A stretch of DNA of 21,125 bases from the IMG/VR virus record IMGVR_UViG_2526164601_000021, positions 1 through 21,125 of that record; one strand, 5' to 3'. The notes under the pieces are model-generated. The model was not told the DNA's origin. It saw only the letters and a list, made by a program, of their open reading frames with translations, and did not search any database. Below are positions 1 to 21,125 of this stretch, in pieces. Source of the stretch: a virus. Lineage: Duplodnaviria; Heunggongvirae; Uroviricota; Caudoviricetes. Position numbers and translations under genes: made by a program. How positions within the stretch are numbered: position 1 is the first letter of the stretch; every line of letters starts with the position of its first letter.

Positions 1-509
1 GTGTAGCCTACGCGGTCTTCAAAGTGCGCAACATTTTTTACTATCAGCTTACGGGGCATTGATTCATCAATGCGGTTTTCATGGTCATAGCGGTATACGA
101 TAATCTCTATTACCATCCCCGGTTTTATATCAGGATTGCCTGCGACTTCTATATCCATTTTGGGGACGAGAGACAGCTGCATATTGCGAAGAGTTTCCAT
201 ATCAGAGTCGGATATATAACGCACTGGGAGTGAGCTATCGCCATATTCGACGTAGCCATCGGTCATGGAATACCCAACAAAACGATATTGATTCTTTGCT
301 GTTGTCGCATGTTCCTGTTGGAGTAGGCGCATTTTGGACAAAGTGTATTCTGCTTTAGGGTTATTCCCCTCGTAGGTAAATGATGGCGTTTGCTTCATCA
401 GATCAGCCAGGGTGTAAAAGTTAAATTCCCCCCGACATACCCAACATAATGCACCTTTGTCTCGCGCTATCTCCGAAAGCATTTTTGACGGTTTGTCACC
501 AGCATTCAT
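1..509 (-). CDS. Hypothetical protein, C-terminal portion running off the window start; true start unresolved (frame appears open upstream of the ATG at 509, possibly to about 950)
   Basis: Manual minus-strand translation gives a continuous frame (..MNAGDKPSKMLSEIARDKGALCWVCRGEFNFYTLADL..RKLIVKNVAHFEDRVGYT) to the window edge; third gene of a leftward operon. No family recognised. Confidence 0.35.
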   Translation of the reverse strand, partial: MNAGDKPSKMLSEIARDKGALCWVCRGEFNFYTLADLMKQTPSFTYEGNNPKAEYTLSKMRLLQQEHATTAKNQYRFVGYSMTDGYVEYGDSSLPVRYISDSDMETLRNMQLSLVPKMDIEVAGNPDIKPGMVIEIIVYRYDHENRIDESMPRKLIVKNVAHFEDRVGY

Positions 510-950
510 ATGATATGTAACTGCGCGTTTTAGCACGCTGCTGGTAATTTTAAGTTTGCCGGAATATGCCTTGAATATAGCGTCTGGTGTTTTGTTGGTA
601 TGTAAATTTGTGCGCGGGGAGGGGATCTTAAACCTGCGCACGTCTTCACTGACAGCAATAACGGTAACAACATCACCAGCCAGCATTGCAGACGTAACAA
701 AGAAATCTGTTTTAAAAGTGCCTGCATTACCGTTTGGATCGCCCATTTCAGCCACCAGCGATGCACCGTATTTGGCTTTCCAGTCATCAATTACGGTGCC
801 GGTAGCGTCATGAATTTCCAGTTTTAGCAAAGGGGCTTTGAGGCTGGTTTTTTCTACATATACTGCGGTAAAAATCCAGTCTCGTGGCACTTTGTTATCG
901 TTAATGAGCACTGACTGTAGAAAATATTGTTGTAACTCCTGGGCCACTTA

Positions 951-1718
951 TCACCCCATAGATATCGAGGTTTCGGTAATAATACGTTTTGCGTCCAACT
1001 CCCATGCTGTGATCACGTCTGCAATCACACTTATCGGCGCTTGTGTGGCATAAATACGCTCTTCTCCAATTGGTGCTGAAACATCCGTAAAGCCGACTTC
1101 TTTGGCATCCTGTATCGAGCAAATCAGCGGGACCGGGACACGAACAAGGTGAGTGGTTGCTTCAAATTGTGTACCTGTCATCAGGCGAAGCCGTGCGCCC
1201 AGCGAATTACACATCAGACTCATGGTCGCTTTATCAGTTGCCATTAACGTAACGTCATACGTCAGAATGGCCTGGGTGTATTCCAGTTCTGCTAAAGGCG
1301 TTCCGGTATCTGGTTCGCAAAAACAGGCTACTTTTTTGCGGTCAATCTGCTGATCATCGTTGATATAATTGATATCCATAGTGCGTGAGATATTGACCAG
1401 GGGGAGAGCATCCCGGTTAATGTTCTGGTTTTCAGGTTTTCTCCCTTGCCCGGCATTTGCGCGACGAACTGCTTTAAGAAACTCGATCGCATTGTCGAAA
1501 CGGGCCATATAGACACGCTCTGCTGGTGGACGATTCAGGAATGACGCAAAGCGTTTTTCTTCCGGCGCGGGGGCCACCAGTAAGATATCAGAAAAAATGT
1601 TGCTGATTAGCGTCGCAAACGCGTTATCCACGTTTTCAAAGCCCGTGGTCTGGAATTTTCCTGTGCGTAAGGTTTGCCATTCACCGGTTCGCGCCAGGAG
1701 GGTTTTATTTGAAGTCAT
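951..1718 (-). CDS. Hypothetical protein (255 aa), function unknown
   Basis: ORF track; start overlaps the stop of the upstream ORF (ATGA at 1715-1718); no nucleotide-binding or catalytic motif recognised. Confidence 0.5.
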   Translation of the reverse strand: MTSNKTLLARTGEWQTLRTGKFQTTGFENVDNAFATLISNIFSDILLVAPAPEEKRFASFLNRPPAERVYMARFDNAIEFLKAVRRANAGQGRKPENQNINRDALPLVNISRTMDINYINDDQQIDRKKVACFCEPDTGTPLAELEYTQAILTYDVTLMATDKATMSLMCNSLGARLRLMTGTQFEATTHLVRVPVPLICSIQDAKEVGFTDVSAPIGEERIYATQAPISVIADVITAWELDAKRIITETSISMG

Positions 1719-2518
1719 TCGATCACTCCGTTTTGAGTCGTATCAAAATTCCTGGCAGGTATGCAGTAGTAAAGCGAACCAACATGCTGTGTGCCGTAGC
1801 TAAAAATACGGTGCACGTACCACCAGCGGCGGGCTACGCCGTTTACCATCTCTTCATTCCATTCAAGAATTGAGCCGACGGGGACGTTATTTGCTGCAAT
1901 ACGCAGAATCAGAACATCATCGGTTAAGCCATCCTGCTCACCGTCTGCGTCAATTGCATGGAAAGAGTCACGCCCGTCAGGGTTATCCAGCACATAAACA
2001 ATTTCAGGTTCCTGATAGGTCAGTTCACGCTGGTTGTTATCCAGTTCAGTGAATGACTCTTCTCCTGTTTCGTCGCTGACTACCCCAAATGTGCCAACAT
2101 CAGGTCGATATAAGAGAGCCTGAAACGCATCTGGGCTGGATTCAATAATCAGCATCCAGTCTGCGCGGATTTGGTCGTTAAAGGCTTTATGCCCGTTATA
2201 GCGTGCTTTTAACTGTGGAGTCGGTTCTCTGCCAGCCAGGGAAGATGGAAGTATGGCTATATCTGATTCGCCAGCATCCGGAGTAAGGCCACCGTTGCTA
2301 TCAGCAAAATTATCATGGCTATCAGCTTTGGCGGCGGGTTGCTCTTCCAGAATGCTGAATGAATCCGAACCGGTATTGCCATGTTCCGGCGCGCCTCCTG
2401 CATTCGCTTCAATCGGCGCTGGCGTTTCTCTCTGCGTGCTGTCATGTTCTGACTCCTTACTTGCCAGGTTTGCATCGTCAGCAAACCATTCGTCAAAACG
2501 GCCCATAAGCATCCTCAA
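1715..2518 (-). CDS. Hypothetical protein (267 aa) with a strongly acidic, low-complexity N-terminal half and an aromatic-rich C-terminal domain
   Basis: ORF track; N-terminal 150 aa rich in D/E/S/G/A; first gene of a three-gene leftward operon; divergent from the higBA promoter region. Confidence 0.5.
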   Translation of the reverse strand: MRMLMGRFDEWFADDANLASKESEHDSTQRETPAPIEANAGGAPEHGNTGSDSFSILEEQPAAKADSHDNFADSNGGLTPDAGESDIAILPSSLAGREPTPQLKARYNGHKAFNDQIRADWMLIIESSPDAFQALLYRPDVGTFGVVSDETGEESFTELDNNQRELTYQEPEIVYVLDNPDGRDSFHAIDADGEQDGLTDDVLILRIAANNVPVGSILEWNEEMVNGVARRWWYVHRIFSYGTQHVGSLYYCIPARNFDTTQNGVIE

Positions 2519-2600
2519 AGGTCGATCTGTCAGGTATCGAAAGGAAGATTTTCGGGAGATTGTGATTTTGGATGAAGGAGGGGGAATTTATAAAATGCAC

Positions 2601-2629
2601 TTGCGCACAGTGCAACGGTGCGCTATAGT
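2601..2629 (+). promoter_or_regulatory. Putative higBA promoter (-35 TTGCGC, 17 nt spacer, -10 TATAGT) overlapping an inverted repeat GCGCAC..GTGCGC (likely autoregulatory operator)
   Basis: Sequence read directly; located about 40 nt upstream of the higB start, with GGAGG about 12 nt upstream of the ATG. Confidence 0.45.
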
Positions 2630-2668
2630 TATGGCATTCGGTAATCATCACGGAGGATCAAATGACTA

Positions 2669-2971
2669 ATGACCAAAAAAATTAACATAAAGGATTTCAG
2701 GGATGCGTGGCTTGATGATTTTTTTGAATTTTCAACACCACATAGAAAGATACCTCCTGATATTCATATGACATTGTCACGGAAGTTGGACATTATCAAT
2801 GCCGCAACTACCTGTAAGGATTTAAGATCACCACCAGGTAATCGGTATGAGGAACTGTCAGGGAAGCTAAATGGCTATTCATCAGTAAGGGTGAATAAGC
2901 AATATAGGTTAATTTTTAAGTGGGTTAACGGAAAGGCCGAGGACTTGTATCTCGACCCTCACAAATACTAA
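2669..2971 (+). CDS. higB: Type II toxin, HigB family (plasmid-killer / RelE-ParE superfamily)
   Basis: 100 aa; N-terminal FRDAWLDDFFE and C-terminal RVNKQYRLIFKWVNGKAEDLYLDPHKY match hallmark HigB motifs; immediately followed by a HigA-type HTH antitoxin gene. Confidence 0.85.
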   Translation: MTKKINIKDFRDAWLDDFFEFSTPHRKIPPDIHMTLSRKLDIINAATTCKDLRSPPGNRYEELSGKLNGYSSVRVNKQYRLIFKWVNGKAEDLYLDPHKY

Positions 2972-3041
2972 AACAGATACCCGGTTACGGACCGGGTTCT
3001 GACCAGAGTCCACTTAATACGCACGCTAGTAAGGGCAAAAA

Positions 3042-3380
3042 ATGAAACAGGCAACCAGAAAACCGACGACCGTAGGTGATATCCTGCTGTACGAATACCT
3101 GGAGCCGTTAGAGCTGAAGATCAACGAGTTGGCAGAAATACTTCATGTTCATCGTAACACCGTAAGTGCTCTTGTTAATAATAATCGTAAGCTAACGATG
3201 GATATGGCATATCGCCTGGCAAAAGCATTCGATACTTCTGTAGATTTTTGGATTAATCTTCAGACCGCAGTAGACCTGTGGGAAGTCGAAAATGATATGC
3301 GCGTTCAGGAAGAGTTAAGTCGTATCAATACTGCTGAAAAATTTATTTCTCAGCGGAACCTGAATAAAAAAGCAGCCTGA
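3042..3380 (+). CDS. higA: Type II antitoxin, HigA family (XRE-type HTH)
   Basis: 112 aa; TVGDILLYEYLEPLELKINELAEILHVHRNTVSALVNNNRKLTMDMAYRLAKAF..FWINLQ matches the HigA/VapI HTH pattern; downstream of higB. Confidence 0.85.
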   Translation: MKQATRKPTTVGDILLYEYLEPLELKINELAEILHVHRNTVSALVNNNRKLTMDMAYRLAKAFDTSVDFWINLQTAVDLWEVENDMRVQEELSRINTAEKFISQRNLNKKAA

Positions 3381-3401
3381 TATAGTAAAACACATACAAA
3401 A

Positions 3402-3430
3402 AGCCCACTTAGCAAGTGGGCTTTCCTTTG
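3402..3430 (+). terminator. Rho-independent terminator after higA
   Basis: 9 bp stem AGCCCACTT / AAGTGGGCT with a 3 nt loop, followed by a T-rich tract. Confidence 0.6.
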
Positions 3431-3436
3431 TAATTA

Positions 3437-3796
3437 ATGAACATTAAACCTATCCGTACAGAACAAGATTATGAGGCCGCACTGCGTGCGGTCGAACCGA
3501 TGTTCGATAATGAACCGGAAATGAACACACCGGAAGGCGATTTCTTTGAGGTTATGTGTCTTCTCATTGAGGAGTACGAGAAAAAACATTACCCAATTGA
3601 GCCACCATCACCTATTGAGGCCATTAAATTCCGTATGGAACAGCAAGGACTGACCGTGAAGGATCTGGAACCGGCAATTGGTAAGTCAAACCGTGTTTAC
3701 GAAGTGCTTAATGGGACACGAAATTTGACGTTACCTATGATTCGTCGTTTACATGCCCAGTTTGGTATTCCACTGGAAAGTCTGATTGGTGTTTAA
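3437..3796 (+). CDS. HTH (XRE-like) DNA-binding protein with N-terminal extension; antitoxin-like regulator lacking an obvious partner toxin
   Basis: 119 aa; C-terminal GKSNRVYEVLNGTRNLTLPMIRRLHAQFGIPLESLI is HTH-like; architecture resembles HigA-like antitoxins of other TA families. Weak RBS. Confidence 0.55.
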   Translation: MNIKPIRTEQDYEAALRAVEPMFDNEPEMNTPEGDFFEVMCLLIEEYEKKHYPIEPPSPIEAIKFRMEQQGLTVKDLEPAIGKSNRVYEVLNGTRNLTLPMIRRLHAQFGIPLESLIGV

Positions 3797-3858
3797 GTTT
3801 TGCGGTCTGGATGACCGCTGTTTTTATAAAAATAGATACTAGAAATTTGGTAGCATAT

Positions 3859-4440
3859 ATGAGTACAGATTCATCAATAAAGAAGGCAGCCGAATCAGAT
3901 AAAGAAAATGGGGGGGCCATTGATGCCGCCAAGGATGTAATGGAATATGTTATAAAGGATAAATTGTTTAATAAAGTATTTGCATATATTTTTATCTCGT
4001 TTTTAGTTGTTAATTGGCGAGATATATTAATACTAATTAAATCAAAAGAAGATATTCTTTATACACTATCAATAGTATTTGTTGGTGGCAAATTACCGTT
4101 TCTTGGTGGTGTTGTTTTATCACCGTGGGTTGCTCACTTTTTCTTGCCGTTTGTTTATGGCGTGATTGCGTCAATTGTGGCGCCAATAGTTACTCTAGCT
4201 GTATCTTACGTTACAACCAACATATATCATGAAATAAAATTTTTAGATGAAAATGCCTATGAAAATCAACTTAAAAAACAAGCAAAGAAAGCCAAAGAAA
4301 GAATTGATATTGAAATGAATGGTAAGTATAGCCAAAAAGTATTAGACGAAAGAAAAAAAGACCTGGAAGATATTGATAATGCGATTAAAAATAAACAAAT
4401 TAACTTTGATAAAAAAGAAAAGAGTTTGCTGATAATATAA
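3859..4440 (+). CDS. Predicted membrane protein (two TM helices) with Lys/Glu-rich coiled-coil tail; frame may continue to about 4636 after a shift in an A6 run at 4411-4416
   Basis: ORF track frame 3811..4440 (start moved to first ATG); hydrophobic stretches VFAYIFISFLVVNW and LPFLGGVVLSPWVAHFFLPFVYGVIASIVAPIVTLAVSYV; AT-rich relative to neighbours; a start-less open frame follows from about 4413 to 4636. Confidence 0.5.
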   Translation: MSTDSSIKKAAESDKENGGAIDAAKDVMEYVIKDKLFNKVFAYIFISFLVVNWRDILILIKSKEDILYTLSIVFVGGKLPFLGGVVLSPWVAHFFLPFVYGVIASIVAPIVTLAVSYVTTNIYHEIKFLDENAYENQLKKQAKKAKERIDIEMNGKYSQKVLDERKKDLEDIDNAIKNKQINFDKKEKSLLII

Positions 4441-4638
4441 ATTTAACATATGATAACATTCTCAGTTTAAGCGAATTATATAAGAATGGAGGGTTCAAAA
4501 TTGAAAATCAGCAGGATTTATATAAATTCCTTTCTGCAGTAAAGGAATCATCATTCAATAACATAAATTTTGATAAATTATTCTCTGAAATTTCCCGCTT
4601 GCATTCTGAAATGCAAACTGATTTATCAGAAAAATGAA

Positions 4639-4661
4639 AGCCTGGCATAAACCACCAGGCT
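4639..4661 (-). terminator. Hairpin terminator (7 bp stem AGCCTGG / CCAGGCT) at the 3' end of the leftward 4673..5866 gene; T-rich on the minus strand
   Basis: Inverted repeat read from sequence, followed on the minus strand by TTCATTTTTC. Confidence 0.45.
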
Positions 4662-4672
4662 ATATGTGTGGT

Positions 4673-5866
4673 TTATGCTTTTTTTACATACTCCATGAAC
4701 ATTTTTTTAGCTTGTGCTGGTGGTGTTCCAGCCATGACAAGCGCATCAATGAACGCCTGCTTCTTCAGTGCGAACTGATCGGCCAGGCGTTGCTGAAGCT
4801 CCTTGTTTTTCTGTTTCTCACGTTGCAACGCCGCTTCTTTTGCTGCCGCCCGTTTTTTCTGTGCGTCTGACAACTTTCTGGCCTTGGTCAGTTGGTCACG
4901 TAGCTTGTCAATCTTGCCGTTGTCCTTTGCCAGTTTTGTGCTTAAAGCGGCCTGGCGCTTCTGATAGAGCCTCCATTCTCGCTTGGCAGCGTCAACGTTC
5001 GTTTTACTGCTACGATTGCGATTAAACTCCTTCTCGTCTTCTTTTGAGAAGTGTTTGGTTGTACGGCGGCGATCGTCACCAAATGCAATTTGCGTTGCAG
5101 CCTTTTGTAGCGCACGAGCAATACTCATTTGCCAACTGGCGGACTGTAACCGCGTCATTGAGTGGATCACGTGTTTACAGGCGACGCCTTGCAGCTTCGG
5201 GTTGCGAACTTTTGGATAGGCGTATTCTTTTGGCGGTGCCAGGGCAAAGTTACCCGCAGTGGCGATGTAACGATACCAGTATTGATGACGACCACAGTCA
5301 CAATCGAAAGACACTCGCCCGGCGCACAGTGATTTAGTGATTTTGAGAGCTGATTTATCGTCTTCTGCGATGTCATCAACCATCTGATCCCATTCTTCAA
5401 AGCGTATCCGGACGATATGGTGCTGGTGGACGGATATATCCGATGCTTCTACGCGGATATTAATCACATTGTGGCGAAGAGATACGGGTGTAGCTCTTTT
5501 GATACCAGACCCGTCATCCACGGCGTTATTTGCACGCTTAATATCGATAGCCTGGCTGGATGCCACCAGCTGGGCGTATGTGATGCCAGCCGTCTTGCTG
5601 TCATATTTTTCGCGCGTTTTACTCCGTAGCTTTTCGAAGCCTTTCAGATCGTCTCGCGTAAAGAACGTGCCGCCTTTTTTCTTCCCTAACTTGAGAATAT
5701 CTTCGGCGGATTTGTTCCTAAGTCTGCCTGGCGTCAGCGTCCGGTGAGCTTGTCGGCGCTTACGGGTTTGTTCTTTCCTGATAAGGTCGAATAAACGCGT
5801 GAAGTCCTTAGAGGACAGACCGTCAGTGATATAGCGCCCGTCCTGGTTTTTCAGGAAATCAGGCAT
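4673..5866 (-). CDS. Hypothetical protein (397 aa) with a CxC...CxH (SWIM-like) cysteine motif and a basic Lys/Arg/Ala/Gln-rich coiled-coil C-terminus
   Basis: ORF track; motif FDCDCGRH...VACKHV; GGAGA RBS upstream; start overlaps the stop of an upstream small ORF. No family recognised. Confidence 0.55.
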   Translation of the reverse strand: MPDFLKNQDGRYITDGLSSKDFTRLFDLIRKEQTRKRRQAHRTLTPGRLRNKSAEDILKLGKKKGGTFFTRDDLKGFEKLRSKTREKYDSKTAGITYAQLVASSQAIDIKRANNAVDDGSGIKRATPVSLRHNVINIRVEASDISVHQHHIVRIRFEEWDQMVDDIAEDDKSALKITKSLCAGRVSFDCDCGRHQYWYRYIATAGNFALAPPKEYAYPKVRNPKLQGVACKHVIHSMTRLQSASWQMSIARALQKAATQIAFGDDRRRTTKHFSKEDEKEFNRNRSSKTNVDAAKREWRLYQKRQAALSTKLAKDNGKIDKLRDQLTKARKLSDAQKKRAAAKEAALQREKQKNKELQQRLADQFALKKQAFIDALVMAGTPPAQAKKMFMEYVKKA

Positions 5867-6187
5867 TTTCTATCTCCGGTTCCGCGCTCGCGTAATCACG
5901 GATCTTGTTCCTCAGCCATGCTACATCAGGAAGAGTTAACGTGGTCCCGGCGGGCATTTCTTCCATTTCTGACTCATGGCCCACCAGCACCCGGAATACC
6001 CAGCGCAAATCTGCATTGCCATACGCCCTGTAGGCTGCAAGGTCTGAACGATATACTTCATCAATCTTTATCGTGTACTGGAAATTATCAGAGTGATACT
6101 CGATACCCGCTTAATCATTTCCTGGTGAAACAGCGCACGAAAAATATCGTCTTCAATATACCTATCGTCGAGTCTGCTATAGCCCAT
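5859..6187 (-). CDS. Small hypothetical protein; apparent frameshift near a CCC/GGG run (about 6106-6108); either two short ORFs or one disrupted gene of about 110 codons
   Basis: Manual translation: MGYSRLDDRYIEDDIFRALFHQEMIKR.. then a second frame ..EYHSDNFQYTIKIDEVYRSDLAAYRAYGNADLRWVFRVLVGHESEMEEMPAGTTLTLPDVAWLRNKIRDYASAEPEIENA whose stop overlaps the downstream start. Confidence 0.3.
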
Positions 6188-6380
6188 AACAAAGCCTCTC
6201 AGTCATAACCTGGTGGAAACTGTATGCAGGGTGTGAAATGCGAGAAACAGACAGGCCACCAGTTCAGGGGGATGTGGTTCATAAATCCCCTCACTGGTGA
6301 CAAGTGACTTTCATTAATCTTTATGCGGGGGCCAGCTTCATTTGCTGGCATTAGATTAAAAATTAAGCGGAGTGAATGAC

Positions 6381-6515
6381 ATGGATGTTATCTTCGAATT
6401 ATTAATGCTAATTGATCTGTTTATGAACGCTTCATTGTCCACTCAAATACTGGCGTCAATATTTTTGTTACTCTTCTACCTGGTATTGAGGGAGTTAACA
6501 AAGCTACTAATGTGA
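6381..6515 (+). CDS. Small hydrophobic peptide (44 aa, single predicted TM helix)
   Basis: MDVIFELLMLIDLFMNASLSTQILASIFLLLFYLVLRELTKLLM; GGAG about 8 nt upstream of the ATG; stop abuts the end of the convergent 6516..6761 ORF. Confidence 0.3.
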   Translation: MDVIFELLMLIDLFMNASLSTQILASIFLLLFYLVLRELTKLLM

Positions 6516-6761
6516 TCAAAGTATCACGGTATCTTCATCAACTTCTTTCCCAGCCAGTGACTTTGGCTGGGAGGTGCCTGCTTTAACTTTTTCATGCCCA
6601 ATAATGGAAAGGAACGAAGCGAGTATGCCTGTTTTTTGCTCTTTCTCGACTGTACCGGTTATCTGCTCTACGTAATCCGCACTGGCAACGTTGTGGTATA
6701 CGGTCGCGTAGCAACACAGGATCATCAGAATATGCTCCGGCCTGATATCCTGCCAGTTCAC
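6516..6761 (-). CDS. Hypothetical small protein (81 aa, GTG start); frame stays open upstream into the end of the preceding ORF
   Basis: ORF track; GGAG-like sequence upstream of the GTG; no family recognised. Confidence 0.4.
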   Translation of the reverse strand: MNWQDIRPEHILMILCCYATVYHNVASADYVEQITGTVEKEQKTGILASFLSIIGHEKVKAGTSQPKSLAGKEVDEDTVIL

Positions 6762-6834
6762 CCTGTAGACTTCTTCTCCGTTACCGTTGTATTCGGTATC
6801 AACGATAGAGTCGGGGATTTCGAAAGCACCTTTG

Positions 6835-7170
6835 TTATTTTGCGGCAGGGATAATAGTTTCTGGTAGTTTTAACTCTCTGTATCTTTCCATCCCAACGAT
6901 GATTGCTGCTCTACCATCGGCATGACGGGTCTTGAGAGTCACCTGGCTTGCTCCGGTGCCAGCGGAGATCGTTGGCGTAATTTCGTCTACTAGAACCTTA
7001 AATTTGCTTTTCCGCAGGGCTGCTATAGCTGGAGGAATTTTTTGCTTTTGCTCCAATGCTGACGCAGGAAGGGGTTTTACTTCGTTAATAATGAGAGCAC
7101 CGTCTTTCAGTATTGCAGTGAGCATTTGAGGCTTGCTGGTGGTCAGGCTGAATATTGCGATCTTTTCCAT
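6835..7170 (-). CDS. Hypothetical small protein (111 aa); C-terminal segment weakly reminiscent of Phd/YefM-type antitoxin fold
   Basis: ORF track; strong RBS (GGAGG) upstream; segment VTLKTRHADGRAAIIVGMERYRELK resembles the Phd/YefM N-domain pattern (weak, unverified). Confidence 0.45.
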   Translation of the reverse strand: MEKIAIFSLTTSKPQMLTAILKDGALIINEVKPLPASALEQKQKIPPAIAALRKSKFKVLVDEITPTISAGTGASQVTLKTRHADGRAAIIVGMERYRELKLPETIIPAAK

Positions 7171-7197
7171 TGTCCTTCCTCCACGGATGACGGATAC

Positions 7198-7221
7198 AAA
7201 AAAAGGCCGCGCATGGCGGCC
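7198..7221 (-). terminator. Strong hairpin (GGCCGC-gcatg-GCGGCC) followed by a T7 run on the minus strand, immediately upstream of the RBS of the 6835..7170 gene
   Basis: Perfect 6 bp inverted repeat with A7/T7 tract, read directly. Confidence 0.55.
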
Positions 7222-7531
7222 TGCTTTGGCGTTATGACTCCCTACCGCGCTTCGGCTGAAAGTTAATCGTCAAAAGAACCTTCAACGGGAGCCGTTAGCG
7301 CGATGGATTATGTGCATTTTGTGATTTCCAAAATAGTGTCAACCACTTTTTGTGGTATTTTATTTTGACCGAAATTTGGCCTAAATCATGTTGATTTGGC
7401 TGATTATTTTTATAACATAAAAGTCATTTTGATTGCATGAAGGTCTGTGCAGTGAAGTTAAGGGTTTTAGGGACCGCGCTCGCGGCTAAGATGGTAAAGT
7501 ATGGAGTTAATGAAATGTTTTTTATAAAAAA

Positions 7532-8336
7532 ATGGAAAAAGAAGTTCCTCAACAATACTTGCTACTGTTGTTGCTCTCTCTGTTCCCACATTTGCCTTTG
7601 CTTATGATTTTAGCAAAATTGACTGCAATGCCCCTAAAACCAGACAGATGTTAATCGATGATTATAATGAACTGCTGAAGGACGATCAGGAAGCAATCTC
7701 TGTAATTGATGCTTATAATCAGATCAATGAGATAAGAGAAAAAATAAGCTCCAATGCCTGGGAACGTATGAATTCTCAGATGGAAGTGCGCTTAGGGTTA
7801 GATATAAGTTATATTTAAATAGCCTCGGCACACCCATATATGAATTTTCTCCAGTTGAGGAATTAACGCAAGATGACGTAAGCGCATCTATCCAAAATAT
7901 CCCTGCAACCACAGCGAGTAAGGCTGGAGGGAATGAAGAAACGTACTCCTGTAAAGTGGCTGTAACCTACAATGGAAAGCGCTCTAACTATATGGGGGAT
8001 ACCGGAGTCTGGGATCGTGTGATTACTGACTATGGCACTTATTTCTCCTGGGATTTGCCGCGCGGAAATCGAGGCAATAGTACAGGCCAGGATGCTTTTA
8101 GTGGCATGGACGAATTAAAGCCAGCATTAGAAAATAAGCTGGTGAGAAAGGAAGTCGAAAAAGATGGTAGCGTGGTTGATGAATTTAGGACTGATGTAAG
8201 TTATGGGGAAAAGCAACCAGTTCATAAGTTTGTATATGCTCGTAGAATAAAACCTACAGGCATGAGAGAGTATTATGTTACGGATTTAACAGACAGGCGG
8301 GCGTTTATGTTTCTGAATTGTCAGAGAGATTCGTGA
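7532..8336 (+). CDS. Putative secreted protein (signal-peptide-like N-terminus), reading frame interrupted twice at homopolymer runs (about 7536-7540 and 7814-7819); possible pseudogene or sequencing artefact
   Basis: Manual three-frame translation: ATG near 7532, signal-like KKRSSSTILATVVALSVPTFA in the adjacent frame, third frame continues to the stop at 8336 (track ORF 7956..8336 is its 3' part). AT-rich. Confidence 0.35.
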
Positions 8337-8344
8337 TTGACATA

Positions 8345-8371
8345 GCAGGCTTACTATTAAGCCTGCTTTTT
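8345..8371 (+). terminator. Rho-independent terminator after the secreted-protein gene
   Basis: Stem GCAGGCTT / AAGCCTGC with 6 nt loop followed by TTTTT. Confidence 0.6.
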
Positions 8372-8375
8372 GGCT

Positions 8376-8735
8376 TTACTCGGTAATAGTTTTGCAGTTG
8401 TTTTGATTTAATGACAATCCTAGCTTGCTAGCAGCCAACTCATTTTCTGTGTGAGAACCAGCAAAAATGAAGCCTTGTTTTATCTTATTTACGGTGAAAT
8501 ATTTATTATACATGAACGCCCAGATAAATGAGGCAATCCACGGGCCAATTCCGGCTGTGAGGAATGCCAGTATCAGCATCACTACAAATACCCCAATAAA
8601 AGTTATAAAGTCTTTCCTGAACAAAGCTGGAAAAGCACCAAACAAGAATGTAGTCCAGGAAAAACCATAAAAACCGGTGATTGATTCGCCAGTTTGAGGG
8701 TTTTCAAGTTTAATTTTAGTAGCCACGATTATCAT
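8376..8735 (-). CDS. Small inner-membrane protein (119 aa, two predicted TM helices)
   Basis: ORF track; hydrophobic segments WTTFLFGAFPALF and ITFIGVFVVMLILAFLTAGIGPWIASFIWAFMY; AT-rich; convergent with the secreted-protein gene. Confidence 0.5.
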   Translation of the reverse strand: MIIVATKIKLENPQTGESITGFYGFSWTTFLFGAFPALFRKDFITFIGVFVVMLILAFLTAGIGPWIASFIWAFMYNKYFTVNKIKQGFIFAGSHTENELAASKLGLSLNQNNCKTITE

Positions 8736-8871
8736 CCTTTTACATAAAAAACATATAGTTATAGTGCTGTGTGAGATTCTAATGTTACTAATTTACACTT
8801 TGTAATGCAATTAAATAACTTTAGGCAGTGGAAGTAACTATTCGTGGCAGACTATCGTTAAGACCTTTCAA

Positions 8872-9156
8872 TTATGGTTGCTGTAAGTGGAGGGGAACAG
8901 CCTGTTCTATCATCTCGCGTATCAAGCCAACTTCAAGTAGTTCCTCGGATTCCCAGTATCTGTTTGTCACCAGATCCAGGCTGGCTATGACCTTGTGCCG
9001 GTCATTCGGCATAGCCAATTTTTCTGCTATAACCATCAGTGAAAACTCTTCATCCAGTAGAATTTGATAGCAGTTTTTTGATAGTTCCACTTCCCTTATG
9101 AGACTGAAACGTCGCTGGATTGTGGCAGCAGAGTAAGTGAAATCTATTTTCTTCAT
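8872..9156 (-). CDS. Hypothetical protein (94 aa)
   Basis: ORF track; no motif recognised; downstream of the Rha operon. Confidence 0.45.
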   Translation of the reverse strand: MKKIDFTYSAATIQRRFSLIREVELSKNCYQILLDEEFSLMVIAEKLAMPNDRHKVIASLDLVTNRYWESEELLEVGLIREMIEQAVPLHLQQP

Positions 9157-9215
9157 CGTGCGGAGAATCCGGTTATTTAGTAGTTAAAGCCCCGGACAGG
9201 CCGGGGCAACAGTAA

Positions 9216-9512
9216 TTAACTAACAATCCAGTCCGTAGCAACAACATCCTCTGGAGCTAAATCAATCGCATGGATTTTCCCATCCCGGATGGTGCGCCAG
9301 TGCTTTCGTGATCCACCTTCGGGCCATACCCATACACCTTCAGGCCAGGATGCTCGACGGCATACGATTGCATACCCTGTTTTAATCCTCTCTCTCGCGG
9401 TATGCAACGACAGGTTTGCCTTTGGACTTTCAGGTACAGGATGGTGAATGGCCTGAAACAGCCCCATTTTGGGGTGATACCAGCGTTTATTACGTGGTTC
9501 TGCCTCCGACAT
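9216..9512 (-). CDS. Hypothetical protein (about 98 aa; track ORF 9216..9578, start moved to the ATG giving MSEAEPRNKRW..)
   Basis: ORF track frame; Trp-rich C-terminal region (GYAIVCRRASWPEGVWVWPEGG); start chosen to minimise overlap with the Rha ORF. Confidence 0.4.
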   Translation of the reverse strand: MSEAEPRNKRWYHPKMGLFQAIHHPVPESPKANLSLHTARERIKTGYAIVCRRASWPEGVWVWPEGGSRKHWRTIRDGKIHAIDLAPEDVVATDWIVS

Positions 9513-9519
9513 CACCTGC

Positions 9520-10158
9520 TTAAAGGCTTTCCGGAAGGGGGGCCAGGGCCACAATGGAGCGTCGCGCAAGCAAACCATCTGGAGTTAAAAACTCATGCGT
9601 ATCGGTGGGAATCCGGAAAGCGTTGACCAGGTTGCGACATTTGGCTTCAGTCAGGCCACATTTCGCCGCCAGCTGGCGGTAGCCAATGTAGCCTTCCGGA
9701 ATATTGCCTTTCTTGATTTGCTCGACGGTTTCAGCGACTTCGGACACTTGTGCCGATACTTCGGCTACCTGGGCATTAACGGCGTTGATCCGGCGTTCAT
9801 GCTCAAGATGCATTTGCGCCATTTCAGCCAGGATTTCGGCTTTTGATTTTAACTGTACCCGGGCATTCTCCAGTTCGCGCCAGCGGTCCACCAGCCGGGC
9901 GGTAAATTCGGGAGAAAGCTGTGCGACGACAATGATACTGTCACGCTTGCCTTGTTCGCCTTCAAAGATGTAAGCCTTGGAAAATCGACGAGGGCCAACT
10001 GATTGTTTATTTTCAATTTCCTCAATTTGAGGAAATTGAATGACACCACCTTTAGTTAATACTTCAATGGTACGCTTCACATTATCATGACGCTTACCTA
10101 CCAGTTCCGCGATCTCAATACTGGTCATTGTCGCTTTTTGAGAGATGGACAGATTCAT
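9520..10158 (-). CDS. Phage regulatory protein, Rha family (antirepressor-like)
   Basis: 212 aa; N-terminal TSIEIAELVGKRHDNVKRTIEVLTKGGVIQFPQIEE matches the Rha-domain pattern; coiled-coil middle region; start overlaps the stop of the upstream ORF. Confidence 0.75.
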   Translation of the reverse strand: MNLSISQKATMTSIEIAELVGKRHDNVKRTIEVLTKGGVIQFPQIEEIENKQSVGPRRFSKAYIFEGEQGKRDSIIVVAQLSPEFTARLVDRWRELENARVQLKSKAEILAEMAQMHLEHERRINAVNAQVAEVSAQVSEVAETVEQIKKGNIPEGYIGYRQLAAKCGLTEAKCRNLVNAFRIPTDTHEFLTPDGLLARRSIVALAPLPESL

Positions 10159-10373
10159 CAGTGCACCTCCACGCAGTTCATCGGCAGATTCCAGTAATTG
10201 AGGATCTCCATCGCATCAAGAGTGAAGCGAGCAGCAAAAATGCAGGGTTCTTCGGGAAGGTATGAGCGCGCTTCTGCTTCGGTAGCAGCCATGACGCAGA
10301 TATAGAGGTGTTTTTGGCAGGAATAGAAACGCCAGATAAATTCAGAATGAGTTGGGGTAGGGGTAGTAGCCAT
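10158..10373 (-). CDS. Small protein, possibly Icd-like (host cell division inhibitor family)
   Basis: 71 aa; AATEAEARSYLPEEPCIFAARF resembles the Icd-like pattern from memory; strong RBS (AAGGAGG); translationally coupled to the Rha gene. Confidence 0.4.
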   Translation of the reverse strand: MATTPTPTHSEFIWRFYSCQKHLYICVMAATEAEARSYLPEEPCIFAARFTLDAMEILNYWNLPMNCVEVH

Positions 10374-10380
10374 AATGGCA

Positions 10381-10556
10381 GCCTCCTTTTGCTAATTTAA
10401 GGAGCTACCGCGTGAGGTTCCAATCTCAATGGCGGTAGCACTGACTGGGTTGGAACTACCGGCGCAAAAGGGAACCGGCCTGCCTTTCGGCAGCCCAGCC
10501 AGCACTACCATTGATCTCTGAGCTAAACGCTACGTATGGCTGTGCGATGGCATGAC
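10381..10556 (-). ncRNA. Highly structured, repeat-rich leader upstream of the Icd-like/Rha operon; candidate C4/CI-type antisense-RNA immunity region
   Basis: Multiple mutually complementary boxes on the transcribed strand (CGGTAG x2 vs CTACCG; GTTCCAA vs TTGGAAC; CTGCC-tttc-GGCAG hairpin), allowing alternative pairings. Confidence 0.3.
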
Positions 10557-10558
10557 AC

Positions 10559-10581
10559 AAAAAAAGACGCTTTCGGCGTCT
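10559..10581 (-). terminator. Rho-independent terminator (minus strand) ending the upstream leftward transcript
   Basis: Stem AGACGC / GCGTCT with 5 nt loop followed on the minus strand by T7. Confidence 0.6.
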
Positions 10582-10685
10582 GTGTCGCCTTTTGCATTAT
10601 CCGGGGTTCCAATCCCGGCACCCGTTTTTCTAAGGTGCCGTAGAAATATACCCCACGATAATGCCAGGGCGCAACAGTCAGTATT

Positions 10686-10937
10686 TTATGCTTTGGCGGA
10701 TTTCTTCCGGGCTTGCTTGCAGGCGTAGGCCATTGCTTTAGCTTTCACTTCATCCAGCTTCCCGGTGATCACTTCTTTTCCGAGAGTGACAAACCAGTCA
10801 TAGCAACGCCAGTAATGTCTTGATTTGAAAGTTGAGGTAGCGAACCGTCATTTTGACACCCCCAGCGCGAGTAAAGAATGCAGATTATCGCGTGAGTGGT
10901 GGACGAAGAGTGATGGTAAAAGACTGTAGTTGTTCAT
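10686..10937 (-). CDS. Small ORF (about 83 codons) interrupted by an in-frame TGA near 10848-10850; possible pseudogene or read-through
   Basis: Manual translation from the ATG with AAGGAG RBS: MNNYSLLPSLFVHHSRDNLHSLLALGVSK-TGA-RFATSTFKSRHYWRCYDWFVTLGKEVITGKLDEVKAKAMAYACKQARKKSAKA; absent from the ORF track, consistent with an internal stop. Confidence 0.3.
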
Positions 10938-11182
10938 AGTGTAGTGACTCCTTGCTTTCGGAGCCGCCATCGACTGTTCCACGGTCTGGTGGCGGCGCAA
11001 TAAAGGCTGGAACACCGTGAGTCAACGGGGGCTTTTCAGCCACCTATATTGCACCGCCATAGGTATGGCGGCGGCAATAATACGAAAAACTAAACAGTTT
11101 GTCTCAAAAAGTTGACCGGTGTACCAATCGGTAGTGAATGTACATCGGGGAAATTCACAATTCAACTTAAAATGTTAGAAAA

Positions 11183-11761
11183 CTAATTTATCAATTCAAT
11201 CGCCATCTGATACAACGCCATTTCATCGGCATTGTGCCGTATGAAATCTGCTTTTCCGCCTATTTTTCCATCAGCATGAACAGGGACCAGCCAGGGATAT
11301 TGTTCTCGGACCTCGGCTGGCGCTGCGTACTGGTGGTGCCATTTACACAAAGGGAGGACATATTTATGTGCGTTCTCTGCCGTTCTCCCGAAGATATGGT
11401 GCAGGGATACCACTGGGCTATGTTTCCCGTGAATATGGCAGGCAATGCAGGGGAGAGTACCGATAGCGGTCTGTATCCGGCGTTCATCGGCTGTGAGTGA
11501 TCTGCCCTTCAGGCCGCGTGACGTGCGTGTTTTTTTGGACGGAGCGGATACAGCTTTCTCTTTTCTCCGCTGGTCATATTGCTTTGCTTTTTCAATTTTT
11601 TTTTGCCGATATTCAGGCGATGCGGCTTTTTCTCTCGCTCGCTGCTGCTGGCGTTGAGCTTGTTGAAGGCGCTTTGCCCTTTGTTCCTCTCGCCAGGCCG
11701 GGTCAGCCAATTTTTGCATGGCTTTTTGTCTCTGTTTCTCCCAATAGCTCTGTTTCTGCAT
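11183..11761 (-). CDS. HNH-type nuclease, Ref-like (recombination enhancement function family): basic low-complexity N-terminus plus C-terminal Cys/His motif
   Basis: 192 aa; N-terminal K/R/Q-rich region; C-terminal CIACHIHGKHSPVVSLHHIFGRTAENAHKYVLPLCKWHH resembles an HNH zinc-binding core. Confidence 0.55.
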   Translation of the reverse strand: MQKQSYWEKQRQKAMQKLADPAWREEQRAKRLQQAQRQQQRAREKAASPEYRQKKIEKAKQYDQRRKEKAVSAPSKKTRTSRGLKGRSLTADERRIQTAIGTLPCIACHIHGKHSPVVSLHHIFGRTAENAHKYVLPLCKWHHQYAAPAEVREQYPWLVPVHADGKIGGKADFIRHNADEMALYQMAIELIN

Positions 11762-11810
11762 GATGGCAGCCTCTTACTTTTCAGCGATTTTTCTATGATT
11801 GATCAAAATG

Positions 11811-11838
11811 GTTAGATATTCAAAATTGATTTTCTAAC
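11811..11838. promoter_or_regulatory. Inverted repeat GTTAGA-N16-TCTAAC in the promoter region of the rightward operon; candidate operator
   Basis: Perfect 6 bp inverted repeat about 40 nt upstream of the first rightward ORF; a near-identical element occurs at 16373..16400. Confidence 0.4.
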
Positions 11839-11878
11839 ACAAAACATTAATATCATTCCTGATAACTGTTTGGAGGAC

Positions 11879-12034
11879 ATGATGCTTATAGCTTTAAGTG
11901 CGATCCACCAGCCATCTGTGAATGAGATTGGCCTGTTCTATGTGTTGTTTTTCGGGGCGTTGGCGCTACTTGAACTTGGTATTGAGCTTTTCGCAGTGCT
12001 TATGTTTTGCGTCACGATTTTGGGGAAATTTTGA
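11879..12034 (+). CDS. Small hydrophobic ORF (about 50 aa) at the head of the rightward operon
   Basis: GGAGG 5 nt upstream of the ATG; MMLIALSAIHQPSVNEIGLFYVLFFGALALLELGIELFAVLMFCVTILGKF; stop overlaps the start of the next gene (TGATG). Confidence 0.35.
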   Translation: MMLIALSAIHQPSVNEIGLFYVLFFGALALLELGIELFAVLMFCVTILGKF

Positions 12035-12393
12035 TGGTGAAACGTGTTTTGAAAATTTACATCGCGGGGCCGATGACTGGTTATCCAGATTACAACCGTG
12101 CGGCGTTTAATGCGAAAGCGATCGAGCTGATGGCTGAAGGGCATATCGTTCTGAATCCAGCGGTGTTACCTGGTGGCCTTTGCCAGAGTGAATACATGGA
12201 TATTTGCCTGGCAATGGTGCGTTCTGCTGATGCGATCTATTTGCTCAATCGATGGGAAGAATCGGTTGGTGCTCGTGCAGAGCACGCGCTGGCTGAAAAG
12301 CTGGGGCTGACTGTAATTTATGAGTCACCAACCAACATTGAATGCCAGGTTGCTCCACATATTTTACCGGGAACTGGTCAATGCACTGCGTGA
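12034..12393 (+). CDS. DUF4406 family protein (nucleoside 2-deoxyribosyltransferase-like fold)
   Basis: Track ORF 12007..12393 trimmed to the ATG; KIYIAGPMTGYPDYNRAAFNAKAIELMAEGHIVLNP..WEESVGARAEHALAEKLGL matches the DUF4406 pattern. Confidence 0.75.
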   Translation: MVKRVLKIYIAGPMTGYPDYNRAAFNAKAIELMAEGHIVLNPAVLPGGLCQSEYMDICLAMVRSADAIYLLNRWEESVGARAEHALAEKLGLTVIYESPTNIECQVAPHILPGTGQCTA

Positions 12394-12647
12394 CTATCGC
12401 TGCTGTATATCACGGCACAGAACAGCTTCGTGAGCGTTTAGCCCATACCATTTCCTATTACCTTTCTTTATCTCATGAGCACAAGCTCCGCCAGAAGGTA
12501 ATGATCAAATTTATCATGAGGTTATCGAAATCCCTGGCAAACGCCGATCCAAAGAATCCATTACCGAAAGAGGCAATGAATTACCTGAAGTCCTGCAACG
12601 TTGTTTCTGAAGATGGCGTTCTTTTGGTTAGAAGGAGTTCTGCGTGA
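12381..12647 (+). CDS. Hypothetical protein (about 88 aa)
   Basis: Track ORF 12342..12647; likely start ATG 12381 or GTG 12390 overlapping the preceding stop (GTGA). Confidence 0.4.
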   Translation: MHCVTIAAVYHGTEQLRERLAHTISYYLSLSHEHKLRQKVMIKFIMRLSKSLANADPKNPLPKEAMNYLKSCNVVSEDGVLLVRRSSA

Positions 12648-12961
12648 GCTGGCGGGGATGGGGAAGGGCAGAAATCATGATACTCCGCCAGTGCGCCGGA
12701 ACTATGACGGTCGAGAGTATTGGGAAGCTGATCGGTCGTACCGGTGATGCCGTCAGGACTAAAGCGCGGGAGTTGGGGATCAGCATGATTCTGAAAGGAG
12801 ACTTTCATCCGTCAGACAAATACCGGCAGAGCGATATAGAACTGGCACGGCAGCTTCATCAGTGTGGTGTTCCCCGCCGTGAGATCGCGGAAAAACTCGA
12901 AATGCCCCTGGGCATGATTAATCAGTACGTTTATTTCGAAAGGAGAGTGTATGAAGTCTGA
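12644..12961 (+). CDS. Small DNA-binding protein with two HTH-like segments
   Basis: ORF track (GTG start overlapping the previous stop); segments SIGKLIGRTGDAVRTKARELGIS and DIELARQLHQCGVPRREIAEKLEMPLGMINQYV look like sigma-70 region-4 / LuxR-type HTH. Confidence 0.5.
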   Translation: MSWRGWGRAEIMILRQCAGTMTVESIGKLIGRTGDAVRTKARELGISMILKGDFHPSDKYRQSDIELARQLHQCGVPRREIAEKLEMPLGMINQYVYFERRVYEV

Positions 12962-13135
12962 AGGTTTAACGACCCGCACAACTGGCAGAGCGTAACGCTG
13001 AGTATGTACGGAAATTTCCCGACTTGAGAAAGCGTGTGCTGCGCTAGCGGCGGAGAATGCTGGGCTGAAACATGCAATGGCTGTAACTCTGAGCATGTGT
13101 CGGTCACGGATGCAGGGCAGGCCGGAGTTGCCGCA

Positions 13136-13438
13136 ATGATTATCAACGATGCCCTGCACCACAGCGAAACTCCAGCCACCGATGCTTTTCTGGCTGAAAT
13201 TCGTGCGGCGGCTCGCAACAGGGGGATTAACTATACCGCAAGCCGTCTTGCTGCTGCGTTCAATCACGGATTTATCAATAAGTCTTTGCGTGAAGTTTTC
13301 GACGTTACACGCATGATTTTGTCAGCGAAAGAAGAGTTGGCTAATGAAGCGCATCCGATTGATGGCCTGTCTGGTGAATATGCGGAGAAATCCCTTGAAG
13401 AATGGGCGGAACAGATTCGCAAAGGAGCTGGCAAGTGA
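13136..13438 (+). CDS. Hypothetical protein, paralog A of the 14236..14607 product (shared TPATDAFLAE core)
   Basis: Track ORF 13034..13438 trimmed to ATG 13136, whose start overlaps the stop of a short upstream frame; clear similarity to the downstream paralog. Confidence 0.45.
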   Translation: MIINDALHHSETPATDAFLAEIRAAARNRGINYTASRLAAAFNHGFINKSLREVFDVTRMILSAKEELANEAHPIDGLSGEYAEKSLEEWAEQIRKGAGK

Positions 13439-13845
13439 AGAGGATGATTTTTGTGGCGGCATTGCTGACCATTACCCAACAGGCGCAGGCTTCAGCAGTT
13501 ATTGTGGCATCTACCGCCGCGACCACGGCTGCTGTAGCTGCTGCGAACTCTGCGAATATCGCAAACCAACAGTCACAGCGTGCTGCCAATGCATCAGCCA
13601 GTGTTCACCCAATCGCCATTAAGACCGGCAAGAAAAATATAGGTTTCATAACATGCGGCAAACGTTCTGACGAGGCTGTAGATTCACTTGGATGTACGGT
13701 ATATGGGGATAGTGAGAGTAGAGAAATTCCATGGAAAACGTGGCCCGGATATGTTCTCGGCTCGAAGCTCCCTGCCAGCTATGAAGTAAACGCCGTATCG
13801 TTTGATCACTATAACGGCGTGGCAACGGTCTATTTTGCATATTGA
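13435..13845 (+). CDS. Putative secreted protein with N-terminal signal peptide and Ala/Thr-rich linker
   Basis: Track ORF 13402..13845; likely start GTG 13435 or ATG 13444; MIFVAALLTITQQAQA signal-like sequence. Confidence 0.45.
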   Translation: MKRMIFVAALLTITQQAQASAVIVASTAATTAAVAAANSANIANQQSQRAANASASVHPIAIKTGKKNIGFITCGKRSDEAVDSLGCTVYGDSESREIPWKTWPGYVLGSKLPASYEVNAVSFDHYNGVATVYFAY

Positions 13846-13853
13846 GGCTCCGC

Positions 13854-14252
13854 ATGAAATTCTCCAAATTTTCTGAGTTGGTGAATCGTATTTTGTCCAA
13901 CAACCACAGCCATCGTCGCGATATGGATGTAACGATCGTTGTTCATTCGCCTGGCAGCATTGGTTCAACACCCTCAGTTGAGGTTCAGTCAATTCACGCT
14001 GGTTTTGATTGGGATTCCGGGAAAGTGCTGATTTTCCCAGCACAGCCACTGACTACGCTAACACCAGAACAGATTACTGATATTACTGATAGTGTGCGCA
14101 AAGGTCAGTCCTGGCACGCATATCAGGAATACAAGAAGCATAAAGAGCAGTTGGAAAAATTATCGATTGAACTTGATACCGCAAAACAGCGCATTGCAGA
14201 GCTGGAGGGTAATCGCGCGGCGCTGGCGGCGGAGAATGCGGGGACTGAATAA
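13854..14252 (+). CDS. Ea22-like coiled-coil protein (possible)
   Basis: Track ORF 13842..14252 trimmed to ATG 13854 (GAGG upstream); C-terminal LEKLSIELDTAKQRIAELEGNRAALAAENAG coiled coil resembling the 19015..19581 product. Confidence 0.4.
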   Translation: MKFSKFSELVNRILSNNHSHRRDMDVTIVVHSPGSIGSTPSVEVQSIHAGFDWDSGKVLIFPAQPLTTLTPEQITDITDSVRKGQSWHAYQEYKKHKEQLEKLSIELDTAKQRIAELEGNRAALAAENAGTE

Positions 14253-14607
14253 ATTCATCGCACAGAGTTGCTACGTGTTTGATGGCGAGCAGGATGAAAT
14301 ATCTGATGCGTATATCTGCGCAACAGATGGAGGGATGCCGCAAACACCAGCCACCGATGCTTTCCTGGCTGAAGTGAAGACTGAAGCACGCAAGGAGGGC
14401 GCTTACTTTGTGGCGAACAGAATGCTGGCTGCCTGGGAAGCTGGTTTTATTGATGATACTGCGAAGAACGCCGCGGATATTGCCCGGATGATTCTTACCT
14501 CTACTGAGTTTATGGCTAATGCGCCGGAAGGCGATTTTGACCGCTCATTCTCTGATGGCGTTCTCGAAGATATCGCCGCCCAGCTTGGAAAAGGAGGCAA
14601 ACAGTGA
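14236..14607 (+). CDS. Hypothetical protein, paralog B of the 13136..13438 product
   Basis: Internal ATG of track ORF 14092..14607, overlapping the preceding stop by 17 nt; PQTPATDAFLAEVKTEARKEG..ARMILTSTEF parallels paralog A. Confidence 0.45.
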   Translation: MRGLNKFIAQSCYVFDGEQDEISDAYICATDGGMPQTPATDAFLAEVKTEARKEGAYFVANRMLAAWEAGFIDDTAKNAADIARMILTSTEFMANAPEGDFDRSFSDGVLEDIAAQLGKGGKQ

Positions 14608-14852
14608 GTAATTCCGCACGACTACAGCTTGGTTTTTCACCGCTATCAAAAACCATCGTGTTGGCAAAAATGCGTGACTTAGGGGATGGAACAAAACGTC
14701 GTGTCGGCAATGATCGCGGTCGTGATGTAACCAACGAGGCCGCACAACTCGTTTGGCATCTAGTCATGGCTGAAGGCGGTGAAATTAATTGGGAGCTGGA
14801 TGATGGTTCTCGCATGGTATTGAAGGCAGAAAAGCAGGAGCCACCACAGTGA
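14604..14852 (+). CDS. Hypothetical protein (82 aa)
   Basis: ORF track; GTG start overlapping the previous stop (GTGA). Confidence 0.4.
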   Translation: MSNSARLQLGFSPLSKTIVLAKMRDLGDGTKRRVGNDRGRDVTNEAAQLVWHLVMAEGGEINWELDDGSRMVLKAEKQEPPQ

Positions 14853-15011
14853 ATATCGACACCACGATAACAATCGATACGGCCCTAAATACCGGTCTGG
14901 CACTTTTCGGTTGGCTTTACATCATGTCCCGTACCTGGCGATGGCTGGGTTCCATTTTTCCTAAAAAGAGTGGAAAAAACGGCGCAAACAGGAACTACGC
15001 CAGAAGGCATT
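14849..15011 (+). CDS. Possible small membrane ORF (about 52 aa, GTG start); adjacent frame stays open into the next gene across an A-run
   Basis: Manual translation: MNIDTTITIDTALNTGLALFGWLYIMSRTWRWLGSIFPKK..; GTGA overlap with the previous stop; below the ORF-track size cut-off. Confidence 0.25.
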
Positions 15012-15123
15012 AGAAGCGTTCTATGACGCATTTGAGCTTAGCCGCATTGAACCAGGCACAACAGCCAGAATAGCGACAAAAGGCGAACCTGATGATAGTG
15101 ATGTTCAGACAGGAGAAAACCAA

Positions 15124-15348
15124 ATGACAGAACAGACGATGACAAATCGCGAACTTGTTGATGCCGCGATTGAACTTGCTGGCGATTTTTATTCCATGAT
15201 GGGTTACGAGCATCGACCTGGTTTTAAGTATTGGGAGTCACCGCATCCGCAAGAACAACAGGTGTTTGAAATGGCCTGCCGTGCTTTTGAGGTTATTCGC
15301 GGTTCTGATGTGATGGAGGCCGTTGCCGACTTGGAGGATGAAGAGTGA
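15124..15348 (+). CDS. Hypothetical acidic protein (74 aa)
   Basis: ORF track; AGGAG RBS about 9 nt upstream. Confidence 0.45.
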   Translation: MTEQTMTNRELVDAAIELAGDFYSMMGYEHRPGFKYWESPHPQEQQVFEMACRAFEVIRGSDVMEAVADLEDEE

Positions 15349-15656
15349 GCATCATTAAAGAAATGCCGGTAGAACGTGATGAATATGGCTGCTGGACACA
15401 TCCGGAGTATGAGAAGTTTTGCGCAGGTCGTGAATATATTTCCACTGAGGAATTTGACGCCTGGATGAAGGAAAATAATCTTCAGTGGACTATTCGCAGT
15501 ATGGATGAAGATGATTTTGATCTGGACGCAGCTGGTCCCGATATTGCCGCCTGGGAACCGGAGCGACCAGAGGGTGAAGGCTGGTTTGTTGGCTCTATTC
15601 ATGACACTGAAGATGGTCCGGTTTGTATCTGGCTGCGTGAGAAGGTTGCCGCATGA
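15345..15656 (+). CDS. Hypothetical protein (103 aa)
   Basis: ORF track; start overlaps the previous stop, and its stop overlaps the next start. Confidence 0.45.
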
Positions 15657-16345
15657 CCCAGGCTCTGCATGAAGTGAATTTATATAGCCGTATTGATGGT
15701 TCTGGCTATAGAAACATATGGGTTGTTGGTGATCTGCATGGTTGCTACACCAGACTGATGTCCGAACTCCATCGTGTGGATTTTGACCCGGCGCAGGATT
15801 TACTGATATCGGTTGGCGACCTTATCGATCGCGGTACTGAAAATGTCGAATGTCTGGAACTATTGCAGATGCCCTGGTTCAGGGCAGTAATGGGGAACCA
15901 TGAGCGGTTGATGCTTGATGCGTTAAGTCCTGATGGCAACGTGAATAACTGGCTAATGAATGGCGGACAATGGTTCTTCATGCTGGACACTGATCAGGAA
16001 ATATTAGCCAAGGCGCTGGTGGAGCTGGTAAAGCGTCTGCCATATATCATTGAGTTGAACGCCGGGCATGAAACTATCGTTATAGCCCATGCCGACTATC
16101 CAGGTGGAGAGTACCAGTTCGGTAAGGATGTGTCGCTTTTTGATGTTGTCTGGTCGCGCAGTCGCGTCGGTGATTCGATAGATGGCATTGGTGGAGAAAT
16201 CACAGGCGCAGATCGCTTTATCTTTGGGCACACACCGGTACGAAGACCAAAAGCATACTGGAATCAGCACTACATAGACACGGGCGCGGTTTTTTGCGGA
16301 AATCTGACGCTAATGCAGGTGAAGGGAGGGCAGCTTAAAGTCTGA
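15653..16345 (+). CDS. Ser/Thr protein phosphatase, lambda phosphatase type (calcineurin-like metallophosphoesterase)
   Basis: 230 aa; GDLHGC, GDLIDRG and GNHE motifs, and close resemblance along its length to bacteriophage lambda phosphatase as recalled. Confidence 0.9.
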
Positions 16346-16372
16346 TCAAATCATTTACGCACTCAAAATCAC

Positions 16373-16400
16373 GTTAGAACATTGATTTTAGTTTTCTAAC
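16373..16400. promoter_or_regulatory. Inverted repeat GTTAGAA-N14-TTCTAAC upstream of the DUF968 gene; second copy of the candidate operator
   Basis: 7 bp perfect inverted repeat sharing the ATTGATTTT spacer core with the 11811..11838 site; about 44 nt upstream of the ATG at 16444. Confidence 0.4.
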
Positions 16401-16443
16401 ATATTATTTTACCGATCGGAACAAAACAGAGTCGGTATGCATT

Positions 16444-17439
16444 ATGAGTGCAATAATCACCCCATATGTCGTAAATGAAACTGGTGTGGCTGTCTTTCCT
16501 GTAGATAAGCCCACCAGCAATTACATCGGCGCAGGACGCCGTTTTCTTATATCCCCATTGCCGCGTGAACAGGCTGAAAACACCCCTGATGGTGTCGTTG
16601 ACCTGAATTATTCACTGGTTGCCAACCAGTCACTGGCACCCTTTTTTCAAAGTGAGCGTGTATTTAACGCGTTAGGTGGTGAGGATTCTCTCGTTCACTG
16701 GGTTAGCACCAACATTCACGATTGCCAGGCGCATGATAAGCGCGATTGCAGCCACCAGCTAACCACCCATTTCTATAACGGTTCTGCCGTTCGCCTGTGC
16801 TGGAAGCATGATGCGGAATACATGATGAAGGGATACGGCAAGCTGGAAGACCAACTGTCACGGAATCGCGCCAACTGGATTATGAACTGGGCTGCCAGCG
16901 AGTTAAAACTTCCGCCGGATCGCGATCTGAGCATGGTTGAACTCACCTTTTGGGCCATTCGCCGGAATCTTAAAGACGAACTGCCTGATGAAGCTGGTCG
17001 CATTGCATTTTGTCAGCCAAAAACTGAAATCCCTACCGGTACGCTGAAAGAATCAGATATCACCTGGGAGCACAGTACCCGCGAGCTGGTGGACATAACC
17101 GCAGAGCAGATCGTCAACCTGTCTGTAGATGAGGATTCCGGCCTGCTTTATATGCGCCGACCAAAAGCGGTCCTCGGTAAAAGCCCGGCTTATCTCCGGT
17201 TTGTGGTTTCTCGTCCGTGCATCGGATGCGGTGGCAAAGTTAACCACCCGTTCATGTACCGCGCCCGCTCGTTAAACGAACACGACCGCTGGGCTGTTCC
17301 TCTTTGCGATGACTGCGCCAGAAGCGCAGAAAACGATGTTCGGGCATGGGAAAAAGCACATGGCATACGCCTTTACGTAGCCGCTAACCAGCTTTTTGAC
17401 TTCGCCATCGAGCGCGGAGTGATCACGTTCAATAACTGA
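16444..17439 (+). CDS. DUF968 family phage protein (YdfU-like) with Cys/His-rich HNH-like motifs
   Basis: 331 aa; general resemblance to YdfU-type prophage proteins; C-terminal CIGCGG..HP....EHDRWAVPLCDDCA cluster. Confidence 0.6.
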   Translation: MSAIITPYVVNETGVAVFPVDKPTSNYIGAGRRFLISPLPREQAENTPDGVVDLNYSLVANQSLAPFFQSERVFNALGGEDSLVHWVSTNIHDCQAHDKRDCSHQLTTHFYNGSAVRLCWKHDAEYMMKGYGKLEDQLSRNRANWIMNWAASELKLPPDRDLSMVELTFWAIRRNLKDELPDEAGRIAFCQPKTEIPTGTLKESDITWEHSTRELVDITAEQIVNLSVDEDSGLLYMRRPKAVLGKSPAYLRFVVSRPCIGCGGKVNHPFMYRARSLNEHDRWAVPLCDDCARSAENDVRAWEKAHGIRLYVAANQLFDFAIERGVITFNN

Positions 17440-17455
17440 TGAGGTGGATCAAAAA

Positions 17456-18136
17456 ATGAAAGAACGCGGGATGATTTTTAACGATGAGATGGTCAGGGCC
17501 ATCCTCGAAGGAAGGAAGACGCAGACTCGCCGACCTGTAAAAAATGTCAGGGCCGATAACTGCCTAGTTATCCGTAAACCGACAAAGAAACGCAATGGTG
17601 TCTATACCCACGTTATGGATGCACCTGAACATGGTTTATGCCCGTTCGGTAACGTTGGTGATCGCATATGGGTCCGTGAGGCGTGGGCGATATTAGGCAA
17701 TGAGGATGGTTGCAGTGTGGACTGGAACGACAACCTTTGTCGTGGCGATGAGAAGAACGCAGCAAGGATTTATCGGGCCAGTTGTGAGCAAAAGCCTGGT
17801 GATTACGGTTTGTGGTCGATACCCGATGATGTCGACTGGAAACCTCACACTGTGAATGAAAAGTTTGATGGCGGGTGGCGTCCATCAATTCACATGCCGC
17901 GCTGGGCTTCGCGTATTTTGCTGGAAATTACCGACGTGCGTGTGGAACGGCTGCGTGATATGAGCGAGGCAGATGCTAAAGCAGAAGGCGCATCTCCGGC
18001 GATGTACAAAATTACGCCGCCGGAAGCTGTTTATCGCGTTGGTTTTGGTGATATCTGGCGCAGTATTTACGGGCAGGATAACTGGCTATCTAACCCGTGG
18101 GTATGGGTAATCGAGTTTAAGCGCGTTCAGGAATAA
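17456..18136 (+). CDS. ASCH-like domain protein (PUA-fold)
   Basis: Track ORF 17444..18136 (GTG); likely ATG at 17456; N-terminal MIFNDEMVRAILEGRKTQTRR matches the ASCH signature as in E. coli YqfB. Confidence 0.5.
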   Translation: MKERGMIFNDEMVRAILEGRKTQTRRPVKNVRADNCLVIRKPTKKRNGVYTHVMDAPEHGLCPFGNVGDRIWVREAWAILGNEDGCSVDWNDNLCRGDEKNAARIYRASCEQKPGDYGLWSIPDDVDWKPHTVNEKFDGGWRPSIHMPRWASRILLEITDVRVERLRDMSEADAKAEGASPAMYKITPPEAVYRVGFGDIWRSIYGQDNWLSNPWVWVIEFKRVQE

Positions 18137-18139
18137 ACC

Positions 18140-19018
18140 GTGAGTATGCATCAAGTTGTCAGCTTTTCAGGTGGACGAACATCGGCTTATCTCGTTCATC
18201 TGATGGAAGCACAGCGAAAAGCTGGCGCTAGCGTCCATTTCATTTTTATGGATACCGGCTGTGAACATCCTCTGACGTATCGCTTTATTCGTGAGGTTGT
18301 GAAGTTCTGGAACGTACCGCTAACGGTGTTGCAGGTCGATATAAATCCAGAACTTGGGCAGCCAAATGGTTATACGGAATGGGAACCAAAGGATATTCAG
18401 ACGCGAATGCCGGTGCTTAAACCGTTTATGGACATGGTTAAAAAGTACGGTACGCCTTACATCGGCGGCGCGTTCTGTACTGACAGGCTAAAACTCACCC
18501 CTTTCACGAAATATTGCGATGACCATTTTGGGCGAGGGAATTACATCACATGGCTGGGTATTCGTGCGGACGAACACCGTAGGCTGAAACCGAAACCGGG
18601 CGTCCGGTATCTTGCAGAACTGTCAGATTTTGATAAGTCGGATGTTATTCGGTGGTGGCGAAAACAACCTTTTGATTTGCAAATCCCGGAGCACCTCGGG
18701 AACTGTGTTTTTTGCATCAAAAAGTCAACGCAAAAGCTGGGGCTTGCATGTAAAGACGAACCTGGTCTGATGCGGGTTTTTAATGAACTGGTTACAGGCA
18801 AACACGTCAGGGATGGTCATCGCAGAACAGGTAAAGACGTTATGTACCGTGGTCACCTGACGCTTGACGGGATTGCCAGAATGTATGCCGACAGCGACTA
18901 CAGAAATTTGTATCAGGCGATGGTGCAGGCCAAGCGGTTTGATACTGGTTCGTGTTCCGAATCATGTGAAATCTGGGGTGACCAATTGGAGTTGAAATTC
19001 GAAGAGGTAGTGGTATGA
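18140..19018 (+). CDS. PAPS reductase-like / PP-loop ATP pyrophosphatase family protein
   Basis: 292 aa; N-terminal SFSGGRTSAYL PP-loop motif and overall resemblance to phage PAPS-reductase-family proteins. Confidence 0.65.
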   Translation: MSMHQVVSFSGGRTSAYLVHLMEAQRKAGASVHFIFMDTGCEHPLTYRFIREVVKFWNVPLTVLQVDINPELGQPNGYTEWEPKDIQTRMPVLKPFMDMVKKYGTPYIGGAFCTDRLKLTPFTKYCDDHFGRGNYITWLGIRADEHRRLKPKPGVRYLAELSDFDKSDVIRWWRKQPFDLQIPEHLGNCVFCIKKSTQKLGLACKDEPGLMRVFNELVTGKHVRDGHRRTGKDVMYRGHLTLDGIARMYADSDYRNLYQAMVQAKRFDTGSCSESCEIWGDQLELKFEEVVV

Positions 19019-19581
19019 CAAACAAAATTGACTATCAAAAACTTCGTGAAATCGCTGAAAAAACAAAAATTGCTGGTGAAGCACCTGTAATGCCTTTCGA
19101 TCAGCGAATTAATGCGCTTAACGATTTTATGAAGCACTTTTCGCCAGATATCGCGCTGGCATTGTTGGATGAACGGGAAAGAAACCAGCAATACATCAAA
19201 CGCCGCGACCAGGAGAACGAGGAAATTGCGCTAACGGTAGGGAAGCTGCGTGTTGAGCTGGAAGCCGCAGAGAAGCGCATTGCAGAACTGGAAGCACGGG
19301 AAATAAAACCAGCCAAAGGCGAAGTTCTTGTCGTTGTTTCTGGTTTTACTGGTTGCGGAAAAAGCGCCATCGCCGGGGAAATAGAAATTGCGATGAAAGC
19401 TATTGGTGTGCCGGTTCAATGGACTAATGGCGATGCAGAAAAGCATATGACCGGCGCTGACTGGCTGACAGCGATTGAGATGTACAAACCAACTGTGCGC
19501 ATCGTGGAAGTTAATGTGCCACGCGTCGCTGGCATTTGCATCAAAGGAGACGCAGGAGAGCAAAACGATGAAAAACCGTAA
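19015..19581 (+). CDS. Ea22-like coiled-coil protein
   Basis: 188 aa; ATGA overlap with the previous stop; central repeats LRVELEAAEKRIAELEARE; similar to lambdoid Ea22 family as recalled. Confidence 0.5.
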   Translation: MTNKIDYQKLREIAEKTKIAGEAPVMPFDQRINALNDFMKHFSPDIALALLDERERNQQYIKRRDQENEEIALTVGKLRVELEAAEKRIAELEAREIKPAKGEVLVVVSGFTGCGKSAIAGEIEIAMKAIGVPVQWTNGDAEKHMTGADWLTAIEMYKPTVRIVEVNVPRVAGICIKGDAGEQNDEKP

Positions 19582-19756
19582 AGCAAAGATTCTGTTAGTT
19601 CGTAGAAACGCCCCTAGCGTCTGGCAGTGGGTGAGACTCAGCAACCGACGGATGGGGTTGATGAAATATTACGGGATGATGGATTGTGGTTTTTGCAAAA
19701 AGCCCAGCGCGGCGCAAAACCGCTGGAAAAACCACTTGCGCACTAAAGGAGAGTGA
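19568..19756 (+). CDS. Small basic protein (about 62 aa)
   Basis: Internal ATG of track ORF 19475..19756 with AGGAGA RBS; MKNRKAKILLVRRNAPSVWQWVRLSNRRMGLMKYYGMMDCGFCKK.. Confidence 0.4.
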   Translation: MKNRKAKILLVRRNAPSVWQWVRLSNRRMGLMKYYGMMDCGFCKKPSAAQNRWKNHLRTKGE

Positions 19757-19757
19757 T

Positions 19758-19976
19758 ATGCCTACATTATTCAGAAAAGAATATCCGCGAAAGAGTAGAA
19801 CAACAGAATTTCTGTTTCTCGTTCTGTTTATCGTGTTGATGACACCGATATCCCCGCTAATTTTTGTCTGGGCAATCGGGAAAATAATTGAGCCAGTTAT
19901 TGAATTGTATAACGACGTTGTATGGGCGCTGTTCAACACACTGCACAACAAAATCAACCCATATAAGGAAAGCTGA
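19758..19976 (+). CDS. Small membrane protein (about 72 aa, one TM helix)
   Basis: Internal ATG of track ORF 19686..19976 with strong RBS AAAGGAGAG; hydrophobic FLFLVLFIVLMTPISPLIFVWAIG. Confidence 0.45.
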   Translation: MPTLFRKEYPRKSRTTEFLFLVLFIVLMTPISPLIFVWAIGKIIEPVIELYNDVVWALFNTLHNKINPYKES

Positions 19977-19977
19977 T

Positions 19978-20400
19978 ATGACCACTATTACCAGAGAAAA
20001 CGCGGAGATTAAATCATTCATCACTGGTTTCCTGAGCGATCCGGCGCACGATAACCAATCTTCAAACAGCCTGCTTGCTAATGTGTTTCGTATCGCGCTG
20101 GCATCGCTGGAAGCAGAACCGGTGGCATGGACTGATGAAGAGGAACTGCGTGATGTCAAGCAGTATGGTCTCGGTGAGATATTTCAGTACCCGCCAGATA
20201 AATACGCAGACTCGCGTCGTGTAATTCCGCTGTATCGTGTGCCGCCAGCTTCCATAGTGCAGGCACAAGGTATCGAAATCGCAATAAACGAACTGGTTGC
20301 TCTGTCCCCGCGGCTGGATAAACGAGCGGCGGAAACTCTTTCTATGGCTGTGGCACAGCTACGCAAACTGGTTAAGAAGCAGTTGCAGGCTAAGGAATGA
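19978..20400 (+). CDS. Hypothetical protein (about 141 aa) sharing an N-terminal IALASLEAEP domain with the next gene
   Basis: Internal ATG of track ORF 19888..20400 with AAGGAAAG RBS. Confidence 0.45.
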   Translation: MTTITRENAEIKSFITGFLSDPAHDNQSSNSLLANVFRIALASLEAEPVAWTDEEELRDVKQYGLGEIFQYPPDKYADSRRVIPLYRVPPASIVQAQGIEIAINELVALSPRLDKRAAETLSMAVAQLRKLVKKQLQAKE

Positions 20401-20403
20401 CAC

Positions 20404-21125
20404 ATGAACGCTATCACCAAAGAACGTATCGAATTATTCATTAAAAATCCGCTTGAAAACGGACTTACCCGTGGCGAACAAATGGAACTGGCACGAATTG
20501 CACTGGCATCGCTGGAAGCAGAGCCGATAGGTTTCCGTTGCAGGCGCAATGATAACCTTGGTGACTGGAGTTACGTATATCATCGAGAGCCAGATGATTT
20601 TGAGCGCAAACATTTAGTGATAGAGGGCATTTACGCCGCTCCACCTGTGCCGGTAATGCAGGCTGATGTCGCGCAAGCAATTGAAAATCTCAAGCAGAAG
20701 TTAGTGGAATGCAATCGCTATAACTACTGCGCAGATGCAGTTAAAAGTGTTGAGGATGCCTGCCGCGCAGCCATGCTTCATGGTGCCGAACCTGTAAGCC
20801 AAACTTACAAGTCACAACACACGCAGTTTGAACAAGTTGCTGACCTCTACGAAATGCAATTTGATGACGGTCGCACTTGTGCCTTTCACACTGATGCGCA
20901 AAAGGCTGCGCAATGGCTTCAGGCATGCGACGGAAACAGGGTTCAGGAATACGTGAAGCTGGAGCGATTGCGTAATGCGCTATCGGGCAATTCTCCGGTA
21001 ACTCCGGATGGTTGGATAAGCTGTAGTGAGCGGATGCCTGAAAAGAACCAGAACGTGCTTATTTCGGTGAATTTCGATAGCTCTCTGGTTGAACCGCTAA
21101 TATGCTCCGCACGCTATACCGGAAG
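20404..21125 (+). CDS. DUF551-like protein, N-terminal portion (runs off the window end)
   Basis: Manual translation from the ATG near 20404: MNAITKERIELFIKNPLENGLTRGEQMELARIALASLEAEP.. then DGWISCSERMPEKNQNVLISV (DUF551 hallmark). Not in the ORF track because no stop lies within the window. Confidence 0.5.
   Translation, partial: MNAITKERIELFIKNPLENGLTRGEQMELARIALASLEAEPIGFRCRRNDNLGDWSYVYHREPDDFERKHLVIEGIYAAPPVPVMQADVAQAIENLKQKLVECNRYNYCADAVKSVEDACRAAMLHGAEPVSQTYKSQHTQFEQVADLYEMQFDDGRTCAFHTDAQKAAQWLQACDGNRVQEYVKLERLRNALSGNSPVTPDGWISCSERMPEKNQNVLISVNFDSSLVEPLICSARYTG

Follow-up and report, generated by a model that had tools for sequence, protein, structure and literature searches.

The locus examined here raises the question of whether a small leftward gene and the larger gene that it overlaps, which encodes a basic protein with a Cys/His cluster, constitute an accessory module of a phage or belong to the machinery by which the virion is built. 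Both genes lie in a stretch of 21,125 nucleotides of viral DNA (IMG/VR record IMGVR_UViG_2526164601_000021), referred to below as the window. The initial annotation, prepared from the letters of the sequence, described the larger gene as a leftward ORF of 397 codons, which is indeed present with the sequence given for it, and recognized neither protein, regarding the pair as accessory rather than core phage machinery.

The window shares 97.5% nucleotide identity with phage D6, and by this likeness it is a D6-like phage-plasmid (plasmid prophage) of E. coli. The annotation of D6 carries the wording "similar to P1 gene 25 / gene 26", and the P1 record gives the order LP26-26-25-7-24-6-5, labelling 26 as 'baseplate' and both 25 and 7 as 'tail stability'. 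Homology and gene order identify the two ORFs as the opening pair of a late morphogenesis operon of the P1 type, 26-25-7-24-6-5, so that both proteins can be named from known relatives. As a genome feature the locus is ordinary, being a near-identical copy of two annotated late genes already known from D6 and P1. The interest lies in the product of gene 25 (gp25), and the reading that we hold with good confidence is a joint one, comprising P1-type genes 26 and 25, a SWIM-like finger in gp25, and a late role of gp25 at the tail end or neck. The features concerned are listed in Table 1.

Table 1. Coordinates of the features of the gene 26-25 region within the window.
Feature	Position	Strand	Basis or description
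Gene 25, orthologue of P1 gene 25 ('tail stability') and D6 orf74	4673-5866	-	phrog_1722; identity to D6 and P1
Conserved globular core of gp25, residues 88-290, predicted three-stranded beta-sheet and helices with SWIM-like zinc-finger signature	4997-5605	-	
Cys189-Asp-Cys191, CxC half of the putative zinc site	5294-5302	-	translation CDC
Cys230-Lys-His232, CxH half of the putative zinc site	5171-5179	-	translation CKH
K/R/A/Q-rich 88-residue helix, residues 291-378, probable coiled coil	4733-4996	-	predicted model
Gene 26, orthologue of P1 gene 26 and D6 orf75; pseudogene as sequenced	5859-6187	-	phrog_1269; 9ay5_S
Frameshifting 1-bp deletion, GG to G on the coding strand	6100-6101	-	alignments with D6 and contig L005
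8-nt overlap ATGCCTGA, ATG of gene 25 and TGA of gene 26, putative translational coupling	5859-5866	-	
Intrinsic-terminator-like hairpin after gene 25	4639-4661	-	9-bp stem, 5-nt loop, T-rich tail
Gene 7 homologue (head-tail 'stopper')	1715-2518	-	phrog_1906, E 3.9e-116; PDB 9ums_B, P1 Gp7, E 8.9e-43
Gene 24 homologue	951-1718		downstream of gene 25

The 397-aa product of gene 25 (45 kDa, net charge +38, pI 10.1) matches phrog_1722 over residues 2-396 with an E value of 5.6e-197. It is 99% identical to D6 orf74, 100% identical to the gene 25 protein of viral contig L005, and 57% identical to P1 gp25 over residues 1-334, the part covered by tblastn. A word-indexed search retrieved 299 homologues, and a profile search reached 587 cluster representatives at E<=1e-3, the family being tested as phrog_1722 and phrog_4315. 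No match was obtained for the protein in Pfam (to E<=1), NCBIfam or PADLOC scans, and no fused domains came to light when the ten longest members of the family were scanned against Pfam. Sequence and profile searches of PDB chains with gp25 returned only a chance pectin-lyase match and coiled coils; HHpred had given nothing above 50% for P1 gp25 in 2022. Within the block, gp26, gp7 and gp24 have PDB chains, and gp25 is the sole protein without a solved structure.

The small ORF is split into two pieces, at 6068-6187 (39 aa) and 5859-6008 (49 aa), the second of which, the C-terminal one, matches phrog_1269 (E 2.9e-14). At about 6100/6101, D6 reads GGGTATCGGAGTATC and the window reads GGGTATC-GAGTATC, with one base missing; when that base is put back, an intact gp26 protein of 109 aa is obtained. 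The interruption had been placed at a CCC/GGG run, with the interval 6100-6115 proposed for resequencing. The frameshift is real in the sequence as deposited and falls inside that interval, but the lost base belongs to a GG located 5 nt downstream of the GGG run. The intact D6 protein, also of 109 aa, matches phrog_1269 (E 2.3e-36) and, over residues 4-99, the P1 Gp26 chain 9ay5_S (E 1e-16). On this homology, the gene 26 product is identified as a small T4 gp53-like 'plug' that would hold the six wedges of the baseplate to its central hub, in line with the model of P1 gp26, a six-fold plug that sits between hub and wedge (PMC12810830; bioRxiv 10.1101/2025.07.21.665459).

The interruption of gene 26 could itself be biological, reflecting either programmed frameshifting or a decaying, defective prophage, and the splitting of several neighboring genes by 1-bp indels could mark such a degenerating element: the mat homologue is affected at 6865, the Ant homologue at about 9540, and an ORF of 209 aa at 3918 and 4416. 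The deletion was, however, found in none of 179 related plasmid records (76 E. coli complete-genome plasmids and 103 PLSDB plasmids), where the best match at the site was 98.8% with one gap in 82, and in none of 80 viral contigs, among them the 99.3%-identical L005. Being absent from all of these records and thus confined to the window, it is not a conserved recoding site, and programmed frameshifting was dropped on this ground. In 76 viral loci the small ORF is intact and its end adjoins the gene 25 homologue, and the remaining four of the 80 have a gp26-like ORF farther upstream. Furthermore, the window carries eight private single-base indels in 7.5 kb against only 45 substitutions, a ratio that looks like read or assembly error, and the protein encoded by gene 25 is unchanged relative to L005. 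Since the deletion is private and is accompanied by further private 1-bp indels nearby, a sequencing error is likely; the frameshift is most likely an error of the sequence, or otherwise a very recent inactivating mutation, and a genuinely interrupted gene 26 appears quite improbable.

With regard to architecture, gp25 is predicted to comprise N-terminal helices, a compact core and a long C-terminal coiled coil. The basic N-terminal region and the coiled-coil tail described by the initial annotation both find support, the former in a pI of 11.6 for residues 20-70 and the latter in the predicted C-terminal helix, which, in the most favorable heptad register, has hydrophobic residues at 17 of its 26 a/d positions and is poorly conserved in sequence.

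The Cys/His cluster of the core has withstood comparison with homologues, the check on which its significance had been made to depend. There are only four cysteines in the protein (C181, C189, C191 and C230), and C189, C191, C230, K231 and H232 show no variation across an alignment of 47 homologues at 22-46% identity, in which the mean column identity is 21%. The same Cys/His residues are invariant among 25 close homologues, and the CxC half is retained in phages Rb1 and ABMM1. This conservation is far beyond chance and, as judged from the alignments, makes the CxC...CxH cluster a genuine zinc-finger-like hallmark of the whole gene 25 family. The ligand pattern C189-x-C191-x38-C230-x-H232 conforms to CxCxnCxH, and CKH opens a predicted helix (231-239). 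The putative ligands are flanked by near-invariant basic or aromatic residues (R193, W197, R199, Y200, K219 and K231), and the 38-residue spacer between the two halves contains a helix together with the loop that is best conserved in the family (E214, P218, K219, N222 and G227).

Comparison of the predicted gp25 model with known folds pointed tentatively to SWIM domains. The Pfam SWIM model PF04434 gave no match to gp25 of the window at E<=1, and scans of 25 homologues at E<=10 returned coiled-coil noise, with a non-significant SWIM match (E 3.5) in two of the 25. The spacer of a canonical SWIM finger is about 6-25 residues in length. One zinc ion is most likely coordinated by the CxC...CKH residues, in a SWIM-like finger whose insert is unusually long and highly conserved. 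No relevant report of a SWIM finger in a phage tail or virion emerged from the literature searched.

The junction between the two genes and the region downstream of them bear directly on the proposal of an accessory module. The overlap of the gene 25 start with the stop of the small ORF, noted initially, amounts to 8 nt and is shared by D6-like loci; in more distant loci the genes overlap by 1 nt or stand as much as 26 nt apart. The terminator attributed to the pair is likewise present, as a hairpin with a T-tract that begins 12 nt past the stop codon of gene 25 (dG -13.8 kcal/mol; z -2.57 against shuffled sequences). An opposite-strand island of 2.1 kb, as in D6, separates gene 25 from gene 7, and the true accessory genes of this region lie within it, at 2669-4440. 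In P1, by contrast, gene 7 starts 3 nt after gene 25, with neither terminator break nor island. The terminator can therefore be attributed to the insertion of the island between genes 25 and 7 in D6-like elements. A search upstream of gene 26 for the P1 C1-operator gave no match within three mismatches.

Beyond P1 and D6, the block mat-26-25-7-24 is shared by the majority of about 160 related loci, which range from Enterobacteria to Desulfovibrio and Vibrio, and by part of the 82 distant ones. All 80 D6/P1-like viral loci have a gp26-like ORF upstream of gene 25. In the 82 distant genomic loci, the gp26-like family occupies position -1 in 54 of the 57 where it was detected; position +1 is held by the gp7-like family (25 of 29) or, in other loci, by what is probably a divergent stopper (35 of 37). 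The gp24-like family is most often at +2 and the mat-like family most often at -2. The Acinetobacter/Pseudomonas group keeps 26-25, followed by the probable divergent stopper, and in L060-L062 a gene of 253 aa is inserted between 26 and 25. In the case of ABMM1, BLASTP gave no link between the D6 gp26-like protein and a 92-aa protein, or between the gp7-like protein and a 182-aa protein, and these were therefore compared by PHROG/HMM and hhalign. Across locus pairs, the gp25-like gene is more conserved than its gp26-, gp7-, gp24-, mat- and capsid-like neighbors in 69-96% of cases, and among the neighbors only the terminase-like gene is more conserved; the same unusual conservation has been noted for phages GYRb1 and ABMM1 (PMC13478112). 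Assignment of the gene to a head module, as its position near capsid genes in ABMM1 and Rb1 could suggest, was rejected on two grounds: in these phages the sheath gene and other tail genes lie interspersed in that region, and the gene at +1 probably encodes a divergent stopper. Phage-plasmids and prophages of many Proteobacteria and Desulfovibrionaceae carry gp25 as part of a fixed 26-25-7-24 block.

These results leave very little room for an accessory two-gene module, that is, a small partner together with a nucleic-acid-binding regulator or effector such as an MvaT-like nucleoid-associated protein. What had pointed in this direction was the terminator, now explained by the island, and a basic protein with a zinc-finger-like motif; additionally, P1 gene 25 was scored as non-essential by CRISPRi (PMC10695390), and the record of Xanthomonas phage Rb1 names its homologue 'transcriptional regulator MvaT', a misleading label for a member of the P1 gp25 family. 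Nevertheless, the two genes have a fixed place within a late structural operon, LP26-26-25-7-24-6-5, in P1 and in most of the related loci, and distantly related phages and prophages carry the block as well. Their conservation ranks among the highest in the group, which is the reverse of what a variable moron would show. Nor was the variable presence that marks morons observed, the 26-25 pair occurring in all 80 close loci. The partner gp26 is a baseplate component of solved structure, P1 gp25 has been seen in purified virions, where carry-over is possible (PMC9024508), and gene 25 is defined by conditional-lethal morphogenesis mutants (class label of the P1 record; PMC10695390). Neither protein matched PADLOC, Pfam or NCBIfam. 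The initial annotation had itself named strong homology to known phage proteins as counting against its accessory claim, and both proteins are strongly homologous to known phage morphogenetic proteins. As copies of P1 late genes, 26 and 25 are, by homology, core virus-building genes, and we regard the accessory reading as highly improbable.

It is then to be asked what gp25 contributes to virion assembly. The 'tail stability' mutant class of P1 gene 25 is shared with 7 (stopper) and 24 (terminator), and 26 is placed in the 'baseplate' class; cryo-EM of P1 has assigned gp26 as the plug, gp7 as the stopper and gp24 as the terminator (PMC12810830). In P1 virions, gp25 was detected by two peptides, a signal like that of the 3-6-copy proteins gp7, gp6 and PmgG, which could be carry-over, as the authors flagged (PMC9024508). 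CRISPRi against P1 gene 25, asterisked in that study as a previously known mutant, lowered plating only about 10-fold (0.11) (PMC10695390). The protein is absent from all PDB chains and from symmetrised P1 cryo-EM assignments. On these grounds, gp25 may be a low-copy or transient morphogenetic factor that acts late, in tail completion or head-tail joining. Its zinc-finger surface would serve for docking to a conserved partner, which could be the DNA end or a protein of the neck or tail end, and its coiled coil would provide for oligomerisation. The protein may be flexible or asymmetric in the virion, or may leave after assembly, and either behavior would account for its absence from the near-complete P1 cryo-EM models.

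A baseplate function is the first alternative to be weighed. Here, gp25 would act on gp26 as a chaperone or labile partner and bring this plug to the junction of hub and wedge; it would be kept at a fixed ratio to gp26 by translational coupling and would afterwards be released or disordered. The 8-nt overlap in the window and in D6-like loci fits this idea, as do the constancy of the upstream gp26-like gene in close and distant loci, the survival of the pair where gene order differs (for example, in Acinetobacter phage ABMM1), and the near-equal plating efficiencies of P1 under CRISPRi of 25 and 26, at 0.11 and 0.12, respectively (PMC10695390). On the other hand, gene 25 is linked equally tightly to gene 7, so that synteny does not discriminate between a neck and a baseplate role, and the loci with the inserted 253-aa gene tolerate a separation of 26 from 25. 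To our knowledge, LysM-type plugs of contractile systems, such as T4 gp53, generally have no gp25-like neighbor, which argues against a general need for such a partner. The mutant classes also differ, and the placement of 25 under 'tail stability' rather than 'baseplate' implies that tails evidently form without gp25. We consider the baseplate role unlikely, albeit with some standing.

The late tail-completion role must also be set against one centered on DNA. In this alternative, gp25 would be a zinc-finger DNA-binding virion protein, situated asymmetrically either inside the portal, neck or tail channel or at the end of the packaged DNA, and would serve as a gatekeeper, end protector or pilot that locks the filled head to the tail and exits with the DNA. 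Its charge and pI agree with this, and so do the near-invariant basic and aromatic residues around the zinc ligands. Additionally, gp25 is conserved above capsid-like, sheath-size and neck proteins, which is unusual for a purely structural phage protein; it appears at the 3-6-copy level in virion mass spectrometry, yet its density is unassigned in symmetrised maps, and it shares a phenotype class with the stopper gp7. A DNA-binding role would jointly explain the extreme conservation, the charge of +38, the virion signal and the absence from cryo-EM, and, if true, would represent a new virion-borne use of a SWIM-like finger in P1-supergroup phages. SWIM domains, however, can also make protein-protein contacts, a basic coiled coil is by itself poorly predictive, and the searches with gp25 gave no similarity to known DNA-end-binding or ejection proteins. 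The probability that we assign to this role is low.

The preferred reading, a late factor at the tail end or neck, concerns a protein of P1 beside which few other morphogenetic proteins remain unplaced, and which two recent near-complete virion cryo-EM models omit. Handles for placing it are provided by the SWIM-like finger with its 38-residue insert, the high conservation and the fixed gene block.

In comparison with known systems, gp25 shares the operon, the gene block and the 'tail stability' label with P1 gp7 (PDB 9ums) and gp24 (tail terminator, PDB 8jan), which differ from it in being resolved as hexameric rings and have no sequence or fold similarity to it. The putative finger has the ligand pattern of the SWIM finger (PF04434; solved example ZSWIM8, PDB 9rwz), with a longer spacer. 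The gene 26 product corresponds to P1 gp26 and to T4 gp53, the LysM-like wedge-hub connector (PDB 9ay5, 9vzk), by homology and by its position at the head of the operon; it has 109 aa, against 125 aa in P1, owing to a shorter N-terminus, and the copy in the window is frameshifted. The closest counterparts of gp25 are P1 gp25 and D6 orf74. Although the C-terminal third of the window protein aligns poorly with P1 gp25, the likeness to both extends to full-length homology, length class and the place right after gene 26, and with P1 gp25 it includes the CxC...CKH signature and the myosin-like coiled-coil tail, the latter noted in the P1 record.

With Escherichia phage D6, a plasmid prophage related to P1, the region shares 97.5% identity, and it also matches 283 enterobacterial plasmids. 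In D6, the large gene is annotated as 'tail protein, similar to P1 gene 25' and the small gene, an intact 109-aa ORF, as 'baseplate wedge subunit, similar to P1 gene 26'. The large product matches phrog_1722 (E 5.6e-197) and is 57% identical to P1 gp25, while the repaired small protein matches phrog_1269 (E 2e-36) and the solved P1 chain 'Gp26' (9ay5_S; also 9vzk; E 1e-16). The initial annotation had described this unit accurately, as the 397-aa ORF, the 8-nt overlap ATGCCTGA placing its ATG on the TGA of the upstream frame, the Cys/His cluster FDCDCGRH...VACKHV (holding three of only four cysteines), the strong basicity (net charge +38, pI 10.1), a predicted 88-residue helix with a heptad pattern (residues 291-378) and the downstream hairpin were all found. 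At 6398-6427 (-), between the mat and gene 26 homologues and upstream of the latter, TTCATA-18-AATAAT weakly resembles a sigma-70 promoter.

Coordinates of the features in the window and in related loci
Feature	Position	Strand	Remarks
HigB-like toxin	2669-2971	+	
HTH antitoxin	3042-3380	+	
119-aa HTH protein	3437-3796	+	first 119 positions of PADLOC PD-Lambda-2_B, E 4.7e-43
209-aa putative membrane protein	3811-4440	+	weak '2TM effector' match
Hairpin and T-tract 3' of gp25-like stop	4661-4639	-	9-bp stem, dG -13.8 kcal/mol, z -2.6
gp25-like ORF	4673-5866	-	397 aa
Small ORF, second piece	5859-6008	-	49 aa
Small ORF, upstream piece	6068-6187	-	39 aa
mat homologue, piece 2	6516-6761	-	81 aa, profile 137-211 of phrog_1837
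mat homologue, piece 1	6835-7170	-	111 aa, profile 2-106 of phrog_1837
gp25-like gene, Xanthomonas phage Rb1 (PQ569993.1)	L003 6800-7879		annotated 'transcriptional regulator MvaT'
gp25-like gene, Acinetobacter phage vB_AbaM_ABMM1	L004 4579-5709		
phrog_4597 members	L004 5699-6247; L003 7884-8387		also 37 genomic loci

The small ORF had been reported as interrupted at a CCC/GGG run; its frame is indeed broken, and alignment with D6 shifts the position. At about 6100/6101 the window is one base short (D6 GGGTATCGGAGTATC, window GGGTATC-GAGTATC), the deleted base belonging to a GG dinucleotide that lies 5 nt away from the GGG run. This deletion was found in 0 of 76 complete-genome E. coli plasmids and 0 of 103 PLSDB plasmids, and the gene 26 homologue is intact in all 76 viral contigs where its end adjoins the gene 25 homologue, including L005, a related locus with 99.3% identity to the window and the same gp25-like protein sequence. 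Against L005, eight single-base indels within 7.5 kb are private to the window, beside only 45 substitutions. The homologue of mat (P1 maturation control; 6516-7170 (-), against the 212-position profile phrog_1837) is split by a private +1 T insertion at 6865 (GGAG to GGTAG), which D6 and L005 lack; the 209-aa ORF contains two private indels (3918 and 4416); the Ant/anti-repressor homologue (9216-10158, -) is divided into 212-aa and 120-aa ORFs by a G5 to G6 change at about 9537-9542; and further private single-base indels relative to D6/L005 lie at 7356-7424, 10807, 10817 and 12362-13089. Since such indels are so numerous beside so few substitutions, the pattern points to sequence error rather than biology, and a decaying element, to which the same broken frames might be attributed, is less likely. 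Recoding was also considered as the cause of the gene 26 frameshift, and the private-indel pattern does not point there.

The two genes had been taken for an accessory module rather than core phage machinery, a view that their neighbourhood contradicts. In the P1 record, genes 26 and 25 head the late operon LP26-26-25-7-24-6-5. A gp26-like ORF lies upstream on the same strand in all 80 related D6/P1-like viral contigs, adjacent in 77. When neighbouring ORFs were clustered into families at 82 distant genomic loci (Desulfovibrio, Bilophila, Vibrio, Halomonas, Acinetobacter, Pseudomonas, Paraburkholderia and others), the gp26-like family (HMM E 4e-36 to D6 gp26) occupied position -1 in 54 of the 57 loci with detection, the mat-like family -2 in 18/23, the gp7-like family (E 5e-58) +1 in 25/29, and the gp24-like family (E 1e-60) mostly +2 (9/16). 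A 175-aa family, phrog_4597, takes +1 in 35/37 loci and is mutually exclusive with the gp7-like family; hhalign relates the two (47-59% probability, E 1e-5 to 2e-4), so its members are probably stoppers that have diverged. In 69-96% of shared locus pairs, conservation is higher for the gp25-like family than for its gp26-, gp7-, gp24-, mat- and capsid-like neighbours, only a terminase-like family exceeding it, and phages GYRb1 and ABMM1 resemble each other most closely in the gp25-like gene (PMC13478112). Neither the gp25-like nor the gp26-like protein matches the defence library. The 26-25 unit is thus a core gene pair, and a regulator or accessory role for gp25 is essentially excluded.

Members of the gp25 family, with the P1-like block around them, occur well outside Enterobacteria (82 genomic loci, L163-L242), Desulfovibrionaceae and Marinobacterium being listed beside the genera named. 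A few MAGs are labelled Muribaculaceae, Mycoplasmatales or Bacillales, which may be binning errors. Because these loci often lie on contigs of about 80-95 kb, many uncharacterised P1-supergroup phage-plasmids are suggested. In the Acinetobacter/Pseudomonas/Xanthomonas subgroup, a phrog_4597 member ('fam2', 167-182 aa) always comes directly 3' of the gp25-like gene. In three IMG/VR contigs (L060-L062: 3300031370_000004, 3300026487_000009 and 3300011916_000001), a 253-aa gene (VDSKPNTTHTHAELNDIARRWLL...; 5253-6014) sits as an insertion between the homologues of genes 26 and 25, so the two need not be adjacent.

C189, C191, C230 and H232 are invariant across 25 homologues with identity down to 45%. 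Searching 1.84 billion representatives with a profile returned 587 clusters, 346 at E<=1e-10; among 47 members at 22-46% identity, invariance is confined to M1, G94, C189, C191, E214, P218, N222, G227, C230, K231 and H232, with R193, W197, R199, Y200 and K219 near-invariant. The 38-residue spacer between CxC and CxH holds the most conserved loop of the family. The AlphaFold2 model is usable (pLDDT 79, pTM 0.70; core residues 88-290 alone, 82.7 and 0.83) and places CxC at a strand end and CKH at a helix start, and several top matches among predicted viral structures are phage 'SWIM-type domain-containing' proteins. The Pfam SWIM model gave no significant match to the gp25-like protein or to 25 homologues, and none of ten sampled clusters has SWIM in its public name. 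The motif is therefore termed SWIM-like, as the signature fits and the modelled fold appears to agree, yet Pfam does not recognise it.

The Rb1 'MvaT' protein belongs to the P1 gp25 family (phrog_4315 E 5e-68, phrog_1722 E 7e-36) and bears the signature CDCERH...GVACKHV; the name looks like an over-reach from the basic coiled-coil tail.

The identity, conservation, architecture and context of the 26-25 pair follow directly from these comparisons; the roles of its products are inferred. Cryo-EM assigned gp26 to a six-fold 'plug' fastening wedges to hub, gp7 to the head-side stopper and gp24 to the tail terminator, and gp25 is missing from both models (PMC12810830; bioRxiv 10.1101/2025.07.21.665459). 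As controls, the window gp26-, gp7- and gp24-like proteins each matched their own P1 chain among PDB chains; the gp25-like protein and its profile found no P1 chain there. Purified virions yielded two gp25 peptides, with a signal level with that of 3-6-copy proteins, and 'HHpred was unable to identify a role' (PMC9024508). When P1 genes 25 and 26 were knocked down by CRISPRi, plating fell about 10-fold (PMC10695390). The gp26 homologue would form the plug between wedge and hub, as in P1. The protein gp25 is most simply read as a low-copy or transient factor in which the putative zinc-stabilised finger would provide a docking surface and the coiled coil an oligomerisation element. Action specifically at tail completion or head-tail joining is proposed tentatively, on the basis of the class label that gp25 shares with gp7 and gp24 but not with gp26 (25 and 7 'tail stability', 24 'baseplate or tail stability' in the P1 record), the virion signal and the absence of gp25 from the symmetric P1 maps. 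A baseplate role for gp25 as partner or chaperone of gp26, which the fixed pairing would suit, is unlikely, gp26 being labelled 'baseplate', unlike gp25. Less probable still is that gp25 binds DNA while occupying the neck or tail channel, a reading that would suit the basic charge and overlaps the tail-completion one.

In P1, O26 overlaps the gene 26 promoters, whereas the whole window contains no match to the P1 C1-operator ATTGCTCTAATAAATTT at up to three mismatches. P1 also lacks, at this position, the island of opposite-strand accessory genes (2669-4440, +) that D6-like elements carry between genes 25 and 7, which explains the local terminator after gene 25. The 119-aa HTH protein resembles the N-terminus of PD-Lambda-2 component B, and the last two island genes may form a small defence or abortive-infection module. 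Genes 26 and 25 are not new, having been annotated before in both D6 and P1, and the new points are modest: the family-defining SWIM-like finger of gp25, its unusually strong conservation, the broad 26-25-7-24 synteny, and the demonstration that the gene 26 frameshift is private to the window sequence.

Follow-up and report, generated by a model that had tools for sequence, protein, structure and literature searches.

Sequence evidence for a P1-type C4 antisense RNA immunity switch in a D6-like phage-plasmid of Escherichia coli

Introduction

In phage P1, the c4 RNA is released from a precursor by RNase P processing, and Rho-dependent polarity operates in the same operon. Ant synthesis is repressed by this RNA in P1 (PMC8546580). 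Here, we asked whether the leader of a small gene pair on the minus strand of a phage record (IMG/VR IMGVR_UViG_2526164601_000021) encodes a switch of the same kind, which sites such an RNA would act on and how far the unit extends. The stretch analysed, referred to as the window, comprises positions 1 to 21,125 of that record and is part of a D6-like P1-type phage-plasmid of E. coli. An original prediction had proposed an arrangement like that of c4-icd-ant in P1 immI, located at 9520..10581, with short complementary boxes in the leader and a terminator that isolates the unit. C4-type antisense immunity is a textbook system whose RNA is covered by an Rfam family, and the present element is a known one; counterparts of the c4–icd–antirepressor region have been described for D6-like phage-plasmids, and D6-like plasmids such as pYU39_89 have been reported with homologues of c4, icd and the antirepressor (PMC6799933).

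Our comparisons make it very probable that the minus-strand unit is a P1-type C4 antisense RNA immunity switch, i.e. an immI-type module. The predicted gene arrangement was borne out, with matches to C4, to an Icd-like ORF and to an Ant-type protein. The extent had been set too small, since the full unit begins, on the minus strand, with a promoter near 10674 and ends with the stop codon of the antirepressor at 9216. Among 5426 complete E. coli genomes, 310 carry the same leader. No tRNA genes were found in the window.

Results

A search with the Rfam C4 model (RF01695; gathering score 45) identified a C4 antisense RNA gene at 10428..10515 on the minus strand, at the place and on the strand predicted, with a score of 76.7 bits and a match that covers the full model (1-87). 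The RNA consists of a 17-bp closing stem, a first hairpin (CUGCC/GGCAG), a second hairpin with the b' segment in its loop, and a single-stranded a' segment. The minimum free energy (MFE) fold is identical to the model structure (z = -5.46), the fold of the whole leader yielded a z value of -5.45, and 0 of 200 shuffles folded as well as either the C4 or the leader. In an alignment of 28 homologous leaders, the closing stem was 99.6% paired and 8 of its 17 pairs were doubly changed, as were 4 of the 5 pairs in hairpin 1. Alignment to the annotated 77-nt c4 of P1 places the predicted mature RNA at approximately 10509..10431, with a length of about 79 nt.

The same segment contains a 39-aa ORF (10511..10392) annotated as an 'ash family protein' in RefSeq and PLSDB, a name that derives from the P4 CI system. 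A small protein encoded here might explain why the leader is conserved, and the ORF scored 33 bits against Pfam Phage_ASH (PF10554; gathering score 26) and matched PHROGs named 'transcriptional repressor'. However, it is located within the strong covariance-model match to C4, the differences between leader types were spread evenly over the three codon positions (19/18/17, 17/14/19 and 16/16/19), the substitutions were compensatory in the RNA stems, and stop codons break the frame both in leader L032 and in P1, whose C4 has been shown by experiment to be an RNA. Given the stops and the absence of a third-codon-position bias, we rejected the ORF as a real protein under amino-acid selection and treat it as a spurious ORF inside C4; conservation for a small protein is extremely improbable. 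RefSeq and other records nevertheless call the C4 gene an 'ash family protein' or a 'regulatory protein', and give no non-coding RNA.

The two pairing segments of the C4 RNA have complementary sites on both sides of the gene. The b' segment (CCCUUUUGC; 10464..10472) is exposed in the loop of hairpin 2, and the a' segment (GUUCCAA; 10450..10456) is the single-stranded segment 3' of this hairpin. Downstream, the a2 target (UUGGAAC; 10417..10423) is located 50 nt upstream of the icd ATG and forms 7 of 7 base pairs with a', while the b2 target (GCAAAAGG; 10392..10385) forms 8 of 8 base pairs with b' at -19 and overlaps the icd Shine-Dalgarno sequence AAGGAGG (10388..10382), the two together occupying 10382..10392. 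Upstream, the a1 target (UUGGAAC; 10606..10612), complementary to a', is located in the loop of leader hairpin 2, and the b1 target (UGCAAAAGG; 10588..10596), complementary to the b' loop, is located in the leader linker. Boxes as short as these would not be significant alone. The 7-nt a-match and the 8-nt b-match downstream of C4 were found together in 5e-5 of shuffles, and the procedure that recovers the annotated sites of P1 finds sites of 7-9 nt at homologous positions here.

To these matches can be added the comparison of the 28 leaders, in which the a'/a2 and b'/b2 segments were 90.6% paired, with covariation, and the a1/a' and b1/b' segments 90.0% paired, whereas slid controls never rose above 61%. 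We observed three-way covariation of a'/a1/a2 and of b'/b1/b2 across 11 natural specificity types. The mean energy of the cognate a'+b' duplexes was -22.8 kcal/mol as compared to -13.2 kcal/mol for non-cognate combinations, and the cognate target ranked first in 11 of 11 types, upstream and downstream alike. The suggestion that an antisense RNA targets repeated sites was thus confirmed by the three-way covariation, although b'/b2 and a1/b1 had been overlooked. The sampled loci contained 7 a-alleles and 7 b-alleles in 11 combinations, and all four combinations of GGAAC or GAGAC with GCAAAAGG or GUCAAAGG occur. A genome-wide scan with an Icd alignment, for which the patterns were strict, yielded only 6 loci, including three new P1-type alleles. 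The sequence elements of the immunity unit, their complementarities and their covariation were in this way observed directly.

The boxes listed in the original prediction were all present, and some of them are functional pairs. GTTCCAA (10456..10450) and TTGGAAC (10423..10417, with a second copy at 10612..10606 that had been missed) correspond to a' and a2, and CTGCC (10493) with GGCAG (10484) corresponds to C4 hairpin 1. CTACCG, which starts at 10438, and the CGGTAG that starts at 10410 are part of an alternative hairpin (10404..10439) with a2 in its loop, seen in predicted folds as well as in the covariation. In this hairpin, the 3' strand of the C4 stem, GCUACCGC (10439..10432), pairs with the downstream sequence GCGGUAGC (10411..10404); it was 95.1% paired in the 28 leaders with 5 of 8 pairs doubly changed, and it can form only in the unprocessed precursor. 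The other CGGTAG, starting at 10461, coincides for the most part with the 3' arm of C4 hairpin 2 and was rejected as a functional box. Nor are the CGGTAG boxes targets that overlap the ribosome-binding site, since that overlap belongs to the CCCUUUUGC/GCAAAAGG pair.

The small ORF downstream of the leader (10158..10373, minus strand; 71 aa) was correctly taken as Icd-like. It matched NCBIfam NF033153, the family of Icd-like cell-division inhibitors, with 49.5 bits (cutoff 25) and PHROG 1426 with 138 bits, and showed 63% identity to P1 Icd over 59 aa (BLASTP, E = 6e-28); a Pfam search was without match. Its stop codon shares one base with the start codon of the next gene (TGATG, at 10158). This gene (9216..10158, minus strand; 313 aa in relatives), proposed to encode a Rha-family regulator, indeed codes for an Ant-type antirepressor with a Rha N-terminal domain: the score to Pfam Phage_pRha was 38.9 bits (threshold 29.9), and an intact relative matched PHROG 63, 'anti-repressor Ant', over its full length (residues 2-313; 216 bits).

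The antirepressor frame is not intact in the window. The C-run at 9542..9537 is longer by one C, which divides the 313-aa gene into ORFs of 212 aa (10158..9520) and 120 aa (9578..9216), and the 212-aa 'Rha' ORF listed previously is the front part of this frameshifted gene. Should this be a true mutation, the present copy of the module may have lost its activity. The locus could then be a relic, in which C4 has nothing left to control, and the extra C is found neither in a 99.9%-identical plasmid nor in any other relative; the same is true for two 1-nt deletions, at about 10817 and 10807, that break orf85 (55 aa in relatives). On the other hand, the comparison with the nearest relative revealed 17 gap openings (27 gapped positions) in 7.4 kb, mostly single-base and spread across many genes, which is the usual signature of assembly errors, and the RNA elements and icd are all intact and identical to those of many plasmids. 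Because of the many other 1-nt indels, the antirepressor frameshift is probably an assembly error, and we consider a relic unlikely.

The promoter of the unit was predicted by homology. The putative sigma-70 promoter at 10645..10674 (minus strand), equivalent to P51b of P1, has a -35 box TTGCGC (10674..10669), an 18-nt spacer and a -10 box TATATT (10650..10645). The c4-a1b1 model aligned TATATT to the annotated -10 box (TATAGT) of the P1 promoter P1c4/P51b, and all leader types keep the TTG of the -35 box and a -10 box of the form TAnnnT at identical alignment columns. A simple consensus promoter scan did not call this TTGCGC/TATATT pair. Transcription is predicted to start near 10638.

The first segment of the transcript (10560..10638, minus strand) is an isrK-type leader, corresponding to the a1/b1 leader of a C4 system, with a score of 62.5 bits to Rfam RF01394 (gathering score 50). 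Hairpin 1 is followed by hairpin 2, whose loop contains a1, then by a linker that contains b1 and finally by an intrinsic terminator. The c4-a1b1 family (RF03163) scored only 22.4 bits on the same leader, overlapping the isrK match. In P1 and L032, the same leader element is matched by both families; in L032 both are above threshold at overlapping coordinates, and in P1 immI the scores are 51 bits for c4-a1b1, 35 bits for isrK, including a terminator-like hairpin, and 68.8 bits for C4.

The terminator (10558..10581, minus strand) was recovered both by a terminator scan and as the terminal hairpin of the isrK model. Its G+C-rich hairpin (10581..10565) has the stem AGACGC/GCGUCU and the loop CGAAA, and is followed by seven U residues, the T-run ending at 10558; a 185-nt leader separates the T-run from the icd ATG. 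While the hairpin itself had been correctly predicted, the isolating role ascribed to it was refuted: the terminator is located inside the unit, between b1 and C4 in the a1/b1 leader, as in P1, where a homologous hairpin with a U-run is found at the equivalent place. Because of this position, polymerase must pass the terminator before it can transcribe C4 and icd-ant. The promoter scan revealed no promoter-like site in the interval from the terminator to C4, and a terminator at this place, if not leaky, would restrict the amount of C4 made.

One way in which the terminator might be used is that C4, bound to b1, blocks an antiterminator and favours the terminator (10581..10558) in the manner of P4 CI, and C4 would thereby limit its own synthesis along with that of icd-ant. 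The MFE fold of the isolated window leader pairs b1 (AUGC...GGCG) with the 5' arm of the terminator, the terminator hairpin is restored when b1 is blocked (-23.5 vs -22.0 kcal/mol), and an analogous UGCGG/CCGCA pairing is present in P1-type leaders. However, of 9 leader types, only three (those of the window, L089 and L090) have the alternative pairing as their MFE structure, whereas L014, L009, L050, L032 and L033 favour the terminator form even without C4. The energy differences are at most 1.5 kcal/mol, and the placement of b2 exactly on the Shine-Dalgarno sequence is left unexplained. We therefore find control by C4-induced termination quite improbable.

The isrK match points to another use of the terminated transcript, which would be additional to the C4 model rather than replace C4. 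The short RNA (10638 to about 10558), which contains both a1 and b1, may serve as a decoy in trans, capturing C4 itself or the C4 portion of read-through RNA and so turning on translation of icd-ant; the state of the switch would then be set by the proportion of transcripts that terminate rather than read through. Apart from the isrK score above threshold, a1/b1 are as complementary to a'/b' as are a2/b2 in the window, they covary with them, and in the fold predicted for the complete read-through leader, a1/b1 pair with a'/b' in cis. Some transcripts pass the IsrK terminator in Gifsy-1, where short IsrK supplied in trans increases anrP translation about 140-fold through pairing with the downstream 'orf45' region (PMC4825925). 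The published Gifsy-1 numbering (AUGs at +107 and +119; pairs G28-C162 and G31-C159) fits related leaders within 1-3 nt, the corresponding positions being the 5' AUGG of C4 and the a1:a' helix. Hfq binding of IsrK, partial read-through and trans-activation of the antirepressor are reported for Gifsy-1 only (PMC4825925), and in P1 the annotation of the role of a1/b1 reads 'putative'. Positive control of this type is a serious possibility, to which we assign somewhat less than an even chance.

Upstream of the promoter, we found a diverged C4-like RNA, C4-II (10985..11064, minus strand), which scored 40.2 bits to RF01695, i.e. below the gathering score (E = 5.9e-6 in a search of 1.1 kb). It folds in the C4 shape (z = -4.63) and is conserved in D6-like plasmids. 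No relatives outside D6-like elements were found among the phage records, and there is hence almost no covariation to draw on. Its putative targets and a small ORF are located at 10848..10981 (minus strand): UGGAACA (10981..10975) and GAGUCA (10950..10945), the latter overlapping the Shine-Dalgarno sequence AAGGAG (10953..10948) of a 29-aa ORF (10937..10848) that is ATGA-coupled to orf85. Both complementarities occurred together in 1.5e-4 of shuffles. No terminator was predicted between C4-II and the isrK/C4/icd/ant unit, and the P51a/operator region of P1-like isrK-type loci had no homologous counterpart in the region upstream of C4-II. A combined scheme, in which the terminated leader RNA of about 80 nt titrates C4 in trans through a1/b1 and C4-II adds a two-tier antisense cascade feeding into the unit, is tentative and on balance rather doubtful.

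Discussion

The RNA elements of the locus are arranged in the same order as in immI of P1 and P7 (P51a/P51b - a1 b1 - c4 - a2 b2 - icd - ant1/ant2); in the P1 record, a1, b1, c4, a2, b2, icd and ant1/2 are all annotated. The loci are also alike in the terminator-like hairpin between b1 and c4, in the C4 fold with single-stranded a' and with b' in the loop of hairpin 2, in the placement of b2 on the icd Shine-Dalgarno sequence, and in the overlap of the icd stop with the antirepressor start, in addition to the similarity of the Icd proteins. As in the heteroimmunity of P1 and P7, a few a and b bases set the specificity; the P1 alleles are UUGACAG and GUUAGUGA, as compared to UUGGAAC and GCAAAAGG here. 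Unlike that of P1, the leader belongs to the isrK sequence type; its terminator is stronger, and the spacer before C4 is 22 nt longer. Further differences are that the antirepressor with its Rha N-terminal domain is not homologous to P1 Ant1/2, and that an extra C4-like RNA is present upstream.

If the unit works as in P1, expression, processing, the translational block and polarity would all follow the P1 scheme. Transcription would start at about 10638 from the P51b-like promoter and first yield the leader of about 80 nt, with a1 presented in a hairpin loop, b1 in the linker and the terminator at the end. Polymerases that pass the terminator would transcribe C4, which by analogy to P1 would be excised from the precursor by RNase P as a stable RNA of about 79 nt. 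This RNA would bind the icd-ant mRNA, with the loop of hairpin 2 (b') pairing to b2 and the adjoining single strand (a') to a2. Because the b2 duplex would cover the icd Shine-Dalgarno sequence, icd would not be translated, and because the antirepressor start overlaps the icd stop, the antirepressor would be turned off too; polarity, again as in P1, would also remove transcription into ant. A C1-type repressor would then stay active and keep the plasmid prophage lysogenic, and C4 could also work in trans against incoming phages with matching a/b alleles. In a search for the P1-type C1 operator (ATTGCTCTAATAAATTT, up to 3 mismatches), there was no match in the window, another difference from P1. 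An operator-like sequence, ATTGAATTGATAAATTA, is located at 11200..11184; as this was a single occurrence, we do not claim an operator.

The same locus is found in the orf83-orf82 region of D6 and in the D6-like plasmid prophages pYU39_89 and p13ZX28-90. Over the 1.4-kb region at 9400-10800, sequence identity is 91.5% to D6 and 99.9% to p13ZX28-90. In phage D6, the homologous genes are annotated as icd-like and putative anti-repressor, and the a-allele is GAGAC as compared to GGAAC here, while the frameshifts are peculiar to the present copy. The database records of D6-like elements have no RNA annotated at this locus, only the 'ash family protein'.

The RNA immunity of P4 (CI; seqA/seqB/seqC) likewise relies on a small RNA processed from the leader of its own target operon and on repeated complementary sites upstream and downstream. 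The P4 CI RNA brings transcription to a premature end, and this system is not known to involve an antirepressor. The isrK-orf45-anrP locus of Salmonella Gifsy-1 shares the leader RNA family, a terminator followed by a read-through transcript, a downstream antirepressor translationally coupled to a small upstream ORF, and pairing of the leader with a region about 130 nt downstream. It differs in that the interval between isrK and anrP is described as coding ('orf45'), that IsrK is described as an activator, that C4 is unmentioned and that no icd gene is described at the locus. If the decoy function is true, the long-unexplained a1/b1 sites of P1 and the IsrK activator of Salmonella would be one device, and 'orf45' of Gifsy-1 would correspond to a C4 RNA. 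If confirmed, the connection of isrK with the a1/b1 leader would bring together two bodies of literature that at present make no reference to one another.

For the phage-plasmids themselves, the allele series is a ready-made table of immunity specificity for P1-like and D6-like elements, which are frequent carriers of resistance genes.

The C4 immunity operon and its relatives

All features discussed here are on the minus strand. The segment at 9400-10800 (1.4 kb) shares 99.9% identity with the E. coli plasmid p13ZX28-90 (NZ_MN101851.1) and 91.5% with phage D6, which is a plasmid prophage of the P1 type. D6-like plasmids contain homologs of the c4 antisense RNA, icd and the antirepressor, as well as a second c4/icd region (PMC6799933), and the homologous genes in D6 are annotated as 'inhibition of cell division; similar to P1 gene icd' and 'putative anti-repressor'. 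The C4 leader of the window is also present in 310 of 5426 complete E. coli genomes, more distant versions occur in many Stx phages, and one Stx phage record already has C4 and isrK annotated side by side. The C4 immunity element belongs to a known type, and the phage lineage that carries it is known as well.

The original prediction was an operon of an Icd-like and a Rha-family gene at 9520-10581 with a P1/P4-type antisense leader. The reading as a system of the type of immI, the P1 immunity operon, is supported with two corrections, one concerning the terminator and the other the pairing at the ribosome-binding site. The first ORF (71 amino acids, 10373..10158) is Icd-like (49.5 bits with the Icd-like model of NCBIfam, threshold 25; 63% identity to P1 Icd) and shares one base, in TGATG, with the next ORF, which starts at 10158 and contains a Rha N-terminal domain.

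A whole-window Rfam scan at gathering thresholds yielded exactly two matches, C4 (RF01695) at 10515..10428 with 76.7 bits against a threshold of 45, and an isrK (RF01394) leader at 10638..10560 with 62.5 bits against a threshold of 50. When folded alone, C4 adopts the structure of the model (z = -5.46), and the whole leader is similarly stable (z = -5.45). Transcription would start near 10638, since a putative -10 box, TATATT (10650..10645), aligns in the c4-a1b1 model with the -10 annotated for the P1 promoter P51b, and since every leader type retains TTG at -35 together with TAnnnT at -10. The hairpin and T-run of the predicted terminator are found at 10581..10558 but do not isolate the unit; they are an internal part of it, as also in P1, where the isrK alignment includes a terminator-like hairpin and U-run between b1 and c4.

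Target sites and their covariation

To locate the antisense targets, we defined the pairing segments of C4 by alignment column, b' as the loop of hairpin 2 and a' as the single strand following it, and took the longest complement of each elsewhere in the leader as its target. Run on P1, this procedure recovers the annotated a1, b1, a2 and b2. Of the two upstream sites in the window, a1 (UUGGAAC, 10612..10606) occupies the loop of leader hairpin 2 and b1 (UGCAAAAGG, 10596..10588) the linker. Downstream, a2 (UUGGAAC, 10423..10417) precedes the icd ATG by 50 nt and b2 (GCAAAAGG, 10392..10385) overlaps the icd Shine-Dalgarno sequence AAGGAGG. The pairing at the ribosome-binding site is that of b' with b2. 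Folding gave weak and inconsistent support to a P4-like mechanism, in which termination would act through b1.

Among 80 viral loci, 6 genome loci, P1 and D6, we identified 11 specificity types, in which a', a1 and a2 change together, as do b', b1 and b2. The a-allele GGAAC is replaced by GAGAC, GGUCU, GGCCU, GGCGU, GACAG or AGCAG in other types, and the b-allele GCAAAAGG by GUCAAAGG, GUCUAAGG, ACUCAAGG, GUUAGUG, ACUUACG or GAUUGUG. The mean duplex energy was -22.8 kcal/mol for cognate and -13.2 kcal/mol for non-cognate combinations, and in all 11 cases no target was better than the cognate one, whether upstream or downstream. Formal pair counts in an alignment of 28 sequences supported both the structure and the a/b pairings. 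For C4 and the leader, 91.6% of the cells were paired (99.6% in the closing stem), as compared to 81.2% in shuffles and at most 47% in slid alignments. The corresponding values were 90.0% for a1/a' and b1/b' (at most 61% when slid) and 90.6% for a'/a2 and b'/b2, the latter being conservative with the a2 columns of the P1 group out of register.

The short complementary boxes of the original prediction are all present, and one pair, CTACCG/CGGTAG, corresponds to an alternative hairpin, GCUACCGC/GCGGUAGC (10404-10439), in which the 3' strand of the C4 closing stem (10439..10432) can pair with a second copy of the 5' strand located downstream (10411..10404), so that the loop presents a2. Since this hairpin covaries (95.1% of cells paired, 5 of 8 pairs doubly changed) across four sequence backgrounds including P1, the precursor probably adopts either of two conformations.

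The leaders upstream of icd (loci L005-L090) carry alleles shuffled combinatorially on near-identical backbones. All four combinations of GGAAC/GAGAC with GCAAAAGG/GUCAAAGG occur, and the same leader is followed in some loci by a Rha/Ant gene of the D6 type and in others by an Ant1 gene of the P1 type. In one locus, L037, the a1 allele mismatches its own a' and a2, and this locus looks like a recombinant.

RefSeq annotates a 39-amino-acid 'ash family protein' at 10511..10392, which matches Pfam Phage_ASH with 33 bits as well as PHROGs named 'transcriptional repressor'. However, the ORF lies within the C4 RNA, the differences between leader types have no third-position bias, there is no coding signature, and the frame contains stops in P1 and in the related locus L032. 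We therefore rejected it as a protein and consider it a translated RNA gene; the Pfam family and the PHROGs it matches seem to include C4 genes that were translated in the same way.

One leader element under two names

The P1 record annotates the operator Oc4, promoters P51a and P51b, a1, b1, c4 (77 nt), a2, b2, icd and ant1/ant2, and this stretch matches the Rfam models for C4 (68.8 bits), c4-a1b1 (51 bits) and isrK (35 bits). We conclude that isrK and c4-a1b1 are one element, the a1/b1 leader, because both match the same bases in P1 (48217-48311), both exceed their thresholds at overlapping coordinates in L032 (1246-1334; isrK 76.3 bits, c4-a1b1 52.7 bits), and one or the other precedes C4 in 13 of 13 related loci. 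Rfam places c4-a1b1 (RF03163) in clan CL00128 and isrK in no clan, and open-access reviews still treat IsrK and c4 as separate, unrelated entries.

In Gifsy-1, according to experimental work, the IsrK terminator is leaky, short IsrK pairs in trans with the 'orf45' region and thereby activates the downstream antirepressor, orf45 is conserved as nucleotides and not as amino acids, and its region gives rise to a processed stable RNA, STnc1160 (PMC4825925). The published positions match the related leaders within 1-3 nt, the AUGs at +107 and +119 corresponding to AUGG at the 5' end of C4 and the pairs G28-C162 and G31-C159 to the a1:a' helix. When the window's leader is read through in full, a1/b1 are likewise predicted to pair in cis with a'/b'. 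Based on this behavior, fit and pairing, we suspect that Gifsy-1 IsrK serves a C4 system as its a1/b1 decoy.

A second C4-like RNA and neighboring modules

Further upstream, a diverged C4-like RNA, here called C4-II (11064..10985), scores 40.2 bits with RF01695, below the threshold of 45. It folds like C4 (z = -4.63) and is conserved among D6-like plasmids, but no record annotates it. Downstream are complements to its a'-like (UGGAACA, 10981..10975) and b'-like (GAGUCA, 10950..10945) segments, the latter on the Shine-Dalgarno sequence of a 29-amino-acid ORF that is ATGA-coupled to the small gene orf85 (region 10848-10981). Both complements together were obtained in 1.5e-4 of shuffles. No relatives were found among phage records outside D6-like elements, so the covariation evidence for C4-II is minimal. 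Directly upstream of this region is a gene for a Ref-type RecA-dependent nuclease (11183-11761; Pfam RecA_dep_nuc, 118.7 bits).

Plasmid p13ZX28-90, the closest complete plasmid, also contains a second immI-type module (26393-27577), located outside the window, with c4-a1b1, C4, icd and a Rha-family gene, which adjoins the lytic replication gene and has a/b alleles exactly as in P1.

Single-base indels

The antirepressor gene encodes 313 amino acids in D6, p13ZX28-90 and a Shigella plasmid, and its intact product is a full-length match to PHROG 63 'anti-repressor Ant' (216 bits). In the window, one extra C in the run at 9542..9537 splits it into ORFs of 212 and 120 amino acids. Single-base indels relative to the 99.9% identical plasmid are located at 9537-9542, ~10807, ~10817 and 12365-13090; those at ~10807 and ~10817 break orf85. 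Over 7.4 kb, the comparison with the nearest relative has 17 gap openings (27 gapped positions), mostly single-base and in several genes, and additional genes are probably frameshifted. Since so many single-base gaps are spread over several genes against a near-identical plasmid, we think that they look like assembly errors rather than biology.

Proposed mechanism

The best-supported reading of the operon is the P1 immI mechanism, in which the synthesis of Ant is repressed by c4 RNA (PMC8546580). The pairings and sites described here show the sequence logic of the switch. Expression, RNase P processing and polarity would be as in P1, for which they were reportedly described by Citron and Schuster (1990, 1992), Biere et al. 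(1992) and Heinrich et al. (1994). The leader would be transcribed from its promoter, with some polymerases passing the terminator, and C4 would be cut out of the transcript to base-pair with a2/b2. Such pairing would block the icd ribosome-binding site and thereby keep the coupled antirepressor off.

Follow-up and report, generated by a model that had tools for sequence, protein, structure and literature searches.

Two inverted repeats in the 21,125-nt stretch of viral DNA analysed here (the window) are likely to be bivalent operators for the C1-type master repressor of a D6-like prophage, which belongs to the P1 family of plasmid prophages. Together with further copies of the same element in phage D6, they most likely represent the operator set of D6-type immunity, that is, a known P1-like switch whose sequence is unlike that of the well-studied P1 one. 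This is the regulatory logic expected of a temperate phage-plasmid and not a new kind of regulation. The sites are linked to C1 by correlation and by analogy with P1, and it is on these grounds that we infer C1 to be the protein that binds them.

Genomic setting and the sites in the window

The window comes from a D6-like plasmid prophage of the phage P1 family. It is 95.7% identical to Escherichia phage D6 over the region of the repeats, and phage P1 itself is a more distant relative. Gene names follow the D6 annotation, to which the window was compared. The gene c1 is not part of the window; it is present in D6 and in the closest plasmid relatives of the window, whose C1 is identical to D6 C1. 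Judging from these near-identical relatives, this very replicon presumably carries c1 as well. The genes and RNAs that surround the sites are listed below.

11183-11761, minus strand: ref, Ref-like RecA-dependent endonuclease, proposed leftward target of operator 1
11882-16345, plus strand: rightward operon from the orf88-like gene to ppp, with proposed control from operator 1
11882-12034, plus strand: orf88-like gene, 50 codons, first gene of the rightward operon
12034-12393, plus strand: DUF4406 gene, inside the rightward operon
12644-12961, plus strand: ORF inside the rightward operon
15653-16345, plus strand: ppp, phosphatase gene, last gene of the rightward operon
16444-19581, plus strand: gene block downstream of candidate operator 2
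16444-17439, plus strand: DUF968/pdcB-like gene, first in the block behind candidate operator 2
17444-18136, 18140-19018 and 19015-19581, plus strand: further genes behind candidate operator 2
9520-10638, minus strand: immI-type antirepressor module, downstream of the candidate monovalent operator 11165-11190
10560-10638, minus strand: isrK-like RNA (Rfam, 62.5 bits)
10428-10515, minus strand: C4 antisense RNA (Rfam, 76.7 bits)
10158-10373, minus strand: icd, in the immI-type module
9520-10158, minus strand: ant (Rha-like), in the immI-type module

D6-like elements have two immI-type modules, and the window carries the second of these. Its candidate operator lies ~650 nt upstream of C4, compared with ~200 nt in P1. 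The DUF4406 gene looks split in the window. D6 orf89 is a single 612-nt gene, and its counterpart here consists of the listed DUF4406 gene and an overlapping ORF in another frame (12342-12647), whose match is to the C-terminal portion of a phage family of 220 residues. The split (12034-12647) reflects a frameshift, a pseudogene or an error in sequencing.

The first-pass annotation had described a similar inverted repeat in each of two intergenic regions, and both were found where it had placed them. GTTAGA-N16-TCTAAC matches exactly at 11811-11838 (site 1, GTTAGA-tattcaaaattgattt-TCTAAC) and at 16373-16400 (site 2, GTTAGAA-cattgattttagtt-TTCTAAC), with a geometry common to both sites of 6+16+6 = 28 bp. 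These are the only two exact matches in the window, and none was found in 100 dinucleotide-preserving shuffles of it. The repeats end 41-44 nt before ATG 11879/11882 and ATG 16444, in agreement with the distance first estimated. For the second site the location was right but the string had lost one T, the true string being GTTAGAA-CATTGATTTTAGTT-TTCTAAC with a 14-nt spacer between the 7-mers. A shared 9-mer, ATTGATTTT, is present at both sites (11825-11833 and 16381-16389) but is out of register with the repeat: at site 1 it adjoins the right arm, at site 2 the left. ATTGATTTT/ATTGATTT can stand beside opposite arms at the two sites because this AT-rich segment is self-complementary. The segment includes TTGATT, a reasonable -35 hexamer. 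We rejected the reading of ATTGATTTT as merely a shared -35, since the 9-mer doubles as the AT-rich, self-complementary 5' portion of the half-site (AAATTRATTT).

The half-site noted near 11174 proved to be strong when scored with a D6 weight matrix (described below) that was built without that site. The site overlaps ref at its 3' end, faces the module of isrK-like RNA, C4 RNA, icd and ant, and is matched at the same position by D6 (75972-75997) and S. dysenteriae (4558-4583). On the D6 matrix, the four repeat arms score 18.7-33.0. Extended to the length of the matrix, the candidate operators are as follows.

11802-11847: candidate bivalent operator 1 (extended), between ref (leftward) and the orf88-like operon (rightward)
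11802-11827, minus strand: left half-site of operator 1, score 18.7
11822-11847, plus strand: right half-site of operator 1, score 33.0
16364-16409: candidate bivalent operator 2 (extended), between ppp and the DUF968/pdcB-like gene
16364-16389, minus strand: left half-site of operator 2, score 20.6
16384-16409, plus strand: right half-site of operator 2, score 28.7
11165-11190, minus strand: candidate monovalent operator, score 23.9, core TTCTAAC (plus-strand GTTAGAA at 11174-11180)

A GATC (Dam site) lies just left of site 1 within the palindromic TTGATCAA (11799-11806) and is invariant in four divergent relatives. The sequence TGATCAAA at ~16293-16300, upstream of site 2, resembles TTGATCAA. 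P1 carries Dam sites in the cre and kilA regulatory regions.

Candidate promoters were found at both repeats.

11826-11853, plus strand: candidate rightward sigma-70-like promoter of the orf88-like operon, -35 TTGATT (11826-11831), N16, -10 TAATAT (11848-11853)
11799-11826, plus strand: second rightward candidate at site 1, TTGATC (11799-11804) and CAAAAT (11821-11826)
11795-11823, minus strand: candidate leftward ref promoter, -35 TTGAAT (11823-11818), N17, -10 AATCAT (11800-11795)
16382-16410, plus strand: candidate promoter of the DUF968 block, -35 TTGATT (16382-16387), N17, -10 TATTTT (16405-16410)

The second candidate at site 1 aside, the three candidate promoters each match the consensus at 8 of 12 positions in a relaxed scan, and the TCTAAC core falls within the spacer of every one of them (the right arm for the orf88 operon, the left arm for ref and the right arm at site 2). 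A stricter sigma-70 scan reported no promoter at site 1 or site 2. Both hexamers of the site 2 promoter are invariant in divergent relatives. For the rightward promoter at site 1, the -35 is invariant in these relatives and the -10 is not, and a conserved block of the site 1 alignment, CTATGATTGATC, is in keeping with the candidate ref promoter. We tentatively infer that the sites overlap sigma-70-like promoters, with a divergent pair at site 1 serving ref to the left and the orf88 operon to the right. The original suggestion that a single protein-recognition element is present in two copies, one in each candidate promoter region, is supported.

The recognition unit in phage D6 and its relatives

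The D6 genome contains four GTTAGA-N16-TCTAAC pairs at no more than one mismatch, located between repL and the first icd-ant module, upstream of the hrdC-methylase genes, between ref and orf88, and between ppp and the pdcB-like gene. Aligned outward, the arms read TTTTCTAACACAAAT with an AT-rich AAATTRAT ahead. The half-site also occurs alone in D6: 36 nt upstream of c1, upstream of lpa, and at pmgS/pmgR, gene 23/orf52 and cre/orf117. In these alignments, the repeat arms prove to be the cores of longer asymmetric sites of ~20 bp, about AAATTRATTTTCTAACACAAAT. Since the unit is asymmetric and often stands alone, the repeat is better read as two back-to-back sites than as the palindrome of an obligate dimer, and the 'dimeric' regulator that had been proposed is doubtful.

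A weight matrix of 26 nt was built from 13 D6 half-sites and applied at a threshold score of at least 12. It gave 17 matches in the D6 genome, compared with ~1 in shuffled genomes, and recovered sites that had been left out of training, namely those upstream of repL and at the 3' ends of pmgS and ref. All but one of the 17 matches are non-coding, in a genome of which 10.2% is non-coding (p = 2e-15). In an unbiased k-mer test of D6, no 8-mer was more strongly enriched in intergenic sequence than TTCTAACA, of whose 12 copies 11 are intergenic (p = 7e-11). The genes behind the D6 sites are c1, lpa, repL, both c4-icd-ant modules, ref, hrdC-methylase and pmgR/S, with a further site at cre|orf117. 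Single sites are found at c1, lpa, orf52, orf117 and the second immI module (11165-11190 in the window).

At every pair, the minus- and plus-strand matrix matches start 20 nt apart. The halves of a pair share the first six matrix positions (AAWWTT, self-complementary), and the TCTAAC cores are 22 bp apart, or about two helical turns. This 20-nt register is seen at the four D6 pairs, again at three in Shigella, and at two further positions in contigs with an 80%-identical C1. A strong site (27.7) at the 3' end of pmgS (D6 9065-9090) faces a ~1.2-kb stretch without an annotated gene (7850-9085), and an unannotated small gene or RNA in that stretch may be under repressor control.

D6 is the only carrier of the two intergenic regions among 50,697 phage records; ppp and its neighbours occur in 161 records. 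Each region is found in 119 plasmids, with the same taxon split for both (97 Escherichia, 16 Salmonella and 6 Shigella). The whole window is matched by 1164 plasmids, and ~131 plasmids have a D6-type C1 of at least 60% identity. In 31 viral contigs with a C1 79-100% identical to that of D6, the sites are kept at -36 of c1, cre|orf117, lpa and pmgS/R, the core TTCTAA(C/T)A is invariant, and new inverted pairs appear in the same 20-nt register. A search of one-genome-per-species contigs gave no match to D6-type C1. In Shigella dysenteriae, where C1 is 70% identical, the c1-proximal site is unchanged. No site position has been lost from the complete plasmid NZ_CP026816.1 of this species: the two inverted pairs stand at 5220/5240 and 7113/7133, and the hrdC pair at 76023/76043.

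At greater distance the motif is different. In Leclercia and Pantoea plasmids (C1 ~30% identical), the D6 matrix matches nothing in the 14-15 kb c1 loci. In a complete Leclercia P1-like plasmid, the intergenic 7-mer ranked first by an unbiased test was TTCTAAG, all 12 copies of which are intergenic (p = 4e-11), with copies at ref, two between c1 and cre, and one between cre and the next gene. The motif thus follows the repressor lineage, being constant at 70-100% C1 identity and replaced at ~30%, with the TCTAA core kept. A second enriched word, GTCATACAGT/ACTGTATGAC, was observed in the Leclercia adecarboxylata plasmid pE1_003. The Pantoea plasmid c1 locus contains ATTCTAAA three times, in each case intergenic, with one copy between the integrase gene and the next gene.

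When site 1 was aligned with divergent relatives, an invariant island extended from CTATGATTGATC through the whole palindrome, and both flanks diverged. At both sites, the two arms become the full-consensus TTTCTAACACA in divergent relatives. Divergent plasmids align with the site 2 region only from the left arm (16373) onwards, and the upstream ppp 3' region is unrelated; the plasmids that diverge at this edge are those of S. dysenteriae and E. coli CP091837. Operator, promoter and gene seem to move as one module, and the operators may mark mosaic junctions.

C1 and other candidate regulators

In the older P1 literature, P1 C1 binds DNA as a monomer. According to PMC8546580, C1 has 22 operators scattered over P1, each an asymmetric 17-bp site (ATTGCTCTAATAAATTT), and RepL and Lpa are under its control. 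D6 C1 (345 aa) is annotated as 'prophage repressor similar to P1 C1' and is a distant homologue, with 21% identity to P1 C1 over 240 aa (E = 2e-8). The P1 record annotates the following operators.

Oref: at ref
Oppp and OpmgRa/b: at the ppp operon, and ahead of pmgR (after ppp-pmgQ)
Olpa: at lpa
Oc1a-e: at c1, coi and cre
Oc4: ahead of c4-icd-ant
OrepL: ahead of kilA-repL

The distribution of the D6-type sites mirrors this regulon, the core is shared and the motif co-varies with C1; C1 is therefore favoured over other regulators. That one regulator serves both transcription units, as first suggested, and more besides is very probably correct, since the site set matches the P1-family C1 regulon.

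It is unlikely, though conceivable, that the same early promoters are controlled by a different regulator conserved in all D6-like elements, such as an unrecognised DNA-binding protein or an Lxc/Bof-like partner. The link to C1 consists of co-occurrence, positional analogy and co-variation, which any gene co-inherited with c1 would fit equally, and searches with C1 returned no Pfam domain (HTH included) and no PDB relative, hence no independent structural argument for its specificity. However, the site set corresponds to the P1 C1 regulon gene for gene, down to the site 36 nt upstream of c1, and the TCTAA core is also present in the experimentally defined P1 C1 operator. The motif, moreover, is altered where C1 identity falls to ~30% and unchanged at 70-100%, as described above.

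The first-pass annotation had named the product of ORF 12644-12961 as one candidate, and a role for it as a dimeric autoregulator acting on both palindromes is very improbable. The ORF has a partial match to phrog_323 ('transcriptional regulator, D5-like', E = 7e-28), its homologues are labelled DNA-binding proteins by NCBI, it sits in the operon that site 1 would control, and its count of 121 plasmids is close to that of the sites. On the other hand, its Pfam HTH signal is below threshold, and it is present in only 2 Shigella plasmids, compared with 6 that have the sites and C1. The same motif also stands alone before c1, lpa and repL, which is the regulon of a master repressor and not of a local autoregulator. 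NZ_CP026816.1 has no homologue of it (E <= 0.01), and because it is absent from this Shigella plasmid, which has every site, ORF 12644-12961 was rejected as the regulator. The HTH_3 proteins encoded at 3042-3380 and 3437-3796 were also considered as regulators and set aside; NZ_CP026816.1 has no homologue of either at the same threshold.

It is also very improbable that the repeats work at the RNA level, be it as a leader hairpin or as a weak terminator hairpin behind ppp or ref. They do fold to -6.8 to -8.0 kcal/mol (z-scores -2.1 to -3.8), and site 2 lies directly behind the ppp stop codon with a T-rich stretch after it. However, the stems are AU-rich with 6-8 outer pairs, a terminator scan reported neither repeat, and no Rfam family matched either. 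The same sequence also occurs as a single non-palindromic site at many promoters, and relatives conserve the arm bases, whereas a hairpin would need pairing only. A separate leader hairpin after site 2 (16411-16436) was rejected, as substitutions in relatives, inspected by eye, break its pairs without compensation.

The repeats are most improbable as Lpa-activated late promoters (in P1, Lpa recognises a 9-bp inverted repeat at about -22). P1 late promoters do hold a short inverted repeat just upstream of the -10 hexamer, but the P1 -22 boxes (AAGTGACTT, AAGTTACTT and AAATGACTA) are unrelated to GTTAGA/TCTAAC, the repeats show no resemblance to the P1-type -22 box (AAGTNACTT), the genes behind them are early, immunity or accessory genes with the motif also ahead of lpa and c1, and D6-type late genes have a motif of their own, AAATCACA-NNCT-NNNNAT.

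This late motif was found by the unbiased k-mer test upstream of prt, ddrA, 16, pmgB, 23, 7, mat and orf16 in D6. A scan of D6 for P1-type late boxes (AAGTNACTT) gave no sensible matches. The AAATCACA motif looks like the D6-type counterpart of the P1 Lpa-dependent late promoter (-22 box and -10), and in D6, at 9062 and 54192, such boxes stand immediately next to strong operator sites. Two copies are present in the window.

2561-2568: late motif upstream of gene 7, plus-strand TGTGATTT, reading leftward
7320-7327: late motif upstream of mat, plus-strand TGTGATTT, reading leftward

A weak operator-like site (7400-7425, plus strand, score 10.7), whose core reads TTATAAC in place of TTCTAAC, is found between mat and simB, ~80 nt from the late-promoter box. 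The arrangement recalls the dual control of mat by C1 and Lpa in P1 (Omat/LPmat).

With C1 as the favoured regulator, the arrangement of the sites suggests how repression may work. The repressor would read the asymmetric ~20-bp site AAATTRATTTTCTAACACAAAT. In a pair, two such sites would lie back to back, their AT-rich 5' ends overlapping centrally by 6 bp and their cores 22 bp apart on the same face of the DNA, so that each pair would hold two C1 molecules and repression would occur by promoter occlusion. At site 1, the -35 hexamers would be central and the cores would fall in the spacers, and bound repressor could shut off ref and the orf88-to-ppp operon together. The pair at site 2 would cover the promoter of the DUF968 gene block, and the third, single site (11165-11190) would head the c4-icd-ant module. 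In a lysogen, the early and accessory operons would be silent, and they would be expressed once C1 is inactivated, for example by antirepressor.

E. coli, Salmonella and Shigella commonly harbour D6-like phage-plasmids, and more than 100 complete plasmids carry these sites. Knowledge of the operator sequence would define the lysogeny regulon of these elements. It indicates that their accessory operons (ref, ppp, the DUF968 block, the methylases and the two antirepressor modules) would be silent in the carrier state, and it should make superinfection immunity groups among P1-like elements predictable from operator sequence.

Comparison with known repressor operators

A full-text literature search, outside whose scope the D6 genome paper fell, returned no description of D6-type operators. 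The closest known system is that of the P1/P7 C1 operators. Like the sites described here, these are asymmetric, occur in many copies across the plasmid-prophage (~22 in P1) and come in monovalent and bivalent forms. They too stand ahead of c1, lpa, repL, c4-icd-ant, ref, pmgR and the cre region, and they overlap sigma-70 promoter hexamers, as our sites may also do. In P1 OpmgRa and OpmgT, the 5' part of the operator can supply the TTG of a -35; the corresponding sequence here is TTGATT. The TCTAA core is common to P1 and D6-type operators, and the cognate repressors are homologous.

The differences from P1 lie in sequence, size and pair geometry. Beyond the TCTAA core, the P1/P7 consensus ATTGCTCTAATAAATTT is not matched here. 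By analogy, the sites would work like P1 operators but with a different specificity, outside that of P1/P7 immunity. The recognisable site is ~20-22 bp, compared with 17 bp in P1, and the repressors differ in length (345 aa for D6 C1, 283 aa for P1 C1). P1 Oc1ab is a 28-bp element of two inverted 17-mers; its ATTG ends point outward, its 3' ends share 6 bp, and its cores face inward at a distance of 13 bp. Here, in contrast, the cores are outward and 22 bp apart, the AT-rich 5' ends overlap and the total is ~46 bp. The D6 site can also be aligned to the P1 operator in reverse (11 of 17 positions, by eye), which would give a P1-like pair geometry, 12 bp wider. The direct alignment is tentatively preferred because the TCTAA core recurs in four lineages.

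We tentatively propose, in what remains a speculative generalisation, that the C1 repressors of P1-like phage-plasmids all recognise a common TCTAA core and that its flanks set immunity specificity: CTCTAAT in P1, TTTCTAACA in D6, ATTCTAAGG in Leclercia and possibly ATTCTAAA in Pantoea. In the D6 lineage, the paired arrangement would have been rebuilt, with two repressors back to back two helical turns apart on a 46-bp element that silences two divergent promoters. If this core-plus-flank rule is true, it would provide a sequence rule for mutual immunity and a source of orthogonal repressor/operator pairs.

Two other systems share features with the sites described here. In the lambdoid OR (PRM/PR), as proposed for site 1, one repressor acts in a compact region on two divergent promoters, and heteroimmune lambdoid relatives likewise keep the layout and change the operator sequence. 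However, lambdoid operators are two-fold symmetric, ~17 bp long and bound by HTH dimers, whereas the sites here are asymmetric, often solitary and associated with an unrelated repressor family. P1 Lpa late promoters also have a short repeat near the -10 hexamer that recurs around the genome, but they differ in sequence and in gene set. The D6-type sites thus offer a natural comparison for P1, with a distant C1 homologue, a related core, and a different flank and pair geometry.

Follow-up and report, generated by a model that had tools for sequence, protein, structure and literature searches.

Do three tightly packed phage genes, encoding a DUF968 protein, an ASCH protein and a PP-loop protein of the PAPS-reductase family, act together, or are they independent passengers that lie side by side? 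The question is raised by positions 16444-19018 of a 21,125-nt phage sequence (the window), which a sequence-only reading had interpreted as a joint nucleic acid modification or anti-restriction module. The packing was as that reading had described it, with three co-directional ORFs of 331, 230 and 292 aa on the + strand, separated by gaps of 4 nt and 3 nt. The window derives from a D6/P1-type phage-plasmid: over the trio stretch it is 99.3% identical to the annotated E. coli plasmid pZ1323HEC0010-2, phage D6 is 93.5% identical to the window across the shared parts, and a P1-type C4 antisense RNA is present. The region is ordinary mosaic accessory cargo of a known, common E. coli phage-plasmid type.

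The neighbourhood fits this description. The operon would be a long run of small genes, most of them dispensable, lying between ref (11183-11761, - strand; Pfam RecA_dep_nuc) and the humD/phd-doc region. Immediately upstream of the trio, and outside it, is a Ser/Thr phosphatase gene of the NinI/P1 Ppp type (15653..16345, + strand; Pfam Metallophos, 4e-16; PHROG 246, 1e-108), whose product also matches NCBIfam PRK11439 at 4e-83, yet under the model cut-off. Immediately downstream is a gene for an Ead/Ea22-like protein (19015..19581, + strand; Pfam Ead_Ea22, 1.3e-19), the start of which overlaps the stop of the PP-loop gene in the sequence ATGA, and the transcription unit therefore runs on past the trio. 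P1 pdcB, P1 ppp and lambda ninC, the known counterparts of genes in this stretch, are non-essential (PMC10695390). The region is thus of a kind already known, namely the mosaic single-gene cassettes of lambdoid and P1-like phages ("morons", nin- and ea-region genes), with which it shares gene-precise presence and absence, dispensability, exchange across unrelated phage types (here Stx phages and P1/D6 plasmids), tight packing and stop/start overlaps; nothing essential distinguishes it from them.

Linkage of the three genes was assessed in a profile-HMM census of loci from IMG/VR, each extending 6 kb to either side of the anchor gene, a sample that is redundant and dominated by E. coli. Neither partner accompanied the ASCH gene in 74 of 80 ASCH-anchored loci, and the PP-loop gene, an orthologue of lambda ninC, stood alone in 68 of 80 loci anchored on it. 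Among DUF968-anchored loci (>=95% identical), 15 had the DUF968 gene alone, 13 added ASCH only, one added NinC only and five had both. Given every combination among near-identical loci, together with the many lone ASCH and NinC loci, the three genes are independent, as was also evident from a tblastn census. Lack of linkage in related phages was the refuting outcome that the sequence-only reading had itself named, and consistent co-occurrence of the three genes was seen in neither related nor unrelated phages.

Homology breakpoints coincide exactly with gene boundaries. Locus L177 lacks precisely 17451-18129, that is, the ASCH gene, and keeps NinC; locus L013 lacks 18132-19022, the NinC gene, and keeps ASCH. 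In phage D6, 17442-19022 is missing and a small gene, orf99, replaces both. Stx phages share the NinC ORF only (18141-19021 in Stx phage PA2), and NinC occurs by itself in Lambda, Stx phages, Chi-like phages and Vibrio phages. In diverged Salmonella, Enterobacter and other phage-plasmids neither ASCH nor NinC was found after the DUF968 gene. Proteins of 212 aa and 216 aa that follow DUF968 in the relatives from Enterobacter and in the relative L220 were considered as ASCH candidates on account of their size, but have no ASCH HMM match.

The stretch very probably belongs to the accessory operon carried by a D6/P1-type phage-plasmid, in which three independent single-gene cassettes have come to lie side by side in one sub-lineage; DUF968, ASCH and NinC would not need each other. 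A single module with an operator of its own, serving DNA or tRNA modification or anti-restriction, would account for the packing, the common direction and the genuine operator-like site just upstream, and the full trio does recur, in several IMG/VR contigs and in 15 E. coli genomes (913 genomes hold some part of the region, and only these 15 hold at least 80% of it). Such a module is nevertheless highly improbable: all single and pairwise combinations exist among near-identical elements, the breakpoints respect the genes, D6 and the Salmonella and Enterobacter relatives dispense with ASCH and NinC, and the transcription unit passes beyond the trio through the NinC-Ead/Ea22 overlap. Furthermore, the genes with which the DUF968 family is associated serve recombination and not modification (PMC5714182, PMC4118853), and PADLOC gave no match for the DUF968 protein, the ASCH protein or the phosphatase. 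The trio as such is unimportant, and a "module" label in its annotation would be misleading.

A narrower proposal is that the ASCH protein, as an amidohydrolase, and NinC act on one substrate in the P1/D6 phage-plasmids. Examples of such a substrate are C34 of CAU-anticodon tRNAs, by ac4C removal and a TilS-like PP-loop reaction, or one modified DNA base. In these plasmids 12 NinC copies share 97% identity or more with that of the window, and 11 of them directly follow an ASCH gene across an identical junction. In the "57%" alleles, ~98% identity extends without a break from the 3' third of ASCH into NinC. By sequence comparison the adjacency arose once; the shared junction is read as common descent, and it is compatible with cooperation in that lineage. 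The single origin of the adjacency, the predominance of loci with one gene and not the other, the solitary NinC of Lambda, Stx, Chi-like and Vibrio phages, and the retention of either gene after clean loss of its neighbour in L177 and L013 all count against a common substrate, which is accordingly unlikely. Nor was any ASCH gene found near fusions of NinC to the methyltransferase Dam, even at E<=10. When the genes around ASCH were classified by Pfam, integrases, Ead/Ea22, RecT and methyltransferases turned up, and PAPS_reduct was outside the 25 most frequent neighbour families in either of the two censuses. DNA methyltransferases lie within two genes of ASCH relatives in ~15 of 122 upstream and ~7 of 116 downstream neighbours; since NinC is itself fused to such enzymes, the two families share an indirect link to DNA methylation.

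Domain searches upheld the three family assignments of the sequence-only reading: Pfam DUF968 (E 6.4e-45; 153.7 bits vs a cut-off of 27.8) and Pfam PAPS_reduct (37 bits vs 22.5) were above their cut-offs, and the ASCH assignment came from the fold, Pfam ASCH (PF04266) scoring 18.3 bits, under its gathering score of 21.2. Two of the roles attached to these families, an HNH-like enzyme for the first gene and a modified-base reader for the second, fared less well.

The first gene (16444-17439, + strand; 331 aa) probably starts at ATG 16444, a start kept by all homologues including YdfU. Its product matches PHROG 96, "HNH endonuclease", at E 2e-104, is 26% identical over its full length to YdfU of the Qin prophage (BLASTP, E 5e-34), and is 96% identical to its D6 orthologue, whose record remarks "similar to P1 gene pdcB". 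It is P1 PdcB-like and a full-length homologue of E. coli YdfU, a prophage accessory protein of His-Me finger group 7, to which YbcO/DUF1364 also belongs. The protein has in common with YdfU the N-terminal region, the zinc-binding cysteines and an H280-D281 pair (PMC5714182). According to MAFFT alignments, the DPHH and HHxELH motifs of YdfU, found also in loci L027 and L038, have no counterpart in the window protein or in any D6/P1-clade homologue: DPHHLIGHG and CRKHHNELH of YdfU are replaced by NHPFM and CDDCARSAEN. The lone histidine there, His267, is not conserved by close relatives, and of the features of the catalytic region the clade retains only the Cys4 zinc site (C259, C262, C288 and C291) and H280-D281. 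A sequence search of the PDB with the DUF968 protein found nothing. Because the canonical catalytic histidines are lost, nuclease activity is doubtful, and the protein is probably not a conventional HNH nuclease. It may instead be a zinc-binding, DNA-binding protein derived from a His-Me finger nuclease.

The second gene, assigned to PHROG 874, occupies an ORF of 230 aa at 17444-18136 (+ strand) that opens with GTG 17444. Translation probably begins at ATG 17456 (coding 17456..18136), which has a GAGGTG Shine-Dalgarno sequence 8 nt upstream and fits homologues that begin with MKER. Neither the family profile nor an ASCH core from which the insertion had been deleted gave a sequence-level match to PDB chains, and a fold search was therefore needed to place the protein; it revealed the ASCH beta-barrel. 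Alignment by hhalign to E. coli YqfB, an ASCH N4-acetylcytidine amidohydrolase (PDB 9KYF, 1TE7), matched just 25 columns at 30% probability. The two proteins differ in length, 103 aa for YqfB and 226-230 aa for the window protein, the core of which is split by an insertion of ~75 residues (79-155) with its own invariant motif, WxPSIHMPR; in the predicted model, made from a shallow alignment, pLDDT there is below 50. G23, K25, T28, R30 and E181 align with YqfB G19, K21, T24, R26 and E74, and all five are invariant in 13 homologues, down to 33% identity. In YqfB, mutation of K21, T24, R26 or E74 abolishes or greatly reduces activity (PMC6972931), and each of 19 ASCH proteins assayed removes the acetyl group from ac4C in tRNA; the equivalence of K25/T28/R30/E181 to the YqfB-type catalytic set draws on PMC6972931 and bioRxiv 10.64898/2026.02.27.708502.

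With all four YqfB catalytic residues kept, the ASCH protein is probably an enzyme, a candidate YqfB-type amidohydrolase rather than a reader of modified bases. Lys25 would serve as base, Thr28 as nucleophile, Arg30 in the oxyanion hole and Glu181 as acid, and the enzyme would strip an N-acyl group off cytosine, as in N4-acetylcytidine of nucleosides or tRNA; the large insert probably directs it to another substrate or partner. PHROG 874, a large and phylogenetically wide phage family listed as "unknown function", can be relabelled as YqfB-type ASCH with an intact catalytic set; on that view temperate phages might be erasers of N4-acetylcytidine or of some related mark.

The third gene has an ORF of 292 aa (18140-19018, + strand) opening with GTG 18140. 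The probable start, ATG 18146, gives a coding sequence (18146..19018) of 290 aa, the length of lambda NinC (Nin290), to which the product is 79.6% identical over residues 3-287 (tblastn, E 2e-162). The match to PHROG 424 (E 6e-92) agrees with the assignment to the PP-loop PAPS-reductase family, of which the Pfam model is covered at positions 3-66 of 175 only. The PP-loop, SFSGGRTS, and six cysteines (C113, C126, C189xxC192 and C272xxxC276) are invariant or nearly so in alignments of 20 and 25 sequences. The likeness to lambda NinC thus extends from identity and length to the PP-loop, the cysteine pattern and residence in an early or accessory phage operon, whereas the position differs, ninC lying between ninB and ninD in lambda and following the ASCH gene in the P1/D6 phage-plasmid operon. 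Lambda NinC is dispensable and without known function (PMC10695390). Searches of the literature found no experimentally tested role for NinC, for the phage homologues of PAPS reductase or for the Dam-PAPS fusion, and a 2024 paper describes these phage proteins as still awaiting investigation.

What NinC acts on is suggested by its fusions. Family members occur joined to Dam (PF05869), with the NinC domain either preceding or following it, and also to a methyltransferase of the D12 class (PF02086), so that repeated, independent fusions involve two unrelated classes of N6-adenine DNA methyltransferase. NinC therefore most likely acts on DNA, and the fusions tie the family to DNA modification independently of the trio; to that extent the earlier suggestion of a nucleic acid target for the PP-loop enzyme remains plausible. 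Like DndC, SspD and BrxP, NinC has a PP-loop ATP pyrophosphatase domain, is cysteine-rich and probably Fe-S-dependent, and would act on DNA (PMC12914056). The resemblance is confined to the N-terminal half: the best PADLOC match is SspD (1.4e-13; residues 5-148, profile positions 2-121 of 277), BrxP and DndC follow at E ~1e-4, and DndC TIGR03183 reaches 18.1 bits where its cut-off is 290. No DndD/SspC/BrxC NTPase, SspB/DndE, desulfurase or DNA-recognition partner was found in a Pfam scan flanking the trio or in other NinC contexts, and published phosphorothioation systems require a DndD/SspC-type NTPase (PMC12914056). Identification of NinC as a phosphorothioation enzyme of the DndC/SspD/BrxP kind was rejected, as the match does not reach family level and the partner genes are absent.

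From its motifs, NinC would be a PP-loop enzyme in which ATP serves to adenylate a substrate; to judge by the cysteine pattern only, an Fe-S cluster with Cys ligands and a pair of C-terminal cysteines probably take part in sulfur or redox chemistry. A tentative proposal, to which a low probability is attached, is that the family, lambda ninC included, comprises DNA-directed PP-loop/Fe-S enzymes that work with or downstream of N6-adenine methylation to make or process an undescribed DNA modification. The mark might be of thio or phosphorothioate type, at or near Dam sites, with the target recognized by the fused methyltransferase domain or, for unfused copies, by host or phage Dam. The usual database label would instead have NinC truly reduce PAPS or APS, as the product of an auxiliary metabolic gene boosting host sulfate assimilation; this is extremely unlikely. 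As a candidate equivalog, CysH was discarded (NCBIfam PRK02090, 21.9 bits vs a cut-off of 154). The fusions to two classes of DNA adenine methyltransferase are a concrete lead on lambda ninC, and a DNA-directed NinC, if true, would supply the function that this lambda gene has lacked ever since the genome was sequenced, a consequence that belongs to the third gene alone, not to the trio.

There remains the operator-like element ahead of the trio, at 16373..16400 and 44 nt upstream of the DUF968 start codon, which proved to be a real, recurring site. It is a perfect 7-bp inverted repeat, GTTAGAA-N14-TTCTAAC, that taken singly is unremarkable, ranking 15th of 40 inverted repeats in 9 kb. A second copy of identical geometry (11811..11838) lies between ref and the point where the long accessory operon, running rightward, begins. 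The window thus holds two copies of GTTAGA-N16-TCTAAC against 0.02 expected, and 0 of 100 shuffles gave two; some 30 D6-type loci have kept both copies, as have Salmonella relatives, in which the arms of the site before DUF968 are lengthened to 9 bp. Given the second copy and the conservation, the palindrome is more than chance, and its comparison across these loci identifies it as a recurrent, generic, promoter-proximal phage operator-like site.

The right arm at 16373-16400 lies between a TTGATT -35-like sequence (16382-16387) and an A/T-rich -10-like hexamer (~16404-16410), and that at 11811-11838 is flanked by TTGATT (11826-11831) and TAATAT (11848-11853). A sigma-70 scan of the 98-nt gap before DUF968 called no promoter, the proposed hexamers being weak, with 8 of 12 matches. 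The 17-bp operator of the P1 C1 repressor has the consensus ATTGCTCTAATAAATTT. A C1 operator was considered and set aside, as the window has no match to ATTGCTCTAATAAATTT at up to three mismatches; the palindrome has only a TCTAA core in common with it. The palindrome may serve a phage repressor or activator as its operator, with weak sigma-70-like promoters overlapping it, and would give DUF968 and everything downstream of it (ASCH, NinC, Ead/Ea22 and beyond) a second, regulated entry of transcription. GTTAGA-N16-TCTAAC can thus serve as a marker of putative regulated promoters in D6-type phage-plasmids.

The DNA is part of a P1/D6-type phage-plasmid, and the three genes to which the sequence-only reading drew attention are present on its + strand as open reading frames at 16444-17439 (a DUF968 protein), 17444-18136 (an ASCH-fold protein) and 18140-19018 (NinC, a PAPS-reductase-like PP-loop protein), of the families which that reading assigned and with gaps of 4 nt and then 3 nt between them. 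The region is known and annotated: it belongs to the mosaic accessory genes carried by a common phage-plasmid, and its third gene is lambda ninC. Across 2.8 kb round the trio, the E. coli plasmid pZ1323HEC0010-2 (92.8 kb) is 99.3% identical and a dozen further plasmids, each of about 90 kb, are 96-98% identical, while phage D6 reaches 93.5% within the parts that it has in common with this stretch. From about 12.0 kb onwards the + strand carries a long array of small genes (DUF4406, DUF7446, a NinI/Ppp-like phosphatase and others) corresponding to the orf88-orf105 region of D6, and the trio sits inside it.

Elsewhere the window has a P1/P7-type immI region, in which Rfam places a C4 antisense RNA at 10428-10515 (76.7 bits) and isrK at 10560-10638 (62.5 bits), both on the - strand and next to Icd-like and Rha-type antirepressor genes. 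The window also encodes Ref, a RecA-dependent nuclease, and, as a HigB/HigA pair, a HigB-like toxin (2669-2971; Pfam 4e-35) followed by an HTH_3 antitoxin-like gene (3042-3380). This stretch (about 2568-3430) is non-collinear with the near-identical reference plasmid, L001. A mosaic replacement is seen at 7488-8931, which differs in sequence from L001:6751-10206 and has a lower GC content (0.40-0.41); L001 has there dcd (dCTP deaminase) and two hypothetical genes, none of whose three proteins was matched by PADLOC.

The proposal that the trio is a joint nucleic-acid modification or anti-restriction module is not supported, as the genes occur in all combinations and homology breaks at their boundaries. 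Linkage was surveyed in IMG/VR loci, a redundant and E. coli-biased set, within 6 kb on either side of an anchor gene. By tblastn, neither partner accompanied the ASCH relative in 70 of 80 loci, no ASCH gene accompanied NinC relatives (at least 92% identical) in 68 of 80, and every combination was seen among 34 DUF968 loci (at least 95% identical, same plasmid type). Profile HMMs gave, for ASCH anchors, 74 alone, 5 with DUF968 and 1 trio; for NinC anchors, 68 alone, 8 with ASCH, 1 with DUF968 and 3 trios; and for DUF968 anchors, 15 alone, 13 with ASCH, 1 with NinC and 5 trios. ASCH relatives stand alone in GF-2, F116, pVa-1, Salinibacter, Flavobacterium and Roseburia phages, as does NinC in lambda, an Erwinia phage, Vibrio phages and Chi-like phages. 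In DNA alignments the homology breakpoints coincide with gene boundaries: locus L177 lacks exactly 17451-18129 (ASCH), L013 lacks 18132-19022 (NinC), D6 has a 300-nt orf99 instead of 17442-19022, and Stx phage PA2 shares only 18141-19021 (NinC). Diverged phage-plasmids of Salmonella, Enterobacter and others (DUF968 50-82% identical) have no ASCH or NinC gene after DUF968. Linkage of the three genes across related phages was thus not found, and 913 complete E. coli genomes contain some part of the region, only 15 of them at least 80% of it. The slot after DUF968 appears to be an accessory-gene hot spot. In diverged phage-plasmids it is occupied by other genes, such as one for a GmrSD_N-domain (type IV restriction-like) protein and ones for unrelated proteins of 212-216 aa (L220:7223-7738; L216 and L217:6006-6644).

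Within P1/D6 plasmids the ASCH and NinC genes are more regularly adjacent. Of 12 NinC copies at 97% identity or more, 11 stand immediately after an ASCH gene and share an identical junction, although the ASCH alleles before them range from 57 to 99% identity; the low-identity alleles differ in the central insert only, and their 3' third and NinC are contiguous at about 98% identity. A 23-residue NinC N-terminal remnant directly follows ASCH in a P1-like locus (L016:4757-4825), from which NinC has therefore been deleted. Because of the identical junctions, the contiguous 3' third and NinC, and the remnant, the adjacency had one origin and was later eroded by deletion and internal recombination. 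A partnership in which an ASCH amidohydrolase and NinC act on the same substrate in these phage-plasmids is a weak possibility, and its sole support is an indirect link that both share to methyltransferases. ASCH domains are reported to be fused to, or in operons with, N6A methyltransferases (PMC4738411), and a Pfam census of the two nearest genes to either side of each ASCH relative agrees. Among 122 upstream neighbours it counted RecT (9), lambda P (7), Dam (6), MT-A70 (6), ParB HTH (5) and C5 methylases (3); downstream, integrases (14/116) and Ead/Ea22 (13/116) were found. PAPS_reduct was outside the 25 commonest neighbour families in both the upstream and the downstream census, and at a threshold as loose as E<=10 no ASCH gene turned up in loci with a Dam-NinC fusion.

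The third gene of the trio probably starts at ATG 18146, which makes its product 290 aa long, like lambda NinC. It is orthologous to lambda ninC, sharing 79.6% identity with 'Nin 290' over residues 3-287, and the Stx2 phage 'NinC' is about 95% identical in protein and 92-93% in DNA. This orthology and a Pfam PAPS_reduct match bear out the assignment to the PP-loop, PAPS-reductase family. The match covers only the PP-loop third (residues 6-72), the best defence-system model, SspD (1.4e-13), covers only the N-terminal half, and scores against the CysH, DndC and TilS equivalog models are far under cut-offs. The family also has six conserved cysteines (C113, C126, GNC189xFC192xKK, GSC272SESC276E) beside an invariant PP-loop, SFSGGRTS. 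NinC thus forms a separate branch of the PP-loop ATP pyrophosphatases, and from the cysteine pattern it likely carries an Fe-S cluster. In lambda, ninC is dispensable and its product is annotated as a member of the PAPS-reductase family (PMC10695390); the literature searched reports no function for NinC, and a 2024 paper remarks that phage PAPS-reductase-like proteins 'deserve further investigation'.

Fusions of the NinC domain to phage Dam (PF05869) occur among relatives of 50-55% identity and among representatives of 50%-identity clusters; Dam is C-terminal in P0215, P0227, P0239, P0240, P0260, P0271 and P0291 and N-terminal in P0261 and P0262; in P0268 the NinC domain is fused to a D12-class N6-adenine methyltransferase (PF02086), of another Pfam family. 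From these independent fusions, in both orders and with two methyltransferase families, we argue that NinC would share a process with DNA adenine methylation and hence act on DNA. A more specific reading, for NinC alone, is a DNA-directed enzyme with PP-loop and Fe-S cluster whose action is tied to adenine methylation; this we consider improbable. The fusion has been noticed before, since one source gives P0215 the name 'Dam methyltransferase with PAPS reductase domain'; a literature search found no functional study of it. In lambdoid prophages (L212-L214) the fusions are found in regions of nin type or early-left type.

The ASCH gene probably starts at ATG 17456, which has a GAGGTG Shine-Dalgarno sequence 8 nt upstream and matches homologues that begin MKER. 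Its product falls in PHROG 874 ('unknown function', E 5e-90), a family with tblastn matches in 346 phage records that range from Escherichia to Salinibacter, Pseudomonas, Vibrio, Flavobacterium and Roseburia phages. Pfam ASCH falls below threshold (18.3 bits against 21.2), and the octapeptide, G23-R-K25-T-Q-T28-R-R30, is of the YqfB-type 'GK[T/S]R' form. In direct alignment K25/T28/R30/E181 fall on YqfB K21/T24/R26/E74, with an identical C-terminal VIEFK strand, and the four residues are invariant across 13 homologues, down to 33% identity. In YqfB, the changes K21A, T24A and R26A abolish activity and E74A lowers it 100-1000-fold, and the proposed mechanism uses Lys as base, Thr as nucleophile, Glu as acid and Arg as oxyanion hole (PMC6972931). 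All 19 ASCH proteins tested in a 2026 preprint removed ac4C from tRNA, the octapeptide Lys and Glu/Thr being essential (bioRxiv 10.64898/2026.02.27.708502). Because the YqfB catalytic set is kept and ASCH proteins deacetylate tRNA ac4C, the product is predicted to be an amidohydrolase; its intact catalytic residues speak against the passive modified-base reader of the earlier description. The P1/D6 alleles differ mainly by a swap of the central insert (17530-17882), with near-identical sequence in roughly the opening 30 codons and in the final third. The insert, which is poorly modelled in the predicted structure, so seems to behave as an exchangeable sub-module. The nin-type operon that carries NinC in Erwinia phage Midgardsormr38 also has, some 3 kb further upstream, a DUF3850 (ASCH-like) gene (L207:1-14), which a PHROG-874-type HMM misses and which so is of a different ASCH family.

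The DUF968 gene probably starts at ATG 16444, as its N-terminus is conserved in every homologue, YdfU included; the D6 annotation uses the equivalent start, and RefSeq (PGAP) begins the gene of the near-identical plasmid NZ_CP148392 at the equivalent of 16486, 14 codons short. The protein matches Pfam DUF968 (E 6e-45) and PHROG 96, is 96% identical to its D6 orthologue, recorded as 'similar to P1 gene pdcB' (pdcB is non-essential in P1), and has a full-length homologue in YdfU of the Qin prophage (26% identity, E 5e-34). [quoted passage not shown] The description 'HNH-like' holds for the family and fails for the catalytic histidines. In alignments the canonical DPHH...HHxELH motif of YdfU and two distant members (L027, L038) is NHPFM...CDDCARSAEN in the window protein and all D6/P1-clade relatives (residues 259-298): the HH stretch is absent, the distal histidines are replaced and His267 varies among close relatives, while a Cys4 site (C259, C262, C288, C291) and H280-D281 are kept. 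The product would be zinc-binding and probably DNA-binding, with doubtful nuclease activity, and the D6/P1-clade proteins may be a catalytically dead HNH derivative.

A 98-nt gap before DUF968, the only sizeable one among the genes immediately flanking the trio, contains an inverted repeat that, taken alone, is ordinary beside other repeats. As GTTAGA-N16-TCTAAC, it has exactly two copies in the window (0.02 expected; two copies in 0 of 100 shuffles), one at 16373-16400 before DUF968 and one at 11811-11838, flanked by divergent ref on one side and the head of the rightward operon on the other. Both are conserved in D6-type plasmids from E. coli as well as Salmonella, occupying equivalent positions in about 30 D6-type loci and in Salmonella relatives; in the latter the arms grow to 9 bp although the spacer is changed. 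In each copy the right arm is flanked by two hexamers spaced 16-17 nt apart, TTGATT and an A/T-rich -10-like one, which is the layout of a putative operator overlapping a rightward promoter. The recurrent palindrome with this layout therefore makes separate transcriptional control plausible, though for DUF968 and everything downstream and not for the trio only: the stop of NinC overlaps the start of an Ead/Ea22-like gene through ATGA, and the transcription unit therefore extends past the trio. The P1 C1 consensus does not match the palindrome, and P1 late promoters are reported with a 9-bp inverted repeat bound by Lpa; GTTAGA-N16-TCTAAC is a candidate operator of D6-type phage-plasmids.
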